From the IMG/VR virus record IMGVR_UViG_2531839179_000014: a stretch of 9,294 nt of DNA. One strand, 5' to 3'. The notes beneath the pieces were generated by a model. It searched no databases. It had not been told where the DNA came from and saw only the letters and a list, made by a program, of their open reading frames with translations. Made by a program: the position numbers and the translations under genes. Shown piece by piece: positions 1 through 9,294 of this stretch. Positions within the stretch are counted from its first letter, which is position 1. The number at the start of each line of letters is the position of its first letter. Origin of the DNA: a virus (lineage: Duplodnaviria; Heunggongvirae; Uroviricota; Caudoviricetes).

Positions 1-875
1 ATGGCGAGTAAACCGGCTGATAAATGACCCTGAACTTCGGGTTCTCCTTCAGCCAGCTCTGTGTTTCCCGGCTTTTGTGGATAATGTAGTTGTCCACGAT
101 CAGCGTGATGGTTTTCGCCCGACGGTATGTCGCTTTAAGCCGCTTCAGCAGGCTGATGAACAGCGCCGAACTTTTGCTGTTGCCGCCCACATAGCTGACT
201 TTACCTGTCCCGCTGTGCAGCGCTCCGGCCAGATAATATTTTTCATTCTGTCCCGGCGTGACCACCCGTTTTTGCTGTCCGCGCAGTTGCCAGTCCGCAC
301 CGATTTTGGGATGAAGATGGATATCCACTTCATCTTCATAAATGACCGGATGCTCTGCGCTGCATTCGTCCAGTGCTTTATGGATTGCTGCCATCTTTTC
401 ATCTTTATGCGGGTCACGGATACGCAGAGTTGGCGCAGCCCTTCGCCACACAATCCCCGCAGACGGCAACCAGCGGCGAACGGTTCCGGCATTTAACTGG
501 CAACCGGTTATCTCATTGATTTTTATTGCCAGCAGTTCTGTACTCCAGCGTGAACGCTGGTAGCCAAAGTCGCCGGGAGAATGTTTTTACCAGCTCACGT
601 AACAGTGTGCAGATATGCTCAAACGGCCAGCGACGGGCACGCCCGGCAGGTAATGATTTCAGTCCCTCAACACCCGACTGCGTGAACCAGTTAATCCAGC
701 GTCCAACAGAGGAACGGGCGCAGCAGAGCGTTCTGGCAACGTCGCTGACACGGTCGCCCCGGTGCAGCATCAGCATGGCAGTCAGTCTGCGGGCATAATT
801 TTTATCATGTGTTTTATGGATGGCTTTCTGCATCAGGCGTCGTTCGTCACGGGAAATTGGTGCTATGATCGGCAT
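1..875 (-). pseudogene. IS630-family DDE transposase, N-terminal HTH part (513-875) and catalytic part (1-586) in different frames
   Basis: Minus-strand translation of 1-586 gives ...RWSTELLAIKINEITGCQLNAGTVRRWL...VIYEDEVDIHLHPKIGADWQLRGQQKRVVTPGQNEKYYLAGALHSGTGKVSYV...TLIVDNYIIHKSRETQSWLKENPKFRVIYQPVYSPW, the characteristic IS630/Tc1 catalytic core. The N-terminal ORF 513-875 (HTH RVSDVARTLCCARSSVGRWINWF) ends in a different frame; frames switch at the T5 run at 584-588. The listed ORF 145-492(-) is an out-of-frame artefact. Confidence 0.75.
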
Positions 876-975
876 TGCTCAGTCCGGTTGGTGATTTGTT
901 TTGATTTGGCGATTGATCAGATCGCACAATCCGGGCTAAGTTCCCTCAAAGTGATCTACTATTCCGCGCAGCTAT
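1..975 (-). mobile_element. IS630/Tc1-mariner-family insertion sequence, partial (runs off the window start); right boundary approximate
   Basis: Contains the transposase below plus ~100 bp of 5' leader (876-975). The boundary with IS30-derived sequence lies near 960-980 at a TTAG/TA junction, consistent with TA-target insertion by this family. Terminal inverted repeat not identified. Confidence 0.6.
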
Positions 976-1231
976 TTAGAATTTACTGTCAGCACCGGCG
1001 TTAAAGTTTACTTCTGCGATCCTCAGAGTCCTTGGCAGCGGGGAACAAATGAGAACACAAATGGGCTAATTCGGCAGTACTTTCCTAAAAAGACATGTCT
1101 TGCCCAATATACTCAACATGAACTAGATCTGGTTGCTGCTCAGCTAAACAACAGACCGAGAAAGACACTGAAGTTCAAAACACCGAAAGAGATAATTGAA
1201 AGGGGTGTTGCATTGACAGATTGAATCTACA
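965..1231 (+). mobile_element. IS30 3' remnant including the right terminus
   Basis: Transposase stop at 1222-1224 is followed by TTGAATCTACA ending at 1231, the reverse complement of the IS30 terminal TGTAGATTCAA. The 5' ~1 kb of IS30 is absent. Confidence 0.8.
979..1224 (+). pseudogene. insI: IS30 transposase C-terminal fragment (last ~80 codons)
   Basis: Translation EFTVSTGVKVYFCDPQSPWQRGTNENTNGLIRQYFPKKTCLAQYTQHELDLVAAQLNNRPRKTLKFKTPKEIIERGVALTD* matches the C-terminus of IS30 InsI as recalled. There is no start codon or N-terminal part; sequence upstream of ~975 is unrelated. Confidence 0.85.
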
Positions 1232-2127
1232 ACAGCGTATTTTGCACAGGAGTCGCTGAAAAATACGCGTTAATCGAACAATGGCGACAACAATTTCCCA
1301 TTGAAGCGATGTGTCAGGTATTTGGTGTATCCAGGAGCGGTTATTACAACTGGGTACAGCATGAACCCTCAGACAGAAAACAAAGTGATGAGCGGCTAAA
1401 ACTGGAGATTAAGGTGGCACATATCCGCACTCGCGAAACATATGGAACCCGGCGGCTCCAGACGGAGCTGGCAGAGAATGGCATCATCGTTGGTCGTGAC
1501 CGACTGGCACGTCTTCGTAAGGAGCTAAGGCTACGCTGTAAGCAGAAACGCAAGTTCAGAGCGACTACGAACCCGAACCACAATCTGCCAGTTGCGCCAA
1601 ATCTGTTGAACCAGACGTTCGCTCCTACAGCACCAAATCAGGTCTGGGTGGCGGACCTGACGTATGTTGCCACACAGGAGGGATGGTTGTACCTCGCTGG
1701 CATCAAAGATGTTTATACGTGCGAAATTGTCGGCTACGCCATGGGAGAGCGCATGACAAAAGAGCTGACAGGTAAAGCCCTGTTTATGGCGCTCAGGAGC
1801 CAGCGCCCACCTGCCGGGCTAATCCACCACTCTGATCGAGGTTCACAGTACTGCGCATACGATTACCGGGTCATACAGGAGCAGTTTGGTCTGAAAACAT
1901 CAATGTCGCGTAAAGGTAACTGTTACGACAACGCTCCGATGGAAAGCTTCTGGGGAACGCTGAAAAATGAGAGCCTGAGCCACTATCGTTTTAATAACCG
2001 GGATGAAGCCATCTCAGTAATACGGGAATACATTGAGATTTTCTACAATCGTCAGCGTCGTCACTCTCGTCTGGGGAATATCTCCCCGGCAGCCTTCAGG
2101 GAAAAATATCATCAGATGGCTGCTTAA
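1232..2127 (+). pseudogene. IS3-family OrfB (DDE integrase-core transposase), 5'-truncated by the IS30 insertion
   Basis: Reading frame is open from the IS30 stop through ORF 1309-2127. Motifs WVADLTYV, HSDRGSQY and MSRKGNCYDNAPMESFWGTLKNE (DDE catalytic residues) and a C-terminal YNRQRRHSRLG are present. No orfA upstream. Confidence 0.85.
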
Positions 2128-2170
2128 AAAAAGAACAAATGGTAGTGTCCGCTATTGCCAGTACACCTCA
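1232..2170 (+). mobile_element. IS3-family element, 3' portion only (orfA and the orfA/orfB frameshift window are missing); right end approximate
   Basis: Begins immediately after the IS30 right terminus. OrfB stops at 2127; a candidate terminus ...CCAGTACACCTCA ends near 2170 (IS3-family ends are TG...CA). The arrangement resembles the IS911-interrupted-by-IS30 configuration known in E. coli K-12, but identity to IS911 is not verified. Confidence 0.6.
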
Positions 2171-2303
2171 TTTCGATATCCGGGACGCCAATCCCGACGC
2201 CAGATTTTGCTGGCGCGTGAGGAATATAGCCCCGGATTAACGTTGTCGTCAACAGCCACTACAGGCTAAACTAACAATATTCCCCAACAACGAAGGATTT
2301 AAC

Positions 2304-2591
2304 ATGGCTCAGGTCTATTTTGATACACTGAAGTTCGTCGAAACCTTGGAAGCCGCAGGAATGCCGGCAGCTCAGGCGCGCGCTATATCTGCCGCAGTGA
2401 AAGATTCTCACGAAGCCGCAGAAGTCGCCACAAAGCGCGACCTAAATGATGTCAGAACTGAACTAAAAAACGACATTGCAGCCCTTGATGCAAAAATAGA
2501 CAAACTCAGCCTGCAACTGACCGTCAGATTTGGTGGCATGCTCGTCGTTGCTGTTGGCGCACTGACAGCCATCATCAAATTACCTCTTTAA
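2304..2591 (+). CDS. Small coiled-coil protein with C-terminal transmembrane anchor (XhlA-like/DUF1640-like architecture)
   Basis: ORF 2304-2591 with SD AAGGA 6 nt upstream of ATG. N-terminal amphipathic region (DLNDVRTELKNDIAALDAKIDKLSLQL) followed by hydrophobic GGMLVVAVGALTAIIKL. Family assignment is from architecture only. Confidence 0.6.
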   Translation: MAQVYFDTLKFVETLEAAGMPAAQARAISAAVKDSHEAAEVATKRDLNDVRTELKNDIAALDAKIDKLSLQLTVRFGGMLVVAVGALTAIIKLPL

Positions 2592-2595
2592 ATTA

Positions 2596-2614
2596 CCAGC
2601 CCGTTCGGGGCTGG
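2596..2614. terminator. Bidirectional hairpin between convergent genes
   Basis: CCAGCCC-GTTCG-GGGCTGG (7-bp GC-rich stem) lies 5 bp after the + gene stop (2591) and 6 bp after the minus-strand peptide stop (2621). Flanking T/A tracts are short (TTTACC on +, TAATTTAAA on -), so intrinsic termination strength is uncertain. Confidence 0.5.
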
Positions 2615-2620
2615 TTTACC

Positions 2621-2704
2621 TTACCCCCAGCGGCAAATCGAATACACAACCAGCGCCACCGCCATTGCAATTCCTACCGTGGTGAATGCTTCAGGCCAGG
2701 TCAT
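2621..2704 (-). CDS. 27-aa hydrophobic peptide MTWPEAFTTVGIAMAVALVVYSICRWG (not in the supplied ORF track)
   Basis: ATG overlaps the stop of the upstream gene (ATGA at 2701-2704). SD GGAGGA lies 9 nt upstream. Single predicted transmembrane helix; ends 6 bp before the hairpin. Confidence 0.4.
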   Translation of the reverse strand: MTWPEAFTTVGIAMAVALVVYSICRWG

Positions 2705-3218
2705 CGTAAAACATCCTCCACGCTTATCAGTCCATTTCGCTTCAGGTAATCCATCGCCTTCTCCGGTAATTTGCAGTCAGGCTTAGCTTTTTTCAGTTGA
2801 CTGACCAGTCGTTTAACCCACATTGTTAATTCGCTAACCTGATTACTGGATGCTAGTAGGTTGTCGGCTTTACCCAGAATGACAGCACAGCAAGCCTCTT
2901 TGAGTACCCAGTCAACAGCGTCTTTCCATGCTCCTGTTTCGACTGGTGGATTCTCACGCTTTACCTGTTCATAAAAGCGCACGGCTTTAACCAGTCCTTC
3001 TGATGTCACCTGGACTGGCGGGGCAGTGAATAAGGCCTGAATTTCATAGTTCGGCCTGTCGTTACAATCCTCTTTTTTCGGTACATATTTCCAGTCACCA
3101 GACCACCACTTCCCCTGAAAGTCCGTAACGCCTTTTTTTTCACGTAGCGATATCGCCATGCCACTGTTTTTGCTTGCCCCGCCGTTTCATGCCCTTCCTG
3201 ATAATTAATCTCGCTCAT
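2701..3218 (-). CDS. Hypothetical protein (~175 aa if fused), interrupted by a frameshift at the T8/A8 run at 3133-3140
   Basis: ORF 3006-3218 (MSEINYQEGHETAGQAKTVAWRYRYVKKK...) starts by ATGA overlap with the upstream gene and has a GGGG SD. ORF 2701-3159 (..KGVTDFQGKWWSGDWKYVPKK...ISVEDVLR) continues in the -1 frame from the A8 run. One extra A would give a single ORF. No family recognised. Confidence 0.55.
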
Positions 3219-3391
3219 TCATCGCCCCACTCATCACAATATGCTTCGACCGGAGTTTTTCCTGCTTCATAATCATCACGCCATGCTTCAGCATCAGCAG
3301 CACTGCCACCACGTAACTCTGCATAGTCCATTAACAGTTCATGCCATTCTTCAAAACTGACGTTGTATTTAGTTGAACCAAAATCAGCCAT
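3215..3391 (-). CDS. 58-aa acidic protein MADFGSTKYNVSFEEWHELLMDYAELRGGSAADAEAWRDDYEAGKTPVEAYCDEWGDE (not in the supplied ORF track)
   Basis: ATG at 3391-3389 overlaps the stop of the upstream gene (ATGGCTGA) and its stop overlaps the next start (ATGA). Open frame with enterobacterial codon usage; D/E rich. Confidence 0.5.
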   Translation of the reverse strand: MADFGSTKYNVSFEEWHELLMDYAELRGGSAADAEAWRDDYEAGKTPVEAYCDEWGDE

Positions 3392-3566
3392 TTTGTTCTT
3401 CCTCTTCGTCTTTTATTTCGTGATATGAGTAATTGCAGTAGTTAAAGAAAATATCTTTTGCTTCGTCATGTATTTCATCAGGCGTCGCATCATCATCCAC
3501 TTCGAATTCATCCTCGAAATCTCCACCGGCTATTCCCGTTTCAATAATAATTTTGAACTTTCGCAT
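3384..3566 (-). CDS. 60-aa highly acidic protein MRKFKIIIETGIAGGDFEDEFEVDDDATPDEIHDEAKDIFFNYCNYSYHEIKDEEEEQNG
   Basis: Part of listed ORF 3384-3602. I place the start at the internal ATG (3566) because the upstream 36 nt run into the IS10-like terminal repeat. About one third of residues are D/E. First gene of a four-gene coupled series. Confidence 0.55.
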   Translation of the reverse strand: MRKFKIIIETGIAGGDFEDEFEVDDDATPDEIHDEAKDIFFNYCNYSYHEIKDEEEEQNG

Positions 3567-3577
3567 TTCACTACCGC

Positions 3578-3587
3578 CCTTTCGGGC
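3578..3587. repeat. Left copy of the direct repeat CCTTTCGGGC flanking the IS10-like element (target-site duplication)
   Basis: The identical 10-mer occurs at 4890-4899 immediately outside the other terminus. IS10-group elements make 9-bp duplications. Confidence 0.75.
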
Positions 3588-4889
3588 CTGAGGGATCCCC
3601 ACAAAATTACTGCTAATAAACCAACACCATATTTCGGTAGGTTCTGGACAGATGGTTTAGAACTGTGCTCAGTACTGTTCGTCTTAAAATAAGTGGCGAG
3701 TGTCGAAGAACATTCTTCGCTAACGTCAGATATGAGATAACCCGCCGGGATTTAATGCTGTTAGCCTGATATTTCAGGTGTAACCCTTTATTTTCAGCGT
3801 GATAACCGAGTAACCACATTACGATAGTGCTCAACGTTGCCAGCAGACTCAGAACCAGAATTCTTCCTGTTGAACGACTTTTGCTGGCCCGAAGACCAAA
3901 TCCGAAGCGCCCGTTCTTTTCATCACGAAAGTTTTGCTCTATCTGCATTCGCCGACTGTATAACTTGATGATTTCTCGCGCTCTGAAGTCATTTGTACTG
4001 CTGAAGATCAACCAGGCTTCTTTTGCTGATTTGCTCTGTTCTTTGTCTGTTTTGTTTAAACCACTCTGACCTTTCGAACGTTTCTTTTTTCGCCCTTTTG
4101 CCGATTTCTTATAGGTGTAAAAATGCCCCCGGATGCTTTTTTTCCTTTCTTTAACCAGCCTTCCAGCCCCCATATATTCCGGTGTTTTACATTCAGGGCT
4201 ATCCGACACTTTTTAACCATCTTTCAGGCGCGTTATCGAGGCAATACTGAACGTTATTTCTGATCCGACCAATAAAATCCCAGCCCAGAGAAGTAATATG
4301 GTGAAACCATGCGCTCTGAAATCCAGCATCCGTGACAATAATAACCCTGGCATCGGGGGGCAGGGATTGAGCAAGGGAATCAAGGAAATCATGTTGTATC
4401 AATGGATTATTTTGTTTTTCAGAAGGAACAACCTTACTCAATAACGGAATGGAACGCCCGTCACACAGAAGGCTGGCACGAAGAACATGATGCTCCTGGG
4501 AGGGATAGCCACTCCAGTCTACGGCTATTACACATAAAGATAACTGCCGTGTCAGCATTGAAGTGATATTCCTGAAAATCATTGGAATATCGCGATGGAG
4601 CGCCTCATTACCCATGAGGCGATCAATACGTTTGCTCTTATTCTTAACTTGTGCATTACCCGGCAAAAAACGTCCGATACTGGTCAGCGTCAGAGATGCT
4701 CCGTTGATTAACACCACTGTGGCATCCATCAGGGCATTTTGTCGGTACTGATGAAATGGTGCTAAGGCATCCCGGAAGAAATTCTGACATACTTTATGAA
4801 CAGGCATAGCAGTGATCTCATTGAATTGTTGGCACAAATCAGTAGATCACATAATGCTATGTCTGTCTCGTTTTCTGGGAATTCCTCAG
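3588..4889 (-). mobile_element. IS10-like insertion sequence (IS4 family), ~1.3 kb, apparently complete
   Basis: Left end CTGAGGGATCCCCACAAAATTACTG (3588-3612) resembles the IS10 inside end as recalled; right end read on minus from 4889 is CTGAGGAATTCCCAGAAAACGAGAC. The two ends match at 17 of 22 positions. GATC sites sit in the left terminus (3594-3597) and near the transposase start (4814-4817, 4845-4848). Confidence 0.85.
3613..4837 (-). pseudogene. IS10-like transposase, split by a frameshift near the A5/T5 run at 4210-4214
   Basis: N-part (ORF 4199-4837) has KRIDRLMGNEALH, IAVDWSGY, VLRASLLCDGRSIP, VIIVTDAGFQSAWF, LGW. C-part (ORF 3613-4209) has the IS4-family YREK signature YSRRMQIEQNFRDEK. 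Both are collinear with IS10 transposase as recalled. The start may be TTG at 4837 or ATG at 4807. Confidence 0.8.
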
Positions 4890-4899
4890 CCTTTCGGGC
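4890..4899. repeat. Right copy of the direct repeat CCTTTCGGGC flanking the IS10-like element
   Basis: See left copy at 3578-3587. Confidence 0.75.
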
Positions 4900-4971
4900 G
4901 GCCTCCTGATGATTTGAGGGTGCAGGAATCCCTCCGGTTAAGGATTAAATTTTTAACAGTGCTAAATTTAA

Positions 4972-5328
4972 TTATTCAGTTCTGGATTTTGTCGCCCTGC
5001 GTATCCGCGCTTTCGCGTTACGCTCAATCTGTATCAGCTTTTCTATATTTCTCCGCCTTTCCTGTTCCTCCTGGCGCAATAGCCTTACATCATCTGCCAG
5101 TCTGGTTTCTCTTTTTGCCACAGAGAGCATCCAGTCAAACGGCTCCACAACCGCACCGCAGATTTTACAGCGGACCTGACGCTCTTTTTCGTCAACCCGT
5201 ACAGAGGCGTGATGGCAATATGGTCTTTCCGATGGCTCATAAAGAAAATTAACCTGATTACGAGGGCCATCCTCTTTTATCGGAAATAAAACGATATTGC
5301 TTAACTCATCTTCTGGGTTTATTTCCAT
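4972..5328 (-). CDS. Hypothetical protein with Cys/His cluster and basic coiled-coil tail (possible zinc-ribbon regulator)
   Basis: Inside listed ORF 4972-5385. I prefer the ATG at 5328 (MEINPEDEL...) because it has a strong SD AAGGAGAGGAG, whereas the ATG at 5385 directly abuts the upstream stop. Contains YCHH...(15)...CKIC and a C-terminal R/E-rich helix. Confidence 0.55.
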   Translation of the reverse strand: MEINPEDELSNIVLFPIKEDGPRNQVNFLYEPSERPYCHHASVRVDEKERQVRCKICGAVVEPFDWMLSVAKRETRLADDVRLLRQEEQERRRNIEKLIQIERNAKARIRRATKSRTE

Positions 5329-5385
5329 GCTCCTCTCCTTTGATGCGAATGCCAGCGGTAATTGAAGCCTGATAGCTAATTTCAT

Positions 5386-5808
5386 TCACAGTATCGCCTC
5401 CTGAAAATTACCCTGATAGAAAGCCAGTACACGCTGCATAGCTTCGCTCTTCCGGCACTCGCGACAGATTATATTCAGGCGCCTGTCGTAGCGACGTATT
5501 TCTCCGTCAGGTAATGACCAGATAAGGTCCGGATCAACAACAACCGGTTTCCTCACCTTTACTCTCGAGAGTTTTTTGCGGGCGCTTTGCCAGTCCTTGC
5601 GAGCCTGTTCAGACGGGAATAAGCCGTAGCCAGAATTATATACATCACCACTTGCGACCAGTTCTATGCATAAGCGACCGACAGACGCACGACTGATACC
5701 TGTTTCATCGGACAACTGCCGAATCGTGACCCGACCGTCCTGATGCACGAGTTCCACAATTCGCGTCTTCAGTTCTTCCCGCTGTTCGGGAGTAAAAGGT
5801 TTCGCCAT
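5386..5808 (-). CDS. Hypothetical phage protein with N-terminal winged-HTH-like region
   Basis: ORF 5386-5808 with SD AGGAGG 4 nt upstream of ATG. N-terminal VTIRQLSDETGISRASVGRLCIELV resembles an HTH; the C-terminal half is unassigned. Confidence 0.6.
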   Translation of the reverse strand: MAKPFTPEQREELKTRIVELVHQDGRVTIRQLSDETGISRASVGRLCIELVASGDVYNSGYGLFPSEQARKDWQSARKKLSRVKVRKPVVVDPDLIWSLPDGEIRRYDRRLNIICRECRKSEAMQRVLAFYQGNFQEAIL

Positions 5809-5822
5809 AAATCCTCCTGAAA

Positions 5823-6569
5823 CTACTTAACAACCCTCGAATGGCTAACATCCGGACGCCAGCTCTCCCAGTTAAAATTCACCCAGCGCCCGCCGTTCAT
5901 GACCATGCGATCCATCACCCGCTCGCCGAGCAATGTTTTCATCACCTCATAGTTCAGGTTTGTCAGCATCCCCACGCTGCGCATCGACGCTGTCCGGCGA
6001 TCAACAATCTGGTGCAGCACCACCTGCTCGTTTTTCGTCTCGCGCTGAATGCCAATTTCATCAAGAACCAGCAGATCCACTTCGCACAGCTCCCGCAAAA
6101 ATTTTTCGCCTGACTGCCCGTCGTCATAGCTGGCGTGCAGGGCGCTCATAACATCAGCCACGGTAACCACAATCACTGTCTGACCGTCTTTCAGCAGGCG
6201 ATTCCCGATAGCTGCCGCTAAGTGATTCTTCCCGGTACCAGGTTTTCCGCTGAACGCAAAATTTGTACACCCGGTCATCAGTTCATCGGCGATGGATTTC
6301 GCCTGGCTTAACGCGTATCGCTGGCCGTCGTTCTGCACCTGGTAATTCGCAAACGAGCATTTACGGTGCAACGGCTGGATGCCTGAGCGATTCAGAATTT
6401 TTTCCACCCGCAACTGGCGATTCAGGCGGTTGATCTCCTCGCTACGTTTCTGGCCTTCAGCAAGTTGCCACTCGCGCCACTCCGCTACCGTTCTGAATGG
6501 GGCGGTTACATGTGGCGGGGTCAGTCGGCGGATGCGTTCCAGAACGCCGCCTGTCGCAATATTTTTCAT
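5823..6569 (-). CDS. DnaC/IstB-like AAA+ helicase loader (phage replication protein)
   Basis: Walker A GKPGTGKNHLAAAIG and Walker B LLVLDEIG are present. Sits immediately downstream of the O-like gene, as in lambdoid and Rac-type replication modules. Confidence 0.85.
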   Translation of the reverse strand: MKNIATGGVLERIRRLTPPHVTAPFRTVAEWREWQLAEGQKRSEEINRLNRQLRVEKILNRSGIQPLHRKCSFANYQVQNDGQRYALSQAKSIADELMTGCTNFAFSGKPGTGKNHLAAAIGNRLLKDGQTVIVVTVADVMSALHASYDDGQSGEKFLRELCEVDLLVLDEIGIQRETKNEQVVLHQIVDRRTASMRSVGMLTNLNYEVMKTLLGERVMDRMVMNGGRWVNFNWESWRPDVSHSRVVK

Positions 6570-6575
6570 GGTCCG

Positions 6576-7359
6576 TTACCCCCTGAAGCCTGGCGGGATC
6601 GCACTGTCCGGCAACGAGACGGTGTTAACCTGTCGGAGCAACGTCTCAGGCCGAACACCTTTCGGCGCGAACAGGCCCTGGTATTCATTGGCGATGCTGT
6701 GTCGAATCACCTGCTCAGGTGTAAAACCCTGCTGACGGAATTTTTCCAGTTCCCGTATCGCCCCGTTAGCGCCCTGCTCCGTTCGAATCGGTTTTCGCAA
6801 TGCCTGTCTGAACCGGACCCACTCATGCCAGAGTGTTTCCGGCAACCAATCGGGCAGCTCAATAGCCTCCGGCTCGAATTTTTTAGACGCTCGTTTTTGG
6901 CGAGGGGGATTTAGGGGGAGATCTGTATTTAGATCTTCCTCTTCCTCTGGTAACGCTTTTTGATCCGTTTGTGTAACGCTGGCAGCGTTACCTTTTCGTT
7001 TCAGTTCGCGTATTTTTGTTACTCGCTCGTTTGTAACCGCCCGTTTTTTTAGAGCTTTTTCCGTTATGACGTTCAAAGTTAGGTAGAGAAAGCCCACCGT
7101 CATTTTCGACCAGCCATCCAACCTGAATTAACGCATCAGCAAAACCAGACATAAAAGTGATGCGATCTATTGCACTTTTTGTAACGCCGCGAGCGTTACA
7201 ATCTGCATTACCGTCTATCATTTGTTGATCCGCCCATGCCCAGAAGCGAATAACCTTCCCTAATGCGGCATCTGGATCAATATTCAGAATCTCAGCAAGC
7301 CTGAATATTTCCGGCTTATCCGGCGTAATAACCTCGAGCTTTATCCAGTTTGAAGCCAT
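6576..7359 (-). CDS. Replication initiator/replisome organizer (lambda O-like, YdaU-like), interrupted by a frameshift at the T7/A7 run at 7044-7050
   Basis: N-part ORF 6988-7359 (MASNWIKLEVITPDKPEIFRLAEIL...LPNFERHNGKSSKK) and C-part ORF 6576-7121 (...RAVTNERVTKIRELKRKG...LPDWLPETLWHEWVRFRQALRKP...) overlap at 6988-7121 in different frames. Removing one A from the A7 run fuses them into ~260 aa. Position is between the YdaT-like and DnaC-like genes. Confidence 0.6.
6972..6992. repeat. 21-bp palindrome, copy 3 (GTAACGCT-ggc-AGCGTTAC), inside the O-like coding region
   Basis: Perfect 8-bp arms. It is one of three related palindromes in this region. Confidence 0.7.
7180..7200. repeat. 21-bp palindrome, copy 2 (TGTAACGC-cgcga-GCGTTACA), inside the O-like coding region
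   Basis: Perfect 8-bp arms; differs at one base from copy 1. Confidence 0.7.
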
Positions 7360-7371
7360 TTGTTTTCACCT

Positions 7372-7392
7372 TGTAACGCTCGCAGCGTTACA
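7372..7392. promoter_or_regulatory. 21-bp palindrome, copy 1 (TGTAACGCT-cgc-AGCGTTACA), in the intergenic region just upstream of the O-like start
   Basis: Perfect 9-bp arms. Lies between the YdaT-like stop (7447) and the O-like ATG (7359), overlapping the region just 5' of the O-like SD (AAGGTGA). Candidate operator. Confidence 0.55.
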
Positions 7393-7446
7393 TTTAACTG
7401 ATACCGAACAAAACAATCCGGCACGATTAATTTCAATCAATGCACT

Positions 7447-7858
7447 ACGACAGAATCGCCGGGCGACCCACCACCGCTGAAATGTGCTTTCCGGTAAACG
7501 GCCTGGACAGCATCATCATGCGCATCAATTGCCGTACTCAACGCTTCCTGCGCCGCCAGTAATGCACGGCGTTCCAGGGTATCGAAGATACAGAGTCGGT
7601 GACGCAGCTCACGCGGAAGAATTGCCAGAACCGCAGGGATCAGTTTCTGAATTTTTCCCTTTGCGCTTTCGTTTCACCTTTCAACCAACGGTGATAGATA
7701 TTCTGCTGATTGTTCCAGTCCTTGCCTGGTACCAGAGACAATTCGCCGCCCCCCTGCCGCAGATATTCTTCAGTAATTGCGTTAGCGACCCACGCCTGCC
7801 CTTTTTCGGCTGCCAGGGCTAACAGCACTGATTCGATGTGCTCATGCCTGATTTTCAT
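7447..7858 (-). CDS. YdaT-like protein (CII-like regulator or putative toxin family), interrupted by a frameshift at the T5/A5 run at 7652-7656
   Basis: ORF 7640-7858 (MKIRHEHIESVLLALAAEKGQAWVANAITEEYLRQGGGELSLVPGKDWNNQQNIYHRWLKGETKAQREK) continues in another frame as IQKLIPAVLAILPRELRHRLCIFDTLERRALLAAQEALSTAIDAHDDAVQAVYRKAHFSGGGSPGDSVVVH*, ending at 7447. One extra A would restore ~140 aa. Start overlaps the dicC-like stop. Confidence 0.6.
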
Positions 7859-8069
7859 GAATCACCTTCCCAGGTCGTTTTGCCTTACGATATTCGTCAT
7901 AAACTTTGGGGTCGTACTGAAGTTCCCCGCCAGATGCCTCTTGCAGGCGCATCGCGCGACCTTCAGGAACCAGTTCCCCCCATGCAGCAATGCTTGCCAG
8001 CCTAACTCCTGCGGCATTGGCAAGCTTTGTTTTGCTGCCAAAAAACGCTATAGCATCAATTTTCAACAT
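7842..8069 (-). CDS. dicC: Cro-type small DNA-binding protein, DicC/YdaS-like
   Basis: 75-aa ORF divergent from the DicA-like repressor, with strong SD AAGGAG 6 nt upstream. Its size and divergent position match DicC; assigning it to the YdaS/DicC-type Cro-like family is from recollection. Confidence 0.75.
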   Translation of the reverse strand: MLKIDAIAFFGSKTKLANAAGVRLASIAAWGELVPEGRAMRLQEASGGELQYDPKVYDEYRKAKRPGKVIHENQA

Positions 8070-8145
8070 ATCGAGCTCCTTAGATTTTCCTAAGAAAACC
8101 AGATCGTAGAGAAACCTAAGTCAAGAAAAATTAGAATTCCCTAAT
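8070..8145. promoter_or_regulatory. Divergent promoter/operator region between the dicC-like and dicA-like genes
   Basis: Two copies of a 15-bp motif: TTAGATTTTCCTAAG (8080-8094) and GTAGAGAAACCTAAG (8106-8120). A -10-like TAGAAT (8132-8137) lies 8 bp before the dicA-like ATG, which has no SD. Confidence 0.6.
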
Positions 8146-8553
8146 ATGAAAAACGAAACCTTCGGTGCTCGCCTCTTACATAGGCGTAAAAAATTAAAAC
8201 TGTCTCAGGCCGCATTAGGTAAGCTGGTCAAAGTGGCTCACGTAACAATTTCTCAATGGGAAAGAGATGAAACACAGCCGGCGGGGAAAAGATTATTCGC
8301 ACTGAGCCAAGCGCTTCAGTGCTCACCGACTTGGCTTCTTTTTGGGGATGAAGATAAACAACCAGGCGAACCGATCCCGGATAATCAGCCAGCCATTCTG
8401 ACAGAAGATCAAAAAGAGTTACTTCAACTGTTCGACGCACTGCCTGAGTCAGAGCAAAAGGCCCTGTTGTCAGAGATGCGTGCTCGAGTTGAAAATTTCA
8501 ACAAACTTTTTGAAGAACTACTCAAAGCTCGCAAAAGAAGCGCAAACAAATAA
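8146..8553 (+). CDS. dicA: DicA-like XRE-family HTH repressor (no C-terminal peptidase domain)
   Basis: 135 aa. N-terminal HTH LSQAALGKLVKVAHVTISQWERDETQP. Blocks LFALSQALQCSPTWLLFGDEDKQP, ALPESEQ and MRARVENFNKLFEELLKARKR match E. coli DicA as recalled. Confidence 0.8.
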   Translation: MKNETFGARLLHRRKKLKLSQAALGKLVKVAHVTISQWERDETQPAGKRLFALSQALQCSPTWLLFGDEDKQPGEPIPDNQPAILTEDQKELLQLFDALPESEQKALLSEMRARVENFNKLFEELLKARKRSANK

Positions 8554-8619
8554 TCCCCTTTTTTCTCCACACCCTGTAATAAAAAGCACAAACTTTCAAA
8601 CACTTGTGTTTTTTACATC

Positions 8620-8680
8620 AAAAAACTTAGGTTTTTCTACATAAAAATCTTGACCACCCACCTTAGGTTATTCTAAATTT
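8620..8680 (+). promoter_or_regulatory. Promoter/operator region for the ydfA-like operon downstream of dicA
   Basis: Two more copies of the 15-bp motif in inverted orientation: CTTAGGTTTTTCTAC (8626-8640) and CTTAGGTTATTCTAA (8662-8676). They bracket a -35-like TTGACC (8650-8655) with A/T-rich -10 candidates at 8673-8680. Confidence 0.55.
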
Positions 8681-8755
8681 CATTCATCAAGACACCGCAC
8701 GGTGTTCTCAGCAAACAGTTCCGCTACCCCGGCGTTAAGGGGAAATGGGGTCAAC

Positions 8756-8911
8756 ATGAATACTATCGATCTTGGCAACAACGAATCTCTGGTGTACGGC
8801 GTGTTCCCCAACCAGGACGGCACATTCACCGCCATGACGTATACCAAAAGCAAAACGTTTAAAACCGAAGCTGGCGCACGTCGTTGGTTGGGAAGACATT
8901 CAGGTGAGTAA
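8756..8911 (+). CDS. ydfA: YdfA-like small protein (51 aa)
   Basis: Internal ATG of listed ORF 8702-8911, preceded by GGGG 5 nt upstream: MNTIDLGNNESLVYGVFPNQDGTFTAMTYTKSKTFKTEAGARRWLGRHSGE. Position after dicA is as in the E. coli Qin dicA-ydfABC-dicB operon; sequence identity is from recollection. Confidence 0.55.
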   Translation: MNTIDLGNNESLVYGVFPNQDGTFTAMTYTKSKTFKTEAGARRWLGRHSGE

Positions 8912-8912
8912 A

Positions 8913-9116
8913 GTGAACGAGACAGAATTAAAACGCGTTATCGCTCTACTCCCAGAAGATGCAAAACGCCTCCAGCAACTGGAGCCAAATGCAGGCACTG
9001 GGGCACGCATCTGGCTGGCTAAAGAAGCGCTGGAATCTGGCGATTATGATAGCGAAGAAGCCTTCTACAAAGCAGAAGGCCGTGCAGGATATTCACCGGG
9101 TCTTGGCGGGGTATAA
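8913..9116 (+). CDS. Small acidic protein, YdfB/YdfC-like by position
   Basis: Listed ORF 8904-9116; I prefer the GTG at 8913, preceded by SD AGGTGAG (VNETELKRVIALLPEDAKRLQQLEPNAGTGARIWLAKEALESGDYDSEEAFYKAEGRAGYSPGLGGV). Overlaps the ydfA-like stop region. Assignment is positional only. Confidence 0.45.
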   Translation: MNETELKRVIALLPEDAKRLQQLEPNAGTGARIWLAKEALESGDYDSEEAFYKAEGRAGYSPGLGGV

Positions 9117-9294
9117 ATACCATGCGCATTGACTGAATTCGCAAACAAAAACAGACGCGCGATACCCGGATAGTCGGTCTGCATAGTCAGATATCTGGCT
9201 GCGAATTTGATAAATATCACCGCTCTTTTCGGAAACATAAGTTCCGTCCGGGAGTTGATTATACGAACCATCTCCATGGGGGATCGTTCTCCTG

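Follow-up and report, generated by a model that had tools for sequence, protein, structure and literature searches.

Frameshifts at mononucleotide runs are known from three kinds of systems. In Shigella, frameshift pseudogenes accumulate alongside insertion sequence (IS) decay; slippage at A/T runs kills genes of cryptic prophages, and the broken alleles are inherited across lineages. In 454-era assemblies, homopolymer errors split open reading frames (ORFs) by one base, and these splits are absent from short-read-based assemblies. In contingency loci, a poly-A tract in a coding region is present in the population at in-frame and out-of-frame lengths.

The window examined here is a 9,294-bp stretch of DNA that corresponded to the whole of contig AFFZ01000059.1, which belongs to the 2011 draft of Shigella dysenteriae 155-74, GCA_000211935.2. 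The encoded proteins were EGI98185, EGI98187, and EGI98188 of this strain. A sequence-only reading had noted five genes split at A/T runs and leaned toward homopolymer assembly errors as the source of the whole pattern, with prophage decay and phase variation as alternatives. Our analysis indicated that the five sites are a mixture of two phenomena rather than one. Error fit sites 1, 3, and 5, decay fit sites 2 and 4, and phase variation was unsupported. We consider it probable that two inherited frameshifts and three miscalls together explain all five sites.

Five split genes in the 155-74 contig

Nested copies of IS630, IS30, and IS600 were present in the contig, together with a small cassette from a prophage, a copy of ISSfl1, and the replication module of a Rac-like prophage; this lambdoid cryptic prophage was interrupted by all four IS elements. 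All five split genes were on the minus strand. The IS630 copy (positions 1 to 981) was truncated by the contig end and was 99.6% identical to an annotated IS630 with a single 343-aa ORF; its transposase reading frame began at 875, and the corrected translation contained Pfam DDE_3 and HTH domains. The cassette gene (2701 to 3218) was present as 70-aa and 152-aa ORFs and had no Pfam or NCBIfam match. The third gene was in an insertion at 3588 to 4891 that was 99.6% identical to an annotated ISSfl1 with a 397-aa ORF. Its transposase, which spanned 3613 to 4807, matched NCBIfam transpos_IS4_2 (E = 1.7e-107), and the element described earlier as IS10-like was ISSfl1, of the IS4 family.

The remaining two genes were in the replication module. 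The first (6576 to 7359), a putative replication initiator of 260 aa when intact, was present as 123-aa and 181-aa ORFs. It had been called O-like, and it was indeed split, but the RefSeq name for its close homologues was "phage replication initiator YdaU family protein"; the gene had no Pfam match. The second was ydaT (7437 to 7858), a YdaT_toxin family gene of 140 aa when intact, and its corrected protein matched Pfam PF06254 (E = 5e-11).

The five runs were located at 584 to 588 (T5, site 1), 3133 to 3140 (T8, site 2), 4210 to 4214 (T5, site 3), 7044 to 7050 (T7, site 4), and 7652 to 7656 (T5, site 5), and the earlier coordinates and frame breaks held at all of them. In each case, two ORFs in different frames abutted at the run, and alignment with an intact homologue revealed a change in run length. 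A one-base change in the run restored ORFs of 140 aa (ydaT), 260 aa (YdaU family), 397 aa (ISSfl1), and 172 aa (cassette gene), and in the case of IS630 it yielded an uninterrupted frame up to the contig end. Hence, an intact orthologue and repair by a single base, as expected of a frameshift pseudogene, were found. A/T runs of at least 5 bases made up 3.25% of the window, and the probability that five random indels would all fall inside them was about 4e-8; therefore, the association of the five frameshifts with homopolymers was not due to chance.

The comparisons that follow rest on what could be observed directly: which contig this is, how long the runs are in other assemblies, and that one-base corrections restore the ORFs. 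Because the complete genomes of the CP0268xx series carried many G/C-run deletions of their own, they were used for A/T runs only, beside short-read-based assemblies. More generally, "complete" long-read genomes are unsafe for judging homopolymer length because several are full of such deletions.

Run lengths shared with other Shigella assemblies

The sequence-only reading had proposed that run lengths be compared with those of orthologues, reasoning that shared broken frames would mark real pseudogenes. The comparison gave a divided answer: orthologues had the same broken frames at sites 2 and 4 and in-frame lengths at sites 1, 3, and 5. Likewise, independent assemblies from low-indel platforms reproduced the run lengths at sites 2 and 4 and did not reproduce those at sites 1, 3, and 5.

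In the case of site 2 (3133 to 3140), the window had T8, which is A8 on the coding strand and one base shorter than the in-frame A9 allele. The A9 allele, which encodes an otherwise identical protein of 172 aa, was found on 2 S. boydii contigs. Other intact homologues (WP_016236032 and WP_032290902) were 171 aa; the intact length is 171 to 172 aa and not 175 aa as first estimated. E. coli cassette homologues that were 95% identical had TC-T6 where the window had CC-T8. T8 was present in all 11 sampled Shigella loci. These came from several species, and among their sources were complete genomes, one NCTC genome, and three recent SRR runs in Logan. The exact 152-aa frameshifted product was found on 54 contigs.

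Similar results were obtained with site 4 (7044 to 7050), where the window had T7 and the intact allele had T6 (+1). This site was scored by exact-protein look-ups, as a 61-bp megablast search came back empty, probably due to low-complexity masking. T7 was present in 12 loci examined, including recent SRR and ERR runs and the closest relatives (L029 and L030), which differed from the window by 4 to 6 SNPs per 4.4 kb; an NCTC S. dysenteriae locus (L013) also had T7. The exact 123-aa frameshifted product was found on 84 contigs, and the T6 (A6) allele, with an otherwise identical protein, was found on 50 contigs. Among the sources of these exact products of sites 2 and 4 were complete genomes from several Shigella species as well as recent runs of the short-read era. 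We conclude that T8 at site 2 and T7 at site 4 are genuine inherited pseudogene mutations and that the replication initiator is truly broken, which answers the practical question that the sequence-only reading had raised about the replication module.

The T8 and T7 runs were the longest of the five and a priori the most error-prone, and the sequence-only reading had singled them out for heterogeneity testing.

The idea that all five frameshifts are homopolymer assembly errors had several points in its favor: every site was a mononucleotide run, the source was an early next-generation draft, and 454 Titanium reads assembled with Celera 6.0 had been used in a sister project that the same centre ran in this period (PMC3491183). 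At sites 2 and 4, however, this idea is already refuted by independent assemblies, since T8 and T7 were present in dozens of assemblies from differing centres and platforms, including recent SRR and ERR runs and pathogen-surveillance assemblies. Error as a general explanation therefore kept its fit to the three T5 runs and lost T8 and T7, and we give almost no credence to the idea that it accounts for all five sites.

Phase variation would treat the A8/A9 and A6/A7 tracts as contingency loci that reversibly turn the cassette gene and the initiator on and off. ON and OFF alleles did co-circulate (A9 on 2 contigs versus A8 on 54, and T6 on 50 versus T7 on 84), and slippage switching, if real, would explain why both persist with otherwise identical proteins. 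However, T8 was invariant in the 11 Shigella loci from several species, which indicates stable inheritance and not rapid switching, and the closest relatives share T7. Hence, variation in tract length among close relatives was not observed at T8 in these 11 loci or at T7 in L029, L030, and L013. In addition, the tracts are short compared with classical cases, and there is no obvious selected function because the prophage is otherwise IS-degraded. We therefore regard phase variation as highly improbable. It is equally hard to credit that the A6/A7 and A8/A9 tracts act as switches by which a Rac-like prophage of Shigella gains and loses the competence to replicate.

Inherited decay is the reading that we prefer for sites 2 and 4. 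Replication slippage in an ancestor produced the T8 and T7 runs, which were then inherited across Shigella lineages. In this IS-riddled, Rac-like cryptic prophage, it inactivated both the YdaU-family initiator and the gene of the cassette.

Run lengths private to the 155-74 draft

The three T5 alleles behaved differently from T8 and T7, as restriction to one assembly, which is expected of an artefact, was found at sites 1, 3, and 5 and was not found at sites 2 and 4. At site 1 (584 to 588), the window had T5 and intact IS630 had T4 (+1). None of 414 other records had T5 at this position (269 from E. coli and 145 from plasmids), and the frameshifted 120-aa product was seen on the window's contig only. 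These counts suggest that T5 at site 1 is probably a miscall.

At site 3 (4210 to 4214), the window had T5 in place of the usual ISSfl1 T4 (+1). The orthologous ISSfl1 copy in NCTC S. dysenteriae (L013) was identical to the window from 2171 to 5235 except for one base at site 3. T4 was present in all 15 other ISSfl1 copies examined, the orthologous insertion included, T5 was found in 0 of 69 plasmid records, and the corrected transposase was VDG92924.1. As with site 1, T5 is probably a miscall.

Programmed frameshifting in IS630 and ISSfl1 was ruled out because each reference copy had T4 at the position concerned and encoded its transposase in one uninterrupted ORF (343 aa in IS630 and 397 aa in ISSfl1). 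In contrast, the same records flagged programmed frameshifts in their copies of IS600 and IS1.

We also considered whether three ISSfl1 copies with T5, G5, or G7 in two drafts, which we assume came from the same sequencing project, proved 454 error. This argument was dropped because the G5 and G7 products were also found in NCTC and other complete genomes, so copies with G5 or G7 at 4355 to 4360 were corroborated by other assemblies. A look-up of P0154 for more of the AFFZ backbone gave only ten ISSfl1 copies, all from one other genome.

At site 5 (7652 to 7656), the window had T5 and the intact ydaT allele had T6 (-1), its context reading GGG-A6-TTC. The T5 allele was absent from all modern assemblies: none of 695 E. 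coli genomes had it, and the run was T6 in all 24 other loci, including L029 and L030. The intact YdaT protein was found on at least 1,000 contigs and the frameshifted fragment on 3 Logan contigs. The only recurrences of T5 were in Logan contigs from two 2010-era runs, SRR060520 and SRR059932, with haplotypes that were 17 SNPs from the window and 1 SNP from each other. Because only old runs showed it, the recurrence speaks for a platform artefact and not a mutational hot spot; indeed, a natural hot spot at the T6 run was ruled out by the genome and contig counts. Thus, T5 at site 5 is very likely a platform-specific undercall.

The main competitor for these three sites holds that all five mutations are genuine, two being ancestral and three being private to 155-74 and due to ongoing decay of ISs and the cryptic prophage. 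The reality of sites 2 and 4 is proven, Shigella assemblies often carry frameshifted ISSfl1 copies, and 155-74 had time to diverge, given the 4 SNPs that it alone has in the 4.4-kb replication module. In addition, no AFFZ-private indel was found in 20.6 kb of the draft's backbone when K-12 and a genome of 99.96% identity served as references. With such a clean backbone, three errors in 9.3 kb require a locally poorer consensus, such as that of a short repeat-rich contig. Moreover, a consensus-level overcall of T4 to T5 is not the most frequent pyrosequencing error.

Several observations ran against private mutation. Apart from the 2010-era ydaT recurrences, which were in unrelated haplotypes, the T5 alleles of sites 1, 3, and 5 were missing from the other copies and orthologues examined. 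The ISSfl1 and cassette region matched its orthologue over about 3 kb with the indel as the sole difference. Natural slippage is rare at T4 runs, and two of the three private indels were at T4 runs. In addition, thirteen 6-base and two further 7-base A/T runs were the same as in L013, L029, and L030, relatives of better assembly quality, where covered. Finally, over about 6.4 kb outside a 310-bp mosaic patch, the comparison of the window with L013 gave 2 indels against 4 SNPs, and in the 4.4-kb replication module 1 indel and 4 SNPs were found in no relative. These ratios of indels to SNPs are unnaturally high, and we counted them in favor of miscalls at the private sites. Together, these observations made the idea that all five mutations are genuine unlikely, though it is the most serious of the alternatives.

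Miscalling is therefore the reading that we favor at sites 1, 3, and 5: the in-frame lengths seen elsewhere make homopolymer miscalls the most likely source of these three T5 runs, ahead of strain-private mutations. Length miscalls would have been carried into the draft consensus, and the living strain would probably have T4, T4, and T6, with intact genes, at these sites. We infer that the 155-74 draft was made by pyrosequencing, and the proposed link between this draft and the 454 sister project is our own. Literature searches found no paper that named the AFFZ sequencing platform. The window's exact YdaV protein was not found in Logan, so the 155-74 reads are probably outside that collection.

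Comparison with known systems

The value of these results lies mainly in curation of the record. The cassette gene and the prophage replication initiator are truly dead in this contig. Comparison with intact copies suggests that ydaT and the two transposases (IS630 and ISSfl1) look broken in the record only and that the living strain probably has them intact. Run length was a poor guide to artefactual homopolymer frameshifts, as the longest runs here were real.

Contingency loci share with this contig a coding-region poly-A tract that has in-frame and out-of-frame lengths in the population, but the tracts here were only 6 to 9 bases, and their length was fixed among close relatives. The 454-era errors resemble sites 1, 3, and 5 in being one-base ORF splits that short-read-based assemblies lack, and for site 5 the same ydaT undercall occurred in other 2010-era runs. 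The differences are that two of the three cases here would be T4-to-T5 overcalls in short runs and that the 20.6-kb backbone sample was clean. Sites 2 and 4 are ordinary Shigella genome decay, and nothing in the five sites calls for new biology. As in other Shigella frameshift pseudogenes, slippage at A/T runs killed cryptic-prophage genes and was inherited across lineages, and there was no substantial difference from the known pattern; here, the intact and the frameshifted forms, whose proteins are otherwise identical, are both still in circulation.

Arrangement of the window and its five interrupted frames

Exact-sequence look-ups matched window proteins to EGI98185, EGI98187, and EGI98188 of Shigella dysenteriae 155-74, and the window corresponds to all 9,294 bp of contig AFFZ01000059.1 (assembly GCA_000211935.2). 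The window begins with a minus-strand IS630 copy (1-981) that runs off the contig end. This copy interrupts an IS30 remnant (about 977-1231) that is itself inserted in a truncated IS600 (1230-2170). A contig end inside IS630, in such a nest of elements (1-2170), is typical of repeat-induced assembly breaks. These elements are followed by a small CCDC90-like ORF (2304-2591), a minus-strand prophage cassette of three genes (2701-3602), an insertion of the IS4-family element ISSfl1 (3588-4891), and a Rac-like prophage immunity and replication module (4890-9294) with DUF977, ydaV, YdaU-family, ydaT, cro-like, cI-like, and DUF1391 genes. In relatives that lack ISSfl1, such as locus L029, queH takes the place of the cassette after the replication module, which suggests that the ISSfl1 copy (boundaries 3588 and 4891) marks a rearrangement or deletion junction joining two prophage segments. 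A 310-bp patch (5236-5545), in which the window departs by about 30 substitutions from the NCTC S. dysenteriae locus L013 that it elsewhere nearly matches, looks like a recombination mosaic spanning the boundary of a 137-aa ORF and the DUF977 gene. The L013 DUF977 gene is also broken by IS600/IS30, at 5507-5517.

The sequence-only reading had placed five frameshifts at A/T homopolymers, and all five runs were confirmed exactly: T5 in IS630 (584-588), T8 in a cassette gene (3133-3140), T5 in ISSfl1 (4210-4214), T7 in the YdaU-family putative initiator gene (7044-7050), and T5 in ydaT (7652-7656). Each run was the meeting point of two minus-strand ORFs in different frames. As proposed, both gains and losses of one base were implied. 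Specifically, alignment with intact homologues showed T5 versus T4 in IS630 and ISSfl1 and T7 versus T6 in the YdaU-like gene (+1 in all three), and T5 versus T6 in ydaT (-1). In the case of the cassette gene, CC-T8 of the window aligned with TC-T6 of E. coli homologues that are 95% identical, and T8 corresponded to the A9 allele, which is in frame in S. boydii, minus one base. One-base corrections restored ORFs of 140, 260, 397, and 172 aa and opened the IS630 frame. A/T runs of at least 5 bases make up only 3.25% of the window, so it is not by chance that all five breaks fall in them (P of about 4e-8). Programmed frameshifting was rejected because the reference copies of IS630 and ISSfl1 each have a single ORF, whereas IS600 and IS1 copies from those records are flagged as programmed frameshifts.

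Inherited run lengths in the cassette and YdaU-like genes

A 152-aa cassette fragment with the A8 run in frame within it was found on 54 contigs, and a 123-aa YdaU-like fragment that included the frameshifted tail was found on 84 contigs (113 index blocks). When DNA was read directly, T8 was present in 11 of 11 fetched Shigella loci, which came from complete genomes (CP026836, CP026824, CP026845, and CP026846), an NCTC assembly, two drafts, and three recent Logan runs. T7 was present in 12 loci, among them ERR/Logan assemblies as well as L029 and L030, whose replication modules are the closest to that of the window and differ from it by just 4 to 6 SNPs in 4.4 kb. Sister alleles that are in frame, and whose proteins match in all other respects, are still in circulation (T6 in the YdaU-like gene on 50 contigs and A9 in the cassette gene on 2 contigs). 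Therefore, T8 and T7 are real and represent ordinary slippage mutations that became fixed by descent; the prophage that carries them is interrupted by IS elements as well. The independent assemblies refuted the idea that all five frameshifts are errors, and genuine decay of a cryptic prophage held for these two genes. Phase variation of the tracts, which had also been suggested, is very improbable; ON and OFF alleles coexist, but T8 was unchanging across the sampled Shigella and the inheritance of T7 was stable, and the tracts are short and lie in an element that has decayed in other respects.

The poly-C tract of ydaT (C6 in the window, 7749-7754) varied between genomes: it was C5 in CP026824, C7 in E. 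coli DEC5A, whose ydaT is marked as frameshifted in RefSeq, and C9 in CEA601S, which is in frame with one codon more. In the acidic linker of the YdaU-like gene (6934-6950), the number of CTTCCT (GAAGAG) hexamers varied in frame among relatives, and indels of 6 and 18 bp shortened or lengthened the Glu-rich stretch. The last 19 aa of the corrected YdaU-like protein (6576-6635) gave a weak NCBIfam match to the C-terminus of the primosomal protein DnaT (E = 0.0056, far below the cutoff); this could be a helicase-loader contact motif or a chance similarity.

Run lengths private to the draft

The remaining three runs were searched with 61-bp probes centred on each run, such that only the T5 allele could score 100%. 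The IS630 T5 was found in none of 269 E. coli records and none of 145 plasmid records (111 from Shigella), the ISSfl1 T5 in none of 69 plasmid records, and the ydaT T5 in none of 695 E. coli genomes. Among fetched loci, 15 of 15 ISSfl1 copies had T4 and 24 of 24 ydaT copies had T6. At the orthologous ISSfl1 insertion in L013, the sole difference from the window over 2171-5235 was the T in the 4210-4214 run, and the transposase of that copy (VDG92924.1) was the corrected window protein. The L029 and L030 replication modules carried T7 as in the window, but T6 in ydaT. Comparison with orthologous prophages thus divided the runs, with T8 and T7 recurring in relatives and the T5 runs of ISSfl1 and ydaT not doing so. 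Outside the mosaic patch, the window and L013 differed by 4 SNPs and 2 indels over about 6.4 kb, and the ratio of private indels to private SNPs is unnaturally high. Two private indels were at T4 runs; by contrast, thirteen A/T runs of 6 bases, and two of 7 bases besides T7, matched the better-quality relatives that covered them.

Elsewhere, the 72-aa frameshifted YdaT fragment was found on only three Logan contigs, and the intact protein was found on at least 1000. Two of the three were readable, SRR060520 and SRR059932, both early accessions in the 2010 range. Relative to the window they had 17 SNPs, a repeat expanded by 18 bp, and T6 at 7044-7050, and they differed from each other by 1 SNP in 419 bp. 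Hence, the ydaT T5 occurred on three haplotypes, all in data of the 2010 era. Later assemblies are numerous, and a real allele or natural hot spot would be expected to show up in them, but the T5 did not. The simplest account is a context-specific undercall of A6 (GGG-A6-TTC) on one platform. A sister project that the same centre ran in that period used 454 Titanium and Celera 6.0 (PMC3491183), and the 155-74 draft (AFFZ) was presumably made by the same route. A homopolymer miscall is very likely for the ydaT T5 and probable for the IS630 and ISSfl1 T5 runs, all of them confined to a single old draft as assembled; for these three, assembly error is favored over decay to the same degrees.

Draft quality and reference run lengths

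We compared 20.6 kb of AFFZ01000026.1 (thrA to nhaR, including another ISSfl1 copy) with K-12 and the complete genome CP027027 (99.96% identical). This stretch contained no AFFZ-private indels and 6 SNPs, and the two indels relative to CP027027 were both G-run deletions in CP027027. Therefore, the draft is not globally poor. This clean backbone is the strongest point in favor of the view that the three private indels, and with them all five frameshifts, might be real, but the window is a short, almost wholly repeat-built contig, where consensus is weakest, and we consider it unlikely that all five are real.

In the CP0268xx complete genomes, G/C runs were shortened at many places (such as C5 to C4 and G6 to G5), so "finished" long-read genomes are unsafe arbiters of homopolymer length. 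The "complete" Shigella records CP026836, CP026824, and CP026845 showed numerous 1-base G/C-run deletions relative to several other assemblies; in CP026824 alone, roughly 15 runs differed in length by one base over about 6.5 kb, and many of their apparent pseudogenes may be artefacts. Two 2011 drafts held three ISSfl1 copies, each with a different frameshift (T5, G5, or G7); this was dropped as a pyrosequencing-error signature because other assemblies also contain the G5 and G7 products. The G6 run of the ISSfl1 transposase (4355-4360) was G5 in many copies (at least 10 in CP026845 alone), G5 in the yaaH-mog copy of both AFFZ and CP027027, and G7 in S. boydii 5216-82. Two explanations fit the G5 form: amplification of a defective IS lineage, or recurrent undercalling of the G run on PacBio and 454.

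The proposed miscalls in IS630, ISSfl1, and ydaT belong to a known class of artefact, and the frameshifts in the cassette and YdaU-like genes are ordinary inherited pseudogene lesions, the biology of which is already known.

What the first reader, a model, noticed from the sequence alone, without database searches (positions are those of the whole stretch)
2621..3566. Translationally coupled four-gene cassette of very small proteins next to the prophage replication module
Four minus-strand genes are linked by overlapping stop/start codons (ATGGCTGA at 3384-3391, ATGA at 3215-3218 and 2701-2704): a 60-aa protein with about one third D/E, a 58-aa acidic protein, a ~175-aa protein with no recognisable motif, and a 27-aa single-helix peptide. 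They sit where lambdoid phages carry nin-region or moron cargo, and an IS10-like element has inserted 21 bp upstream of the first gene. Small, very acidic phage proteins are often DNA mimics or anti-defence factors, and a short membrane peptide at the end of an operon is a common toxin or effector layout. I cannot assign any of the four to a known family, so this is my best candidate for an undescribed accessory system; function is entirely inferred.
Basis: partly seen in the sequence, partly recalled or inferred. Interest (0 to 1): 0.6.

Follow-up and report, generated by a model that had tools for sequence, protein, structure and literature searches.

The report
Ordinary mosaic prophage early genes, decayed
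The four overlapping small genes are real, but they are independently shuffled, function-unknown early genes common in E. coli/Shigella lambdoid prophages, and in this Shigella-type remnant the block is cut off by an insertion sequence and its largest gene is frameshifted, so it is not a new four-gene system.

Summary
The described layout is present at the stated coordinates, with the stated overlaps. However, the "~175-aa protein" is two ORFs (70 and 152 aa). An A8 run at 3133-3140, where intact relatives have A6, splits a 171-aa gene.

- g1 (60 aa) is Pfam DUF7167.
- g2 (58 aa) belongs to a small-protein family found in about 200 phage records.
- g3 is a three-module mosaic protein of the Ead/Ea22/DUF551 shuffling class.
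- g4 (27 aa) is a conserved membrane microprotein under purifying selection. PGAP left it unannotated in the three E. coli loci I inspected.

The four do not travel as a unit. Among 5426 complete E. coli genomes, g1+g2 occur in 1750, g4 in 399, and at least 80% of the block in 303. Recombination breakpoints fall at gene and module borders. Stop/start overlaps are the norm throughout these operons.

In this window a 1302-bp ISSfl1-family IS splits the hairpin and Shine-Dalgarno element that precedes g1. The surrounding prophage is riddled with IS elements.

No hit to defence models, solved structures or characterised nin proteins was found. g1's predicted fold only marginally resembles small phage inhibitors such as T7 Gp2.

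Verdict: a common prophage segment of unknown function, not a novel system. Low interest.

The parts
3384..3566 (-). g1: 60-aa, very acidic (net charge -15) DUF7167 protein with a predicted beta-beta-alpha-beta fold and an acidic tail
   Evidence: ORF and translation. Pfam PF23768 at E=7.9e-15 and phrog_1997 at E=9e-31. AlphaFold2 model with pLDDT 79.7. pN/pS 0.09.
3215..3391 (-). g2: 58-aa acidic helical protein. Its start overlaps the g1 stop by 8 nt (ATGGCTGA).
   Evidence: phrog_519 at E=4.5e-23, matching the C-terminal part of the profile. No Pfam or NCBIfam hit. tblastn relatives in 202 phage records, including Ackermannviridae. pN/pS 0.11.
2701..3218 (-). g3: frameshifted pseudogene of a 171-aa, three-module mosaic protein of the Ea22/DUF551 shuffling class. 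The window ORFs are 3218..3006 (70 aa) and 3159..2701 (152 aa).
   Evidence: Alignment to the intact THO-006 gene and reconstruction. phrog_660 at E=1.2e-72. The modules occur separately in 443 representative proteins and co-occur with PF13935 and PF04448. The AF2 model shows three modules. The 152-aa product is identical to P0032, found in Shigella genomes.
3133..3140 (-). A8 homopolymer: the +2 frameshift site in g3. It creates an in-frame A_AAA_AAG heptamer.
   Evidence: Distribution of A6, A7 and A8 alleles in related loci. No downstream stimulatory structure.
2621..2704 (-). g4: 27-aa single-pass membrane microprotein (MTWPEAFTTVGIAMAVALVVYSICRWG). The ATGA overlaps the g3 stop, and a GGAGGA Shine-Dalgarno sequence lies upstream.
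   Evidence: An intact 27-codon ORF in 64 of 68 phage-contig matches, following different upstream genes. pN/pS 0.25-0.45 between divergent alleles. Only rarely annotated.
2597..2617 (.). 8-bp GC-rich hairpin between g4 and the convergent 95-aa gene. It is a likely bidirectional terminator that closes the block.
   Evidence: Folds of -15.6 and -16.4 kcal/mol, with z=-3.8 on the + strand. Homology to E. coli loci ends here.
3567..3587 (-). Residual 21-nt leader of g1: the 3' arm of the original hairpin plus the duplicated target. The Shine-Dalgarno sequence is no longer attached.
   Evidence: The residual fold is weak, with z=-0.46.
3588..4889 (-). 1302-bp IS4-family (ISSfl1-family) insertion sequence. 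Its transposase is split into two ORFs (4837..4199 and 4209..3613). It is flanked by a 10-nt direct repeat, GCCCGAAAGG, at 3578-3587 and 4890-4899.
   Evidence: Repeats and termini. 99.6% identity over the full length to an annotated ISSfl1-family element. ORFs.
4890..4971 (-). Displaced upstream half of the g1 leader: the intergenic spacer, the AGGAGG Shine-Dalgarno sequence (4902-4907) and the 5' arm of the hairpin. It now lies 1.3 kb from g1.
   Evidence: compared with intact loci.

Best explanation
The block is a stretch of the delayed-early operon of a Qin/Rac-type lambdoid prophage. It consists of independent, horizontally shuffled accessory genes, not a co-adapted system.

In intact relatives the order is: replication genes, several small ORFs, g1, g2, an Ea22-type mosaic gene (g3 or a substitute), sometimes g4, then hok/rem and the Q-like antiterminator. 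I infer that g1 is translated from an AGGAGG Shine-Dalgarno sequence that a 6-7 bp GAAA hairpin brings to about 7 nt from the AUG. I also infer that the downstream genes are read by coupled termination and re-initiation at ATGGCTGA and ATGA overlaps, as is usual in these operons.

- g1 and g2 are strongly constrained, small, acidic soluble proteins. They most likely bind and modulate a host or phage protein (inferred).
- g3 is a modular adaptor of the Ea22/DUF551 shuffling class. By analogy with lambda Ea22 it may influence the lysis-lysogeny balance (weak inference).
- g4 is a 27-aa membrane microprotein with unknown partners.

In this window the block is a decaying remnant. An ISSfl1-family IS split the hairpin and removed the Shine-Dalgarno sequence and the operon promoter from g1. 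g3 carries a lineage-fixed +2 frameshift. The surrounding prophage is interrupted by further IS elements. Expression and function here are probably lost or residual.
For: - Position and synteny.
- The block (2617-3587) matches E. coli prophages at about 95% identity, and homology ends exactly at the hairpin before g1 and just after the g4 stop.
- Prevalence differs between parts: g1+g2 in 1750, g4 in 399, and at least 80% of the block in 303 of 5426 complete E. coli genomes. Breakpoints lie at the g3 stop and at module borders.
- The third gene varies after g1+g2: a 171-aa form, 104-aa, 119-aa and 129-aa forms, and 211- and 239-aa Ea22-like forms.
- g3 modules occur separately. They co-occur with Ead_Ea22 in 13 of 130 proteins and with DUF551 in 5 of 130. 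The AF2 model shows three separate modules.
- Ea22 genes are described as mosaic, with a common N-terminus and swappable C-terminal domains that include DUF551 (PMC10834534). g3 shares the MSEI(N/D)YQ start with an Ea22-like protein.
- g4 is absent after g3 in more than 36 loci, yet present after DUF551 genes elsewhere.
- Purifying selection acts on all four genes.
- IS anatomy and the displaced Shine-Dalgarno sequence and hairpin.
- The frameshift is shared by at least four complete Shigella chromosomes.
- 4- and 8-nt overlaps are common in neighbouring genes.
Against: - g1 and g2 are adjacent with the same 8-nt overlap in 78-80 of 80 g1-anchored phage contigs, so those two could be a functional pair. 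These copies are nearly identical DNA, so the linkage is weak evidence either way.
- No function is demonstrated for any of the four proteins, so a shared function cannot be excluded.
- Read-through from the IS transposase gene, which is on the same strand, could still transcribe the block. g2 and g4 keep their own Shine-Dalgarno sequences.
Confidence: 0.8

Rival explanations
1. One reading: the four genes form one undescribed accessory system. Acidic DNA-mimic or anti-defence proteins would be combined with a terminal membrane toxin or effector.
For: Tight overlaps. g1 and g2 have net charges of -15 and -12. g4 is a conserved transmembrane peptide. The location is in an accessory region. Small phage inhibitors (T7 Gp2, Dmd, several Acr proteins) appear among the marginal fold matches of g1.
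Confidence: 0.05
2. g1 and g2 alone form a two-protein functional unit, for example an inhibitor plus a partner or chaperone. g3 and g4 would be unrelated neighbours.
For: g2 follows g1 with the same 8-nt overlap in 78-80 of 80 g1-anchored contigs. The pair is kept when it moves to the exo-xis-like side of Stx phages. Both are under strong purifying selection. The pair is present in 1750 of 5426 E. coli genomes.
Against: The linkage is seen only among near-identical DNA copies. In Klebsiella phage ST512-KPC3phi13.3 the g1 homologue is followed by an unrelated Cys-rich protein. g2 relatives occur in about 200 phages, most of which have no g1 relative.
Confidence: 0.2
3. The A8 allele of g3 is not dead. 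A -1 ribosomal slip on the in-frame A_AAA_AAG heptamer (the dnaX motif), or transcriptional slippage, would yield a 70-aa product and a 172-aa product, making this a recoded gene.
For: With A8 the zero frame reads GTG AAA AAA AAG GCG, and a -1 slip restores the full frame. A8 is more frequent than A7 among relatives and occurs on two downstream backgrounds. The downstream frame is intact in the window. A_AA.A_AA.G is among the most efficient -1 motifs when stimulators are present (PMC4066793).
Against: There is no downstream stimulatory structure (z=-0.08), and I see no clear upstream SD-like element. Without stimulators, motifs give only 2-10 times a background of about 0.05%. Most alleles are A6, so the heptamer is not conserved. 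The heptamer arises automatically from a +2 insertion. Some A8 alleles carry second lesions (L105).
Confidence: 0.06
4. The ORF series is an artefact, made of non-coding or chance ORFs.
For: The ORFs are very short, and PGAP left g4 unannotated in the loci I inspected.
Against: pN/pS is 0.09-0.44. There are Pfam and PHROG matches. ORF length is conserved across divergent alleles. Collinear homologues exist in unrelated virulent phages.
Confidence: 0.02

Closest known systems
Lambda nin region (ren, ninA-ninI) between P and Q
   Same: Same map position between the replication genes and the Q-type antiterminator. Many small, dispensable ORFs joined by overlapping stop and start codons, with mosaic exchange between phages (position; nin properties from general knowledge).
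   Different: None of g1-g4 matches a Pfam or NCBIfam model of a characterised nin protein. The host prophage is Qin/Rac-like, with DicA/DicC-type immunity, YdaT, and hok and rem downstream.
Ea22 and the exo-xis region genes of lambda and Stx phages
   Same: g3 begins MSEINYQ like Ea22-like proteins. It shares modules with proteins that carry PF13935 or DUF551. Its mosaic build matches the description of Ea22 variants (PMC10834534). In Stx phage ArgO145, g1 and g2 lie directly upstream of an Ea22-like gene.
   Different: g3 does not match the Ead_Ea22 model itself and has no relative in the PDB by sequence. No pro-lysogenic effect has been tested. Here the genes sit on the pR side, not the pL side.
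T7 Gp2 and other small acidic phage inhibitor proteins (Dmd, several Acr proteins)
Phage T4 gene 38-type 'split' ribosome-binding sites
   Same: In intact relatives an AGGAGG sequence lies 23 nt from the g1 AUG. A 6-7 bp GAAA hairpin in the spacer would shorten the effective distance to about 7 nt. The T4 precedent is from general knowledge.
   Different: This is untested. Covariation support is minimal: one compensatory pair, with 61 of 500 shuffles scoring as high. In the window the element is destroyed by the IS.
Small membrane microproteins such as KdpF, and type I toxins such as Hok
   Same: g4 is a 27-aa single-helix peptide encoded at the end of a gene string. A hok locus lies a few hundred bases downstream in relatives.
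   Different: There is no HOK_GEF hit. The KdpF and DUF883_C matches fall far below their cut-offs. g4 is translationally coupled to a protein-coding gene and is not paired with an antisense RNA locus.

Membership tests
Pfam DUF7167 (PF23768), for g1 | Full-length match above the gathering score | tested here: met
   55.1 bits against a cut-off of 24.4, E=7.9e-15, covering residues 2-53. PGAP names the E. coli orthologue 'DUF7167 family protein'.
PHROGs 1997, 519 and 660, for g1, g2 and g3 | Significant HMM match | tested here: met
   E=9e-31, 4.5e-23 and 1.2e-72 respectively. All three families have unknown function.
Ead/Ea22-like (PF13935 / IPR025153), for g3 | Match to the N-terminal and coiled-coil signature | tested here: not met
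   No Pfam hit for the intact 171-aa form. The ArgO145 neighbour gp13 scores E=3.5e-39.
Ead/Ea22-like (PF13935 / IPR025153), for g3 | Mosaic build: a shared N-terminal segment with exchangeable C-terminal modules, some shared with DUF551 proteins | tested here: met
   Shared MSEI(N/D)YQ start. Modules are found in PF13935 proteins (13 of 130) and PF04448 proteins (5 of 130). The mosaic build is described in PMC10834534.
Characterised lambda nin proteins (NinB/Orf, NinG/Rap, NinI and others) | Sequence-family match | tested here: not met
   No Pfam or NCBIfam hit for g2, g3 or g4. g1 matches only a DUF.
Known anti-phage defence systems (PADLOC-DB) | Match to any component model | tested here: not met
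   No hits for any of the four proteins at E<=1.
DNA-mimic or anti-restriction proteins (Ocr, ArdA and similar), for g1 and g2 | High negative charge | tested here: met
   Net charges of -15 and -12, both with pI 4.05.
DNA-mimic or anti-restriction proteins (Ocr, ArdA and similar), for g1 and g2 | Sequence or fold relationship to a known mimic, or a DNA-like charge array | tested here: not met
T7 Gp2-type RNA polymerase inhibitor, for g1 | Fold and sequence similarity to Gp2 | tested here: inconclusive
Hok/Gef or other type I toxins, for g4 | Family HMM match | tested here: not met
   No HOK_GEF hit. Only sub-threshold matches to DUF883_C, PTR2 and KdpF.
dnaX-type programmed -1 frameshift, for the g3 A8 allele | In-frame slippery heptamer X_XXY_YYZ | tested here: met
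   A_AAA_AAG lies in the zero frame at 3133-3140 plus the following G.
dnaX-type programmed -1 frameshift, for the g3 A8 allele | Stimulatory downstream structure, and conservation of the site among homologues | tested here: not met
   The downstream fold has z=-0.08. Most homologues have A6 and a single frame.
IS4-family ISSfl1 element | Full-length identity, terminal inverted repeats and a flanking direct repeat | tested here: met
   99.6% identity over 1302 bp to an annotated ISSfl1-family element. CTGAGG(G/A)AT(C/T)CCC termini and a 10-nt direct repeat.

The most novel reading that the evidence does not exclude
g1 (DUF7167), alone or with g2, is a small acidic inhibitor that binds a host nucleic-acid enzyme in the manner of T7 Gp2 or small anti-defence proteins. 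The target could be RNA polymerase, a nuclease or a defence protein. If so, about a third of E. coli genomes would carry it in prophages, and collinear relatives exist in virulent Klebsiella, Enterococcus and E. coli phages. Separately, g4 would define a family of 27-aa prophage membrane microproteins that automated annotation often misses.
Probability: 0.15. Interest if true: 0.55.

Novelty: new member of a known kind. Interest (0 to 1): 0.2.

Why it matters
As it stands, this matters little. It is one more copy, and a disabled one, of a common prophage segment.

The useful outputs are practical:
- The "175-aa" gene is a frameshifted Ea22-class mosaic gene and should not be modelled as a novel protein.
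- Overlapping stops and starts in lambdoid early operons do not indicate a functional system.
- g1 and g2 are strongly constrained, very widespread small acidic proteins with no known function, so they are reasonable entries for anti-defence or host-takeover screens.
- g4 is a conserved microprotein gene that PGAP left unannotated in the loci I inspected.
- The A-run in g3 is a recurrent frameshift site that will confuse annotation of these prophages.

Tried and rejected
- Sequence searches of g1, g2 and g3 against PDB chains gave nothing meaningful. The "AI-designed TIM barrel" hits for g3 reported no matched stretches and are likely compositional noise. A DUF7167 profile gave only E of about 0.03 to ribosomal protein L23.
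- NCBIfam and PADLOC gave nothing.
- DUF5419, an annotator's label on a Morganella phage relative of g2, is not recovered by the current Pfam for that protein or for g2.
- The 121-aa DUF551 proteins clustered with the g4 peptide do not contain it, so that clustering is an artefact.
- The link between g1 and "exonuclease" genes in Klebsiella and Enterococcus phages involves different exonucleases on different sides of g1. I treat it as coincidence or a weak lead.
- Literature searches for DUF7167, for the PHROG numbers and for the peptide strings found nothing on these proteins.
- The species-level genome scan for g1 found only Shigella flexneri, where the block is decayed, and a probably mis-binned MAG contig.
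- The promoter and terminator scan gave no more sites than chance.
Full report
**Observation.** The minus strand of 2621-3566 carries the described string of ORFs.

- g1 runs 3566..3384 and encodes 60 aa. One third of its residues are D or E, and its net charge is -15.
- g2 runs 3391..3215 and encodes 58 aa with a net charge of -12. Its ATG overlaps the g1 stop as ATGGCTGA.
- A third gene starts at 3218 (ATGA).
- g4 runs 2704..2621 and encodes 27 aa. It has an ATGA overlap and a GGAGGA Shine-Dalgarno sequence 9 nt upstream.

The "~175-aa protein" is not one ORF. The window has a 70-aa ORF (3218..3006) and a 152-aa ORF (3159..2701). Alignment to E. coli THO-006 shows A8 at 3133-3140 where the relative has A6. 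Deleting two A residues restores a 171-aa protein that is 92% identical to WP_032290902.1.

The 152-aa product is identical to P0032, named "bacteriophage protein [Shigella dysenteriae]". It is encoded on dozens of contigs, including four complete Shigella chromosomes. The frameshift is therefore real and fixed in that lineage.

**Surroundings.** Upstream on the same strand lie DicA/DicC-type immunity genes, a replication module (a DnaC/IstB-like ATPase at 6569..5823), a DUF977 gene and a 137-aa zinc-ribbon gene.

In intact relatives the same string continues to hok, rem, DUF1367, YbcO and a DUF1133/Q-like antiterminator, followed by lysis genes.

The element 21 bp upstream of g1 is a 1302-bp ISSfl1-family (IS4-family) IS at 3588-4889.
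- It has CTGAGG(G/A)AT(C/T)CCC termini and a 10-nt direct repeat, GCCCGAAAGG.
- Its transposase is itself split into two ORFs.
- IS3-family and IS630-like fragments lie at 513-2127.

**What the IS hit.** In 150 or more related loci g1 is preceded by AGGAGG-CCGCCC-GAAA-GGGCGG-TAGTTAA-ATG. The hairpin is stable: the leader containing it folds at -20.4 kcal/mol (z=-2.6). The hairpin is kept in 96% of cells across 14 variants, with one G-C to A-U compensatory change. Statistical support for covariation is weak.

I infer that the hairpin brings the distant Shine-Dalgarno sequence next to the AUG, as in phage T4 gene 38 (general knowledge). The IS inserted into the loop. The Shine-Dalgarno sequence and the 5' arm are now at 4890-4907, 1.3 kb from g1. 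In this window g1 has therefore lost both the operon promoter and its ribosome-binding element.

**What each protein is.**

g1:
- It is Pfam DUF7167 (55.1 bits against a cut-off of 24.4) and phrog_1997.
- Close relatives are confined to Escherichia and Shigella.
- Full-length collinear relatives at 37-70% identity exist in a temperate Klebsiella phage and in virulent Klebsiella, Enterococcus and E. coli phages.
- The AF2 model (pLDDT 80) is a beta-beta-alpha-beta fold with an acidic tail.
- A profile comparison with Gp2 is negative.

g2:
- It has no Pfam or NCBIfam match.
- It matches the C-terminal half of phrog_519.
- tblastn finds relatives in 202 phage records, mostly Ackermannviridae of Salmonella, Klebsiella and E. 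coli.

g3:
- It matches phrog_660.
- An exhaustive search shows three segments (about 15-66, 60-115 and 108-171) that occur separately in 443 representative proteins.
- These segments are often combined with Ead_Ea22 or DUF551 domains.
- The AF2 model shows the same three modules: a small beta domain and two helical units.
- Its first residues, MSEINYQ, match the Ea22-like start.
- Published work describes Ea22 genes as mosaics with a common N-terminus and exchangeable C-terminal domains that include DUF551 (PMC10834534).
- g3 itself does not match the PF13935 model.

g4:
- It is a discrete 27-codon gene.
- In phage contigs anchored only on WPEAF-coding DNA, 64 of 68 ORFs are exactly 27 codons.
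- Divergent alleles exist, for example MNWPEAFTAVGVAIAVAFILYSLFRWG and MSWPEAFTTVGIVMAAALGLYSICRWW.
- They follow different upstream genes, mostly DUF551 genes ending ...PEPPQEVNQ.
- pN/pS is 0.25-0.45 at pS of about 0.5.
- PGAP left it unannotated in the three E. coli loci I inspected. A few submitters have called it.

**Is it a system?** The evidence says no.

- In 5426 complete E. coli genomes, g1+g2 occur in 1750, g4 in 399, and at least 80% of 2617-3587 in 303.
- Match end-points cluster at the g3 stop and at module borders inside g3.
- After g1+g2, the third gene is the 171-aa form in only about 22 of the 76 loci with a readable third gene. In the other loci it is a different variant, an Ea22-like gene or a truncated form.
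- After g3, g4 is missing in 36 or more loci, with divergence starting right at the stop codon.
- In Stx phage ArgO145, g1 and g2 sit on the exo-xis-like side next to an Ea22-like gene. g4 follows another gene that carries only the g3 C-terminal module.
- In a Klebsiella phage the g1 homologue is followed by an unrelated Cys-rich protein.
- Overlapping stops and starts join most genes in these operons, so coupling is not a mark of a dedicated cassette.

Only the g1-g2 pairing is consistent (78-80 of 80 contigs). It is seen among near-identical DNA copies.

**The frameshift site.** Among g1-anchored loci whose third gene could be read, about 41 have A6, 8 have A7 and about 27 have A8. A8 occurs on at least two downstream backgrounds, and some A8 alleles carry second lesions.

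With A8 the zero frame contains A_AAA_AAG, and a -1 slip would restore the frame. However, there is no stimulatory structure. Unstimulated motifs give only a few-fold over a background of about 0.05% (PMC4066793). I treat the window's g3 as a pseudogene and give a small probability to leaky expression.

**Mechanism, with status.**
- Shown: gene order, overlaps, family memberships, selection, mosaic assortment, the IS insertion and the frameshift.
- Inferred:
  - transcription from pR as part of the delayed-early operon
  - coupled translation
  - the split Shine-Dalgarno hairpin
  - protein-binding roles for g1 and g2
  - an Ea22-like modulatory role for g3
  - membrane insertion of g4
  - silence of the block in this genome

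**Comparison and novelty.** The closest known things are the lambda nin region (position and style) and the mosaic Ea22 genes of the exo-xis region (for g3, and for the g1-g2 neighbourhood in Stx phages). Membership holds for DUF7167 and the PHROGs. It fails for PF13935, DUF551, characterised nin proteins, PADLOC models and Hok.

This is another member of a known kind: lambdoid accessory early genes of unknown function. It is common in E. coli and decayed here. Interest is low. The residual interest lies in g1 and g2 as widespread, constrained, acidic small proteins, and in the often-missed g4 microprotein.

Noticed in passing
window 3133-3140 (minus strand); loci L096-L175: The poly-A run in g3 is a recurrent frameshift site. 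Among the 76 g1-anchored phage contigs with a readable third gene, about 41 have A6, 8 have A7 and about 27 have A8, and A8 occurs on two different downstream backgrounds. A8 creates an in-frame A_AAA_AAG heptamer, so a -1 slip would restore the frame.
   Followed up: partly
window 2621-2704; L086 1501-1584; L087 1501-1578; L176-L254: The 27-aa peptide defines a conserved microprotein family, M[TSN]WPEAF..VG....A.......YS[IL][CF]RW[GWR]. It usually follows DUF551 or Ea22-class genes with an ATGA overlap. It occurs in 399 of 5426 E. coli genomes, with 100 places on plasmids, and RefSeq left it unannotated in the three loci I inspected.
   Followed up: yes
window 3567-3587 and 4890-4910; L001 6945-7000: In intact loci the g1 leader has an AGGAGG sequence 23 nt from the AUG, with a GAAA-loop hairpin in between. 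This is a candidate split Shine-Dalgarno arrangement. The IS inserted into the hairpin loop.
   Followed up: partly
window 2304-2591 (+ strand): A 95-aa gene convergent with g4 has a weak DUF1640/CCDC90-like N-terminus, a coiled coil and a C-terminal hydrophobic helix. A strong hairpin at 2597-2617 follows it. The same gene sits next to g4 in four Shigella chromosomes but not in E. coli THO-006, so it looks like a moron-type insertion.
   Followed up: partly
window 3613-4837: The ISSfl1-family transposase is split into two overlapping ORFs (212 and 198 aa). The element differs by 1 nt in length from a 99.6% identical E. coli copy, so this IS copy is probably defective.
   Followed up: partly
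window 6576-7359: The replication-initiator-like region upstream of the DnaC-like gene consists of two overlapping ORFs in different frames (6988..7359 and 6576..7121). It may be another frameshifted gene.
   Followed up: no
window 513-2127: An IS630-like transposase N-terminal fragment (875..513) and an IS3-family orfB (1309..2127) replace the region that carries ORF6N, hok, rem and Q-like genes in related Shigella loci. The prophage late side is truncated here.
   Followed up: partly
L002 (PP818812.1, 'Actinobacillus phage vB_Apl-pPE4'): This record, deposited as an Actinobacillus pleuropneumoniae phage, carries g1, g2 and g4, ydaT, hok and replication genes at 91-100% identity to E. coli lambdoid prophages. 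Its host assignment looks doubtful.
   Followed up: no
L094 (JAIHTM010000290.1, 'MAG: Collinsella sp.'): A 3-kb contig binned to Collinsella encodes g1 at 98% identity. It is most likely a mis-binned E. coli phage fragment.
   Followed up: no

What the first reader, a model, noticed from the sequence alone, without database searches (positions are those of the whole stretch)
2621..2704. Unlisted 27-aa hydrophobic peptide gene with its own SD and ATGA coupling
MTWPEAFTTVGIAMAVALVVYSICRWG is below the size cutoff of the ORF track, but it has a GGAGGA SD 9 nt upstream, starts on the stop codon of the preceding gene and ends 6 bp before a GC-rich hairpin. Its composition fits a single transmembrane helix, like many small membrane-active toxins and regulatory peptides.
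Basis: seen in the sequence. Interest (0 to 1): 0.45.

Follow-up and report, generated by a model that had tools for sequence, protein, structure and literature searches.

The report
Conserved unannotated phage membrane micro-protein gene
The 27-codon reading frame is a real, strongly conserved gene for a tiny membrane-spanning peptide, present in about 30% of complete E. coli genomes inside lambda-like (including Shiga-toxin) and P1-like phages, almost never annotated, and of unknown function.

Summary
On the minus strand, ATG 2704-2702 overlaps the TGA stop of the upstream 152-aa gene. GGAGGA lies 9 nt upstream, the TAA stop is at 2623-2621, and an 8-bp GC-rich hairpin starts 5 nt later.

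- The 84-nt ORF plus its ribosome-binding site recurs as a discrete block in 1637 of 5426 complete E. coli genomes and in more than 120 viral contigs.
- It sits behind at least 19 unrelated upstream contexts and in front of 24 downstream contexts.
- Identity among contexts is about 0.35-0.4 in the flanks, 0.83 over the SD and 0.7-1.0 in the ORF. It falls to 0.36 right after the stop.
- Of about 205 copies, about 7 are damaged.
- Substitutions are enriched for synonymous changes (54 versus 46, with 26% expected; p = 1e-9).
- Length variants (23, 24 and 30 aa) are also hydrophobic.

The consensus is M-[TSN]-W-P-[ED]-A-...-G-...-A-x-A-...-Y-S-x-C-R-W-G, which fits one transmembrane helix.

No Pfam, NCBIfam, PHROG, PADLOC or Rfam family matches, and no paper was found. 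It is absent from lambda and from the four K-12 lambdoid prophages checked. The function is untested. I infer a helix-packing modulator of a membrane protein rather than a type I toxin.

The parts
2621..2704 (-). 27-codon gene for the micro-protein MTWPEAFTTVGIAMAVALVVYSICRWG. It has one predicted transmembrane helix at residues ~6-24. E5 is on the N side and R25 on the C side.
   Evidence: ORF coordinates. Conservation as a block that matches the ORF exactly. Frame integrity: 132 of 140 5'-anchored matches are 27 aa, and ~7 of ~205 copies are damaged. pN/pS is 0.34. Along a spanning tree there are 54 synonymous and 46 non-synonymous changes against 26% synonymous expected, p = 1.3e-9. Hydropathy and residue conservation.
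2714..2719 (-). Shine-Dalgarno sequence GGAGGA, 9 nt before the ATG, embedded in the last codons of the upstream gene.
   Evidence: All 19 distinct upstream contexts carry a GGAGG-, GGAGGT- or GAGGTG-type motif about 6-9 nt before the start. Mean pairwise identity at -12..-7 is 0.83, against ~0.4 further upstream.
2701..3159 (-). Upstream 152-aa early gene of unknown function (phrog_660). Its TGA stop (2703-2701) overlaps the ATG of the small gene (ATGA), which is the geometry of translational coupling.
   Evidence: In the public records inspected, the annotated upstream CDS ends 1 or 4 nt into the small ORF, although the upstream genes differ (phrog_660-like, DUF551, Ea22, EaA, others).
2595..2615 (.). 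8-bp GC-rich hairpin between the small gene and the convergent 95-aa gene (2304-2591, + strand). It may be a weak bidirectional terminator. It belongs to this particular downstream context, not to the conserved block.
   Evidence: fold; not called as a terminator. Homology to most E. coli prophages stops at 2617-2621, before the hairpin. The same downstream sequence accompanies only 3 of the 5'-anchored copies, the window's own among them.

Best explanation
This is a genuine protein-coding gene. It encodes a 27-residue, single-pass inner-membrane micro-protein that belongs to the accessory gene pool of lambdoid and P1-like enterobacterial phages.

It has no promoter of its own. It is the distal cistron of a phage operon. 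In this window that is the DicC/Cro-side early operon of a defective Rac/Qin-like prophage. In other phages it lies in the exo-xis region in front of xis-int, or in an ea22/DUF551 gene string in front of hok/sok.

Ribosomes finishing the upstream gene at TGA re-initiate at the overlapping ATG, helped by a strong SD inside the upstream gene's last codons. The peptide is therefore made whenever that operon is transcribed, that is, after infection or induction.

The peptide would insert with its short acidic N-terminus (MTWPE) outside and its CRWG end in the cytoplasm.

Shown: existence of the ORF, purifying selection on it, the coupling geometry, its modular mobility and its hydrophobic helix character.

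Inferred (about 45% of my belief): it works by packing its helix against a host or phage inner-membrane protein and altering that protein's activity, in the manner of small membrane-protein regulators. The helix has an invariant Gly11 and near-invariant Ala15 and Ala17 (a small-xxx-small face), flanked by aromatic belts W3 and Y21/W26. I consider non-specific membrane damage less likely.
For: - Block conservation. A 125-nt query hits 1698 records in 1637 of 5426 complete E. coli genomes. Many alignments cover exactly ATG to stop (query 27-110) behind a different upstream gene. With the 1.5-kb query, homology begins at the ORF's stop.
- Protein-level conservation. tblastn finds the peptide in 94 phage records at 59-100% identity, after Ea22, EaA, DUF551 or hypothetical genes.
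- Identity profile over 78 distinct contexts: flanks 0.33-0.43, SD 0.83, ORF 0.68-1.0, and 0.36 immediately after the stop.
- Frame integrity. When only codons 1-11 are used as the anchor, 132 of 140 matches are 27 aa. The others are 23-, 24- and 30-aa variants that are also hydrophobic, plus one truncation and one contig run-off.
- Coding substitution pattern. In codons 12-27, which the search pattern did not constrain, pN/pS is 0.34, against 1.3-2.0 in the other sense frames. Along a spanning tree there are 54 synonymous and 46 non-synonymous single changes with 26% synonymous expected, p = 1.3e-9.
- Translation signals. An SD is present in all 19 upstream contexts. An overlapping stop/start is seen in every annotated record inspected.
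- Hydropathy and invariant residues.
- Some annotators have independently called the same 27-aa product.
- Operon context in the window.
- Exo-xis genes are expressed at the earliest stage of lytic development (abstract of PMC8614690, seen).
Against: - There is no direct evidence of translation. The peptide was not found in the supplements of an EHEC Sakai Ribo-seq study or of an Enterobacteriaceae intergenic-smORF survey. It is absent from lambda and from the four K-12 lambdoid prophages checked (Rac, Qin, DLP12, e14), so the best Ribo-seq data sets cannot speak to it.
- The antisense frame that shares wobble positions shows an equally low pN/pS (0.29) and is mostly open. The substitution test alone therefore does not fix the strand. 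The strand rests on the start, SD and stop, and on the lack of any consistent antisense start.
- Most loci come from pattern scans that fixed parts of codons 1-11, and in one scan the last two codons as well. This inflates apparent conservation at those positions.
- Many copies are closely related, so the counts are not independent events.
- Nothing identifies a binding partner, so the functional part is inference only.
Confidence: 0.82

Rival explanations
1. The peptide is a membrane-damaging toxin of the type I toxin kind (Hok/Gef, TisB, DinQ, Ibs/ShoB-like). It would depolarise the inner membrane when the operon is switched on, for example to arrest the host or as an abortive or addiction function.
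For: - Its size, hydrophobicity and single helix are those of such toxins.
- 43 of the 5'-anchored copies lie directly upstream of a hok/sok locus.
- Another copy is next to a toxin-antitoxin pair.
Against: - The conserved block starts only ~14 nt before the ATG, so it has no promoter of its own.
- No promoter-like site on the opposite strand near the ORF in the window.
- No Rfam antitoxin RNA.
- No match to Hok or any other Pfam/NCBIfam toxin family.
- A strong, unmasked SD with coupling is the opposite of the tightly repressed translation of type I toxins.
- From general knowledge of lambda lysis, early depolarisation would trigger holins prematurely.
- The hok/sok neighbour is only one of 24 downstream contexts.
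Confidence: 0.12
2. The conserved 84-100 nt is a non-coding element, and the open frame is incidental. It could be a recombination 'linker' at mosaic joints, an RNA element or part of a terminator. A variant of this view is that only the act of translating it matters (ribosome coverage at the operon end) and the peptide itself is irrelevant.
For: - Lambdoid mosaic joints are known to coincide with short conserved sequences (general knowledge).
- The 5' part (TGGCCTGAAGCATT) is conserved even at some synonymous sites. For example, codon 4 is always CCT.
- The block often ends an operon.
Against: - Variation is concentrated at third codon positions: 71 changes against 31 and 25 at positions 1 and 2.
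- pN/pS is 0.34 only in this frame and its wobble-sharing antisense frame.
- The stop codon position is fixed and identity collapses right after it.
- Variants with quite different 3' halves and lengths still encode hydrophobic helices.
- Amino-acid replacements stay within I/V/L/M/A/F.
- No Rfam family matches.
- Only ~3% of copies are disrupted.
Confidence: 0.04
3. The real gene is on the opposite strand, in the antisense frame that shares wobble positions, as RefSeq annotates over the pseudogenised copy in Shigella phage POCJ13.
For: - That frame has pN/pS 0.29 and is stop-free across the block in 50 of 51 unique sequences.
- A 42-aa antisense CDS is annotated in POCJ13.
Against: - Most loci have either no ATG/GTG/TTG in that frame, or none before block position 58-61. 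Both its start and its stop fall at inconsistent places in the variable flanks.
- In the window the first start is GTG 2679, which overlaps only 26 nt of the block.
- An open, low-pN/pS antisense frame is the expected mirror image of a hydrophobic sense ORF.
Confidence: 0.02

Closest known systems
Small single-pass inner-membrane regulatory proteins of enterobacteria (KdpF, AcrZ, MgtS, MgtR, CydX/AppX, PmrR)
   Same: - It is under 50 aa and consists of one hydrophobic helix with very short termini.
- It has an interfacial aromatic belt and a small-residue face suited to helix-helix packing.
- This is the mode of action I propose. The properties of these proteins are from general knowledge.
   Different: - There is no detectable homology. 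The best match is a sub-threshold 12-residue hit to KdpF (E = 0.024, 14.7 bits against a cutoff of 26.85).
- It is phage-borne and modular.
- It is expressed by coupling at the end of phage operons rather than from a host regulon.
Type I toxin-antitoxin toxins (Hok/Gef family PF01848; TisB, DinQ, Ibs, ShoB)
   Same: - Similar size and hydrophobicity.
- It is frequently a physical neighbour of hok/sok loci in prophages.
   Different: - No Hok/Gef profile match.
- No promoter of its own, and no antisense promoter or antitoxin RNA detected.
- A strong exposed SD and translational coupling, rather than translational silencing.
Exo-xis region accessory genes of lambda and Stx phages (orf60a, orf61, orf63, orf73, ea22, ea8.5)
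   Same: - Many copies lie in this region, directly after ea22/DUF551-type genes and before xis-int.
- They are therefore presumably co-expressed very early (PMC8614690 abstract).
- Like those genes, it is non-essential, mosaic accessory cargo.
   Different: - The known exo-xis genes are annotated, and the paper that models them searches negative for 'transmembrane'. This one is a membrane peptide and goes unmentioned there.
- It is absent from lambda itself.
- It also occurs outside that region, including the early-right operon in this window.
Prophage small proteins that act on inner-membrane proteins to exclude superinfecting phage (DicB acting on ManYZ/FhuA-dependent entry; HK97 gp15)
   Same: They are small prophage products whose targets are inner-membrane proteins (title and abstract of PMC6832061; HK97 gp15 from general knowledge). 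This is a plausible functional analogue.
   Different: - No sequence similarity was detected in PHROGs or Pfam.
- Exclusion proteins expressed from a resident prophage need expression in the lysogen. This gene has no promoter of its own and sits in operons that are repressed in lysogens.

Membership tests
Protein-coding gene (as opposed to a chance ORF) | The reading frame, start and stop are preserved in diverged homologues | tested here: met
   With only codons 1-11 anchored, 132 of 140 matches are 27 aa. The rest are 23-, 24- and 30-aa hydrophobic variants, one truncation and one run-off. About 7 of ~205 copies are damaged.
Protein-coding gene (as opposed to a chance ORF) | An excess of synonymous over non-synonymous change in this frame | tested here: met
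   pN/pS is 0.34, against 1.3-2.0 in the other sense frames. There are 54 synonymous and 46 non-synonymous changes with 26% synonymous expected, p = 1.3e-9. The wobble-sharing antisense frame scores the same; it is excluded because it has no consistent start.
Protein-coding gene (as opposed to a chance ORF) | Direct evidence of translation (Ribo-seq, mass spectrometry or tagging) | not testable with these tools
   The peptide was not found in the supplements of PMC5597208 or PMC11188072. It is absent from lambda and from the four K-12 lambdoid prophages checked.
Translationally coupled distal cistron | The start codon overlaps or abuts the upstream stop, with an SD inside the upstream coding sequence | tested here: met
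   ATGA in the window. ATGA or TGATG overlaps in the public records inspected. An SD is present in all 19 upstream contexts.
Type I toxin-antitoxin system | An overlapping or adjacent antisense RNA antitoxin with its own promoter | tested here: not met
   No promoter-like site on the opposite strand around 2600-2720. No Rfam match. Conservation does not extend beyond SD-to-stop, so no conserved flanking RNA gene exists.
Type I toxin-antitoxin system | An independent toxin transcript with repressed translation | tested here: not met
   The block begins ~14 nt before the ATG, inside diverse upstream genes. The SD is strong and exposed.
Hok/Gef family (PF01848) | Match to the family profile | tested here: not met
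   No Hok/Gef hit at E <= 10 for five variants. The genuine hokD/hokW genes are separate genes downstream in other loci.
Moron (autonomous lysogenic-conversion cassette) | Its own promoter and terminator flanking the gene | tested here: not met
   No conserved upstream non-coding DNA and no promoter. Terminator-like hairpins follow only some copies, and in 46 copies another gene starts 4-8 nt later.
Holin / lysis cassette protein | Location next to endolysin and spanin genes in the late operon | tested here: not met
   The copies inspected lie in early or accessory regions: after replication genes, in the exo-xis region, or before hok/sok.
Single-pass membrane micro-protein | A hydrophobic stretch of about 17-20 residues able to span the bilayer, kept across variants | tested here: met
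   The best 17-residue Kyte-Doolittle mean is 2.11 in the window peptide and 1.5-2.8 in the 23-, 24- and 30-aa variants. Replacements stay within I/V/L/M/A/F. Actual membrane insertion and topology were not tested.
Any curated protein family (Pfam, NCBIfam, PHROGs, PADLOC) | A significant profile match | tested here: not met
   Best hits: KdpF E = 0.024, DUF883_C E = 0.042, phrog_4612 E = 0.019, all far below the cutoffs. PADLOC gave none.

The most novel reading that the evidence does not exclude
The peptide is a dedicated early-phase effector. Through its transmembrane helix it would disable a specific host inner-membrane machine. Candidates are a membrane-anchored anti-phage defence effector, a DNA-entry or transport protein, or the FtsH/HflKC system that sets the lysis-lysogeny decision. 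That would make it an unrecognised contributor to the phenotypes so far attributed to annotated exo-xis genes such as ea22 in Shiga-toxin phages.
Probability: 0.15. Interest if true: 0.7.

Novelty: new member of a known kind. Interest (0 to 1): 0.5.

Why it matters
- **Prevalence.** The gene is present in about 30% of complete E. coli genomes, with up to 7 copies per genome. Carriers include Stx1 and Stx2 phages such as 933W, VT1-Sakai and VT2-Sakai.
- **Annotation gap.** RefSeq and most phage records omit it or mislabel it. PGAP calls fragments 'DUF551 domain-containing protein, partial', and one RefSeq phage record annotates the antisense strand instead.
- **Experimental confound.** It overlaps the stop codon of ea22/DUF551-type genes. 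Deletions, clones and over-expression constructs of those exo-xis genes may therefore have unknowingly included or destroyed it.
- **A defined target.** It offers a clean, conserved, 27-residue example for studying phage membrane micro-proteins. The function of this class is largely unexplored.
- **A method.** Mosaic-block boundaries that match an ORF exactly can be used to validate ORFs too short for gene finders.

Tried and rejected
- **Length limits.** I worked around this with degenerate DNA patterns and with a 40-aa in-frame translation that includes 13 upstream codons.
- **A wasted scan.** One viral scan used a pattern with one N too many.
- **Genome contigs pattern scan.** Real hits came only from E. 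coli and Shigella flexneri representatives. The other 27 were chance matches of other lengths in unrelated taxa.
- **Curated families.** Nothing significant in Pfam, NCBIfam, PHROGs or PADLOC.
- **Rfam.** Only a chance-level hit (DUF2815 RNA, E = 0.57) over the hairpin.
- **Literature.** No paper contains the peptide strings. The peptide is not in the supplements of the EHEC Sakai Ribo-seq paper or the Enterobacteriaceae intergenic-smORF survey. A review-type modelling paper on exo-xis proteins does not mention a transmembrane ORF.
- **K-12 homologue.** I looked for a named homologue in Rac, Qin, DLP12 and e14 and found none. There is none in lambda either.
- **Fusion to DUF551 proteins.** The clustering of the peptide with 121- and 185-aa DUF551 proteins suggested a fusion. 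Their sequences end at ...PEPPQEVNQ and do not contain the peptide, so the clustering is an artefact.
- **Programmed -1 frameshift.** I considered a frameshift that would fuse the helix to the upstream protein. I rejected it because no shared slippery site is apparent in the sequences displayed (no formal scan was run), the upstream genes are unrelated, and every context has an SD plus ATG or GTG.
- **Antisense gene.** Considered and rejected.
- **Closest genomes.** The annotation of the closest genomes added nothing about the ORF.
- **Structure prediction.** Not attempted. The peptide is under the 30-aa limit, and a lone helix would not be informative.

Full report
**1. What is in the window**

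The feature lies on the minus strand.
- The ORF runs from ATG 2704-2702 to TAA 2623-2621 and encodes MTWPEAFTTVGIAMAVALVVYSICRWG.
- The preceding 152-aa ORF (3159..2701) ends with TGA 2703-2701, so the two genes share ATGA.
- GGAGGA sits at 2719-2714, 9 nt before the ATG.
- Five nucleotides after the stop, an 8-bp GC-rich hairpin (2615-2595) separates the ORF from a convergent 95-aa gene on the plus strand (2304-2591).
- The hairpin folds at -21 kcal/mol together with its flanks, but it is only marginally better than shuffles (z = -1.6). The consensus scan does not call it a terminator.
- In the window, 88 ORFs are 20-50 aa long. Three have an SD-like 5-mer, and only this one starts with ATG. 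The local signals are suggestive but not decisive.

**2. Genomic setting**

The window is a defective lambdoid prophage of the Rac/Qin type. Reading from the immunity region:
- a DicA-like repressor (8146-8553, +) and a DicC-like Cro (7842-8069, -);
- then, all on the minus strand, a frameshifted replication initiator (6576-7359), a YdaV/DnaC-like ATPase (5823-6569), DUF977 (5386-5808) and phrog_1621 (4972-5385);
- an inserted, frameshifted IS4-family transposase (3613-4837);
- DUF7167 (3384-3602), phrog_519 (3215-3391), phrog_660 (2701-3159) and finally the small ORF.

An IS600 copy lies beyond the convergent gene. The small ORF is therefore the last cistron of the Cro-side early operon.

**3. 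Conservation as a discrete block**

- A 1.5-kb query around the ORF matches E. coli prophages only from window position 2617 or 2621 onward, which is from the ORF's stop codon.
- A 125-nt query (query position 27 is the A of ATG, position 110 the last base of the stop) hits 1698 records in 1637 of 5426 complete E. coli genomes, with up to 7 places per genome.
- Many of those alignments span exactly positions 27-110 while the annotated upstream gene differs (DUF551, eaa). Others span 1-110 and stop at the stop codon.
- tblastn finds the peptide in 94 phage records at 59-100% identity. They include 933W, VT1-Sakai, VT2-Sakai, BP-4795, Min27, ArgO145 and the P1-like phage SJ46.
- In the public records I inspected, none annotates the ORF on this strand. 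The annotated upstream CDS ends 1 or 4 nt into it.
- The neighbourhoods differ:
  - after replication and nin-type genes, before hokD;
  - after L0139, before sokW/hokW in 933W;
  - after ea22/DUF551 genes, before xis-int, that is, in the exo-xis region;
  - before a convergent toxin-antitoxin pair.

**4. A larger sample**

- Degenerate DNA patterns retrieved more than 120 viral contigs.
- Among species-representative genomes, only E. coli and Shigella flexneri gave real hits.
- With only codons 1-11 as the anchor, 140 matches resolve as follows:
  - 132 ORFs of 27 aa;
  - 3 of 24 aa (MSWPEAFAIVGVAMAIAAIFIFWG, P1-like);
  - 2 of 23 aa (MNWPDAFLYVGIAWAFAYAITRI);
  - 1 of 30 aa (MTWPEALVVVGVNFAMFGFLTILVWRMWKV);
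  - 1 truncation and 1 contig run-off.
- tblastn over all fetched loci finds about 205 copies. The damaged ones are a nonsense codon (POCJ13), a 1-nt deletion, a truncation, and four P1-like copies with ATA in place of ATG.
- The copies sit behind 19 distinct upstream sequence clusters. Every cluster has a GGAGG-type SD about 6-9 nt before the start.
- They sit in front of 24 downstream clusters: the hok/sok leader (43 copies), a DUF4222 gene starting 4-8 nt later (46 copies), various hairpins and others.
- Mean pairwise identity over 78 distinct contexts is 0.33-0.43 upstream, 0.83 at -12..-7, 0.68-1.0 through the ORF and 0.36 in the first six bases after the stop.

The conserved unit is therefore SD plus ORF and nothing more.

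**5. Coding test**

- In codons 12-27, which no search pattern constrained, pooled pN/pS is 0.34 in the ORF's frame and 1.3-2.0 in the other sense frames.
- Along a minimum spanning tree of 51 unique sequences, single-base codon changes are 54 synonymous and 46 non-synonymous. Only 26% would be synonymous by chance (p = 1.3e-9). Changes by codon position are 31, 25 and 71.
- The antisense frame that shares wobble positions scores equally well and is open, as expected for the mirror image of a hydrophobic ORF.
- That antisense frame has no consistent start or stop. In most loci the first ATG/GTG/TTG is absent or lies at block position 58-61. In the window it is GTG 2679. I reject it.

**6. The product**

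Among 32 distinct 27-aa sequences:
- M1, W3, P4, A6, G11 and W26 are invariant;
- E/D5, A15, A17, Y/F21, S22, C24 and R25 are nearly so;
- the remaining positions exchange I, V, L, M, A, F and T.

The part of G11's invariance that comes from the search pattern is checked by the tblastn-derived intact copies, which all have G11. Residues ~6-24 form a 19-residue hydrophobic segment; the best 17-residue Kyte-Doolittle mean is 2.11. The only charges are E5 and R25. By the positive-inside rule this predicts N-out, C-in (inference). G11-xxx-A15 and A13-xxx-A17 form a small-residue face, flanked by aromatic residues at both interfaces. This pattern is typical of helices that pack against other transmembrane helices (general knowledge; inference here).

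**7. Comparison with what is known**

- No Pfam, NCBIfam, PHROG or PADLOC family matches. The best hits are sub-threshold: KdpF E = 0.024, DUF883_C E = 0.042, phrog_4612 E = 0.019.
- No Rfam family matches.
- The exact peptide does exist in public protein sets, called sporadically as 'bacteriophage protein', 'prophage protein' or 'hypothetical protein'. PGAP names fragments 'DUF551 domain-containing protein, partial'. Sources are E. coli, E. albertii, Shigella and Salmonella. The sequence is therefore not unseen, but it has no family and no assigned function.
- No paper contains it. It is not in the supplements of two relevant small-ORF studies. A paper modelling all exo-xis proteins of lambda and Stx phages mentions no transmembrane ORF.
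- It is absent from lambda and from K-12 Rac, Qin, DLP12 and e14. This explains why the classic Ribo-seq data sets never flagged it.

**8. Mechanism**

Shown:
- a conserved coding sequence under purifying selection;
- no conserved promoter;
- a strong SD and an overlapping stop/start in every context;
- position as a distal cistron of early or accessory phage operons.

Inferred:
- The peptide is made by coupled re-initiation whenever the operon is transcribed, which is after infection or induction. Exo-xis genes are among the earliest expressed (PMC8614690 abstract).
- It inserts into the inner membrane.
- It acts by binding a membrane protein through its helix.

I prefer this to a pore-forming or depolarising toxin for four reasons.
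- The tested defining features of type I toxin loci were not found.
- The SD is strong and unmasked.
- Both termini carry sequence-specific invariant residues.
- Early depolarisation would prematurely trigger holin-dependent lysis (general knowledge).

The toxin reading is not excluded (about 0.12). The non-coding and antisense readings are unlikely (about 0.04 and 0.02).

**9. Verdict**

The ORF is a real, widespread, essentially unannotated micro-protein gene of lambdoid and P1-like coliphages. It is a new, uncharacterised family within the known class of small phage membrane proteins.

It is not a surprise in kind. It is a well-supported and prevalent example in medically relevant phages. 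It also overlaps genes (ea22/DUF551) that are being studied experimentally without awareness of it.

Noticed in passing
P0012, P0017 and related entries: NCBI's pipeline names fragments of the small peptide (for example GGESMTWPEAF...CRWG) 'DUF551 domain-containing protein, partial'. The peptide is a separate ORF downstream of DUF551 genes and contains no DUF551 domain. In the 90% clusters, the peptide is also grouped with full-length DUF551 proteins that do not contain it.
   Followed up: partly
L008 (Shigella phage POCJ13) 1501-1634: The small ORF is a pseudogene here, with TGG changed to TAG at codon 3. RefSeq instead annotates a 42-aa CDS on the opposite strand across it. That CDS is probably spurious.
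   Followed up: partly
L010, L048, L086, L153 (P1-like phage-plasmids such as Salmonella phage SJ46): These carry a 24-aa variant, MSWPEAFAIVGVAMAIAAIFIFWG, with the next gene starting 2 nt after its stop. Four copies have ATA instead of ATG. It is unclear whether those are dead or use a weak start.
   Followed up: partly
window 3613-4837 (-) and about 1230-2250 (+): There are two insertion sequences. One is an IS4-family transposase split by a frameshift into 212-aa and 198-aa ORFs, inserted inside the early operon. The other is an IS600 (IS3-family) copy beyond the convergent gene. The prophage is clearly decaying, a pattern typical of Shigella-like genomes.
   Followed up: partly
window 6576-7359 (-): The replication-initiator gene is split into two overlapping ORFs (123 aa and 181 aa) that match the N- and C-terminal halves of phrog_2509. 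This is a likely frameshift pseudogene.
   Followed up: no
window 2304-2591 (+): This convergent 95-aa gene (phrog_17872) has a weak CCDC90/DUF1640-like N-terminus (E = 6.6e-7, below the cutoff) and a hydrophobic C-terminal tail (FGGMLVVAVGALTAIIKL). It is a tail-anchored coiled-coil protein of unknown function. Together with the hairpin, it replaces the hok/sok region found in most relatives.
   Followed up: no
L003 (933W) 2578-2750; L001 3386-4000; 43 viral loci: In the commonest context the small ORF's stop lies about 45 nt upstream of the sequence corresponding to the 5' end of the hok mRNA. Read-through from the upstream operon would then run into the hok/sok locus. Whether that has regulatory consequences is unknown.
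   Followed up: no
All copies, codon 2 and codon 4: Codon 2 always starts with A (Thr, Ser or Asn), which preserves the upstream TGA in the ATGA overlap. This holds even in contexts where the upstream stop is placed differently. Codon 4 is always CCT. This suggests an extra constraint on the first ~20 nt beyond the amino-acid sequence, perhaps related to initiation efficiency or recombination.
   Followed up: no

Follow-up and report, generated by a model that had tools for sequence, protein, structure and literature searches.

The IS4 family of insertion sequences is defined by the spacing of the DDE residues in the transposase, by a YREK signature and by a transposase encoded as a single ORF, and its IS10 subgroup is tabulated with a length of 1200-1350 bp, 5'-CT ends and a 9-bp direct repeat (De Palmenaer et al. 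2008, PMC2266710). An IS10-type element (annotated ISVsa5) that we retrieved for direct comparison has the outside end CTGATGAATCCCC, the inside end CTGAGAGATCCCC, a 9-bp duplication and a start codon at bp 108. The target consensus of IS10 is NGCTNAGCN, and fold-back protection is known for both IS10 and IS50. Within the IS4 family, IS231A and IS186 prefer GC-rich dyads, GGG(N)5CCC and G4(N)6-7C4, and generate variable duplications, and in the IS3 family IS1397 and ISKpn1 insert into the loops of REP palindromes. The target specificity of IS231A is also cited in PMC2266710. The element that concerns us here belongs with ISSfl1, found on the Shigella flexneri virulence plasmids pWR100, pWR501 and pCP301.

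The DNA that was analysed, which we call the window, is 9294 bp long and constitutes a whole contig of GCA_000211935.2, a draft assembly of Shigella dysenteriae 155-74 from 2011. Reading of the sequence, aided by a script, placed an element of 1302 bp at positions 3588-4889, with its transposase gene on the minus strand. It is very probably a recently inserted and ordinary copy of the catalogued ISSfl1 (IS4 family, IS10 subgroup), whose canonical length is 1301 bp. The assignment was made by comparison with copies that NCBI annotates as ISSfl1. An intact copy in E. coli FDAARGOS_943, annotated as "IS4-like element ISSfl1 family transposase" and carrying a single ORF of 397 aa, is 99.6% identical to the window element from end to end, and copies on Shigella virulence plasmids (e.g. 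pWR501 and pCP301) are 99.4-99.7% identical to it at the nucleotide level. Altogether, 66 plasmid records match at least 80% of the element length, the majority being Shigella virulence plasmids, and the span is 1301 bp in 39 of the 40 plasmid copies among the matches listed. Frameshift aside, the window transposase differs from the FDAARGOS_943 protein at two residues, which lies within the ISfinder rule for iso-forms (<2% divergence of the transposase amino-acid sequence, quoted in PMC2266710). With ISSfl1 of S. flexneri the window copy shares its terminal repeats and, the frameshift and two residues aside, the transposase of 397 aa; it differs in having a run of five rather than four T residues, in three private substitutions, seen in a six-way alignment, and in its location in a chromosomal prophage.

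The same chromosomal prophage insertion was absent from 5426 complete E. coli genomes, a search of a phage collection with the element gave no match, and a scan of species-representative genomes yielded full-length matches of at most 78% identity, ISSfl1 itself not being among them. ISSfl1 is an element that is already known, in an ordinary setting, and this copy in itself matters little: it is one more in a Shigella genome already rich in such elements.

The likeness to IS10 extends to the ends of the element. The transposase-distal terminal inverted repeat (CTGAGGGATCCCC..., 3588-3610) carries a GATC at 3594-3597, which is bp 7-10 of the element, and corresponds to the inside end of IS10; the transposase-proximal repeat (4867-4889, reverse complement CTGAGGAATTCCC...) is the counterpart of the outside end. 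Both ends start with CTGAGG, and the left end, CTGAGGGATCCCCACAAAATTAC, agrees with the reverse-complemented right end, CTGAGGAATTCCCAGAAAACGAG, at 17 of 23 positions. At each end, the first 13 bp of ISSfl1 match the corresponding IS10 end at 12 positions. One of the three private substitutions falls within the right terminal repeat, at 4880, where the plus strand has A and the consensus G. This is position 10 of the end, and it is occupied by C in all 37 of the other proximal ends and all 38 distal ends, 75 other termini in total. ISSfl1 and IS10 further have in common a length of about 1.3 kb, CTGA..ATCCCC ends and a single-ORF DDE/YREK transposase, and the ISSfl1 transposase is 35-37% identical to those of IS10A and ISVsa5 over 91-94% of its length (E about 1e-56). 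With 1302 bp and CTGAGG ends, the window element has the size and the 5'-CT ends of the IS10 subgroup, and its exact 10-bp repeat is a duplication of about one helical turn, as in the IS4 family, rather than the 9-bp repeat of the subgroup. The 10-bp repeat departs from the tabulated value for the subgroup and not from homology to it. The first-pass annotation, made from the letters alone, had described an IS10-like element of the IS4 family with the same bounds and terminal inverted repeats. All of these were present, the element being ISSfl1, and to that description we add the minus-strand transposase, the canonical length and the private change at 4880.

The insertion lies between a gene for a 118-aa protein and a DUF7167 gene, both on the minus strand, in the order cro-like gene, ydaT, ydaU-like gene, ydaV, DUF977 gene, 118-aa gene, insertion, DUF7167 gene and small ORFs. 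The flanking genes belong to an operon for early replication, and the element has the same orientation. The host prophage is a degraded Rac-like lambdoid prophage of S. dysenteriae 155-74, a remnant that is also interrupted by IS600 (window positions 1230-2170) and by another transposase gene at the left end. It is plausible that the insertion affects transcription into the downstream genes.

The 10-mer CCTTTCGGGC occurs exactly twice in the 9294 bp, at 3578-3587 and at 4890-4899, each copy directly adjoining an end of the element; for any two positions fixed beforehand, such a match has a chance probability of about 1e-6. The insertion junction reads CCTTTCGGGCCTGAGGGATCCCC. We rebuilt the empty site by deleting the element together with one copy of the repeat, and used the result as a query; at least 80% of it was covered in 1225 E. 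coli genomes, and the aligned empty-site allele contained a single CCTTTCGGGC with identical adjoining sequence on both sides. At all 10 further loci listed when the DUF7167 protein served as query, the flanking genes are 93 bp apart. Insertion of the element with duplication of its target at 3578-4899 is therefore established, since related genomes have empty sites with a single 10-mer, and the earlier proposal of a recent transposition into an intergenic region, flanked by an exact 10-mer, was well founded. The comparison with empty sites that had been suggested as its check was the one just described, and different adjoining sequence around the single 10-mer, which would have spoken against a duplication, was not seen.

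The duplication is 10 bp long in the window, in FDAARGOS_943 and in contig 26 of S. dysenteriae 155-74, and 9 bp long in pWR501 and in an S. boydii plasmid. We also considered a 9-bp duplication accompanied by an extra base belonging to the element, and rejected it: such a base would have to vary, being C here and G in FDAARGOS_943, and the S. boydii plasmid has A after CCTCAG. By analogy with the IS10/IS50 family, the insertion would have followed cut-and-paste chemistry. The DDE transposase would cut the element from its donor and link it at both ends to a staggered cut of 10 bp. The middle of this cut would fall in the loop of a small GC-rich hairpin (CCGCCC-TTTC-GGGCGG), which is part of the 93 bp that separate the flanking genes, and repair of the stagger would then give the exact duplication of CCTTTCGGGC. 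This same hairpin is a module junction marker in related prophages.

The intact ISSfl1 transposase has every hallmark of its family. Its frame contains D97, D160 and E290, with spacers of 62 and 129 residues that fit D(60-110)D(100-150)E, and the Y-(2)-R-(3)-E-(6)-K signature is present as Y283, R286, E290 and K297 in YSRRMQIEQNFRDEK. Compared with curated family models, the unbroken protein reaches 362.8 bits for NCBIfam NF033591 transpos_IS4_2 (cut-off 152) and 67.1 bits for Pfam DDE_Tnp_1 (cut-off 23). The ORF is unsplit in all other copies; that of the window copy is broken by one base. The break, which the first-pass annotation had placed near a run of T residues, is located exactly at the T5 run at 4210-4214 (A5 on the coding strand), which is T4 in all intact copies. 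Pairwise and six-way alignments show it to be the sole indel relative to five other aligned copies, all with T4. The frameshift occurs at codon 200, between D160 and E290, and a stop follows four codons on, so that two ORFs of 202 and 198 aa replace the one of 397 aa. The N-terminal fragment (4199-4807, minus strand, ATG at 4807) has D97 and D160, and the C-terminal fragment, in the original frame (3613-4209, minus strand), encodes the YSRRMQIEQNFRDEK region and with it Y283-R286-E290-K297. If the frameshift is real, this copy is dead, since its active site would lack the part that holds E290 and the YREK signature.

We lean, on balance, towards a homopolymer-length error of the 2011 draft assembly as the source of the extra T, and place it slightly ahead of a genuine slip. 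The 202-aa truncated protein is on record solely on contig AFFZ01000059.1 of GCA_000211935.2. The 198-aa C-terminal fragment has also been called on contig 26 of S. dysenteriae 155-74 and on contig 59 of S. boydii 5216-82, whose draft (GCA_000211975.2) has an accession series adjacent to that of the 155-74 draft. All three ISSfl1 copies retrieved from these two drafts carry a ±1 homopolymer indel, a different one in each (A5 vs A4; C5 and C7 vs C6), whereas the three aligned copies that come from complete records are all unbroken. On the right of the element, two complete genomes match the window at 99.4-99.5% identity, and the window departs from them by exactly two indels, T7 vs T6 at about 7044 and T5 vs T6 at about 7651, and each of these breaks a gene that is intact in the complete genomes. 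The indels of the draft copies, together with these two neighbouring T-run indels, lead us to rate an artefact and a later slip as nearly equal. The literature we found does not state the sequencing platform used for strain 155-74, which may have been 454. The frameshifted transposase gene and its two neighbouring "pseudogenes" may all be homopolymer errors of the draft, and they should not be counted as decay without the reads.

Nearly as credible, although it falls a little short of an even chance in our judgement, is a genuine frameshift, in which ISSfl1 was intact on insertion and gained a T afterwards by replication slippage, leaving a decaying, non-autonomous copy. The three private substitutions indicate that the window copy has genuinely diverged, and one of them, at an otherwise invariant position of the terminal repeat, points to divergence after insertion. 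Decay would also be in keeping with the surroundings, as neighbouring prophage genes are broken and other insertion sequences cut the prophage, and the flanks have indels and substitutions in a ratio of 2:18, as neutral decay would yield. Moreover, a 5.3-kb housekeeping control on another contig of the same assembly, compared with E. coli LHM10-1, had 39 substitutions and one indel, an intergenic change in a G-run, with no indel in coding sequence; its genes are intact, although this control does not decide between an assembly-wide error and a slip. Longer runs in the window copy (A7, A6, T6 and C6) are correct, and a miscall of A4 as A5 would be atypical. Against a slip, however, all six indels in about 13.6 kb of the two drafts are ±1 homopolymer changes, each retrieved draft copy of ISSfl1 is broken differently, including by +1 and by -1 at one and the same C6 run, and the T5 allele is confined to one draft assembly. 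A sister strain with the same insertion was sought: the YdaV protein of this contig was found in no other assembly, and the DUF7167 protein proved too widespread to be of use, all 10 of its loci listed being empty sites.

The first-pass annotation had offered sequencing error or mobilisation in trans as the two ways to reconcile an intact duplication with a broken transposase. Error is indeed a live explanation, given the homopolymer indels of the drafts, whereas mobilisation in trans is disfavoured, and a frameshift arising after insertion had been omitted. We regard it as very unlikely that the copy was frameshifted before insertion and mobilised by the transposase of another ISSfl1 copy. 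The exact 10-bp duplication does attest to a clean transposition event, and the same genome holds at least one other ISSfl1 copy. However, an intact duplication is silent on when the frameshift arose, and there is no need to invoke mobilisation in trans, since target-site duplications persist indefinitely and a frameshift can follow insertion. T5 was found in none of five further aligned copies and none of the 40 plasmid copies listed (1300-1301 bp), which argues against a defective lineage that spreads; the one further copy retrieved from this genome is apparently frameshifted as well; and the right terminal repeat of the window copy is changed at a position invariant in 75 other termini. IS10 transposase, moreover, is generally known to act preferentially in cis. 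Production of the transposase by programmed ribosomal or transcriptional slippage, as in IS1 or IS3, for which the position of the break within an A-run (UUAAAAAG on the mRNA) might speak, can be dismissed, as it would need a +1 shift on just five A residues with a stop four codons later, the ORF is uninterrupted in all other copies and in at least 30 relatives down to about 40% identity, and IS4-family transposases are encoded by single ORFs (PMC2266710).

To place the regulatory sequences of ISSfl1 in context, we collected 38 elements of its clade, from many enterobacterial genera, the most distant of their transposases being about 40% identical to that of ISSfl1 in amino acids. GATC occurs in the window element at 3594, 4006, 4262, 4621, 4814 and 4845. 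Enrichment was considered and rejected, with six sites observed against 5.2 expected in 1322 bp; as the count is at chance level, only the positions of the sites carry meaning. Those at 4814 and 4845 precede the transposase start codon (ATG at 4807) by 7 and 38 nt. The distal-end GATC is present in all 38 relatives and a proximal-end GATC in five of them. Likewise conserved in 38 of 38 is T[GA]TGATC, which precedes the start codon by about 40 nt and shares the register of the TATGAT+C of IS10; in the window this corresponds to the hexamer TGTGAT at 4846-4851 on the minus strand, overlapped by the GATC at 4845-4848. The site at 4814-4817, which is shared by most, though not every one, of the 38 relatives, lies in the 3' arm of an inner stem. 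Sites in the left terminus and near the transposase start had been reported at the outset, and are those at 3594, 4814 and 4845; the parallel with Dam control in IS10 is stronger than could be known at that stage, because those at 3594 and 4845 are kept in 38 of 38 relatives.

In IS10, TATGAT is the -10 hexamer of pIN, the promoter of the transposase gene, and from its sequence and position the -10-like hexamer at 4846-4851 would be part of the transposase promoter of ISSfl1. A simple consensus scan for promoters and terminators found no promoter at the 5' end of the transposase gene and none facing outward; it did return one weak terminator-like site inside the element.

The segment just upstream of the hexamer is complementary to the region of the start codon, in ISSfl1 as in IS10. 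In the window, the 5' arm of this fold-back stem is at 4855-4865 and the 3' arm at 4801-4811, both on the minus strand, the latter spanning the start codon at 4805-4807. RNAalifold, applied to 21 distinct 5' regions, gave a stem of 10 pairs between element positions 25-35 and 79-89, with 95.7% of cells paired and compensatory changes in seven of the 10 pairs. None of 500 shuffles scored as high, and no slid register was as good. The window RNA itself folds with -28.6 kcal/mol (z = -6.0). As the -10-like hexamer is located downstream of the 5' arm, the stem would form only in transcripts that read through from outside the element, where it would sequester the start codon. Such protection would matter here because the element is oriented as is the early operon of the prophage.

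The layout of these sequences and its conservation are as described; we infer from them that ISSfl1 is regulated by Dam methylation and by fold-back, the latter through an effect on translation. Dam sites in the distal end and over the -10-like hexamer keep the layout of IS10, with which ISSfl1 shares a terminal GATC that is confined to the transposase-distal end, at bp 7-10, and another that overlaps a T(A/G)TGAT hexamer preceding the start codon. The two differ in the position of the start codon, which is at bp 83 in ISSfl1 and bp 108 in IS10. In addition, ISSfl1 has no match in this region to RNA-OUT, the antisense RNA of IS10, or to another Rfam family, either at the gathering threshold or at E values up to 10, the only hits being chance ones to microRNAs; a divergent antisense RNA may nevertheless be present. 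Dam sites and a covarying fold-back stem that are conserved across a broad enterobacterial clade are, like the preference of that clade for GC-rich hairpin loops, of modest value for the biology of insertion sequences.

Target choice in the clade was seen from 23 insertions with exact duplications, of 10 bp in 14 cases, 9 bp in eight and 11 bp in one. Of the 23 sites, 16 fall on the loop of a perfect hairpin whose stem has 4 bp or more, as do 3.7% of control positions. The reconstructed empty sites also fold more stably, with -14.2 kcal/mol where flank windows have -8.8 kcal/mol (p = 1.4e-6). Across these 23 genomic sites, the pattern of insertion into hairpin loops is statistically clear. It may reflect recognition of sequence (CCC-N4-GGG) or of DNA structure. 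IS10 differs in both respects, having a fixed 9-bp duplication and its own target consensus where the ISSfl1 copy has a 10-bp duplication (9-11 bp in the clade) and a GC-rich hairpin loop. We would suggest, as a tentative reading that may well prove wrong, that the ISSfl1 clade has specialised in the apices of short GC-rich stem-loops, many of them terminators, mostly with a stagger of 10 and not 9 bp, a behaviour that would be undescribed for the IS10 subgroup and of which the window hairpin would be one instance. In the literature searched, there was no relevant account of IS4-family elements that target hairpins or terminators.

As the dyad preferences of IS231A and IS186 are known, targeting in the ISSfl1 clade would be a variation on a known theme. 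Like the ISSfl1 clade, these elements use short GC-rich dyads flanked by A/T tracts and give a variable duplication of about one helical turn; they belong to other subgroups, however, with 5'-CA ends and unrelated terminal sequences, and the preference of the ISSfl1 clade is drawn from 23 genomic sites and not from an assay. IS1397 and ISKpn1 resemble the clade in that they, too, insert around the loop of a hairpin between genes, but their transposases are of an unrelated family, their duplications are of 3-4 bp and they are specific for REP/BIME sequences, whereas the targets of the ISSfl1 clade are generic GC-rich stem-loops, often terminator-like, and not REP/BIME. A preference for hairpin loops would tend to place copies at intergenic, terminator-like spots, where they do little harm. 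Several of the clade targets are themselves terminator-like, with an A-tract, a stem and a T-tract.

The insertion point of ISSfl1-clade elements, collected from enterobacterial genomes, is typically the apex of a GC-rich hairpin, as seen in the window (3578-3587 / 4890-4905) and across the genomic loci fetched for comparison (L024-L101). Such a hairpin lay under the insertion at 16 of 23 clade sites, compared with 3.7% of control positions, and reconstructed empty sites folded more strongly than flank windows (p = 1.4e-6). The target hairpins are often terminator-like, and the majority of the target duplications are 10 bp. We found no description of hairpin-apex targeting by the ISSfl1 clade in the searchable literature.

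The hairpin used as target in the window, CCGCCCTTTCGGGCGG, also occurs as a single copy in related prophages of E. coli FDAARGOS_943 and FDAARGOS_944 (L002, positions 1495-1520, and L007), where, unlike in the window, another module carrying QueH and hokD lies to its left. The hairpin thus sits where mosaic modules of lambdoid prophages meet. Five clade loci (L031, L048, L054, L083 and L088) are flanked by two unlike half-hairpins without a matching duplication, which is the pattern that recombination between copies at separate hairpins would be expected to leave. A distinct clade member, with 63% amino-acid identity to ISSfl1, was seen in the chromosome of S. flexneri SFBU1023 and in that of E. 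coli ECMA0423 (L055/L056); it is located in a CTCCC-TTTx-GGGAG hairpin, and the two copies of its duplication do not match exactly (CCTTTTAGG versus CCTTTCGGGG). The actinobacterial assembly of Microbacterium tenebrionis also contains, on tiny contigs of 1.3-1.5 kb (L034, L046), an ISSfl1 relative of enterobacterial type with 69-72% amino-acid identity; contamination seems a better explanation for it than genuine presence.

The copy in the window carries a private substitution at 4880, end position 10 of the transposase-proximal terminal repeat, a position at which no variation was seen among 75 other termini compared. Alternatively, the change could be a paired homopolymer miscall, since the + strand here reads GGGA-A in place of GGGG-A. 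Two further single-base changes lie in T-runs, with T7 versus T6 at ~7044 and T5 versus T6 at ~7651 relative to complete-genome relatives that are 99.4-99.5% identical, and the genes they truncate are a ydaU-like replication gene and ydaT. Whether they reflect homopolymer errors or genuine decay is the same question that the transposase frameshift poses. At ~3139, the window has T8 versus T6 in the empty-site locus of E. coli O9:H10; the small ORF containing this run is itself annotated as frameshifted in that genome.

The prophage in the window is a remnant, and its contig bears other insertion sequences at its edge or inside: a transposase with Pfam DDE_3 and HTH_23/28/29 domains at the left end (1-875), and an IS600 copy (1230-2170) that is 99.8% identical to one in FDAARGOS_943. 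Adjoining the IS600 copy, on the - strand at 2127-2229, are Rfam matches to two phage antisense/Hfq-binding RNA families, c4-a1b1 at 52.9 bits and isrK at 52.4 bits, both over the gathering score.

What the first reader, a model, noticed from the sequence alone, without database searches (positions are those of the whole stretch)
6972..7392. Three copies of a 21-bp perfect palindrome spaced ~200 bp apart in and upstream of the replication-initiator gene
TGTAACGCT-N3-AGCGTTACA (and one-base variants) occurs at 7372-7392 just upstream of the O-like start and twice inside its coding sequence (7180-7200, 6972-6992). I found no other full copy in the window. Keeping long palindromes inside a coding sequence suggests selection at the DNA level, as for binding sites of a dimeric protein. 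Candidates are an origin or iteron-like element within the initiator gene (as ori-lambda lies within O), or sites for a CII-like regulator such as the adjacent YdaT-like protein.
Basis: partly seen in the sequence, partly recalled or inferred. Interest (0 to 1): 0.6.

Follow-up and report, generated by a model that had tools for sequence, protein, structure and literature searches.

The report
Phage replication origin inside initiator gene
The three palindromes are real and kept by selection on the DNA; they are most likely the sites where a widespread but unstudied prophage replication-initiator protein binds inside and just before its own gene, marking the phage's replication origin much as in phage lambda.

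Summary
TGTAACGCT-N3-AGCGTTACA occurs three times (6972, 7180, 7372), with none in 200 shuffles.

The window is a decayed Rac-like prophage. The gene at 6576-7359 (-) encodes a replication initiator with an uncharacterised winged-helix-like N-domain and a DnaT-like C-domain. It is not lambda O and not K-12 YdaU (DUF1376).

The palindromes are under DNA-level selection:
- All 82 close relatives keep them. The arms are nearly invariant and the spacers are hypervariable.
- Homologues from Enterobacterales to Planctomycetota keep GTAACGC-N5-GCGTTAC at the same two intragenic positions, against codon usage and in all three reading frames.
- Diverged subfamilies carry other palindromes (GTCACGC, GTAGACG, GTCCGC), and every copy has changed together.
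- A matching pair is present in 180 of 238 loci, against 0 of 238 shuffles.

The linker copy is followed by a class-specific half-site and a near-universal polypurine tract, (GAGAA)n, which is GAGGAA repeats in this window. This resembles ori-lambda, where iterons are followed by a purine-rich tract in the O linker.

Best reading (about 0.65): these are initiator-binding sites that form an origin embedded in the gene. The upstream copy is an enterobacterial addition and may be autoregulatory.

YdaT is excluded as the binding protein. Its known motif differs, and it is absent from most loci. An RNA hairpin is not supported.

No experiment has tested origin function, and the initiator gene is frameshifted in this window.

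The parts
6972..6992 (.). Palindrome copy 1 (linker copy). On the coding (minus) strand it reads GGTAACGCT-GCC-AGCGTTACA and encodes G-N-A-A-S-V-T in the inter-domain linker of the initiator (residues 123-129 of the intact protein).
   Evidence: Present at the equivalent position (+337 to +412) in nearly all homologues. Lies in a low-confidence, disordered part of the AF2 model.
7180..7200 (.). Palindrome copy 2 (N-domain copy). On the coding strand it reads TGTAACGCT-CGC-GGCGTTACA and encodes C-N-A-R-G-V-T in a surface loop (aa 47-60) between helices of the winged-helix-like N-domain.
   Evidence: Conserved at +148 to +160 across phyla, with GGT/AAC/AGC/GTT codons fixed against codon usage. 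The loop has low pLDDT.
7372..7392 (.). Palindrome copy 3 (upstream copy). It is a perfect palindrome at -33 to -13 from the initiator ATG, directly before the Shine-Dalgarno sequence. This copy is an addition specific to enterobacterial members and is a possible autoregulatory operator.
   Evidence: Present in all 82 close relatives but in only 11 of 57 class-A loci family-wide.
6949..6956 (-). Terminal half-site GCGTTACC (coding strand), 23 bp after the right arm of copy 1. It is translated in another frame as A-L-P.
   Evidence: GCG in all 27 Ala codons and TTA in 34 of 35 Leu codons across phyla. It changes with the palindrome class: GCGTGACC, GCGGACC, GCGTCTACC/GCGACTACC.
7205..7211 (-). 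Degenerate direct half-site GTAATGC (coding strand), 12 bp upstream of the left arm of copy 2. Together with copy 2 it gives a direct-direct-inverted array.
   Evidence: The corresponding 'GNA' is conserved in enterobacterial homologues.
6934..6948 (-). Polypurine tract AGAGGAAGAGGAAGA on the coding strand (GAGGAA repeats, encoding EEEE). It is the local form of the family-wide (GAGAA)n tract and a candidate unwinding or loading element.
   Evidence: Shows 6-nt length polymorphism in relatives. GAGAAGAGAAG occurs in 190 of 222 unique loci at median +385, against 0 of 235 upstream controls.
6576..7359 (-). Replication-initiator gene (PHROG 2509). It has a winged-helix-like N-domain, a linker and a DnaT-like C-terminal domain. 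In this window it is frameshifted by an extra base in the homopolymer at 7044-7051.
5823..6569 (-). ydaV, a DnaC/IstB-like AAA+ helicase-loader gene immediately downstream. It is the presumed partner of the initiator's C-terminal domain.

Best explanation
The palindromes are recognition sites for the N-terminal, winged-helix-like DNA-binding domain of the replication initiator encoded by the same gene. Each 7-9 bp arm would be contacted by one subunit of a dimer.

Together with flanking half-sites at 11-12 bp spacing, a terminal half-site and the adjacent polypurine tract, the linker copy forms the core of a phage replication origin embedded in the initiator gene. This is the same logic as ori-lambda inside gene O.

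The second copy lies about 200 bp upstream, in the part of the gene encoding a surface loop of the N-domain. It probably adds a cooperative or looping contact. The third copy, just before the ribosome-binding site, is confined to enterobacterial members and may additionally autoregulate the gene.

The DnaT-like C-terminal domain would then bring in DnaB through the neighbouring DnaC-like YdaV at DNA opened at or next to the polypurine tract.

Shown: DNA-level selection, concerted co-variation of all copies with the N-domain subfamily, and the anatomy.

Inferred: who binds, origin firing, looping, autoregulation and helicase recruitment.

In this particular window the initiator gene is frameshifted, so the element is probably a relic.
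For: 1. The copies are non-random: 3 copies against 0 in 200 shuffles.

2. 82 of 82 close relatives keep all three copies in register. Among 59 unique sequences, 9.5% of arm sites are variable, against 67% of spacer sites and 17.5% elsewhere. Spacer changes are often non-synonymous.

3. N-domain homologues from Enterobacterales, Pseudomonadales, Burkholderiales, Planctomycetota and an Acidobacteriota MAG keep GTAACGC-N5-GCGTTAC at about +150 and about +340 to +410.

4. Codon choice at the palindrome positions is fixed: GGT 36/37, AAC 36/36, AGC 27/27, GTT 34/37, GCG 27/27, TTA 34/35. Gene-wide frequencies are 0.15-0.64, in genomes of 43-68% GC. The residues themselves vary (G/C/S/R) while the nucleotides stay the same.

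5. The linker element is read in all three frames in different lineages.

6. Specificity classes exist: GTCACGC-N5-GCGTGAC, GTAGACG-N6-CGTCTAC and GTCCGC-N7-GCGGAC. In each class both full copies and the terminal half-site have changed together, and each class corresponds to a distinct N-domain subfamily.

7. A matching palindrome pair is found in 180 of 238 loci, against 0 of 238 dinucleotide shuffles and 2 of 232 upstream control regions.

8. A conserved (GAGAA)n tract follows the terminal half-site in every class.

9. Ori-lambda has the same layout: palindromic iterons followed by a purine-rich tract, inside the O linker.

11. The C-terminal domain is homologous to the DnaT C-terminal domain (PDB 2ru8, E = 3.3e-4; PF17948 in family members). 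A DnaC-like gene follows.

12. K-12 Rac YdaU has an unrelated N-domain (DUF1376) and carries its own, different repeat cluster at the equivalent linker position. This is as expected for initiator-plus-origin cassettes.
Against: - No binding or replication experiment exists for any member that I could find.
- Unlike lambda, the linker holds only one full palindrome plus half-sites, not four tandem iterons. The other full copies are 190-210 bp away, which is unusual for an origin core.
- The polypurine tract here is short (15 nt) and not markedly AT-rich (GC about 0.40-0.47).
- 59 of 242 loci gave no pair under my criteria.
- The sequences are phylogenetically related, so counts and p-values overstate independence.
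- Because the sites lie inside the N-domain gene, co-inheritance with it is trivial. Only the concerted change of the separate copies speaks for a common binding protein.
- No orphan copies, for example on satellites, were found that would show action in trans.
- The initiator in this window is frameshifted.
Confidence: 0.65

Rival explanations
1. The palindromes are operators or roadblocks through which the initiator, or another phage protein, only regulates expression of the initiator operon. The origin would lie elsewhere.
For: Copy 3 sits at -33 to -13 from the ATG, next to the Shine-Dalgarno sequence. By established knowledge, plasmid Rep proteins bind inverted repeats at their own promoters as dimers to autorepress. 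The sites are spaced about 200 bp apart rather than in a tight array.
Against: The family-wide copies are intragenic. The upstream copy is present in only 11 of 57 class-A loci. No sigma-70-like promoter is predicted in 6850-7500. The conserved half-site array and the class-independent (GAGAA)n tract have no role in a pure operator model. The layout parallels ori-lambda. Regulation and origin function are not mutually exclusive.
Confidence: 0.15
2. The palindromes act as hairpins in the mRNA (stability, translation control, RNase III sites) or in single-stranded DNA (priming signals), not as duplex binding sites.
For: Each copy folds into an 8-10 bp stem at -11.6 to -15.9 kcal/mol, z = -3 to -3.9. 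The A-to-C / T-to-G switch between classes A and A' preserves pairing. Copy 3 lies just 5' of the Shine-Dalgarno sequence.
Against: Arm sequence, not just pairing, is conserved across phyla. Of 167 mismatched arm positions, 125 cannot pair, and G-U-compatible changes are no commoner in the mRNA sense (23) than in the antisense (19). Separate copies and the unpaired terminal half-site change in concert with the class, which independent hairpins do not require. Direct half-site repeats occur at a helical period of 11-12 bp. The only terminator-like hit is on the antisense (+) strand at copy 1, and the number found is at the chance level.
Confidence: 0.07
3. The palindromes are binding sites for the adjacent CII-like regulator YdaT (or for the DicA/Cro-like repressors).
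For: ydaT lies directly upstream. YdaT is a DNA-binding tetramer that recognises inverted repeats (PMC11879457, PMC9986795).
Against: The experimentally determined YdaT sites are ATGATT-N6-AATCAA (Rac) and TTGATT-N6-AATCAA (CP-933P), which are unrelated to GTAACGC. The window's YdaT keeps the H-R-W recognition residues. YdaT-box-like sites exist elsewhere, at 7848-7865 and 7423-7440. YdaT homologues are found in only 10 of 53 loci, whereas the palindromes are in nearly all. Phages such as epsilon15, Raharianne and phiPSA1 have the palindromes with other upstream genes. No copy lies in the repressor/cro intergenic region.
Confidence: 0.02
4. The repeats are by-products of a repeated peptide motif (x-N-A-x-S/G-V-T) needed by the protein, or recombination hot spots marking module boundaries. 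They would not be binding sites.
For: Both coding copies are read in the same frame here and give similar heptapeptides. Copy 1 lies just before the point where C-terminal modules are exchanged.
Against: Residues vary while nucleotides are fixed (G/C/S/R all use NGT; S/G/C/R all use NGC). Synonymous choices are fixed against codon usage. The same DNA is read in three frames. One copy is non-coding. Both coding copies fall in low-confidence or disordered parts of the model. Module exchange would not produce class-specific concerted change.
Confidence: 0.03

Closest known systems
ori-lambda within gene O of phage lambda (and P22 gene 18 / other lambdoid O-type origins)
   Same: The cis sites have internal dyad symmetry and lie inside the initiator's own gene, in the part encoding the flexible linker between the DNA-binding N-domain and the loader-interacting C-domain. 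A purine-rich tract on the coding strand follows directly. The gene sits after a cII-type gene and before the helicase-loader gene.
   Different: The initiator N-domain is not detectably homologous to O (no Pfam hit, hhalign probability 0.3%). The linker holds one full palindrome plus half-sites instead of four tandem 18-bp iterons. Further full copies lie about 200 bp upstream in the N-domain-coding part and, in enterobacterial members, before the start codon. The tract is (GAGAA)n/(GAGGAA)n rather than an A-rich run. The C-domain is DnaT-like.
Iteron plasmid Rep systems (F RepE, R6K pi, pSC101 RepA; established knowledge, not tested here)
   Same: A winged-helix initiator recognises a short half-site that occurs both as direct repeats and as inverted repeats. 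In those plasmids the inverted repeat near the rep start serves autorepression by dimers, which would fit copy 3. Separated site clusters can interact by looping or handcuffing.
K-12 Rac prophage YdaU (DUF1376) and oriJ
   Same: Same gene slot (ydaT - initiator - ydaV). The C-terminal part is shared, starting at the GATCTAAA-ACAGATC...CCCCCTAAATCCCCC junction. The linker-coding region carries a cluster of short repeats: GATGTTCAAACA twice plus one inverted copy at L131:3505-3578. Rac is reported to have an active origin, oriJ (PMC3945230).
   Different: The N-domain is unrelated (PF07120 against no Pfam family; hhalign probability 0.2%) and the repeat sequence is unrelated. I could not verify where oriJ maps.
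E. coli DnaT (primosomal protein I), C-terminal domain
   Same: Residues 168-260 align with DnaT residues 92-179 (the 2ru8 construct and full-length 9zbt), with a near-identical C-terminal tail: VNTVS-PDS-IPPGFRG (E = 3.3e-4). PF17948 is found in family members. The epsilon15 record carries the same HHpred note.
   Different: DnaT has no sequence-specific N-domain and acts with PriA/PriB at forks, not at an origin. Other family members replace this domain with Phg_2220_C or unknown domains.

Membership tests
Lambda-type origin (ori inside the initiator gene) | The cis sites lie within the initiator gene, in the region encoding the inter-domain linker | tested here: met
   Copy 1, the terminal half-site and the purine tract fall at codons 123-145 of the intact gene, between the N-domain and the DnaT-like domain, in low-pLDDT sequence. 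The lambda layout was checked.
Lambda-type origin (ori inside the initiator gene) | Array of about four tandem 18-19 bp iterons at about 20-24 bp spacing | tested here: not met
   The linker has one full palindrome with a half-site 23 bp downstream. Other lineages have 1-3 extra half-sites at 11-12 bp. The other full copies are 192-208 bp away.
Lambda-type origin (ori inside the initiator gene) | Adjacent A+T-rich, purine-skewed tract that can unwind | tested here: inconclusive
   There is a 15-nt polypurine run here and runs of median 19-33 nt in the family. Local GC is 0.40-0.47 with a strong A-over-T skew on the coding strand. It is not markedly AT-rich, and unwinding was not tested.
Lambda-type origin (ori inside the initiator gene) | The initiator belongs to the lambda O family (Phage_rep_O) | tested here: not met
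   No Pfam family at E <= 0.01. hhalign of the N-domain profile against lambda O gives probability 0.3%.
Lambda-type origin (ori inside the initiator gene) | The initiator binds the repeats and the fragment supports initiator-dependent replication | not testable with these tools
   This needs EMSA or footprinting and an origin-cloning assay. Only co-variation evidence is available.
Iteron-plasmid Rep/operator systems | Winged-helix initiator domain | tested here: inconclusive
Iteron-plasmid Rep/operator systems | Inverted repeat overlapping the initiator promoter (autorepression) | tested here: inconclusive
   Copy 3 is at -33 to -13 from the ATG, but no sigma-70-like promoter is predicted in 6850-7500. 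The gene is probably read through from upstream.
YdaT / CII-like operator | Inverted repeat (A/T)TGATT-N6-AATCAA | tested here: not met
   The published motifs (PMC11879457, PMC9986795) do not resemble GTAACGC. YdaT-box-like sites lie elsewhere, at 7423-7440 and 7848-7865.
YdaU / DUF1376 initiators (K-12 Rac) | N-terminal DUF1376 domain (PF07120) | tested here: not met
   K-12 YdaU hits PF07120 (E = 2.7e-26) and the window protein does not. hhalign probability is 0.2%.
DnaT-like domain proteins (PF17948) | C-terminal DnaT DNA-binding domain | tested here: met
   phmmer against the PDB gives 2ru8 at E = 3.3e-4 and 9zbt at E = 9.5e-4 over residues 168-260. PF17948 is present in epsilon15 and many family members. 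There is no Pfam hit (E <= 0.01) for this particular protein.
Intrinsic terminator / structured RNA element | Stem-loop followed by a U-run on the transcribed strand, or covariation that preserves pairing rather than sequence | tested here: not met
   The only terminator-like hit is on the antisense (+) strand at copy 1, and the number found is at the chance level. There is no Rfam hit in the region. The arms are sequence-conserved and mismatches are mostly non-pairing.

The most novel reading that the evidence does not exclude
The near-universal, class-independent (GAGAA)n homopurine mirror repeat next to the class-specific sites may be a new kind of origin-opening element. Because it is transcribed as part of the initiator mRNA, it could form an unusually stable purine-RNA/pyrimidine-DNA R-loop, or H-DNA. 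That would expose single-stranded DNA on which the DnaT-like (or alternative) C-terminal domain assembles a primosome without PriA. On this reading the origin is transcription-coupled and uses restart-type loading, with the palindromes only anchoring the initiator. The distal intragenic palindrome would then gate transcription into the tract. Nothing here excludes this, and nothing beyond the sequence conservation and the DnaT homology supports it.
Probability: 0.15. Interest if true: 0.75.

Novelty: new variant of a known kind. Interest (0 to 1): 0.5.

Why it matters
This would assign an origin and a recognition code to a very large family of phage and prophage replication initiators that nobody has studied. 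The family has at least 6,794 protein clusters at 90% identity and its N-domain has no Pfam family. Members include epsilon15, SPN1S, Xanthomonas CP2, Xylella and Ralstonia phages, the EHEC-outbreak phage TL-2011b, and Rac-like prophages of E. coli and Shigella.

The natural specificity classes (GTAAC, GTCAC, GTAGAC, GTCCGC) provide a ready-made set of orthogonal initiator/origin pairs. They also give a direct test of how a winged-helix domain reads its site.

The conserved (GAGAA)n tract and the DnaT-like domain point to how these phages take over host helicase loading.

There are also practical consequences for annotation. The conserved 'GNAxSVT', 'ALP' and 'REEKRRE' peptide motifs of this family are by-products of DNA constraints and are not functional protein motifs.

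Tried and rejected
- **YdaT as the binding protein.** Rejected on the published motifs and on phyletic distribution.
- **RNA hairpin or terminator.** The stems fold trivially, but there is no wobble signature, no U-tract on the coding strand and no Rfam hit.
- **Repeated peptide motif.** Rejected on frame, codon and residue variation.
- **Homology to lambda O or to DUF1376.** None detected.
- **Single-sequence AF2.** Gave a useless N-domain model. The model built with an alignment was usable, but the Foldseek PDB search was not significant.
- **Search for orphan origin copies.** I looked for the half-site plus (GAGAA)n away from an N-domain gene, for example on satellites. All 117 evaluable hits sit behind an N-domain ORF.
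- **Plasmid search.** Only two records of 41-52 kb; the one examined (H72) carries phage-type genes.
- **Literature searches.** Searches for oriJ, ydaU, DnaT-like phage initiators and the epsilon15 origin found no description of this element. The whole-word 'oriJ' search returned only an author name.
- **The search for related loci with the N-domain alignment in viral contigs.** Returned only close relatives. Divergent classes had to be fetched with divergent queries.
- **Helical phasing between the distant copies.** I did not test this rigorously. The spacings vary (about 189-264 bp) with no obvious 10.5-bp rule.
Full report
**1. Observation**

A search for TGTAACGCTNNNAGCGTTACA with up to three mismatches finds exactly three matches. 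They are at 7372-7392 (perfect), 7180-7200 and 6972-6992 (one mismatch each). No match appeared in 200 dinucleotide-preserving shuffles. An independent repeat finder recovers the same three copies. At half-site level, GTAACGC/GCGTTAC with up to one mismatch occurs at 18 per kb in 6900-7400 and at 3.8 per kb elsewhere. An extra exact half-site lies at 6950-6956 and a degenerate one at 7205-7211.

**2. Context**

The window is a Rac-like lambdoid prophage region. It is 99.6% identical to E. coli FDAARGOS_943 over 6400-8200. The gene order on the minus strand is:
- cro-like gene (7842-8069);
- ydaT (about 7436-7858);
- the initiator (6576-7359);
- ydaV, DnaC/IstB-like (5823-6569);
- a DUF977 gene.

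A divergent HTH repressor lies at 8146-8553.

Compared with the closest relative, the window has two homopolymer indels. One adds a T at 7044-7051 and breaks the initiator gene. The other removes a T near 7651 and breaks ydaT. In the relative the initiator is an intact 260-residue protein. IS-type transposase genes elsewhere in the window fit a decaying prophage.

**3. The protein**

The protein has no Pfam family at E <= 0.01. It matches PHROG 2509, 'replication initiation protein', at E = 1.9e-87.

Residues 168-260 are homologous to the C-terminal domain of E. coli DnaT (PDB 2ru8, E = 3.3e-4). The C-terminal tail is nearly identical.

It is not the K-12 Rac YdaU type. That protein is DUF1376, and a profile comparison of the N-domains is negative, as is the comparison with lambda O.

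An AlphaFold model built on 80 homologues has mean pLDDT 78. It shows:
- an N-domain with helices 16-25, 29-46, 61-68 and 73-80 and a beta-hairpin at 84-91;
- a poorly ordered loop at 47-60;
- a long basic helix at 101-123;
- a disordered linker;
- a confident helical C-domain.

Copy 2 is encoded in the 47-60 loop. Copy 1 is encoded in the disordered linker. These are the places where a protein can best tolerate nucleotide-level constraints.

**4. Selection acts on the DNA**

All 82 close relatives (95-99% protein identity) keep all three copies in register, with spacings of 192 and 207 bp. Among 59 unique sequences, 9.5% of arm positions vary, against 67% of spacer positions and 17.5% of all other positions. 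Spacer changes alter the encoded residue freely.

A scan of one genome per species found N-domain homologues in Enterobacterales, Pseudomonadales, Burkholderiales, Xanthomonadales-like genomes, Planctomycetota and an Acidobacteriota MAG. Protein identity falls to 30-50%. Nearly all carry GTAACGC-N5-GCGTTAC at about +150 and again at +337 to +412.

In a codon alignment of 39 diverse genes, third-position information is near zero at most four-fold sites. It is 1.4-2.0 bits at the palindrome codons:
- GGT in 36 of 37 Gly codons;
- AAC in 36 of 36 Asn codons;
- AGC in 27 of 27 Ser codons;
- GTT in 34 of 37 Val codons.

These genomes range from 43 to 68% GC, and gene-wide frequencies of these codons are 0.29-0.64.

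Where the residue varies, it varies among G/C/S/R (NGT) or S/G/C/R (NGC), so the nucleotides are kept and the amino acid is not.

The invariant 'ALP' motif after copy 1 is GCG-TTA-CC. This is the same half-site read in another frame: GCG in all 27 Ala codons and TTA in 34 of 35 Leu codons.

The linker element as a whole is translated in all three frames in different lineages.

**5. A common binding protein that co-varies with the N-domain**

Diverged subfamilies carry different palindromes at equivalent places:
- GTCACGC-N5-GCGTGAC;
- GTAGACG-N6-CGTCTAC in Ralstonia phage Raharianne and relatives;
- GTCCGC-N7-GCGGAC in epsilon15, phiPSA1 and relatives, where the first copy is at +64;
- rarer forms, including GTCACA/TGTGAC and an everted arrangement.

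In each class, both full copies and the terminal half-site have changed together. Each class corresponds to a distinct N-domain consensus.

Across 238 loci, a matching pair of palindromes more than 60 bp apart is present in 180. The same test finds 0 of 238 in dinucleotide shuffles and 2 of 232 in upstream control regions.

Independent hairpins would not need to change in concert, and a host factor would not change with the phage protein. The simplest binding protein is therefore the N-domain itself. Half-site centres are 12-13 bp apart, as expected for a dimer on one face of the helix.

**6. Origin-like anatomy**

In the linker region, many lineages have one to three extra direct half-sites at 11-12 bp spacing before the full palindrome, and inverted half-sites after it.

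In every class the last half-site is followed directly by CAGAGAAGAGAAGAGAAGA, that is (GAGAA)n, or by (GAGGAA)n in the Rac-like enterobacterial group. Median purine runs are 19-33 nt. GAGAAGAGAAG is present in 190 of 222 unique loci at median +385 and in none of 235 upstream controls. In the window the tract is AGAGGAAGAGGAAGA at 6948-6934, and relatives show 6-nt length polymorphism there.

I fetched the annotated ori-lambda for comparison. It has four 18-bp iterons with internal dyad symmetry, followed by ACAAAAGAAAAAAGAAAAGA, all inside the O linker. The logic is the same: class-specific initiator sites followed by a purine-rich tract, inside the initiator gene, upstream of the loader gene.

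K-12 Rac YdaU has an unrelated N-domain but a shared C-terminal part. It carries its own repeat cluster (GATGTTCAAACA, two direct copies and one inverted) at the equivalent linker position. This is what one expects if the N-domain and the origin travel together as a cassette.

**7. Differences from lambda**

- The linker has only one full palindrome.
- A second full copy sits about 200 bp upstream inside the N-domain-coding sequence in the great majority of loci of the four main classes (at least two copies in 160 of 163).
- A third copy lies before the start codon in only 11 of 57 class-A loci, all among the Enterobacterales loci of the genome scan, including this window.
- I could not show helical phasing between the distant copies.
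- The tract is not strongly AT-rich.

These points keep 'origin' an inference. They also leave room for a regulatory role, especially for copy 3.

**8. Rivals**

YdaT is excluded as far as sequence evidence can go. Its footprinted sites are ATGATT-N6-AATCAA in Rac and TTGATT-N6-AATCAA in CP-933P. The window has its own YdaT-box-like sites at 7848-7865 and 7423-7440. YdaT homologues occur in only 10 of 53 loci. Phages with other upstream genes still have the palindromes.

The RNA-hairpin reading is weak. The stems fold, as any palindrome would. But the arm sequence is conserved rather than just the pairing. Of 167 arm mismatches, 125 cannot pair, and wobble-compatible ones show no strand bias. 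There is no U-tract on the coding strand and no Rfam family.

A repeated peptide motif is excluded by the frame and codon evidence.

**9. Novelty and literature**

I found no paper describing an origin, binding sites or biochemistry for this initiator family. The library is limited to open-access papers, and older work, for example reviews of phage replication modules, could not be searched.

It is present in cultured phages.

The principle, an origin embedded in the initiator gene and built from initiator-binding repeats, is well known. The particular anatomy appears to be undescribed. It combines an unrelated N-domain, a bipartite or tripartite set of dispersed palindromes, a class-independent (GAGAA)n tract and a DnaT-like effector domain. 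I therefore rate it a new variant of a known kind, of moderate interest.

**10. Verdict**

- DNA-level selection and protein-binding-site behaviour are well supported (about 0.9).
- Identity of the binding protein as the initiator's own N-domain is likely (about 0.8).
- Origin function is probable (about 0.65).
- The element in this window is probably a relic, because the initiator gene is frameshifted.

Noticed in passing
window 7044-7051 and about 7651: Two homopolymer indels relative to the 99.6% identical E. coli FDAARGOS_943 break the initiator gene (extra T) and ydaT (missing T). They are either real pseudogenisation in a decaying prophage or homopolymer sequencing errors.
   Followed up: partly
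window 7423-7440 and 7848-7865: Sites resembling the published YdaT box ((A/T)TGATT-N6-AATCAA). One overlaps the ydaT start codon, as in K-12 Rac. The other, TTGATTGAAATTAATCGT on the minus strand with 1 mismatch, lies at the ydaT stop, 31 bp before palindrome copy 3. The second could mean YdaT controls initiator expression. The count is not above chance for the whole window.
   Followed up: partly
L131 (E. coli K-12 Rac) 3505-3578: K-12 ydaU (DUF1376 type) has its own cluster of GATGTTCAAACA repeats, two direct and one inverted, in the linker-coding region, preceded by a purine-rich stretch. It is a candidate core of the Rac origin oriJ.
   Followed up: partly
window 6900-6938; L131 3608-3650: AGATCT-N6-AGATCT (two Dam GATC sites) followed by CCCCCTAAATCCCCC is shared with K-12 ydaU. 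It marks the point from which the two otherwise unrelated initiators become homologous, and is probably a module-exchange junction.
   Followed up: no
window 2127-2229 (-): Rfam hits to isrK (Hfq-binding sRNA) and to c4-a1b1 (targets of the C4 antisense RNA), both above their gathering scores.
   Followed up: no
window 513-875, 1309-2127 and 3613-4837: Insertion-sequence genes: an IS3-type HTH ORF and an integrase-core transposase ORF, plus a DDE_Tnp_1 transposase split into two ORFs. These indicate IS-mediated decay of the prophage, with a Shigella-like IS load.
   Followed up: no
L399 (IMG/VR) +350 and +161 from the initiator start: One family member has the class-A half-sites in everted order, CGTTACA-GA-TGTAACG, at both positions. 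This implies a different dimer geometry on the same half-site.
   Followed up: no
L097, L099 and proteins P0080, P0085, P0095, P0101: Klebsiella/Pantoea-type members have an 11-residue insertion in the N-domain loop (SNADSVT...KSNAS) and longer linkers with repeated NA tripeptides (xNA). The loop and linker appear to grow by adding binding-site units. This was checked at DNA level only for the full palindromes of L097 and L099.
   Followed up: partly
family-wide: The conserved N-domain plus origin linker is fused to at least three different C-terminal domains: DnaT-like PF17948, Phg_2220_C PF09524 and unassigned domains. It is followed by either DnaC-like or DnaB-like genes, or by neither. The helicase-recruiting part appears to be exchangeable.
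   Followed up: partly

Follow-up and report, generated by a model that had tools for sequence, protein, structure and literature searches.

Predicted operators of a Qin-type DicA/DicC immunity switch on both sides of a prophage repressor gene, and their covariation with repressor class

Five copies of a short sequence situated on either side of a dicA-like repressor gene very probably represent 18-bp dyad operators (consensus CCTTAG-N6-CTAAGG) of a lambdoid immunity switch of the Qin (DicA/DicC) type. The copies were found in a 9294-base stretch of DNA, referred to here in its full length as the window, which is part of a decayed lambdoid prophage containing several IS elements. Three of the sites occupy the dicC-dicA spacer, and the other two surround the ydfA-operon promoter. 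The sites are non-random and conserved, they are located on promoters, and they covary with the class of DicA encoded beside them. Binding and repression by DicA have been demonstrated for the K-12 allele only, and for the allele in the window we infer both. The layout itself is not new, having been known in K-12 since 1988. Any novelty is modest and would lie in the operator set of a distinct and widespread DicA class, in a C/G exchange at operator position 2 that accompanies changes in helix 2 of the repressor, and in a complete middle operator. Coordinates of the features are presented in Table 1.

Table 1. Features of the immunity region and insertion-sequence remnants in the window (predicted or putative where no database match is given)
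Feature	Position (strand)	Basis and remarks
Insertion-sequence remnants	513-875, 1309-2127, 3613-4837	HTH_23/29 transposase N-terminus; IS3/IS600-like integrase-core orfB; IS4-type DDE transposase
dicC-like gene (Cro analogue, 75 aa)	7842..8069 (-)	NCBIfam NF007282 DicC, 158 bits; Pfam P22_Cro
Exact motif copies	8080-8094 (+), 8106-8120 (+), 8626-8640 (-), 8662-8676 (-)	Pattern match
Predicted operator 1 (Oc / OR1-like) CCTTAGATTTTCCTAAGA	8078..8095	Best dyad; exact motif copy
Putative dicC promoter	8096..8124 (-)	-35 TTGACT (8124-8119), 17-bp spacer, -10 TGGTTT (8101-8096)
Predicted operator 2 (Om / OR2-like) TCGTAGAGAAACCTAAGT	8104..8121	Exact motif copy, in dicC promoter spacer
Predicted operator 3 (Oa / OR3-like) AATTAGAATTCCCTAATA	8129..8146	One-mismatch copy, adjoins dicA ATG
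dicA-like repressor gene (135 aa)	8146..8553 (+)	NCBIfam NF007257 DicA, 237 bits; Pfam HTH_3 only
Terminator-like hairpin after dicA	8580..8615 (+)	A-tract, GCACAA..TTGTGT stem, T-tract
Predicted operator 4 (distal) ACTTAGGTTTTTCTACAT	8625..8642	Exact minus-strand motif copy, just upstream of -35
ydfA-operon promoter (dicBp / PL analogue)	8650..8679 (+)	TTGACC (8650-8655), 18-bp spacer, TAAATT (8674-8679); promoter scan, 9/12 matches
Predicted operator 5 (proximal) CCTTAGGTTATTCTAAAT	8661..8678	Exact minus-strand motif copy; overlaps spacer and first -10 bases
ydfA-like gene (DUF1391), first of downstream operon	8756..8911 (+)	Pfam PF07151, 97 bits

The initial annotation, made from the letters alone, had named the three genes dicC, dicA and ydfA, and these names were borne out by profile searches, with both NCBIfam scores above their cut-offs. 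Gene order is that of K-12, divergent dicC and dicA being followed by the ydfA operon, which in relatives carries dicF, dicB and related genes. When compared with their K-12 counterparts, DicA was 62% and DicC 75% identical, and ydfA had about 92% DNA identity. Residues 2-69 of DicA matched the N-terminal domain of the P22 C2 repressor (E 1e-21; 1adr, 2r1j) and homology stopped at residue 69. An S24 peptidase domain was absent from the 135-aa protein, in which Pfam recognized only an HTH_3-type domain, and window DicA does not have the S24 domain with Ala-Gly cleavage site that defines an SOS-cleavable repressor. The immunity region is a mosaic: its DicA is nearest to the class-A proteins of Pantoea and Enterobacter (74%; classes are defined below), and the DNA-binding part of its DicC is 93% identical to that of the E. 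albertii and E. ruysiae DicC proteins that partner class-B DicA.

The motif KTAGANNNNCCTAAG (KTAGA-N4-CCTAAG) had exactly four exact matches in the 9294-base window. In dinucleotide-preserving shuffles the mean was 0.01 matches, and none of 200 shuffles gave four. As the pattern had itself been derived from these sequences, a motif-independent repeat search was also carried out; it returned a direct family (D1) at 8078-8093, 8129-8144, 8625-8640 and 8661-8676, together with an inverted pair (I1) in which 8106-8121 and 8625-8640 were 94% complementary. When up to two mismatches were allowed, a fifth copy, TTAGAATTCCCTAAT, was detected at 8131-8145 on the plus strand, with one mismatch and with its end adjoining the dicA ATG at 8146. 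At that threshold the window contained no additional copies, and a third site at the ydfA promoter, which had been considered as a candidate, was rejected on this basis. Nor did 19 kb of sequence from the closest E. coli relative contain a further copy. The four copies originally proposed are real, as is the claimed bracketing of TTGACC by the two downstream of dicA; this hexamer pairs with TAAATT as a sigma-70-like promoter. Two other statements needed amendment. Both of the sites placed in the dicC-dicA spacer are present, but the spacer holds three, the additional one being at 8131-8145; and the partial dyad symmetry TTAG...CTAA noted within each copy does exist, but an 18-bp dyad of the P22 type is the more apt description of each site. 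Three copies (8080-8093, 8131-8144 and 8663-8676) have a perfect internal TTAG-N6-CTAA dyad, and in the remaining two copies (8106-8120 and 8626-8640) one half reads GTAG. Measured between centres, the three sites on the dicC side are 26 and 25 bp apart and the two on the ydfA side are 36 bp apart.

With respect to transcription signals, the ydfA-operon promoter was the sole strong sigma-70-like match nearby and occupies the position of TTGACC-17-TAATCT in K-12. A consensus promoter scan left the dicC and dicA promoters below threshold and did not call them. The dicC promoter was assigned by positional homology to TTGACT-17-TATCTT of K-12, and with this placement Om would lie in its spacer, and Oc would cover both the Shine-Dalgarno sequence AAGGAG and the predicted start site of dicC; the overlap of the dicC-dicA dyads with the divergent promoters is likewise one of positional homology. 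Oa includes a candidate dicA -10 element, TAGAAT (8132-8137), 9 nt upstream of the ATG. No Shine-Dalgarno sequence was found before the dicA ATG, which suggests a leaderless dicA mRNA, and a weak dicA promoter within Oa may give rise to a leaderless or nearly leaderless transcript. Downstream of dicA, the hairpin at 8580-8615 folded at -9.6 kcal/mol (z -4.2) and was also recovered as inverted repeat I7 in the repeat search; the terminator scan missed it because its stem is GC-poor. An Rfam scan of the whole window at gathering thresholds returned nothing in 8000-8800.

The ydfA leader (8685-8755) was conserved in all three DicA classes and in several genera. It contains, in order, CATCAA, the perfect palindrome ACACCGCACGGTGT (8693-8706), and then ACAGTTCCGC..CCCCGGCG..AAGGGG; in leaders from Pantoea, Citrobacter and Buttiauxella the CAC..GTG core of the palindrome was kept and its outer bases were altered. 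The leader had no Rfam match, its single-sequence fold was no better than that of shuffles (z -0.18), and RNAalifold of 11 diverse leaders gave only a 4-bp consensus helix further downstream, missing the palindrome (8693-8706). The leader could act either as an RNA element or as a binding site for a protein.

Comparison with the DicA sites published for K-12 Qin, which had been proposed as a check on the sites, showed the same positions and the same core with a different flanking base. In K-12 the dicC-dicA spacer carries Oc TTGTTAGTCATAACTAACAA and, directly before the dicA ATG, TTAGCATTAGCTAA, and the dicA-ydfA spacer carries TGTTAGCTATAGCATACA, then TTGACC, then TGTTAGTCATGGCTAATC. The TTAG-N6-CTAA core is thus found at homologous positions in both spacers of the two prophages. 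Oc lies at -63 from the dicA ATG in the window, a distance identical to that in K-12, and the homologous core of Oa lies at -12/-13 in all three DicA classes; in both prophages two sites 35-36 bp apart surround the TTGACC -35, and both encode a short, 135-aa repressor without a cleavage domain. Dyads in the spacer at 8078-8146, a second cluster at a dicBp-like promoter and operators matching the class of the repressor together mark the window switch as almost certainly one of the Qin type. The two alleles differ in helix 2 of DicA (SQAALGKLVK in the window, TQRSLAKALK in K-12), in operator position 2 (C in the window, G in K-12), in the site centres, and in the middle site, which is a full dyad in the window but not in K-12. 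The window sites depart from the K-12 ones by one base per side, and the K-12 half-site TTGTTAG, as in Oc, is not among the strong half-sites of the window, all of which read CCTTAG.

The K-12 locus has been described by Bejar et al. 1988, Yun et al. 2012 and Ragunathan & Vanderpool 2023. According to the citation of Bejar et al. 1988 in PMC10448788, through which that paper is represented here, the K-12 spacers were recognized then as operator clusters like lambda OR and OL. DicA of K-12 binds Oc in vivo, a single base change abolishes this binding, and the dicC start site has been mapped (PMC3441716). Deletion of dicA derepressed dicBp 22-fold (PMC10448788). DicC gave ChIP-seq peaks flanking dicA, with the motif TT(A/C/T)G...C(G/A/T)AA (PMC11430063). 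In curation of the Reg-Seq / RegulonDB type, the DicA site at dicB(p) is listed as low-evidence and of unknown location (PMC7567609), and neither DicA nor DicC is mentioned in the main text of a ChIP compendium (PMC12059191). A literal search for four of the operator sequences found no paper in the searchable literature, which is itself incomplete. As the half-sites in the window read CCTTAG and K-12 Oc is sensitive to a single base, the window allele likely has an immunity specificity distinct from that of K-12 DicA.

Relative to P22, the operator half-site of the window differs, CCTTAG replacing ATTTAAG, and the PL-like promoter has two sites, 36 bp apart, and not three. The resemblance to P22 lies in the N-terminal domain of DicA, which matches that of C2, in the P22_Cro fold of DicC, in the left and right operator clusters, which are mirror images of each other, and in the operators, 18-bp dyads whose outer block is contacted and whose A/T-rich centre is not (contacts from PMC4267663). 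A further difference is that window DicA lacks the S24 peptidase or RecA-cleavage domain (Pfam; PMC10448788). The arrangement is like that of lambda in its divergent repressor and cro genes with three operators between them at 25-26 bp spacing, and in a second operator cluster of mirror orientation at the leftward early promoter. Window dicA also has no Shine-Dalgarno sequence, and lambda cI is likewise without one when transcribed from PRM. It differs from lambda in that the operator sequence and the C-terminal domain of the repressor are unrelated, the two clusters are just ~580 bp apart, and the sites are displaced by ~10 bp with respect to the inferred dicA start.

To compare related loci, 253 were gathered from genomes and viral contigs, 247 of them with a recognizable dicA, and they were sorted into three classes by helix 2 of the DicA helix-turn-helix: class A (SQAALGKLV; the window, Pantoea, Enterobacter and others), class B (TQREAARLAG; the E. 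albertii type) and class C (TQRSLAKALK; K-12 Qin). Classes A and B have the same recognition helix, AHVTISQWE. Across the dicA-ydfA spacers of 55 distinct class-A loci, site columns were 0.96 identical to the window as compared with 0.73 elsewhere. Among the 188 windows of 15 nt in this spacer, the proximal site ranked second (conservation 0.97) and the distal site third (0.96), and the bases between the -35 and the proximal site (8656-8661) varied freely. Within the class-A dicC-dicA spacer Om ranked second of 62 15-mers, and class A is the only class in which Om forms a full dyad; as this spacer is conserved nearly throughout, operator constraint and promoter constraint are inseparable there and the footprint test is less discriminating.

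The base immediately outside the core (position 2 of the 18-mer) covaried with the helix-2 class of DicA over 150-odd distinct loci, which, as they derive from three repressor lineages, represent few independent events. It gives C-TTAG in the class of the window and G-TTAG in the K-12 and E. albertii classes. Counted in distinct loci, the left flank of Oc was C in 56/56 of class A and G in 49/49 of class B and 48/48 of class C, and the right flank was G in 55/56 of class A and C in 49/49 and 47/48 of classes B and C. The strong half of the proximal site had C in 50/55 class-A loci and G in all loci of class B (49/49) and class C (47/47), and that of the distal site C in 43/55, with G again in 49/49 and 47/47. 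The proximal sites of class A (cTTAGgttattCTAA) and class B (gTTAGgttattCTAA) have essentially one difference, the flanking base. In the complex of the homologous P22 repressor, base contacts begin at position 2 and are absent at positions 8-11 (PMC4267663). This covariation is the strongest evidence that the sites belong to the resident repressor, because a promoter element or host-factor site need not change with the repressor class. The initial annotation had made conservation in homologous dicA loci one touchstone of its reading, and the copies proved to be conserved and, in addition, to covary with the repressor. Its broader claim of a two-operator immunity layout, in which the repressor would control both dicC and the ydfA operon, is likewise supported by the K-12 layout, by conservation and by covariation.

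DicC was considered as the determinant of the class-specific base and rejected, since the DNA-binding part of window DicC is 93% identical to class-B DicC and 68% to the class-A DicC of Pantoea. That DicC does not track the flanking base fits a DicC which reads the shared core, in agreement with the published DicC motif. Class-A and class-B dicA loci (L039 and L136) were both present in one source genome, IMG 2671180710, which fits heteroimmunity of the two classes.

Given that DicA of K-12 bound Oc but not Om or Oa in the in-vivo assay (PMC3441716), some of the five copies may not be sites for DicA. DicA might use one strong site per region, namely Oc and the proximal site, with Om, Oa and the distal site serving as DicC/Cro sites or persisting as relics of an inverted duplication. 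Such a division is in keeping with the DicC ChIP peaks that flank dicA (PMC11430063), and at Om, Oa and the distal site either one half is degenerate or the centre contains G/C. The comparative data run the other way: Om is a full dyad in class A, unlike classes B and C, and ranks high in its spacer, the distal site is conserved as strongly as the proximal one, and the class-specific C, a base that DicC does not track, is found at the distal site in most class-A loci. We regard this partial use of the set as unlikely.

Far less probable still is a role for the repeats as promoter or architectural elements, or as binding sites of host factors, in place of one as operators of the prophage repressors. 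The sites are AT-rich and overlap promoters, and both H-NS/Cnu and YjdC influence the K-12 locus (PMC3441716, PMC11430063), but a host-factor site would have to account for a flanking base which follows the helix-2 class of DicA at three separate sites and does so within one host genus. A further point against it is that the -35 hexamer and the spacer bases adjoining the sites vary freely.

On the preferred reading, that of five operators in a Qin-type switch, a DicA dimer would bind the operators through its P22-C2-like helix-turn-helix domain. When bound at Oc, over the start site, and at Om, in the spacer, DicA would block the leftward dicC promoter. At the proximal site, where it would cover the spacer and -10, it would block the rightward ydfA-operon promoter, and the distal site, 36 bp upstream, may assist this repression. 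Oa overlaps the likely dicA promoter and the ATG, and could provide negative autoregulation or, alternatively, repression of dicA by DicC. DicC, as the Cro analogue, is predicted to bind the shared TTAG..CTAA core in both regions and to oppose DicA, which would result in a bistable switch. As DicA is without a RecA-cleavable domain, induction would be expected to proceed via an antirepressor or by flipping of the switch, as in K-12 (PMC10448788).

The copy of the region in the window was 99.6% identical to that of the closest E. coli relative, with 20 differing positions in 4.4 kb; at a single place, each E. coli genome in the collection covered at most 58% of the window. At the boundary of Oc and the -10, two of the substitutions (8095 G>A and 8100 T>C) fall inside a 6-bp stretch. 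The second changes the conserved TAGTTT to TGGTTT in the putative dicC -10 and removes the A at -11. Among 82 class-A loci with a readable hexamer, 64 had TAnnTT and six, the window and five others, had TGGTTT. The 8100 T>C change may be a down mutation in the promoter of the lytic side. Elsewhere in the dicC operon, a 1-bp insertion at 7044 splits a replication-protein-like gene into ORFs 6576-7121 and 6988-7359, and a 1-bp deletion at 7651 shortens the product of a YdaT-family gene from the 141 aa of the relative to 72 aa; both genes are pseudogenes. It is speculative, but the two substitutions together with these two frameshifts fit a decay of the lytic arm of the switch.

Two further observations concern the remainder of the window. 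The IS4-type DDE transposase is split into two ORFs. On the minus strand at 2127-2229, overlapping Rfam matches to c4-a1b1 (RF03163, 52.9 bits) and isrK (RF01394, 52.4 bits), both above gathering thresholds, were observed; this element looks like an antirepressor-control RNA of the P1/P7/Gifsy type.

A more detailed reading is offered tentatively, as one which we consider possible but somewhat more apt to fail than to hold. The C/G exchange at position 2 would define a third heteroimmune DicA class, and it would be the start of helix 2 (Ala22 in the class of the window, Arg22 in the K-12 and E. albertii classes), not the recognition helix, that reads the base, the residue named here for position 2 being a putative assignment. 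Class A would possess a full three-site right operator, and DicC would read only the shared core and hence be exchangeable between classes. The A-to-G change at dicC -11 (8100) may lock the decayed prophage in the DicA-on state.

The general principles of lambdoid regulation are unchanged by these findings. They supply operator coordinates for a DicA allele which is common in the prophages of E. coli and Shigella; a close copy was found in about 750 of 5426 complete E. coli genomes, and carriers include the PPompW prophages found beside Stx2a phages. They also give comparative support to the poorly documented K-12 DicA sites at dicBp. Finally, they point to a simple natural change that may alter specificity, in which C or G at operator position 2 is paired with particular residues in helix 2 of DicA.
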